Shown here piece after piece: positions 1 through 2,233 of a stretch of DNA of 2,233 nucleotides (positions are counted from its first letter, which is position 1; each line of letters begins with the position of its first letter). Origin of the DNA: Naegleria gruberi (taxonomy: Eukaryota). Location: assembly GCA_000004985.1 (NCBI GenBank), contig GG739276.1. One strand, 5' to 3'. The notes below the pieces were generated by a model. The model ran no database searches and had not been told where the DNA came from. It saw nothing but the letters and a program-made list of their open reading frames with translations. Made by a program: the position numbers and the translations under genes.

Positions 1-87
1 AAAATTTTCATCTTTTACAATCAACAAATTTTGACCTCTATTTGGATAATTGTTAATAATTCCTGTTTTACCACATTCAACCATCAT

Positions 88-99
88 CTATATGATAGA
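88..99 (+). promoter_or_regulatory. TATA-like element (ctatatgataga) about 25-35 bp upstream of the tRNA-like 5' end
   Basis: AT-rich TATAT motif at -34 to -30 relative to position 123. Upstream TATA-like elements accompany pol III tRNA genes in some eukaryotes (plants, yeasts). Weak, purely positional. Confidence 0.15.
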
Positions 100-122
100 A
101 ATATTTCATTTATTATGTGTAA

Positions 123-255
123 TCGGGTGTGGTATAGTGGTAGCATTCCAGACTGTCACTCTGGCGACCCGGGTTCAATTTGTTTTGTTAGTGTGTGAGT
201 TAGTTGAATGGTATCGGTCATTCCTTATTTGGAAATTTCATTCCCGGTACCCATG
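123..255 (+). tRNA. tRNA-Asp(GTC)-like gene, interrupted. The 5' 58 nt (123-180) are contiguous through the T-loop. The 3' T-stem strand plus acceptor 3' strand plus discriminator (243-255, CCCGG TACCCAT G) is displaced by a 62-nt insert (181-242) located between T-loop and T-stem. Probable pseudogene or tRNA-derived repeat unit (unit A).
   Basis: Read directly. Acceptor 5' strand tcgggtg (123-129). T8 G9 (130-131). D arm GTAT-AGTGGTA-GCAT (132-146) with an A-box-like TGGTATAGTGG. Anticodon stem CCAGA/TCTGG (148-152 / 160-164) with loop CTGTCAC, giving anticodon GTC = Asp. Variable region CGAC. T-stem 5' strand CCGGG (169-173). T-loop TTCAATT (174-180). The expected CCCGG does not follow the loop; it appears at 243-247, followed by TACCCAT. 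TACCCAT pairs with 5 of the 7 acceptor positions (mismatches at pairs 1 and 2). The stretch GACCCGGGTTC resembles plant-type cytosolic tRNA-Asp. Confidence 0.55.
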
Positions 256-262
256 GTATGAA
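231..262 (+). repeat. Conserved 32-nt 3' module, copy A: ggaaatttcattcccggtacccatggtatgaa
   Basis: 31 of 32 positions identical to the copy at 580-611. Contains the tRNA-like T-stem/acceptor 3' strand (CCCGG TACCCAT). Flanking TTTCAT/ATGAA inverted repeat. Embedded GGTACC and CCATGG palindromes. Confidence 0.6.
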
Positions 263-268
263 CGAGAG

Positions 269-272
269 TTTT
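269..272 (+). terminator. Short T4 run 14 nt after the tRNA-like 3' end of unit A; weak candidate pol III terminator
   Basis: gagagTTTTag. Four T only, in an AT-rich context, so weak. Confidence 0.2.
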
Positions 273-332
273 AGTTGTTAATCATTTCTCGAGTGGTTTG
301 GATGAAGTTACAGTTATGAATAATTATCAAGG

Positions 333-428
333 AATTGGCGTCACGGTAGTACATTAATAATGTGTTATTATTATATGTTAATTTGGCGTCACGGTGATTA
401 CTATGTGTTTTTAATAATTTAATATTAT
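333..428 (+). repeat. Two-copy tandem duplication with a period of 48 bp, sharing the core (A)ATT(T)GGCGTCACGGT
   Basis: aattggcgtcacggt at 333-347 and atttggcgtcacggt at 381-395 (14 of 15 identical). The downstream parts are similar but diverged (taataatgtgtt versus tactatgtgttt). GGCGTCACGG is the most GC-rich block in an otherwise AT-rich spacer. Confidence 0.5.
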
Positions 429-490
429 GACAACAATCGGTGGTGGTATCTGTTCAACAACAAATCATCATCAATAATTAATTAACAATC

Positions 491-508
491 AGTGACCTGA
501 AGGTCACT
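491..508. repeat. Perfect hairpin/palindrome AGTGACC-tgaa-GGTCACT (7-bp stem, 4-nt loop)
   Basis: Read directly. Lies in the centre of unit B. Confidence 0.6.
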
Positions 509-579
509 ATTTAATAAACAGTAATTTAATAACCCAATTTATTATTGTTATTTGGTTGTTGAAGTCATCTTCCAAATTA

Positions 580-611
580 GGAAGTTTCATTCCCGGTACC
601 CATAGTATGAA
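580..611 (+). repeat. Conserved 32-nt 3' module, copy B: ggaagtttcattcccggtacccatagtatgaa
   Basis: Near-identical to 231-262. Differs by A/G at position 5 and G/A at position 25. Confidence 0.6.
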
Positions 612-650
612 ATCTTGAAAGTGTATACTGTGATTGAAAAACCACCAGTG

Positions 651-669
651 AATGACTGTAACAGTCATT
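651..669. repeat. 19-nt palindrome aatgactgt-a-acagtcatt (9-bp arms), related to the AGTGACC hairpins
   Basis: Read directly. Preceded by cagtga, so that AGTGA-ATGACTG parallels AGTGA-GTGACCT upstream of 689-706. Confidence 0.55.
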
Positions 670-688
670 AAACCAACAAACCAAAGTG

Positions 689-706
689 AGTGACCTTACG
701 GTCACT
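689..706. repeat. Perfect hairpin AGTGACC-ttac-GGTCACT, with the same 7-bp stem as 491-508
   Basis: Read directly. Stem identical to hairpin 491-508, loop differs. Preceded by AGTGAG. The accttacg of the loop/stem is repeated at 729-736. Confidence 0.6.
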
Positions 707-771
707 GATGGTGTTTAAACAAGTGATTAACCTTACGTTTAAATATTGGAACTATGAACACTTCTAAAAAA

Positions 772-802
772 GGAAATTCAATTCCCGGCACTCGAGTAAT
801 AA
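772..802 (+). repeat. Diverged copy C of the 3' module: ggaaattcaattcccggcactcgagtaataa
   Basis: Shares GGAAAT-TCA-TTCCCGG-yAC with copies A and B and carries a perfect T-loop-like TTCAATT. The 3' half has diverged (CACTCGAGTAATAA). Followed immediately by T-runs. Confidence 0.4.
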
Positions 803-824
803 TTTTACATTTTCTGCTTTTTTT
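803..824 (+). terminator. Cluster of T-runs (TTTT, TTTT, TTTTTTT) immediately downstream of module C; candidate pol III termination signal
   Basis: tttt 803-806, tttt 810-813, ttttttt 818-824. Pol III terminates at runs of 4 or more T on the coding strand. The placement directly after a tRNA-derived unit is suggestive. Confidence 0.35.
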
Positions 825-971
825 CGTATTATTTTATATTGATTTTTCATATTTATGTAGTATACATTGATGTCTTTTAAATTACTAATTTTCAATATTT
901 AATTATTTGTATTTCCAATTTTAGAAGCCTCGCCTTGTAGGTCATTTTTCACTAAAAAAATATCTAGTTGA

Positions 972-1082
972 AGAGCTGTGCCAAATCAGAATTTGACCTT
1001 ATTGTCAGTTCTGAGTTTCAATCCATTATCTAGATATTTGGAAAGCATTGGACAAGGTGCCTTTGGATCTGTTTTTAAATGT
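972..1082 (+). CDS. Stop-to-donor reading frame (no ATG; bounded upstream by the TGA at 969-971, so this is only the maximal open extent and the true exon start is unknown) encoding a protein-kinase glycine-rich loop (subdomain I): RAVPNQNLTLLSVLSFNPLSRYLESIGQGAFGSVFKC. Likely an exon fragment of a kinase gene or pseudogene.
   Basis: The frame with codons at positions congruent to 0 mod 3, for example tat-ttg-gaa at 1035-1043, is open from the stop at 969-971. IGQGAFGSVFK (1047-1079) matches the kinase consensus [LIV]GxGxFGxVxK, with an aromatic residue (Y) a few residues upstream as in many kinases. There is no ATG in frame. The frame is followed at 1083 by GTAATG (a 5' splice-donor-like site) and reaches a stop at 1131 if unspliced. 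Confidence 0.3.
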
Positions 1083-1134
1083 GTAATGCTCAATTATATC
1101 CACACCTCAATGCCCTCATTAATAATATTTTAAG
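1083..1134 (+). other. Candidate 52-nt intron (GTAATG...TTTTAAG) that would join the kinase-like exon in frame to ORF 1138-1374
   Basis: GT at 1083-1084 and AG at 1133-1134. Length 52, and 52 mod 3 = 1, which converts the frame of the upstream exon into the frame of the 1138-1374 ORF. Pyrimidine/T-rich 3' end. The AAG acceptor is atypical. Inference only. Confidence 0.2.
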
Positions 1135-1374
1135 AGTTTGGAAATGGACGAAATTTATATCATTACTGCTGATTTTGGTTCTATTCAAAACTCCAATAAT
1201 TCATGTGAATGTAGTCAATCCAAAAGTATTTCATATCTCAATGTTAAATTGCAATCCAATCACGAAAAAAGGGAGAAATTTCTCTGTCGTTTGTTCTCCA
1301 CTTGCATTCAGATAATTATAATAAATTACAATTATATTCTCTTATTAATAGAACAAACTCTATCTACTGCGTGA
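1135..1374 (+). CDS. Hypothetical ORF/exon (SLEMDEIYIITADFGSIQNSNN...) containing an ADFGS (DFG-like) motif at 1171-1179. Possible continuation of the kinase-like fragment.
   Basis: Corresponds to track ORF 1138-1374. I-I-T-A-D-F-G-S resembles kinase subdomain VII, but it would lie only about 13 residues after the Gly loop, with no VAIK, HRD or APE motifs. The C-terminal half is low complexity (IIIINYNYILLL). Confidence 0.15.
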   Translation, partial: SLEMDEIYIITADFGSIQNSNNSCECSQSKSISYLNVKLQSNHEKREKFLCRLFSTCIQIIIINYNYILLLIEQTLSTA

Positions 1375-1759
1375 GAAATCTCGTTTGTTTTGGTCGACTT
1401 GACGTAGTGGAAAGCGTTATTGAAATTGTCAATCTTGTTTTAATTTAGCCATTGTAAAGAGAGCAGATATTTACCAGTGCCTCCAAATCGTGCACCTCTC
1501 GTGAGCTGAACGTAACCATCATTCATTGTATGGCTTGAGAATTGGGCGAGAATTCGAATATGTTTTCTATTATTCAACAATATCATGCTATTCACAAACT
1601 CGAATCCTTCCATAATTGTCCATTGATGTTGTGATAAGTGGTTTGCCTCATCCCTTCAAGCACTATGAGTAGTTTGCCTATCATGGAGAATGTAACACAA
1701 TTTATCTTGGTCGATGATAATGAGTTCTTCCTCTGAATGTTATTCAACACACAATGATA

Positions 1760-2200
1760 AAAAGAATAGGAAGATGAAGAGGATGGGATTATTGGGAGTG
1801 TAGCAAAGTACTAATATTATTATAATATAATATGTATTTAGTTCCAATGTGTGAGGTAGAAGGTAGATGTTCCTCCTGTGCTAACTAATTGCTGTAGTTC
1901 GTAGATGAAGACAAAAAGAAGTCTTGACTTGGTTTATGATATGAAAACAAGAGATGAAGACGAACAAGCTAATCCTATCCATAATCATTTGGGATTAGAC
2001 ATGAAGATAAAGATACACAAAGAGGGTATAGAGCAATTCATGAAGTGAATACAACCATAGCCACACAAGATGCTGGTTGGTTCTTTGATGATTTTTGTCA
2101 TTCAAATTATTGAAAATTCATCAAGCCTCGAACATGAAACTTCATGATGACGGAACAAAAGATATGAAAGATAATGAAGAACAAAGACAATATTGATAAT
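1760..2200 (+). repeat. Degenerate purine-rich low-complexity region with a recurring (G/C)ATGAAGA motif and rough periodicity of about 40-50 bp
   Basis: GATGAAGA at 1773, 1904 and 1953. ATGAAGA at 2001 and 2174. ATGAAGT at 2040. Segments starting 1904, 1953 and 2000 align: GATGAAGACAAAAAGAAG, GATGAAGACGAACAAGCT, CATGAAGATAAAGATACA. All + frames are broken by frequent TGA. Confidence 0.35.
1813..1840. repeat. TA-rich simple-sequence tract (taatattattataatataatatgtattta)
   Basis: Read directly. About 28 nt composed only of A and T except one G. Confidence 0.4.
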
Positions 2201-2233
2201 TTAAAGAGAATTTAATTTGAATTGAGCAATGGA

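Follow-up and report, generated by a model that had tools for sequence, protein, structure and literature searches.

Several described systems resemble the locus analysed here, a window of 2,233 nucleotides of Naegleria gruberi DNA (contig GG739276.1). Eukaryotic nuclear tRNA pseudogenes and partial duplicates share with it an Asp-GUC body with lesions, copies made at the DNA level with leader and trailer, a lack of CCA and invisibility to tRNA finders. The locus differs from such pseudogenes in the insert between two T-loop copies, the apparent re-duplication of the broken gene and the palindromes at the site of the anticodon arm. Pol III polycistrons joining a tRNA to hairpins are known from the TMERs (tRNA-miRNA genes) of MHV68 and from plant tRNA-snoRNA genes. 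They likewise show a tRNA-like element followed by hairpins and terminal T runs, but the present stems measure 7-8 bp and not >20 bp, T4 runs lie internally and no intact processing handle is found. Ectopic introns are a feature of nucleomorph tRNA genes also. In the disrupted, ectopic-intron tRNA genes of Cyanidioschyzon merolae and Archaea the interruption lies outside the anticodon loop, as it does here; these introns are described as bounded by a BHB and spliced (PMC3728597, PMC4090602), whereas our locus has no convincing BHB and carries further lesions. The tandem tRNA arrays of Entamoeba (PMC2652664) are made of co-oriented, head-to-tail, tRNA-containing units in AT-rich eukaryotic DNA. 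However, an Entamoeba unit holds one to five intact tRNA genes and is repeated many times at high identity (PMC2652664), whereas here there are only three detectable units, no intact tRNA and no signal from TRF. Plant satellites of ~180 bp, for which Benslimane et al. (1986, PMC311838, as listed in PMC4411372) proposed a descent from a tRNA gene, provide a parallel in that tRNA-derived units would have about nucleosomal length. Such satellites form long homogenised arrays, in contrast to the three heterogeneous units here, at irregular spacings of 349 and 192 bp. Finally, tRNA-derived SINEs and Helenus TRIMs (PMC10886601) join unrelated sequence to a head that resembles a tRNA and has A and B boxes, a layout that may recur in unit A. 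Such tRNA-like sequences in short retroelements inflate tRNA predictions, and these elements are predicted to yield no functional tRNA (PMC10886601).

In the present study, we propose that the region is probably a disrupted nuclear-type tRNA-Asp(GUC) pseudogene together with two decayed local duplicates, and that none of them would be functional. The locus looks like ordinary gene decay and not like a working RNA array. The features described below lie on the plus strand unless an inversion is stated. Unit A (121-262) contains at 123-180 the 5' three quarters of a eukaryote-type tRNA-Asp(GUC). Read from the sequence, its layout comprises the acceptor 5' strand (123-129), the D arm (132-146), the anticodon arm CCAGA-CTGTCAC-TCTGG (148-164, with the loop at 153-159 and the anticodon GTC at 155-157), a variable loop of 4 nt (165-168), the T-stem 5' strand CCGGG (169-173) and the T loop TTCAATT (174-180). 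The T arm is then split by a 55-nt insert (181-235) that opens with TGTTTTG, where a T4 run occupies 183-186, and closes with a hairpin TTCC-N6-GGAA (221-234). The tRNA resumes within 236-255 with a second T-loop copy TTTCATT (236-242), the T-stem 3' strand CCCGG (243-247), the acceptor 3' strand TACCCAT (248-254) and the discriminator G255. The tRNA-Asp identity features present are the loop CUGUCAC with its GUC anticodon, G73 (G255) and G10:U25 (G132:T146). An A-box-like TGGTATAGTGG (130-140) and a B-box-like GGTTCAATT (172-180) were matched by eye to the textbook consensus, with no statistic attached; by this reading they occur, among the three units, in unit A only.

The sequence-only reading had recognised a tRNA-Asp-like anticodon arm with GTCAC in unit A, and this is confirmed; it had missed the insert, and the tRNA is not intact. 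ARAGORN found no tRNA gene in the intact window. After deletion of 56-63 nt around 181-242, with 35 junction choices, it called tRNA-Asp(gtc) with start base 123, and removal of exactly 181-242 (~62 nt) gave an accepted tRNA-Asp of 71 nt. In Rfam, no tRNA family matched the whole window (cut-off E <= 1) or the part 100-830 (cut-off E <= 10); the output was noise only, consisting of bacterial sRNA models with E from 0.25 to 7.

The ARAGORN result could be taken to mean that unit A works as a tRNA-Asp gene and carries a non-canonical ~62-nt intron in its T loop. The retained G73 and G10:U25 agree with this, and ectopic tRNA introns are described for a few eukaryotes (PMC3728597, PMC4090602); nevertheless, we consider such a gene extremely improbable. 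Under the criterion that both splice sites lie in 3-nt bulges around a 4-bp helix, the scan of unit A for a bulge-helix-bulge gave no convincing motif with Watson-Crick pairs at a usable junction. The placements were rich in AU and GU, and the sole one that yields a valid tRNA (183/243) is held by one A-U and three G-U pairs. The T-stem strands stand 69 nt apart (169-173 versus 243-247), leaving no contiguous cloverleaf. A cloverleaf forced around the insert reaches -18.2 kcal/mol, 18 kcal/mol worse than the unconstrained minimum of -36.4, so the precursor prefers another fold. In addition, the putative intron opens with a T4 run that would act as a pol III stop, and the same "intron plus 3' exon" was duplicated in unit C without the 5' exon. 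The acceptor stem forms five of its seven pairs (123-129 with 248-254): pairs 3-7 are made, while 1:72 is a T/T and 2:71 a C/A mismatch. The D-stem pair 12:23, read from the sequence, is an A/C mismatch. Unit A thus looks dead as a tRNA gene, and a chargeable product from it would seem to be ruled out.

We found that the last third of this tRNA recurs. The repeated 3' module of 42 nt (repeat family D1) includes the T loop, the 3' T stem, the 3' acceptor strand and a trailer of ~9 nt. With copy A (221-262) as reference, copy B (570-611) is identical at 37/42 positions (88%) and copy C (762-803) at 26/42 (62%), which bears out the module ends proposed earlier near 262, 611 and 802. The match of A with B is strong (blastn E = 7e-10; a local alignment score of 66, where shuffles reach at most 29), and the 20-nt module consensus GGAARTTYMATTCCCGGYAC has three matches against 0.00 expected. 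All three modules are preceded by GGAA(A/G) in place of the T-stem strand CCGGG, which suggests that the interruption is older than the duplications. Since module C retains the canonical TTCAATT-CCCGG (777-788) exactly, the ancestral insert would have been flanked by two identical 7-nt copies of the T loop. No CCA follows the acceptor strand, and the leader AATC and the trailer T(G/A)GTATGAA are common to A and B; the copies therefore appear to have been made from DNA and not from mature tRNA.

Upstream of the module, units B (435-611) and C (612-803) carry palindromes. Unit B contains the perfect palindrome AGTGACC-TGAA-GGTCACT (491-508; 7 bp stem, 4 nt loop) with GTCAC at 503. In unit C there are two: AGTGACC-TTAC-GGTCACT (689-706; 7 bp stem, 4 nt loop; families D2/D3), with GTCAC at 701, and the 8-bp palindrome AATGACTG-TAA-CAGTCATT (651-669). 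The palindromes reported before for B and C are thus real and perfect. Three GC-containing hairpins were observed where 0.32 were expected. GTCAC itself occurs five times on the plus strand, always within 121-805, against a null mean of 0.42, and none of 1000 shuffles reached five. The distance from GTCAC to the GGAA of the module is 76 nt in A, 77 nt in B and 71 nt in C, so that GTCAC in B and C stands where the anticodon stands in unit A. As this distance is alike in the three units, with the insert included in A, units B and C would descend from an already interrupted unit. The common tRNA 3' end and GTCAC at a conserved offset uphold the description of A, B and C as diverged tRNA-Asp-derived units.

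For the 5' halves the likeness is less. The block AATCGGTGGTGGTAT at 435-449 (family D15) agrees at 13/15 positions with the leader and first 13 tRNA nucleotides of unit A, and a match with <=3 mismatches is expected by chance ~0.10 times per window, which makes it borderline. Of the 5' starts said to be shared at 121, 435 and 611, the first two are accordingly borderline and the third fails (8/25 against 121 and 7/25 against 435); AATC alone occurs 18 times in the window. Outside the anchor blocks, identity between units is at background level; when the sequence preceding the modules is aligned, 75 to 311 of 1000 shuffles score as well. Apart from the A/B match of 42 nt, pairwise comparison gave nothing with E < 0.005.

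These last figures, with the chance expectation of the 5' block, are the grounds on which a sceptic could accept one small duplication (221-262/570-611) and attribute the third module, the 5' block and the GTCAC offsets to coincidence in AT-rich DNA, with no units at all. We judge this quite unlikely: the counts of the 20-nt consensus and of GTCAC lie far from their null values, the 71-77 nt offset is alike in three units, and all features keep one order and one strand.

The larger array proposed by the sequence-only reading, with four or five units of 175-190 bp continuing past the 5' edge, was not supported. For the supposed fourth module at 39-75, the local alignment score was matched by 29 of 300 shuffles and both profile searches returned nothing; bases 1-120 as a whole showed no similarity to the units by local alignment or profile searches. 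The segment 263-434 resembles no unit significantly in alignments or in the profile search. When it was tried as a degenerate unit, MAFFT aligned its GGCGTCACGGT with the module's ATTCCCGGT, but local alignment and profiles disagreed and the candidate was rejected. The quoted period of 187, 172, 177 and 191 bp rests on two boundaries (75 and 434/435) at which no module exists, since neither 39-75 nor 263-434 has significant similarity; the only supported module spacings are 349 and 192 bp. TRF, applied to 1-900 with a minimum score of 30, found no tandem array, and profile searches detected no further copies in the remaining 1.4 kb of the window.

The T runs within 803-824 are real: T4, T4 and T7 (803-806, 810-813 and 818-824) come directly after unit C. 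The read-through pol III transcripts that they were proposed to end are unlikely, because a T4 run (183-186) stands just past the B box and another at 269-272, 14 nt past the end of unit A. The latter is the site at which the original pol III terminator would be expected. A working polycistron, in which the promoter of unit A drives transcription up to the T7 run at 818-824 and RNase P and RNase Z release hairpin RNAs from B and C, was also considered. It would account for the placing of the strongest T runs only after unit C, for the tRNA 3' end at the end of each unit, and for the two 7-bp hairpins, which are identical at 16 of 18 positions with perfect stems and both differences in the loop. 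The folds of units B and C are also more stable than those of shuffled sequence (z = -3.6 and -3.7). But three T4 runs (183-186, 269-272 and 408-412) separate the sole A and B boxes from units B and C, stems of 7-8 bp are far below the length of a Dicer-type precursor, and no Rfam family matches. With acceptor-like end pairing of 5/7 in A and 3/7 in B, no RNase P/Z substrate is conserved. Such a polycistron is therefore, in our estimate, very improbable.

The hairpins nonetheless deserve attention, as some observations count against decay. Both differences between the 7-bp hairpins lie in the 4 loop positions of 18 (p ~0.04), which could reflect selection on the stem, counter to decay. The stable folds of B and C, the borderline A/B 5' block and the closing of the ends of unit C by a 9-bp helix are counted on the same side. 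The sequences of this helix differ from those of unit A, yet by a rough estimate it is not beyond chance (probability 0.04-0.2), and it was set aside as evidence of covariation. Moreover, similarity is mosaic, with the module closest between A and B and the hairpin closest between B and C, so the pseudogene reading must additionally assume gene conversion or unequal crossing-over. Such a pattern might be read as concerted evolution of ends and stems at a pol III locus specific to the lineage, where tRNA-Asp ends would serve as processing handles, perfect GTGACC/GGTCAC hairpins would replace the body, and the products would be small structured RNAs or protein-binding palindromes. We give this little more than a slight chance.

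The units might instead be separate or nested dispersed mobile elements derived from tRNA that came to lie near one another, either SINEs or solo LTRs of a TRIM that bears a tRNA, as Helenus does. We regard this as unlikely, although tRNA-like sequences within short non-autonomous retroelements are documented (PMC10886601) and unit A, with its tRNA-related head, A- and B-box-like sequences and unrelated sequence after them, may resemble a SINE. Departing from SINE architecture, the tRNA 3' end is retained here but apart from the head. The units end in GTATGAA or GTAATAA, with neither an A-rich nor a simple-repeat tail, and no flanking target-site duplications can be read from the sequence (111-120 and 263-272 are unrelated). 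They abut head to tail in a single orientation, unit C following directly on the end of B at 611. At 907-927 the left part of the module recurs incompletely and in inverted orientation (18/21; E = 0.22). This would suit a dispersed element; against it stands the lack of other copies in the rest of the window. A Helenus-type TRIM, as defined in PMC10886601, has two near-identical LTRs and a short internal region with a PBS and a PPT. Units A and B are alike at their ends only (~15 nt 5' and ~42 nt 3'), unlike an LTR pair, and neither TG...CA termini nor a PBS nor a polypurine tract is evident, with no purine tract before 435. Nor are the two stretches between modules, 263-434 and 612-761, related to each other. 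The TRIM/LTR reading of A and B was thus rejected, as neither their interiors nor the "internal regions" show any relationship.

For the decayed, duplicated pseudogene, we infer the following course of events. A parental tRNA-Asp(GUC), expected to contain GACCCGGGTTCAATTCCCGGTACCC, would have received a 55-bp piece of DNA in its T loop, which left a T-loop copy (TTCAATT) at each side. The broken gene, with a few leader bases and ~9 nt of trailer, was then probably copied nearby as DNA at least two times, giving the three co-oriented units. As the copies diverged, B and C would have lost the D arm and the T-stem 5' strand and gained extra sequence in the 5' half. What had been their anticodon-loop GTCACT may have become the right arm of the palindrome, most simply via a template switch during replication, a documented origin of perfect hairpins (PMC8794818). 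If unit A is transcribed at all, the predicted product is a short tRNA-like RNA that lacks its 3' part and stops at the T4 run (183-186).

The surrounding window has a matching character. It is AT-rich and non-coding under each stop-codon reassignment tested; coding under an alternative genetic code was rejected, since no frame is open beyond ~330 codons with one stop counted, and the standard code allows <=82 codons. CpG is under-represented and TpG/CpA over-represented, which is the pattern of neutrally decaying, methylated eukaryotic DNA. Relatives of the locus were not found by exact-pattern scans of viral contigs and GTDB genomes, by blastn against phage and plasmid records, or by a full-text literature search with sequence strings. 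The exact-pattern scan of metagenome contigs gave six matches, all of them unrelated chance sequence with 26-55% GC. Exact look-up of 10 window ORFs in a protein collection gave no match, and protein homology searches with a spurious ORF that crosses the tRNA-like unit, a pseudo-ORF on the minus strand and a kinase-like ORF gave no candidates.

As it stands, the locus carries little weight: it would be one more set of broken and re-duplicated tRNA-gene fragments, missed by tRNA finders and array-like to the eye, and would gain interest only with hairpins shown to be conserved or expressed. Within these bounds, the 7-nt duplication around the T-loop insert would record how the gene was killed. 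The palindromes, in turn, suggest that a former anticodon loop can turn into a perfect palindrome, as expected from template switching in replication.

Direct reading of bases 123-180 showed most of a tRNA-Asp cloverleaf in unit A (121-262), the first of three co-oriented tRNA-Asp-derived segments (unit B, 435-611; unit C, 612-803; all features on the plus strand). These bases comprise the acceptor 5' strand TCGGGTG followed by U8 and G9, a D arm (GTAT-AGTGGTA-GCAT), an anticodon arm (CCAGA-CTGTCAC-TCTGG, anticodon GUC), a 4-nt variable loop, and the T stem 5' strand CCGGG leading into the T loop TTCAATT, which ends at 180. The D arm and the short variable loop are of what we take to be the eukaryotic cytosolic Asp type. 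A 55-nt insert (181-235) splits the T arm and is followed by a slightly altered second T-loop copy (TTTCATT, 236-242) and the 3' strand CCCGG-TACCCAT-G (243-255). No tRNA was found in the intact sequence by ARAGORN or Rfam, and after in-silico removal of 56-63 nt around 181-242 (35 junction choices) ARAGORN called tRNA-Asp(gtc). The acceptor stem is mismatched at 1:72 (T/T) and 2:71 (C/A), and the D stem at 12:23 (A/C). Judged from its sequence, unit A is a broken tRNA-Asp.

The copy of the 3' end in unit C keeps TTCAATT-CCCGG in canonical form at 777-788; therefore, the ancestral insert would have been bounded by two identical 7-nt T-loop copies. In our reading, flanks of this kind mark either an insertion that duplicated its target or a small duplication to which filler was later added. 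Ectopic tRNA introns carry bulge-helix-bulge (BHB) motifs (PMC3728597, PMC4090602), and the locus failed the defining tests run for that class. A geometry scan gave AU/GU-rich BHB placements only, and the sole one compatible with a valid tRNA pairs through one A-U and three G-U. Furthermore, an intron reading is opposed by the forced cloverleaf, 18 kcal/mol worse than the minimum free energy fold, by the opening of the insert (TGTTTTG), which sets a T4 run immediately past the B box, and by the mismatches at 1:72, 2:71 and 12:23. It is therefore very unlikely that the insert is an intron.

A 42-nt 3' module lies at 221-262 in unit A, at 570-611 in B (88% identical) and at 762-803 in C (62% identical). 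The A/B pair was the only strongly significant self-similarity within the window (blastn E = 7e-10 in self-comparison; local alignment score 66 vs a maximum of 29 among 300 dinucleotide shuffles). Copy C is weaker, yet genuine; the 20-nt consensus GGAARTTYMATTCCCGGYAC has exactly three matches in the window vs 0.00 expected. The 5' block AATCGG(G)TG(G)TGGTAT (121-135 vs 435-449, 13/15 identical) is only borderline, since about 0.10 chance matches with at most 3 mismatches are expected per window. Searches with profile HMMs of the three modules, and of the three 3' halves, found no additional copies in the window. The left portion of module C, with its TTCT-A6-GGAA hairpin, recurs in inverted form over 21 nt (907-927 vs 761-781, 18/21 identical), and this copy may be a fourth, inverted repeat fragment (blastn E = 0.22; weak nhmmer match).

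The sequence-only reading had described a tandem array across 39-824. Its shared 3' ends at 262, 611 and in the 802 region were recovered; the regular period was not, the supported module spacings being 349 and 192 bp. A proposed fourth module at 39-75 scored at shuffle level (equalled by 29/300 shuffles), 263-434 aligned no better than shuffled sequence, and TRF reported no tandem repeat in 1-900. Since these segments are unsupported and further copies were not found, the period of 187/172/177/191 bp is an artefact of boundaries set at 75 and 434. The unit start placed at 611 agrees with the other two at just 8/25 and 7/25 positions. Overall, the observation was partly confirmed and its interpretation partly supported. 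An exact 13-nt direct repeat, TTGGCGTCACGGT (335-347 and 383-395, 48 nt apart), sits within a looser duplicated segment, roughly 48-57 nt long (354-371 vs 411-428, 83%); MAFFT pairs it with the module core ATTCCCGGT, and no statistical test supported its homology to the tRNA-derived units.

In all three modules the T-loop copy is preceded by GGAA(A/G), not CCGGG, and the TTCC-N6-GGAA hairpin of the insert belongs to the repeated block. Units B and C would descend from an already broken unit. All five plus-strand GTCAC motifs of the window fall inside 121-805 (null mean 0.42; 0/1000 shuffles reach five), and GTCAC, which in A is the anticodon loop, precedes the module GGAA by 76, 77 and 71 nt in A, B and C, respectively. 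The probability of GTCAC lying within 5 nt of its expected place, given the module positions, is about 0.007, a post hoc estimate from the null rate. The enrichment and shared offset therefore make it reasonable, as had been proposed, to regard the B and C hairpins as counterparts of the anticodon arm. What was once loop sequence, GTCACT, now forms the right arm of a newly arisen perfect palindrome in each of them (AGTGACC-N4-GGTCACT; 491-508 in B, 689-706 in C), and there is one more perfect hairpin at 651-669. Three such hairpins (at least 7 bp, at least 3 G-C pairs) compare with 0.32 expected. Replication template switching is a documented source of perfect stems (PMC8794818) and could have made the B and C palindromes. 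The units could, with low probability, be a functional RNA locus. Folding z-scores were -3.6 (B), -3.7 (C) and -1.1 (A), and the low values of B and C are due to the perfect hairpins. Flanking the unit B palindrome, a 25-nt imperfect inverted repeat (453-477/539-563, 76% complementary) yields a hairpin-like stretch, some 111 nt long, which could be a small MITE-like insertion; the repeat may also be chance, as imperfect pairs of similar quality turn up in other parts of the window.

The acceptor strand has no CCA after it, and A and B share a 9-nt trailer, T(G/A)GTATGAA, and a 4-nt leader; the copies, as we read them, arose at the DNA level. Similarity among the units is a mosaic, with the modules most alike in A and B and the hairpins most alike in B and C, and this suggests unequal exchange or gene conversion among neighbouring units. 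Read-through pol III transcripts had also been proposed. A polycistron of this kind seems unlikely, because the A-box-like TGGTATAGTGG (130-140) and B-box-like GGTTCAATT (172-180) occur in unit A only and T4 runs (183-186, 269-272, 408-412) precede B and C. The strongest predicted stops are T4, T4 and T7 at 803-824, and unit B retains 3/7 acceptor pairs.

The window (2,233 nt, 32% G+C) resembles non-coding DNA from the nucleus of an AT-rich eukaryote. With the standard code no frame in it stays open beyond 82 codons, and no convincing coding frame appeared under any stop-codon reassignment tried. Across the window CpG is under-represented (observed/expected 0.66) and TpG/CpA over-represented (1.27-1.29), which suggests a eukaryotic genome with cytosine methylation; the depletion is milder in 121-805 (0.86) than in 806-2233 (0.58). 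A T-rich stretch of about 11-nt period directly past unit C (820-853, TRF score 38) and the AT-only palindrome ATATTATTATAATATAATAT (1814-1833) look like low-complexity sequence. In frame +3, 1053-1085 contains LSRYLESIGQGAFGSVFKC, which resembles a protein-kinase glycine loop (the match to Pfam Pkinase, E = 0.099, does not reach the threshold). GTAATG, a candidate 5' splice site, comes next, and a different frame has the tripeptide DFG at about 1171-1179, within 1138-1190. The two segments may be remains of a decayed kinase exon or a coincidence, and a word-index protein homology search with this frame returned no match.

No part of the window had relatives in viral, metagenomic, prokaryotic, phage, plasmid or protein collections. 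With lower probability, the units may be a SINE. Tails or LTRs, PBS/PPT and target-site duplications characterize SINEs and Helenus TRIMs (PMC10886601), and the locus failed the defining tests run for them. The same was found for Entamoeba arrays, which are long, homogeneous and built of intact tRNA genes (PMC2652664), and for plant tRNA-derived satellites, described as long arrays (Benslimane 1986, as cited in PMC4411372). The locus fits best as a tRNA pseudogene accompanied by local duplicates that have decayed, which is an ordinary kind of feature.

Follow-up and report, generated by a model that had tools for sequence, protein, structure and literature searches.

A tRNA-Asp(GTC) gene split at the T-loop by a composite insertion of 596 nt, probably a retroposon

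How should a tRNA gene be interpreted whose sequence runs in good order as far as the T-loop and then stops resembling a tRNA? This question is raised by a tRNA-Asp(GTC) gene in the window analysed here, i.e. the whole stretch of DNA, which comprises 2233 nt with a GC content of 32%. An initial annotation had described the 5′ elements of a tRNA-Asp in order at positions 123-180, including a canonical T-loop, followed by a departure from tRNA at position 181, and direct reading confirmed both statements, since tRNA similarity ends at 180 and the sequence from 181 onward is unlike tRNA. The following features were identified by direct reading and, for the 5′ part as a whole, also by ARAGORN.

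89-95, plus strand: TATA-like motif TATATGA, 28-34 nt 5′ of the tRNA start
123-180, plus strand: tRNA-Asp(GTC) 5′ part, tRNA positions 1-60
123-129, plus strand: acceptor 5′ strand TCGGGTG
132-146, plus strand: D arm of the Asp type, GTAT/AGTGGTA/GCAT
148-164, plus strand: anticodon arm CCAGA/CTGTCAC/TCTGG, with the loop at 153-159 and the anticodon GTC at 155-157
165-168, plus strand: variable region CGAC
169-173, plus strand: T-stem 5′ strand CCGGG
174-180, plus strand: T-loop TTCAATT, left copy of a duplication

The TATATGA motif may be a candidate upstream Pol III promoter element, a role that is based on the tRNA genes of TATA-dependent eukaryotes. The D stem forms three of four pairs with a single mismatch (A12-C23), and the anticodon stem and the T stem each form five of five pairs in the ARAGORN structure obtained with the insert removed.

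The nearest candidate for the missing 3′ half lies a short distance downstream. The strings TTTCATT CCCGG TACCCAT at 236-254 and TTTT at 269-272 are present as the initial annotation had stated, and from them it had derived a tRNA-derived pseudogene or repeat with a 62-nt insert (181-242), its own 3′ part at 243-254 and an acceptor stem with two mismatches. We scored every 12-mer 3′ of position 180 against the 5′ strands of T-stem and acceptor, with G-U pairs allowed. The sole site in the window with 12 of 12 pairs was 784-795, and any such site occurred in 37 of 2000 shuffles. Positions 243-254, and a twin of this site at 592-603, pair at 10 of 12 positions, which is at chance level (about five sites that good are found per shuffled downstream sequence). 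Directly 5′ of 784-795 there is an exact repeat of the T-loop, and by a rough estimate the joint chance of complete pairing together with this repeat is ~5e-6. The distal part of the gene is composed as follows.

777-783, plus strand: T-loop TTCAATT, exact second (right) copy of a 7-bp target-site-type duplication
784-796, plus strand: tRNA 3′ part, with the T-stem 3′ strand CCCGG at 784-788, the acceptor 3′ strand CACTCGA at 789-795 and G at 796
803-824, plus strand: T-runs, namely T4 at 803-806, T4 at 810-813 and T7 at 818-824

The acceptor strand at 789-795 forms seven of seven pairs with 123-129, one of them G-U, and G796 is the discriminator. Because the true 3′ end is 784-796, after the exact T-loop copy at 777-783, the interruption measures 596 nt (181-776), between 7-bp direct repeats, and not 62 nt. 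The acceptor stem with two mismatches was mostly a product of chance. The flanking T-loop duplication that had also been proposed does exist, but its right copy is the exact TTCAATT at 777-783, and TTTCATT belongs to a junction inside the insert. On comparison of the repeats, 243-254 is best read as an internal junction copy within the insert, in which the apparent acceptor beyond the 15 nt from TTTCATT to TAC is unrelated to tRNA.

No tRNA was called in the intact window by ARAGORN, nor by an Rfam scan up to E = 10. When 123-180 was joined to the distal part, ARAGORN called tRNA-Asp(GTC). It did so too with either of the two internal junction copies (modules A and B below), including the join to 243 onward that follows from the initial annotation, but in those constructs the top two acceptor pairs are mismatched. 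The distal construct had been joined at 783 and thus contained one extra T in the loop; the correct join, from 180 to 784, gives 71 nt with a 7-nt T-loop and a clean cloverleaf. We consider it extremely improbable that 243-254 is the gene's own 3′ part. The ARAGORN call and the T4 run at 269-272 fit such a reading, and against it stand the two mismatched acceptor pairs, pairing no better than chance, the recurrence of the same module at 592-603 and the sequence at 777-824, where an exact T-loop repeat precedes a 3′ part that is perfect and the terminator is stronger.

The rejoined gene carries U8, A14, G18G19, U33, G53, T54T55C56, A58 and C61, as seen by direct reading, as well as the type features U1-A72 and the D-loop AGTGGTA. 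The aspartate identity set of yeast (G73, G34U35C36, C38 and G10-U25) is present as G796, GTC at 155-157, C159 and G132/T146. The gene is a genuine eukaryote-type tRNA-Asp(GTC) of the cytosolic/nuclear type. Its halves are almost undecayed, with at most one change over 71 nt. The T-runs at 803-824, which by general knowledge of Pol III termination would act as terminators, are on this reading the native terminator region of the gene.

What is the inserted DNA? A repeat search found one 3′ module in three copies (221-262, 570-611 and 762-803), and on this basis the insert was divided into three units and the junctions between them.

181-776, plus strand: composite insertion of 596 nt, a single non-coding repeat family present three times in head-to-tail order
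181-235, plus strand: unit 1, 55 nt, only the 3′-terminal part of the repeat (aligned to the other unit ends)
221-262, plus strand: module A, junction after unit 1
263-584, plus strand: unit 2, 322 nt (334 nt if 251-262 is the unit 2 5′ terminus)
570-611, plus strand: module B, junction after unit 2
612-776, plus strand: unit 3, 165 nt, matching the last ~170 nt of unit 2

Modules A and B share 88% identity over 42 nt (blastn E 3.6e-10) and the same layout, in which a hairpin is followed by one base, the heptamer TTTCATT, CCCGG, TAC and CCATrGTATGAA. Specifically, module A consists of TTCC-N6-GGAA (221-234), TTTCATT (236-242), CCCGG (243-247), TAC (248-250) and CCATGGTATGAA (251-262), and module B of TTCC-N6-GGAA (570-583), TTTCATT (585-591), CCCGG (592-596), TAC (597-599) and CCATAGTATGAA (600-611). 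The sequence 5′ of the third module (762-776) is homologous to the sequence 5′ of modules A and B. Unit 1 starts with TGTTTTG, and its body alone aligns weakly (29 of 300 shuffles), so that significance comes from the comparison of module A with module B. Units 2 and 3 are related over a greater length: 625-775 against 414-583 gave a local score of 55, compared to 33 +/- 5.4 in shuffles, none of 300 of which reached 55. This homology runs to the very nucleotide 5′ of the T-loop-like heptamer. Both units contain the hairpin AGTGACC-N4-GGTCACT (491-508 in unit 2, 689-706 in unit 3). Unit 2 additionally contains a direct repeat, TTGGCGTCACGGT, at 335-347 and 383-395, and a long imperfect stem (453-477/539-563), and unit 3 a further hairpin at 651-669.

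The units line up at the 3′ end, and their starting points differ (lengths of 55, 322 and 165 nt). All three end exactly at T-loop/T-stem sequence, and the terminal 4-bp hairpin TTCY-N6-GGAA is kept in three of three copies with three different loops. The unit ends read TTATTTGGAAA, AAATTAGGAAG and AAAAAAGGAAA, of which only the third is A-rich. Unit 3, ending in TTCT-AAAAAA-GGAAA, abuts the right T-loop copy and thereby the host gene's own 3′ part. Units 1 and 2 abut a foreign 15-mer, TTTCATTCCCGGTAC, followed by CCATrGTATGAA. This 15-mer, from heptamer to TAC, is identical in A and B and matches the tRNA at 12 of 15 positions, differing at three. The unit 5′ boundary, CCCGGTAC, mimics the downstream flank of the tRNA target, and 12 nt at this boundary are common to units 2 and 3.

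Is the gene still active, and could the insert be an intron? On its coding strand the insert contains T4 runs at 183-186 and 269-272 and a T5 run at 408-412, the first of them 3 nt into the insert and thus close behind the T-loop. The insertion also divides the B box, which reads GGTTCAATT and continues with TG instead of CC at 181-182, so that its last two C are lost. Pol III would be expected to produce a truncated 5′ fragment at most. With its B box divided and a T4 run 3 nt into the insert, the tRNA-Asp gene at 123-796 is very probably inactive. A decayed pseudogene, as had been suggested, is correct to the extent that the gene probably no longer functions, but its halves are essentially undecayed, with no more than one D-stem mismatch. 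The internal T4/T5 runs and the split B box likewise argue that the insert is not an intron, and an insertion or duplication event rather than a functional non-canonical intron, as the initial annotation had proposed, is supported as the parsimonious reading.

The opposite reading would have the interruption removed and the gene functional, either by splicing of a giant bulge-helix-bulge intron or by excision of germline-limited DNA at 7-bp pointers. We kept this reading under consideration because undecayed gene halves lie beside clearly diverged internal repeats (88% identity between A and B, and much less likeness between units 2 and 3). In its most far-reaching form, the element would belong to an as yet undescribed family with the T-loop/B box of tRNA genes as its target, and would be removed from RNA or from somatic DNA with the host tRNA left functional. 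We regard removal in any of these forms as very improbable. Bulge-helix-bulge pairing, which the initial annotation had suggested looking for at the junctions of its 62-nt insert, can be drawn from the two TTCAATT copies, with T stem, UUC bulge, AAUU:AAUU, UUC bulge and a U-rich:A-rich helix. However, the energy of this structure exceeds the minimum for a mini-substrate by 3.2 kcal/mol (free energy), and any 7-nt repeat with a palindromic AATT end, such as TTCAATT, yields bulge-helix-bulge geometry automatically as a by-product. Folded in full, the 674-nt RNA closes its acceptor stem and is more stable than shuffles (z = -3.35), a value which reflects the hairpins of the insert and says little on splicing. 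The Pol III stops and the split B box also stand against removal. For a spirotrich ciliate version of the reading, translation with TAA/TAG or TGA as sense codons gave no convincing genes and hence no sign of a ciliate.

With 596 nt the interruption would also be roughly at least six-fold longer than known non-canonical tRNA introns. Such introns, described from archaea, Cyanidioschyzon merolae and nucleomorphs (PMC4090602), resemble the present case in that the T-arm of an otherwise perfect tRNA is interrupted and that a bulge-helix-bulge-like motif is drawable at the junctions. Unlike them, the insert contains internal Pol III stops, repeated units that carry junctions and a plain 7-bp flanking repeat. 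The non-canonical eukaryotic tRNA introns of the Guillardia nucleomorph are 3-24 nt long, and nuclear tRNA genes with short insertions in the D or T arm are taken for pseudogenes (PMC4090602), both of which count against removal. Should removal nevertheless prove to be the case, the insert would be a mobile element in the guise of a tRNA intron.

That the insert is a mobile element is indicated by the 7-bp duplication together with the repeats that it contains. We think it probable, from the sequence of the locus, that a retroposon inserted at the 3′ edge of the T-loop, split the tRNA-Asp gene and duplicated the 7-bp TTCAATT. A retroposon is favoured because the units share their 3′ ends and differ in their 5′ ends, lie in one orientation, carry the same flank end (…GTATGAA) and join the host gene precisely at the outer junction. 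Copies that are anchored at the 3′ end and vary at the 5′ end are the signature of insertion based on reverse transcription. The element would be a non-autonomous retroposon that used a nick in the T-arm of the tRNA gene for target-primed reverse transcription. Priming of the copy adjoining the native 3′ part would have taken place precisely at the element end, and the reverse transcriptase might then have switched twice to further element RNAs, which carried the read-through flank of an earlier tRNA-type insertion site; all copies would have been left 5′-truncated. The inner junctions A and B most likely came along from such a site, one of the same type at which the element had inserted before. 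That they were brought in and not duplicated in place is suggested because A and B are identical over the 15-mer and differ from the host at three of 15 positions, and because the host gene itself is undecayed. Partial tandems, read-through and template jumps have been described for retroelements (PMC3846280).

Similar behaviour is known from several retroelement groups. The insert resembles site-specific non-LTR elements of multicopy RNA genes (R1, R2, NeSL, Utopia, Keno, Mutsu and Dewa) and Penelope-like retroelements, which form partial tandems (PMC3846280), in a 3′ junction that is precise to one nucleotide, copies whose 5′ ends vary, partial tandems in head-to-tail order, flank that travels with the element and a conserved 3′-terminal structure. 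In contrast to the present insert, none of these families is described as inserting inside a tRNA coding region (Dewa uses a tRNA-Leu spacer; PMC3706591), and the insert for its part has no reverse transcriptase, endonuclease, tail repeat or hammerhead. The Dictyostelium TRE and yeast Ty3 retroelements also home to tRNA genes, but Pol III factors lead them to land at a distance up- or downstream, so that the coding region itself is never hit (PMC3706591).

Some observations sit less easily with a retroposon. A poly(A) or simple-repeat tail is absent, unit 3 alone having an A-rich end, and the window holds neither a reverse transcriptase nor a partner element. For a cut-and-paste element, the 12 nt common to the 5′ boundary of units 2 and 3 could equally be a conserved 5′ terminus; a 7-bp duplication without inverted termini in a small-RNA gene also fits Dada transposons (PMC3706591), and the symmetric CCGGG-N7-CCCGG resembles a recombinase core site.

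Dada elements are DNA transposons that target tRNA, snRNA and 5S genes (Kojima and Jurka 2013, PMC3706591; Kojima 2022, PMC8869645). Like the insert, they occupy a fixed point in a multicopy small-RNA gene and leave target fragments on both sides. According to a reading as non-autonomous, Dada-like (DDE) transposon copies aimed at the tRNA T-arm, staggered cuts at the stem/loop boundaries would have produced the 7-bp duplication and repeated insertion at the same site the tandem array, with CCCGGTACCCATrGTATGAA as an element 5′ terminus that mimics the downstream flank of the target. The 7-bp duplication, the lack of terminal inverted repeats (none were found in the insert by repeat search), the position inside a tRNA gene and the tandem copies with a target-like heptamer between them all agree with what has been reported for Dada, namely duplications of 6-7 bp, no inverted termini, subterminal motifs shared with the target, tandem insertions and tRNA-Asp among the targets (PMC3706591, PMC8869645). 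However, the reported tRNA targets are the anticodon region and the A box (PMC8869645), whereas the insert lies at the T-loop/B box, and complete Dada elements measure 4.7-11 kb, with an internally deleted derivative of ~2.4 kb (PMC3706591), compared to non-coding units of 55-334 nt here. Tandem insertion in place further predicts equal heptamers, but the inner ones read TTTCATT and the outer ones TTCAATT. The proposed 5′ terminus is missing from unit 1, and no subterminal inverted pair equidistant from the duplication was found in the insert. A remnant of a DDE transposase, which in Dada has a DxxH motif and zinc fingers, is also absent, with no such family match in the window ORFs and no homologue of the insert translations. 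We therefore regard a Dada-like origin as rather unlikely.

A site-specific integration by a tyrosine-type recombinase was considered as well, with the 7-nt T-loop as crossover between inverted stem halves. Modules A and B would then be attP-type sites carrying a tRNA 3′ portion, the third module (762-803) would be the displaced native end (attR), and units 2 and 3 would represent tandem integrations of small elements that had been mobilised in trans. Williams reportedly described in 2002 that prokaryotic integrases prefer T-loop crossover sites. The symmetric core CCGGG-TTCAATT-CCCGG, the core direct repeats at every boundary, the start and end sequences shared by units 2 and 3 and the cloverleaf that ARAGORN obtains when the 5′ part is joined to an element-borne module are in agreement with this mechanism. 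The locus also resembles prokaryotic genomic islands and proviruses in tRNA genes, which have partial tRNA 3′ repeats at their borders, displace the native end to the far side and use a 7-nt loop between symmetric stem halves as the exchange point. It differs from these in its eukaryote-type context, in elements of only a few hundred bases, in the lack of an integrase or other recombinase gene in the window and in a left junction at which the tRNA is not restored, with 55 nt of element 3′ end lying between the T-loop and module A. Furthermore, an element-borne module leaves two acceptor mismatches, and the crossover heptamers are unequal (TTTCATT and TTCAATT), which normally blocks such chemistry. 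The tRNA itself is of eukaryote type, and sequences of the window had no match in prokaryotic or viral collections. To our knowledge there is no eukaryotic recombinase-type integrative element that targets tRNA genes. Overall, integration by a recombinase appears improbable.

Searches for relatives covered nucleotide and protein collections. An exact scan with a 30-mer of the tRNA (151-180) gave no match in viral, metagenome and prokaryote-genome collections, and a scan with the A/B module none in metagenome and prokaryote-genome collections; a single 19-mer match of the A/B module in a viral coding region was attributed to chance. The whole window had no blastn match in phage and plasmid collections. 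Eighteen window ORFs had no counterpart in the protein collection, and protein searches with an ORF across the tRNA and module A, with a 99-codon minus-strand frame and with the insert translated in several frames gave no match. The minus strand of 1443-1655, used in an exhaustive search, returned repeat-driven noise only. A second locus was thus found in none of the collections searched. No insert ORF matched a protein family, and among the window ORFs the protein-family search gave a weak kinase glycine-loop match. Together with the tRNA type (U1-A72, D-loop AGTGGTA) and the TATA-like motif, this match suggests that the host is an AT-rich eukaryote. No Rfam family, including hammerhead, matched the insert up to E = 10, and a snoRNA or ribozyme cargo was rejected on this ground.

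Several other identities were also rejected. A Helitron lacks support since an A|T junction with TC...CTRR ends is absent. A TRIM/Helenus-type LTR element with a tRNA-like LTR (PMC10886601) does not agree with repeats of only ~47 nt, and TG...CA ends and a primer-binding site are absent too. A tRNA-derived SINE head is ruled out because the distal 3′ half is perfect. With the ciliate code or other alternative codes, no convincing frames were obtained. tRNA 5′-end-like fragments at 289-295 and 435-449 and a possible inverted fourth element end at 907-927 were not above chance.

As read here, the locus is a tRNA gene very probably killed by a mobile-element insertion and as such an example of common biology; it is a known kind of event that involves an uncharacterised element family. 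The locus also holds a caution for annotation, in that a nearby junction copy can mimic the missing 3′ half and suggest an exotic intron of small size, with the true half at a distance of 600 nt. If the retroposon reading is true, empty-site tRNA-Asp paralogues would read ...CCGGGTTCAATTCCCGGCACTCGAG. The same repeat abuts the T-loop/T-stem at one nucleotide in at least two junction types, and because the family has thus met this site at the same nucleotide at least twice, the single locus on which mobility and target choice are based suggests a preference for the T-arm. This arm is not among the tRNA positions reported for tRNA-targeting transposons in PMC8869645. Should many such insertions exist in the genome, the short list of elements that home to small-RNA genes would gain a new target site through this family.

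Two kinase-like stretches were detected on the plus strand downstream of the tRNA-Asp(GTC) gene. The first, a frame at 1036-1078 that reads ESIGQGAFGSVFKC, resembles a protein-kinase glycine loop, with a match to Pfam Pkinase at E = 0.1, which is below threshold. The second, IYIITADFGSI, is DFG-like and lies at about 1138-1185 in a different frame, less than about 100 nt past the first. Rather than an intact gene, the two stretches appear to be kinase remnants, either decayed or fragmentary. Further downstream, a 99-codon frame (1443-1739, minus strand) is broken by one in-frame TGA, reading HDRQTTHSA, stop, RDEANHLSQHQW and later GGTGKYLL. Neither a Pfam match nor a homologue was found for it, and an exhaustive search returned matches to repetitive proteins only. 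The plus strand from about 1760 to 2200 is purine-rich, with recurring GATGAAGA and ATGAAGA motifs and with GC skew and AT skew both positive; this tract has neither a convincing reading frame nor a match to any family.

One feature closer to the gene recalls the 596-nt insert in its T-loop:

907-927, minus strand: inverted element-end match, about 110 nt downstream of the tRNA gene

It is identical at 18 of 21 positions to 761-781, where the element end runs into the T-loop start, and the hairpin-like TGACCTTATTGTCA (994-1007) lies roughly at the expected distance from it. Since the extended alignment did not score above shuffles, a fourth, inverted copy of the element is unproven.

Within the insert, two short tRNA-like matches are at chance level, namely 280-295 against the tRNA 3′ end and trailer at 789-804 (inverted, 14/16 identical, blastn E 2.2) and 435-449 against the tRNA 5′ end and two leader bases at 121-135 (direct, 13/15, E 7.5). 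Both include flank of this same locus. The second repeat unit also carries TTGGCGTCACGGT twice (335-347 and 383-395, plus strand), an exact 13-nt direct repeat spaced by 48 nt.

Three near-perfect hairpins lie within the insert:

491-508: near-perfect hairpin
651-669: near-perfect hairpin
689-706: near-perfect hairpin

The stem AGTGACC/GGTCACT is common to two of them with differing loops, and these two stand about equally far, 70-76 nt, from the 3′ end of their own repeat unit. The insert hairpins are a candidate recognition structure of the element.

Follow-up and report, generated by a model that had tools for sequence, protein, structure and literature searches.

The 32-nt module near a split tRNA-Asp gene as tRNA-Asp-derived DNA, and possible origins of the block that interrupts the gene

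Transposons of the Dada group (Kojima and Jurka 2013, PMC3706591; PMC8869645) insert into tRNA and snRNA genes, generate 6-7 bp duplications and have no terminal inverted repeats, and their subterminal sequences also occur in the target (PMC3706591). Within tRNA genes, the anticodon arm and the acceptor/D-arm boundary have been described as their sites (PMC8869645). In spirotrich ciliates, the birth of eliminated sequences (IESs) has been described by a model of duplication and decay of macronuclear-destined sequences (MDSs), put forward by Gao et al. 2015 as discussed in PMC9797194; the pointers at which such sequences are excised are typically 2-20 bp (PMC9797194).

The locus analysed here shares features with these and with other systems. 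In common with Dada it has an insertion in a tRNA gene, a direct repeat of the size of the 6-7 bp duplications, no terminal inverted repeats and target-like sequence inside the inserted DNA. With the spirotrich IESs born by MDS duplication it shares intact segments, decayed paralogues and a pointer-like joint, and with tRNA-derived SINEs a tRNA-like 5' part with pol III boxes, followed by unrelated sequence, and repeat copies in one orientation. The likeness to tRNA pseudogenes and repeats consists in the ordered succession of a D-arm/A-box-like stretch, the base of an anticodon stem, a heptamer, CCCGG and an acceptor-like strand, in degenerate units that adjoin a tRNA gene of the same kind. 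We found that a 32-nt module, which recurs in the window (the whole 2,233-nt stretch of DNA that was analysed), is the 3' third of tRNA-Asp(GTC)-derived DNA and does not constitute an independent signal. The locus is mostly ordinary tRNA-derived repeat DNA, and its odd feature is the presence of two intact gene halves.

A tRNA-Asp gene split in its T loop

The gene and the DNA that splits it comprise the following features:
123-180, plus strand: 5' part (first 58 nt) of a tRNA-Asp(GTC) of eukaryote type, read directly from the sequence
123-129, plus strand: acceptor 5' strand, TCGGGTG
132-146, plus strand: D arm
148-164, plus strand: anticodon arm, with GTC at 155-157
165-168, plus strand: variable region
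169-173, plus strand: T-stem 5' strand, CCGGG
174-180, plus strand: T loop, left copy of the 7-nt direct repeat TTCAATT and left junction of the block
181-776, plus strand: intervening block of 596 nt, which splits the gene and holds module copies 1 and 2
777-796, plus strand: authentic tRNA-Asp 3' end, inside the third module copy of the preliminary description (772-802)
777-783, plus strand: right TTCAATT, second copy of the T loop
784-788, plus strand: T-stem 3' strand, CCCGG
789-795, plus strand: acceptor 3' strand, CACTCGA
796, plus strand: discriminator G (G73)
803-824, plus strand: T runs (TTTT, TTTT and TTTTTTT), 7-28 nt past the tRNA 3' end, in what we take to be the expected place of a pol III terminator

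The heptamer TTCAATT occurs in the window at 174 and 777 only. The T loop of the 5' half is followed by TGTTTTGTTAG (TGTTTTG), without CCCGG and the acceptor strand, and TTTT (183-186) starts three bases past it. The missing partner strands lie beyond the block: 784-795 is the sole site in the window with 12 of 12 T-stem and acceptor-stem pairs to 123-180, and any site with such pairing arose in 44 of 1000 shuffled windows (4.4%). Because this pairing is unique and is followed by T runs, we identify copy 3 of the module as the real 3' end of a tRNA-Asp gene, which is interrupted in the T loop by 596 nt and has a direct repeat at both junctions. When 101-180 was joined to the sequence from 784 onward, ARAGORN recognised a 71-nt tRNA-Asp cloverleaf with an acceptor stem of 7/7 pairs; on joined constructs this program is too lenient as a test of specificity (129 of 4404 random tails were also called), and the strict stem-pairing count was used in its place. 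As it stands, the window contains no intact tRNA according to ARAGORN (0 genes), and Rfam gave neither a tRNA match, even at E<=10, nor a match to any other family. The interrupted gene is therefore one that tRNA finders miss. By the usual consensus for the pol III boxes, the 5' part contains an A-box-like sequence, TGGTATAGTGG, and a B-box-like one, GGGTTCAATT, which is without the final CC.

The preliminary description had seen a likeness of the module to a tRNA 3' end, which we corroborate (T-loop heptamer, CCCGG, acceptor 3' strand). All three copies run in the same direction as the tRNA 5' part. What the preliminary description overlooked is that copy 3 is simply the genuine 3' end of a tRNA-Asp gene, the first 58 nt of which are found at 123-180.

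A tRNA intron was rejected as an explanation of the block: the insert lies in the T loop and not at 37/38, is 596 nt long and contains three T runs. No group I or group II intron was found by Rfam in the window.

The 32-nt module and the units that contain it

The repeats within and beside the block are:
176-262, plus strand: U1, a putative tRNA-Asp-derived repeat unit of about 87 nt, the 3' 32 nt of which are copy 1 (231-262)
535-611, plus strand: U2, by its alignment a paralogue of U1, about 80 nt, the 3' 32 nt of which are copy 2 (580-611)
221-234, plus strand: mini-hairpin TTCC-N6-GGAA, just upstream of the T-loop-like heptamer
570-583, plus strand: second TTCC-N6-GGAA site
762-775, plus strand: variant TTCT-N6-GGAA
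762-776, plus strand: right end of the block, TTCTAAAAAAGGAAA, homologous to the 15 nt before the heptamer in copies 1 and 2
907-927, minus strand: inverted partial fourth copy of CTTCTAAAAAAGGAAATTCAA (761-781), without the CCCGG... part

The recurrence that had been noticed is real. Copies 1 and 2, both on the plus strand, are identical at 30 of 32 positions and differ by two transitions (A/G at 235 and G/A at 255), and the 32-mer, when written with two R positions, has exact matches at 231-262 and 580-611 and none in 200 shuffles. The diverged third copy (772-803) is equally genuine, with 22 of 32 matches overall and 17 of 20 in the core, compared with best values of 21 and 15 in 300 shuffled windows. 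All three copies exactly fit the 30-nt pattern TTCYNNNNNNGGAARTTYMATTCCCGGYAC. Ungapped identity of the first two reaches 42 nt (37/42 between 221-262 and 570-611), and copy 3 extended in the same way (762-803) matches them at 26-27 of 42 positions. The similarity extends past the mature tRNA end, as previously claimed: the approximately 15 nt upstream (TTCY-N6-GGAAR) are common to all three copies, and a 7-nt trailer is common to copies 1 and 2. The module's T-loop-like heptamer, TTTCATT, departs from what we take to be the usual T-loop pattern.

The surroundings of copies 1 and 2, earlier called unrelated, deserve that name only downstream of GTATGAA, where the similarity ends. In the upstream direction, U1 and U2 are identical at 68 of 88 positions in a gapped alignment of 176-262 with 535-611 (score 80, compared with 24 ± 3.5 for shuffles), and we conclude from this alignment that they are paralogues. 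Copies 1 and 2 belong to these longer units within the DNA that splits the gene. The conservation of the module (30/32) exceeds that of the upstream flank (38 of 56 aligned columns; Fisher p=0.007), which could reflect constraint.

The motif TTCYN6GGAA occurs at four places (six strand matches), whereas 0.21 matches would be expected by chance. The mini-hairpin loop reads as inverted when copies 1 and 2 are compared, with 13 of 14 positions matching as reverse complement and 11 of 14 directly (the latter counted by eye). The base of the anticodon stem may survive, as a relic, in the mini-hairpin at 221-234. The inverted copy at 907-927 matches the reverse complement of 761-781 at 18 of 21 positions, a value reached in 2 of 500 shuffled windows; the similarity does not extend past these 21 nt. 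A similar heptamer, TACAAAT, adjoins it.

The module has no special folding. The hairpin ascribed to it in the preliminary description does not exceed shuffled sequence in stability (z +0.1 to +0.3); the fold z-scores of the three copies were +0.29, +0.10 and +0.41 as 32-mers, and -0.35, -0.37 and +0.47 as 42-43-mers. The TTTCAT/ATGAAA inverted repeat on which that hairpin was based is a perfect 6 bp in copy 2 only (copy 1 has 5 bp), and the palindrome CCATGG occurs in copy 1 only. A role in pol III termination or processing found nothing in its support, and T runs within the module are all shorter than four. As the preliminary description had also suggested, the module might still mark a recombination or integration hotspot or the terminus of a repeat element.

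These observations bear on the possibility of a SINE-like family, derived from a tRNA and transcribed by pol III, in which the module would act as a hairpin for processing or termination, either as the conserved terminus or as an internal signal. The A- and B-box-like sequences of the tRNA-type head (123-180), a module better conserved than its flank and three copies oriented as the tRNA 5' part would all suit such a family, which we nevertheless consider very improbable. Apart from the ordinary stability of the hairpin, pol III would miss the modules, given the T runs at 269 and 408 and the TTTT after the T loop of the head. With the head, copy 3 forms the full pairing of an ordinary tRNA 3' end, which a SINE body would not do, and no other copies were found in the sequence sets searched. 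Neither an A-rich or LINE-like tail nor flanking duplications around U1 or U2 are present, and the homology of the units takes in the 5' flank of the gene, which argues for copying at the DNA level and not for retroposition. In contrast to tRNA-derived SINEs, a T run here comes right after the T loop, and the true tRNA 3' end lies 596 nt away.

The relationship of the units to the gene was examined upstream of the module as well. The upstream part of U1 (176-235) aligns, in the same order, with the 5' flank and body of the gene (score 31, reached by 22 of 2000 shuffles), with TGGTAT--CGGT--CATTCC opposite TGGTATAGTGGTAGCATTCC; for U2, 535-584 aligned with the flank and body at a score of 27 (19 of 2000 shuffles). 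This alignment in order (p ~0.01 for each unit) supports an origin from the tRNA gene. Tests of sub-segments of the units' 5' parts against the gene gave p values of 0.04-0.37, with mononucleotide shuffles of AT-rich sequence as the null. Taken together, the alignments weakly suggest that the 5' parts of the units also derive from the tRNA gene. Borderline tRNA-5'-like starts at 423-449 (p ~0.1) and on the minus strand at 1082-1126 (p 0.01-0.09) were not relied on. The locus differs from described tRNA pseudogenes and repeats in that a gene of otherwise intact appearance holds the relics in its T loop, between the two copies of a 7-nt direct repeat, and in that the 3' module is far better preserved than the remainder of each unit.

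The modules could also be attachment-site repeats of a tyrosine-recombinase-type integrative element with the 3' part of tRNA-Asp as its integration site, since such integration classically leaves partial tRNA 3' ends repeated behind a tRNA 5' part. The heptamer-centred junctions can indeed be written as B-core-P' (174-180), P-core-B' (236-242, 585-591 and 777-783) and P-core-P' (104-110). Integrase-mediated insertion normally rebuilds a complete tRNA at the junction, but here the junction at the tRNA 5' part does not do so (TGTTTTG instead of CCCGG). With a tRNA of eukaryotic type, no recombinase gene in the window and segments of only 45-55 nt between the would-be sites, we find this explanation barely credible.

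Other candidates were rejected from the sequence of the units and junctions: (i) an LTR or TRIM element (PMC10886601) with LTR-like units at 176-262 and 535-611, in which inspection revealed neither a polypurine tract nor TG...CA ends nor duplications of 4-6 bp, and (ii) Helitron and L1-type insertions, both ruled out from the junction sequences. The sequence TGGTATGAA after CCCA resembles a primer-binding site, yet it is kept after the second unit too.

The intervening block and its possible mobility

Besides the module copies, the block contains a 48-nt tandem duplication, several palindromes and T runs at 183-186, 269-272 and 408-412, and it folds better than shuffles (z=-3.25). Its ends, compared as inverted repeats, scored 15 versus 13 ± 2.4 in shuffles (p ~0.2), i.e. 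they have no significant terminal inverted repeats and no convincing subterminal ones. Likewise, approximately 10% of shuffles equalled the inverted match between the two ends of the upstream segments (45-55 nt) of U1 and U2. A MITE or another DNA transposon with terminal inverted repeats was rejected on the basis of the block-end comparison.

The window is AT-rich and without long ORFs. Pfam applied to its ORFs returned Pkinase only (E=0.12, on a glycine-loop motif), and word-index protein searches and exact-ORF look-ups returned nothing. Exhaustive HMMER gave two marginal matches for the ORF at 50-271, the better of which (P0001) reached 27 bits per repeat in pairwise BLASTP and was treated as uninformative. 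Neither a transposase nor any other coding capacity was found in the window by the Pfam, ORF and protein searches, and there is no long TGA-free (ciliate code) frame in it.

The searches for other copies covered viral contigs, metagenomes, prokaryote genomes, phages and plasmids, in which no further copy of the module or the block was found; the evidence is that of a single locus. A 24-mer and two tRNA-derived patterns had 0 matches in viral contigs. The 19-mer core had six metagenome matches, all without the GGAAR and RGTATGAA flanks, and three matches in genomes of unrelated bacteria, which were taken as chance with their flanks uninspected. The whole window had no blastn match among phages and plasmids, and a literature search with sequence strings gave nothing relevant.

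An exact 7-nt direct repeat at both junctions, in an otherwise intact RNA gene of multicopy type, also resembles a transposon target-site duplication. The block might then be one or more non-autonomous, Dada-like mobile elements that target the T loop of tRNA-Asp and duplicate 7 bp, with TTCY-N6-GGAAR as the right terminus and the internal modules as target-like sequence, left from earlier insertions or used for target recognition. The traits of Dada fit (PMC3706591), including the lack of significant terminal inverted repeats; the 21-mer of the right end recurs in inverted orientation at 907-927 beside TACAAAT, and the intact halves would be accounted for if an old element had inserted into a live gene. 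We regard this origin as doubtful, since the T loop is not among the Dada sites described in tRNA genes (PMC8869645), neither transposase nor other coding capacity is present, convincing subterminal inverted repeats are lacking, and the viral, metagenome, prokaryote, phage and plasmid sequences yielded no second copy. The left part of the block, moreover, resembles the flank and body of the tRNA gene, which is more natural for gene duplicates than for foreign DNA; unlike Dada, the block looks derived from the tRNA gene itself and is without transposase or related copy.

It is unlikely that the locus represents an undescribed family of small mobile elements, specific for the T loop of tRNA-Asp and producing a 7-bp duplication, with the module as a target mimic for recognition. 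By analogy with the target-like subterminal sequences of Dada, such mimics could serve homology- or protein-guided recognition. If the same block were present in other tRNA-Asp genes, it would define a new class of T-loop-specific elements and possibly a tool for site-specific insertion.

The combination of an intact 5' part, decayed paralogous copies, an intact 3' part and a short direct repeat is also what the duplication-and-decay model predicts. The block would then be a germline-limited IES of a ciliate-like organism, born by local duplication of tRNA-Asp segments and decay of the redundant copies, and excised at a 7-nt pointer, the TTCAATT found at both junctions, to restore tRNA-Asp. 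This is the sole reading that explains the unequal decay by selection, and an AT-rich window without long ORFs, with isolated kinase-like motifs as possible short gene segments, would agree with it. However, nothing points to a ciliate source; the absence of a long TGA-free frame sets the window apart from spirotrich IESs, the ends lack the flanking TA of the Paramecium and Euplotes type, which is thereby excluded, the kinase-like motif has very little support (Pfam E=0.12), and the prior for a random window being germline ciliate DNA is low. We therefore judge it quite improbable. If the block were removed in development, it would illustrate neatly, and on a small scale, how duplication and decay can give rise to an IES in a non-coding RNA gene.

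A proposed origin by duplication and recombination of tRNA-Asp copies

The explanation that we consider best, with our confidence in it evenly divided, is that the locus consists of tRNA-Asp-derived relics joined by duplication and recombination of DNA at the T-loop heptamer, and that the split gene is now a pseudogene. Copies 1 and 2 would be the best-preserved ends of two degenerate tRNA-Asp-derived units of approximately 80-87 nt, and a third such unit would have been joined to the intact 3' end by way of the T-loop heptamer. We infer that recombination among tRNA-Asp copies, with breakpoints at this heptamer and at the similar heptamer TTTCATT (104-110) in the gene's own 5' flank, may have brought relic units, which had diverged beforehand, as a block between the halves of an intact gene. 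The identity of copies 1 and 2 would come from common descent, possibly helped by gene conversion, and not from a hairpin or terminator function. The interrupted gene would be a pseudogene, in which pol III would stop at the TTTT at 183-186.

The intact halves beside decayed duplicates are the one feature that calls for explanation, and they count against this origin: the gene halves look intact, whereas the units between them differ from the tRNA gene at many positions (copy 3, which carries the 3' end of the gene, agrees with copies 1 and 2 at only 26-27 of 42), and duplication in place with neutral decay does not predict this. The unequal decay requires either the recent arrival of an old block or selection on the halves. 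The target-site-like repeat at the two junctions also stands against duplication and recombination.

As it stands, the locus has little significance, the “conserved module” being reclassified as relic DNA of tRNA-Asp. The observation made in the preliminary description was confirmed, while its interpretation was supported in part.

A region of local duplication would fit the recurrence of motifs of the block outside it, namely the inverted copy at 907-927 and palindromes at 994-1007, where the palindrome family of the block is found again.

Repeated module and its surroundings

The window is AT-rich (G+C of about 33%) and contains no long ORF, no intact tRNA recognized by ARAGORN and no match to Rfam families. 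The repeated module within it is real. The 32-mer of the preliminary description has exact matches at 231-262 and 580-611 (copies 1 and 2) and none in 200 shuffles. The third copy (772-803) agrees at 22 of 32 positions, 17 of 20 in the core, and so exceeds the maxima of 21 and 15 reached by 300 shuffled windows in a sliding-identity test. The pattern TTCYNNNNNNGGAARTTYMATTCCCGGYAC fits all three copies without mismatch. Ungapped extension with a repeat finder lengthened the first two copies to 42 nt (221-262 versus 570-611, 37/42), with 762-803 as the third member of this family (26/42).

Copies 1 and 2 had been thought to lie in unrelated surroundings, but the DNA upstream of them is related: gapped alignment of 176-262 with 535-611 gave 68/88 identities and a score of 80, against 24 +/- 3.5 for shuffles. 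Viral, metagenome, prokaryote-genome, phage and plasmid collections yielded no further copies of the module, which says little about the source genome, because the tRNA concerned is of eukaryotic type.

A tRNA-Asp gene divided in its T loop

Positions 123-180 correspond to the 5' 58 nt of a tRNA-Asp of eukaryote type. The elements of the two gene halves are as follows.

Elements of the divided tRNA-Asp gene
123-129: acceptor strand TCGGGTG
within 123-180: D arm with GTATAGTGGTA
within 123-180: anticodon arm CCAGA-CTGTCAC-TCTGG
within 123-180: T-stem strand CCGGG
end of 123-180: T loop TTCAATT
777-796: TTCAATT-CCCGG-CACTCGA-G, a second T loop, the matching 3' T-stem strand, acceptor strand and G discriminator

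The T loop ending at 180 is followed by TGTTTTG instead of the second T-stem strand. The acceptor strand in 777-796 pairs at 7/7 positions with 123-129, including one G-T pair, and T runs are present downstream, at 803-824. When 101-180 was joined to 784 onward, ARAGORN returned a tRNA-Asp(GTC) cloverleaf, in which A12:C23 of the D stem is the sole mismatch in otherwise intact-looking gene halves. This join test is lenient (129 of 4404 arbitrary tails were called as well), and stem pairs were therefore counted directly. This count, made without requiring an adjacent exact T loop, identified 784-795 as the only 12/12-pair site on both strands of the window; such a site arose anywhere in 44 of 1000 shuffled windows. 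The motif TTCAATT occurs in the window at 174 and 777 only.

The preliminary description held that the module is not a residual tRNA 3' end. We conclude from the unique pairing and the second T loop that the diverged third copy is the true 3' end of a tRNA-Asp gene. Within its T loop this gene is broken by an insert of 596 nt (181-776, hereafter the block), with a 7-nt direct repeat on either side. Copies 1 and 2 pair at 10/12 positions, as do 14 other sites in the window, and it is therefore homology to copy 3, not pairing, that connects them with the tRNA. An integrase attachment site is unlikely, because the junction beside the tRNA 5' part leaves the tRNA not rebuilt; the position and length of the insert, together with its T runs, likewise make a tRNA intron unlikely.

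Units within the block

Two paralogous units, U1 (176-262) and U2 (535-611), terminate on their 3' side in copies 1 and 2, respectively, and each consists of three parts.

Parts of U1 and U2
part 1: AT-rich upstream stretch, 45-55 nt
part 2: TTCC-N6-GGAA mini-hairpin
part 3: T-loop-like heptamer TTTCATT, CCCGG, acceptor-like TACCCAT, R, GTATGAA

The upstream parts align, with order kept, to the 5' flank and 5' body of the tRNA gene (score 31 for U1, attained by 22 of 2000 shuffles; 27 for U2, attained by 19 of 2000), and the alignment includes TGGTAT--CGGT--CATTCC against TGGTATAGTGGTAGCATTCC. Sub-segments gave weaker results (p 0.04-0.37), so that derivation of these parts from the gene is suggestive only. 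If it is true, each unit would represent the entire gene, together with some 5' flank, in shortened and degenerate form, and the TTCC...GGAA hairpin would be a remnant of the anticodon-stem base; the inclusion of the flank would imply copying at the DNA level. For the most part, tRNA-Asp-derived DNA accounts for the repeat; the more interesting feature is the gene, interrupted but otherwise intact.

The hairpin and pol III roles suggested for the module found no support. Its proposed hairpin shows no special structure relative to shuffles (z of +0.29, +0.10 and +0.41 for copies 1-3; -0.35, -0.37 and +0.47 with the upstream hairpin added), and the TTTCAT/ATGAAA inverted repeat is complete in copy 2 and in no other copy. 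A T run terminates pol III. The modules contain none, whereas TTTT occurs upstream at 183-186, three bases past the T loop, with more T runs at 269 and 408; transcription started at the tRNA promoter would therefore stop short of the modules, which speaks against a pol III signal. As for selection or recent copying as a unit, conservation is indeed higher in the module (30/32 identical) than in the upstream part aligned with it (38/56, p=0.007), but with two copies the causes are not separable, and constraint, gene conversion or an indel-prone AT-rich flank are alike compatible with this difference.

Another observation concerns the hairpin loop, which reads as inverted between copies 1 and 2 (TTATTT versus AAATTA): 221-234 and 570-583 match at 13/14 positions as reverse complements (repeat finder) and at 11/14 directly (manual count), as though the loop had been turned round.

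Origin of the interrupted gene and further repeats

The split gene with relic units in its gap is the firm, descriptive part of this analysis; how it arose we infer. In copy 3, the 15 nt upstream of the T loop (TTCTAAAAAAGGAAA) resemble the units rather than the gene, so that the right junction has the appearance of a unit joined at the heptamer to the intact gene end. A similar heptamer, TTTCATT, is present in the 5' flank of the gene (104-110), followed by TATTATGTGT, which resembles the DNA after two other heptamers, those at 174-180 and 533-539. The rearrangements could therefore plausibly have used such short heptamer homology as their substrate. Our preferred explanation is that tRNA-Asp copies recombined or were duplicated and that the junctions formed at the heptamer, because the gap is made up of tRNA-Asp-like DNA oriented as in the gene and because its motifs (an inverted 21-mer at 907-927 and a palindrome family) recur beyond the gene.

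The main difficulty is unequal decay: the gene halves look intact, while the units between them are much diverged from the gene, copy 3, with the 3' end of the gene, sharing only 26-27 of 42 positions with copies 1 and 2. Either an old block arrived recently, or the halves have been maintained. Two rival explanations address this. A mobile element targeting the T loop with a 7-bp duplication seems unlikely. The nearest described system, Dada transposons, generates 6-7 bp duplications, lacks terminal inverted repeats, inserts inside tRNA/snRNA genes and carries target-like subterminal sequence (PMC3706591); however, known Dada tRNA sites lie elsewhere than the T loop (PMC8869645), and the block has neither significant inverted termini nor coding capacity. 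A sequence removed during development from a ciliate-type germline genome is more doubtful still. Duplication of a gene segment followed by decay between short pointers is a described route of IES birth (PMC9797194) and the pattern fits very well, but the window bears no sign of such a source organism.

Several smaller features deserve mention. The inverted partial copy at 907-927 (-) matches, at 18/21 positions, the 21-nt stretch running from the end of the block into the T loop (attained by 2 of 500 shuffles); it is followed by TACAAAT, similar to the T-loop heptamer, and the tRNA 3' end with its T runs is enclosed between this copy and 761-781. The segment 280-295 (AATCATTTCTCGAGTG) is complementary at 14/16 positions to 789-804 (acceptor 3' strand and trailer), and could be one more small relic in inverted orientation, or a chance match around the CTCGAG palindrome. 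The palindrome family AGTGACC-N4-GGTCACT (491-508, 689-706, 728-741 and 994-1007) has two good and two decayed members, one lying outside the block; a separate palindrome, AATGACTGtaaCAGTCATT, occupies 651-669, and longer inverted arms are found at 453-477/539-563 and 470-508/689-727. These palindromes and arms account for the more stable folding of the block relative to shuffles (z -3.3 and -4.4). A 48-nt tandem duplication spans 335-423 (335-382 and 383-423, 38/48), each copy beginning with TTGGCGTCACGGT, loosely like TCTGGCGACCCGGG at 160-173 of the tRNA. Weak likeness to the gene 5' flank plus its first 13-40 nt was seen at 423-449 (TATTATGacaacAATCGGTGGTGGTAT) and, inverted, at 1082-1126 (-), with borderline p values of ~0.1 and 0.01-0.09.

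Two kinase-like motifs, GQGAFGSVFKC (1050-1082, +3 frame) and ADFGS (1168-1182, +1 frame), are separated by ~30 codons, belong to different frames and have no ORF around them (Pfam Pkinase only at E=0.12); no homologue was found, and they could be what is left of a kinase gene that decayed or broke up, or could be due to chance. Finally, a spurious ORF at 50-271 (+2 frame), overlapping the tRNA 5' part and U1, marginally matches P0001, a 250-aa metagenomic protein with 60-aa tandem repeats (accession prefix SRR6187551), with a HMMER E of 1.4e-4 and only 27 bits per repeat in pairwise BLASTP.

Follow-up and report, generated by a model that had tools for sequence, protein, structure and literature searches.

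A kinase-like glycine-loop motif in a short open frame that may be an isolated exon or exon relic

The ATP-binding glycine-rich loop of eukaryotic protein kinases (subdomain I, strands β1–β2) is marked in the family PF00069 by GxGxxG followed by a valine, and its consensus reads [ILV]GxGxFGxV[YF]K. Some 2% of the genes of eukaryotes encode protein kinases, which hold one Gly loop each. The described proteins to which the locus presented here was compared are Wee1 (human WEE1, PDB 1X8B and others), TTK/Mps1, leucine-rich repeat (LRR) proteins, and a kinase from the metagenome locus L001 (Ga0194116_10038894). The latter was the single result of a pattern scan of the JGI metagenomes, and is a true kinase locus unrelated to ours. 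Its positions 553–3416 are occupied by two adjoining kinase genes in a protist-like intronless arrangement: a CK2-alpha-like gene, listed as two adjacent ORFs (553–900 and 905–1675), and a gene for a second kinase of 572 aa, which contains LGRGAFGSVFKC and KIADFGSAE and holds LGRGAFGSVFKCQKDTGEIFAVK as its Gly-loop-to-β3 stretch.

The window, that is, the whole stretch of DNA that was analysed, comprises 2233 nt with ~33% GC. Stops interrupt all six of its frames, which stay closed under the alternative genetic codes tried (ciliate and others), and its longest open segments reach 82, 78, 74, 72, and 71 codons. The features discussed below are collected in Table 1.

Table 1. Coordinates of the features described in the window.
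Feature	Position	Strand	Remarks
ATG-less open frame	972–1082	+	Encodes RAVPNQNLTLLSVLSFNPLSRYLESIGQGAFGSVFKC; candidate internal exon or exon relic
Core motif IGQGAFGSVFK	1047–1079	+	Resembles the glycine-rich loop (subdomain I, β1–β2) of eukaryotic protein kinases
GT..AG interval, proposed intron of 52 nt (GTAATG...TTTTAAG)	1083–1134	+	GT at 1083, AG at 1133–1134
ORF2 (SLEMDEIYIITADFGS...STA-stop)	1135–1374	+	ADFGS at 1168–1182
tRNA-Asp(GTC) gene, split in the T-loop	123–180 and 777–796		Called as tRNA-Asp by ARAGORN once the pieces are joined
Two 42-nt units in the insert	221–262 and 570–611		88% identical; third, diverged copy at 762–803
Near-perfect short hairpins	335–395, 491–508, 651–669, 689–706

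The kinase-like frame is preceded by a TGA at 969–971. Its peptide includes LSFNPLSRYLESIGQGAFGSVFKC and ends in LSRYLESIGQGAFGSVFKC, and GTAATG lies directly 3' of it, at 1083. The GC content of the frame is 0.36, versus 0.24–0.25 in the stretch 5' of it, and AG dinucleotides that could act as 3' splice acceptors end at positions 989, 1008, and 1033. The sequence-only reading had reported a frame without ATG ending at GTAATG, with the subdomain I peptide IGQGAFGSVFK, and the sequence and its translation bear out both statements. The motif fits the PF00069 consensus at each position, with GxGxxG and the following valine contained in IGQGAFGSV at 1047–1073. The lack of an ATG, the GTAA directly 3', and the several AG acceptors upstream are features in favour of an exon.

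From this, we infer that the frame (probably just ~1009–1082) may be a kinase-derived coding segment for the Gly loop. The segment would constitute one small internal exon, terminated by the GT at 1083, and would belong to a kinase gene with other exons beyond the 2.2-kb window or represent an orphaned exon relic. A 5' splice donor at the GT of 1083 is plausible. No second GT occurs from the motif to the in-frame TAA at 1131–1133, and GTAATG matches the usual GTRAGT only in part. We favour the explanation of a lone Gly-loop exon, or a relic of one, that derives from a kinase and has its partner exons outside the window or has lost them, with about an even chance that it is correct.

The rarity of the motif and the identity of its neighbours both speak for this explanation. 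To model chance, the window was simulated 20,000 times with a first-order Markov model and translated in six frames; the pattern [ILVM]G.G.[FY]G.V appeared three times (~1.5e-4 per window), and its extension by [FYW]K never did (0 of 20,000, under 5e-5 per window). All 22 PDB matches to the 23-aa core of the peptide (E ≤ 10) are kinases, and each of them is aligned at its own Gly loop. Pkinase is also the sole Pfam family reported for the 53-aa read-through peptide, over profile positions 4–20, at 12.4 bits (E 0.1), below the gathering score of 31.7 bits for this family. The alignment of the kinase-like peptide to a kinase alignment with hhalign yields a probability of 77%, for residues 22–45 only. 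On an in-house kinase HMM, built from 120 kinases, the frame scores 4.3 bits, a value reached by 7.7% of the simulated windows. In the Pfam scan, neither the spliced product nor ORF2 nor exon 1 by itself has a match, and no domain, Pkinase included, is detected in the six-frame Pfam scan of the window. Thus, the earlier statement that the motif is unlikely by chance stands as far as its frequency is concerned (~1.5e-4 per window), but no homology statistic for the Gly-loop peptide reaches significance, neither for Pkinase (E 0.1) nor in PDB (E 0.05–0.09), and the Pkinase HMM on which that reading proposed to check the exon gives no significant match.

Kinase descent is preferred despite these non-significant scores because of the prior expectation. 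A random 2-kb eukaryotic window would hold a genuine Gly-loop exon with a frequency of roughly 1e-3, which exceeds the 1.5e-4 to 3e-4 expected by chance, so a genuine exon would be several-fold to tens-fold likelier than the measured chance rate.

A coincidence in AT-rich non-coding DNA, in which an 11-residue Gly-loop-like string stands by accident next to a chance DFG and an unremarkable GT..AG pair, is the main competing explanation, and we regard it as possible, albeit on the unlikely side. The absence of any significant similarity score and the six stop-filled frames, closed under every code tried, are compatible with it, and predicted proteins nowhere match any open segment of the window. 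At 1.5e-4 per window, moreover, the scanning of thousands of windows would yield such cases. However, this rate is low for one window, and lower still when the following [FY]K is included; the PDB neighbours are exclusively kinases aligned at the right place, and the open frame around the motif runs up to a GT.

Searches of large collections bear on the same question. An exhaustive phmmer search with the spliced product, covering 1.84 billion representative proteins, gave one match only and no kinase at E ≤ 1e-3. A 1720-aa bacterial cell-surface repeat protein, which holds nine copies of YKIGTGAFGS...YIITVED, was considered as a homologue and rejected as a coincidence. Its match to IG.GAFGS...YIIT shows the ease with which such strings recur, a point in favour of chance, as is the resemblance of the peptide to an LRR discussed below. 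A word-indexed search of 5.8 billion proteins and clusters revealed none with even three 5-mers of the 53-aa peptide, and the same kind of search with the 20 longest six-frame segments, concatenated, gave no match. The exact look-up of 10 ORF products of the window in a collection of 15 billion proteins returned none of them. Neither the scans of viral contigs with DNA and peptide patterns nor the scan of GTDB genomes for the exon detected anything, and the peptide turned up in none of the literature searched in full text. The intact relative that the sequence-only reading had proposed to look for is thus missing from the protein, viral, JGI, and GTDB collections, which constitutes weak evidence.

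Among single proteins, Wee1 provides the best match (ELEKIGSGEFGSVFKCV, E 0.05–0.09). The segments YLESIGQGAFGSVFKCVM and ELEKIGSGEFGSVFKCVK are identical at 13 of 18 positions, including the unusual FKCV, and the window peptide holds upstream an SRY tripeptide comparable to that of SRYTTEFHELEKIG. Unlike Wee1, it lacks the six residues between SRY and LE, and the V of its FKCV falls in the putative intron. The alignment, at E 0.05–0.15, is confined to residues 22–47, and no similarity to Wee1 past the Gly loop (DGC.YAIK, RYFSAW, etc.) was found.

The same peptide can also be read as an LRR coding fragment, in which LSFNPLSRYLESIGQGAFGSV would correspond to L.L..N.L..I..GAF..L, an explanation that we consider very improbable. 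In phmmer, the 53-aa read-through peptide matches designed LRR proteins best (E 0.038–0.07), through the sum of weak repeats, and RYLESIGQGAFGSV fits x.L..I..GAF..L (or x.L..I..GAF..V). Single matches, however, reach just 3–5 bits, an Arg occupies the position of the conserved Asn, and the 23-aa core retrieves kinases exclusively. The unit is single, with no adjacent in-frame repeats: no tandem L..L.L..N.L units were detected by the LRR profile, and no Pfam LRR family was matched at E ≤ 10.

Beyond the Gly loop, the window differs from PF00069 kinases in the lack of the β3 lysine, the αC glutamate, the catalytic loop, a credible DFG context, APE, and DxWxxG. Pattern scans found no VAIK, HRD/HxDxKxxN, APE, or DxWxxG motif in the six frames, no frame with the β3 lysine pattern [VILYFC]A[VILM]K, and no catalytic loop of the form [HY].D[LIVM][KRA]..N or D[LIV]K..N. 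HxD tripeptides are limited to positions 390, 1305, and, on the minus strand, 396, all of them outside a catalytic-loop context. The sole DFG tripeptide of the plus strand, at 1171–1179 within ITADFGS, is followed by no APE. A segment of frame +3 (1248–1445, HLHSD...CFG) was also considered as a catalytic-loop/DFG remnant, and was discarded with 1.7 bits on the kinase HMM, which is noise. These scans, together with the six-frame Pfam scan, agree with the earlier observation that the rest of the kinase (VAIK, HRDLKPEN) is missing. The window cannot be assigned to the kinase family: it shows only one of the defining features and falls short of the HMM threshold. Because the catalytic lysine strand, the catalytic loop, and the activation segment are missing, the window alone cannot make a kinase.

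The sequence-only reading had joined the frame to a downstream ORF across a 52-nt intron. The sequence does hold this GT...AG interval, whose excision joins both frames in phase 0 (...GSVFKC|SLEMDEIYIITADFGSIQ...), with a branch-like CTCAT, identified by eye, 15 nt 5' of the AG. In-phase GT..AG pairs are frequent in AT-rich DNA, and the pairing of the candidate donor at 1083 with the AG at 1133–1134 is putative. In the predicted spliced product, the Gly loop and β3 are spaced exactly as in TTK (VFQVLNEKKQIYAIK) and in the L001 kinase (VFKCQKDTGEIFAVK), an agreement that is suggestive of splicing, though short.

The proposed partner, ORF2, contains the ADFGS on which its designation as DFG-like was based, and its kinase nature finds no confirmation. 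Searched alone against PDB, ORF2 retrieved no kinase, and hhalign with an alignment of 35 kinases gave a probability of 2% (P 0.023), with ADFGS set on the DFG/activation-loop region. Its score on the in-house kinase HMM is 0.4–1.9 bits, and 1.8% of simulated long open segments reach 1.9. The GC contents of its codon positions 1, 2, and 3 (0.29, 0.30, and 0.28) reveal no coding periodicity, and its length is ordinary here, as four other open segments span 71–78 codons. RNA structure is not indicated for 972–1374 (z −0.52).

A different register appears when the spliced product is aligned by phmmer and Smith–Waterman, where EIYIIT...SISYLNVKLQ is placed on β3 and αC of TTK (IYAIK...EIAYLNKLQ). 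In these alignments EIYIIT fits β3 (IYAIK in TTK/Wee1, EIFAVK in L001) at least as well as ADFGS fits DFG. The spliced product would thus be collinear with the TTK/Mps1 N-lobe over the Gly loop, β3 (IYAIK/IYIIT), and αC (EIAYLNKLQ/SISYLNVKLQ), and the score of ORF2 against TTK, collinear through αC, is 46 (p 0.01 against shuffles). However, TTK was picked post hoc from the whole PDB, the match of the spliced product amounts to 13.7 bits (E 0.5), ORF2 alone fails to retrieve TTK, and the positions aligned to the catalytic Lys and Glu hold Thr (in IYIIT) and Ser, respectively. With WEE1 or the L001 kinase in place of TTK, the comparison against shuffles yields p 0.92 and p 0.53, respectively. 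A complete N-lobe in ORF2, comprising β3, αC, β4 ('RLFS'), and β5, was considered and rejected as pattern-seeking, because it needs three gaps, is backed by TTK only while WEE1 and L001 fail, and is placed in a register other than the one favoured by profile methods. The kinase evidence for ORF2 is at noise level, and the DFG and β3/αC registers contradict each other; most likely, it is a chance ORF in non-coding DNA, unrelated to the Gly-loop frame.

For these reasons, a decayed kinase gene of two exons, with 972–1082 spliced over the 52-nt intron to 1135–1374, appears improbable. It would take one of two forms: either the N-lobe is kept, with EIYIIT as β3 (Lys to Thr) and SISYLNVKLQ as αC (Glu to Ser), or an internal deletion has fused β3 to the DFG segment. 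The spacing shared with TTK and L001, the TTK score, and the GT..AG ends with their branch-like site fit such a remnant, as does the fact that exon 1 and ORF2 are the top two of 104 six-frame segments on the in-house kinase HMM. Against it stand the post hoc choice of TTK, the failure with WEE1 and L001, and the absence from ORF2 of a PDB kinase, a consistent register, a codon-position bias, or an unusual length. Modelled by AlphaFold from the single sequence, the spliced product is all-beta at low confidence (pLDDT 56), and Foldseek found no kinase neighbour for the model in PDB, an uninformative result. Furthermore, uniform pseudogene decay does not yield a perfect Gly loop next to an unrecognisable rest, a combination that argues against a uniformly decayed pseudogene including ORF2. 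A lone exon, followed by a long intron leaving the window or by unrelated sequence, fits better. The model of exon, 52-nt intron, and DFG exon is therefore left unsupported. The sequence-only reading had offered three options (a remnant, an isolated exon, or a chance pairing), and its identification of the Gly loop is borne out on the level of the motif.

Expression of the 116-codon spliced product as a lineage-specific mini-protein, holding the Gly loop and a β3/DFG-like segment with the catalytic residues lost, is scarcely credible. If true, the product would be a truncated pseudokinase-like nucleotide-binding peptide encoded beside a disrupted tRNA gene.

This tRNA gene lies upstream of the frame, and no tRNA is detected by ARAGORN or Rfam in the intact window. 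The 5' part of the split tRNA-Asp ends in TTCAATT (174–180), and the same 7-mer recurs at 777–783. CCCGG-CACTCGA-G comes next and pairs with TCGGGTG in the 5' acceptor. This arrangement implies an insertion of 596 nt (181–776), similar to a retroposed or SINE-like element, that is flanked by a duplicated target of 7 bp and is A-rich at its 3' end (CTAAAAAAGGAAA). The insert folds better than 100 of 100 shuffles (z −3.25). Each 42-nt unit is composed of a TTCC-N6-GGAA hairpin and, after it, TTTCATTCCCGGTACCCAT, a sequence reminiscent of another tRNA in its T-arm and acceptor 3' end (acceptor TACCCAT, not CACTCGA). These serial copies of a tRNA 3' end suggest that a tRNA target repeatedly underwent insertion or duplication. 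A 19-mer of the tRNA-like repeat has three bacterial matches in GTDB, about the number estimated by chance. The short hairpins include AGTGACC-TGAA-GGTCACT, AATGACTGT-A-ACAGTCATT, and AGTGACC-TTAC-GGTCACT, and there is an exact 13-nt duplicate, TTGGCGTCACGGT, whose copies are 48 nt apart. The disrupted tRNA-Asp, with its insert and the extra copies of tRNA-like 3' ends, corresponds to the 'tRNA-derived repeat array' described upstream. For the proposed decay of the kinase-like frame in association with repeats it provides context only, and a causal link between the repeats and the frame cannot be shown.

At the other end of the window, positions 1900–2200 form a purine-rich stretch on the plus strand, with positive GC and AT skew. 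It exhibits repeated AGATGAAGAC/ATGAAG motifs and a tandem 9-mer at 2158–2178, and no protein or Pfam match was found for it.

The kinase-like frame raises no new biological question. If the similarity is due to chance, the case illustrates that an 11-residue 'perfect' motif, a DFG, and a GT..AG pair can mimic a gene model in AT-rich DNA. If the frame is real, it would add another exon or exon relic to the protein kinases, a very large superfamily, and its use would be limited to genome annotation.
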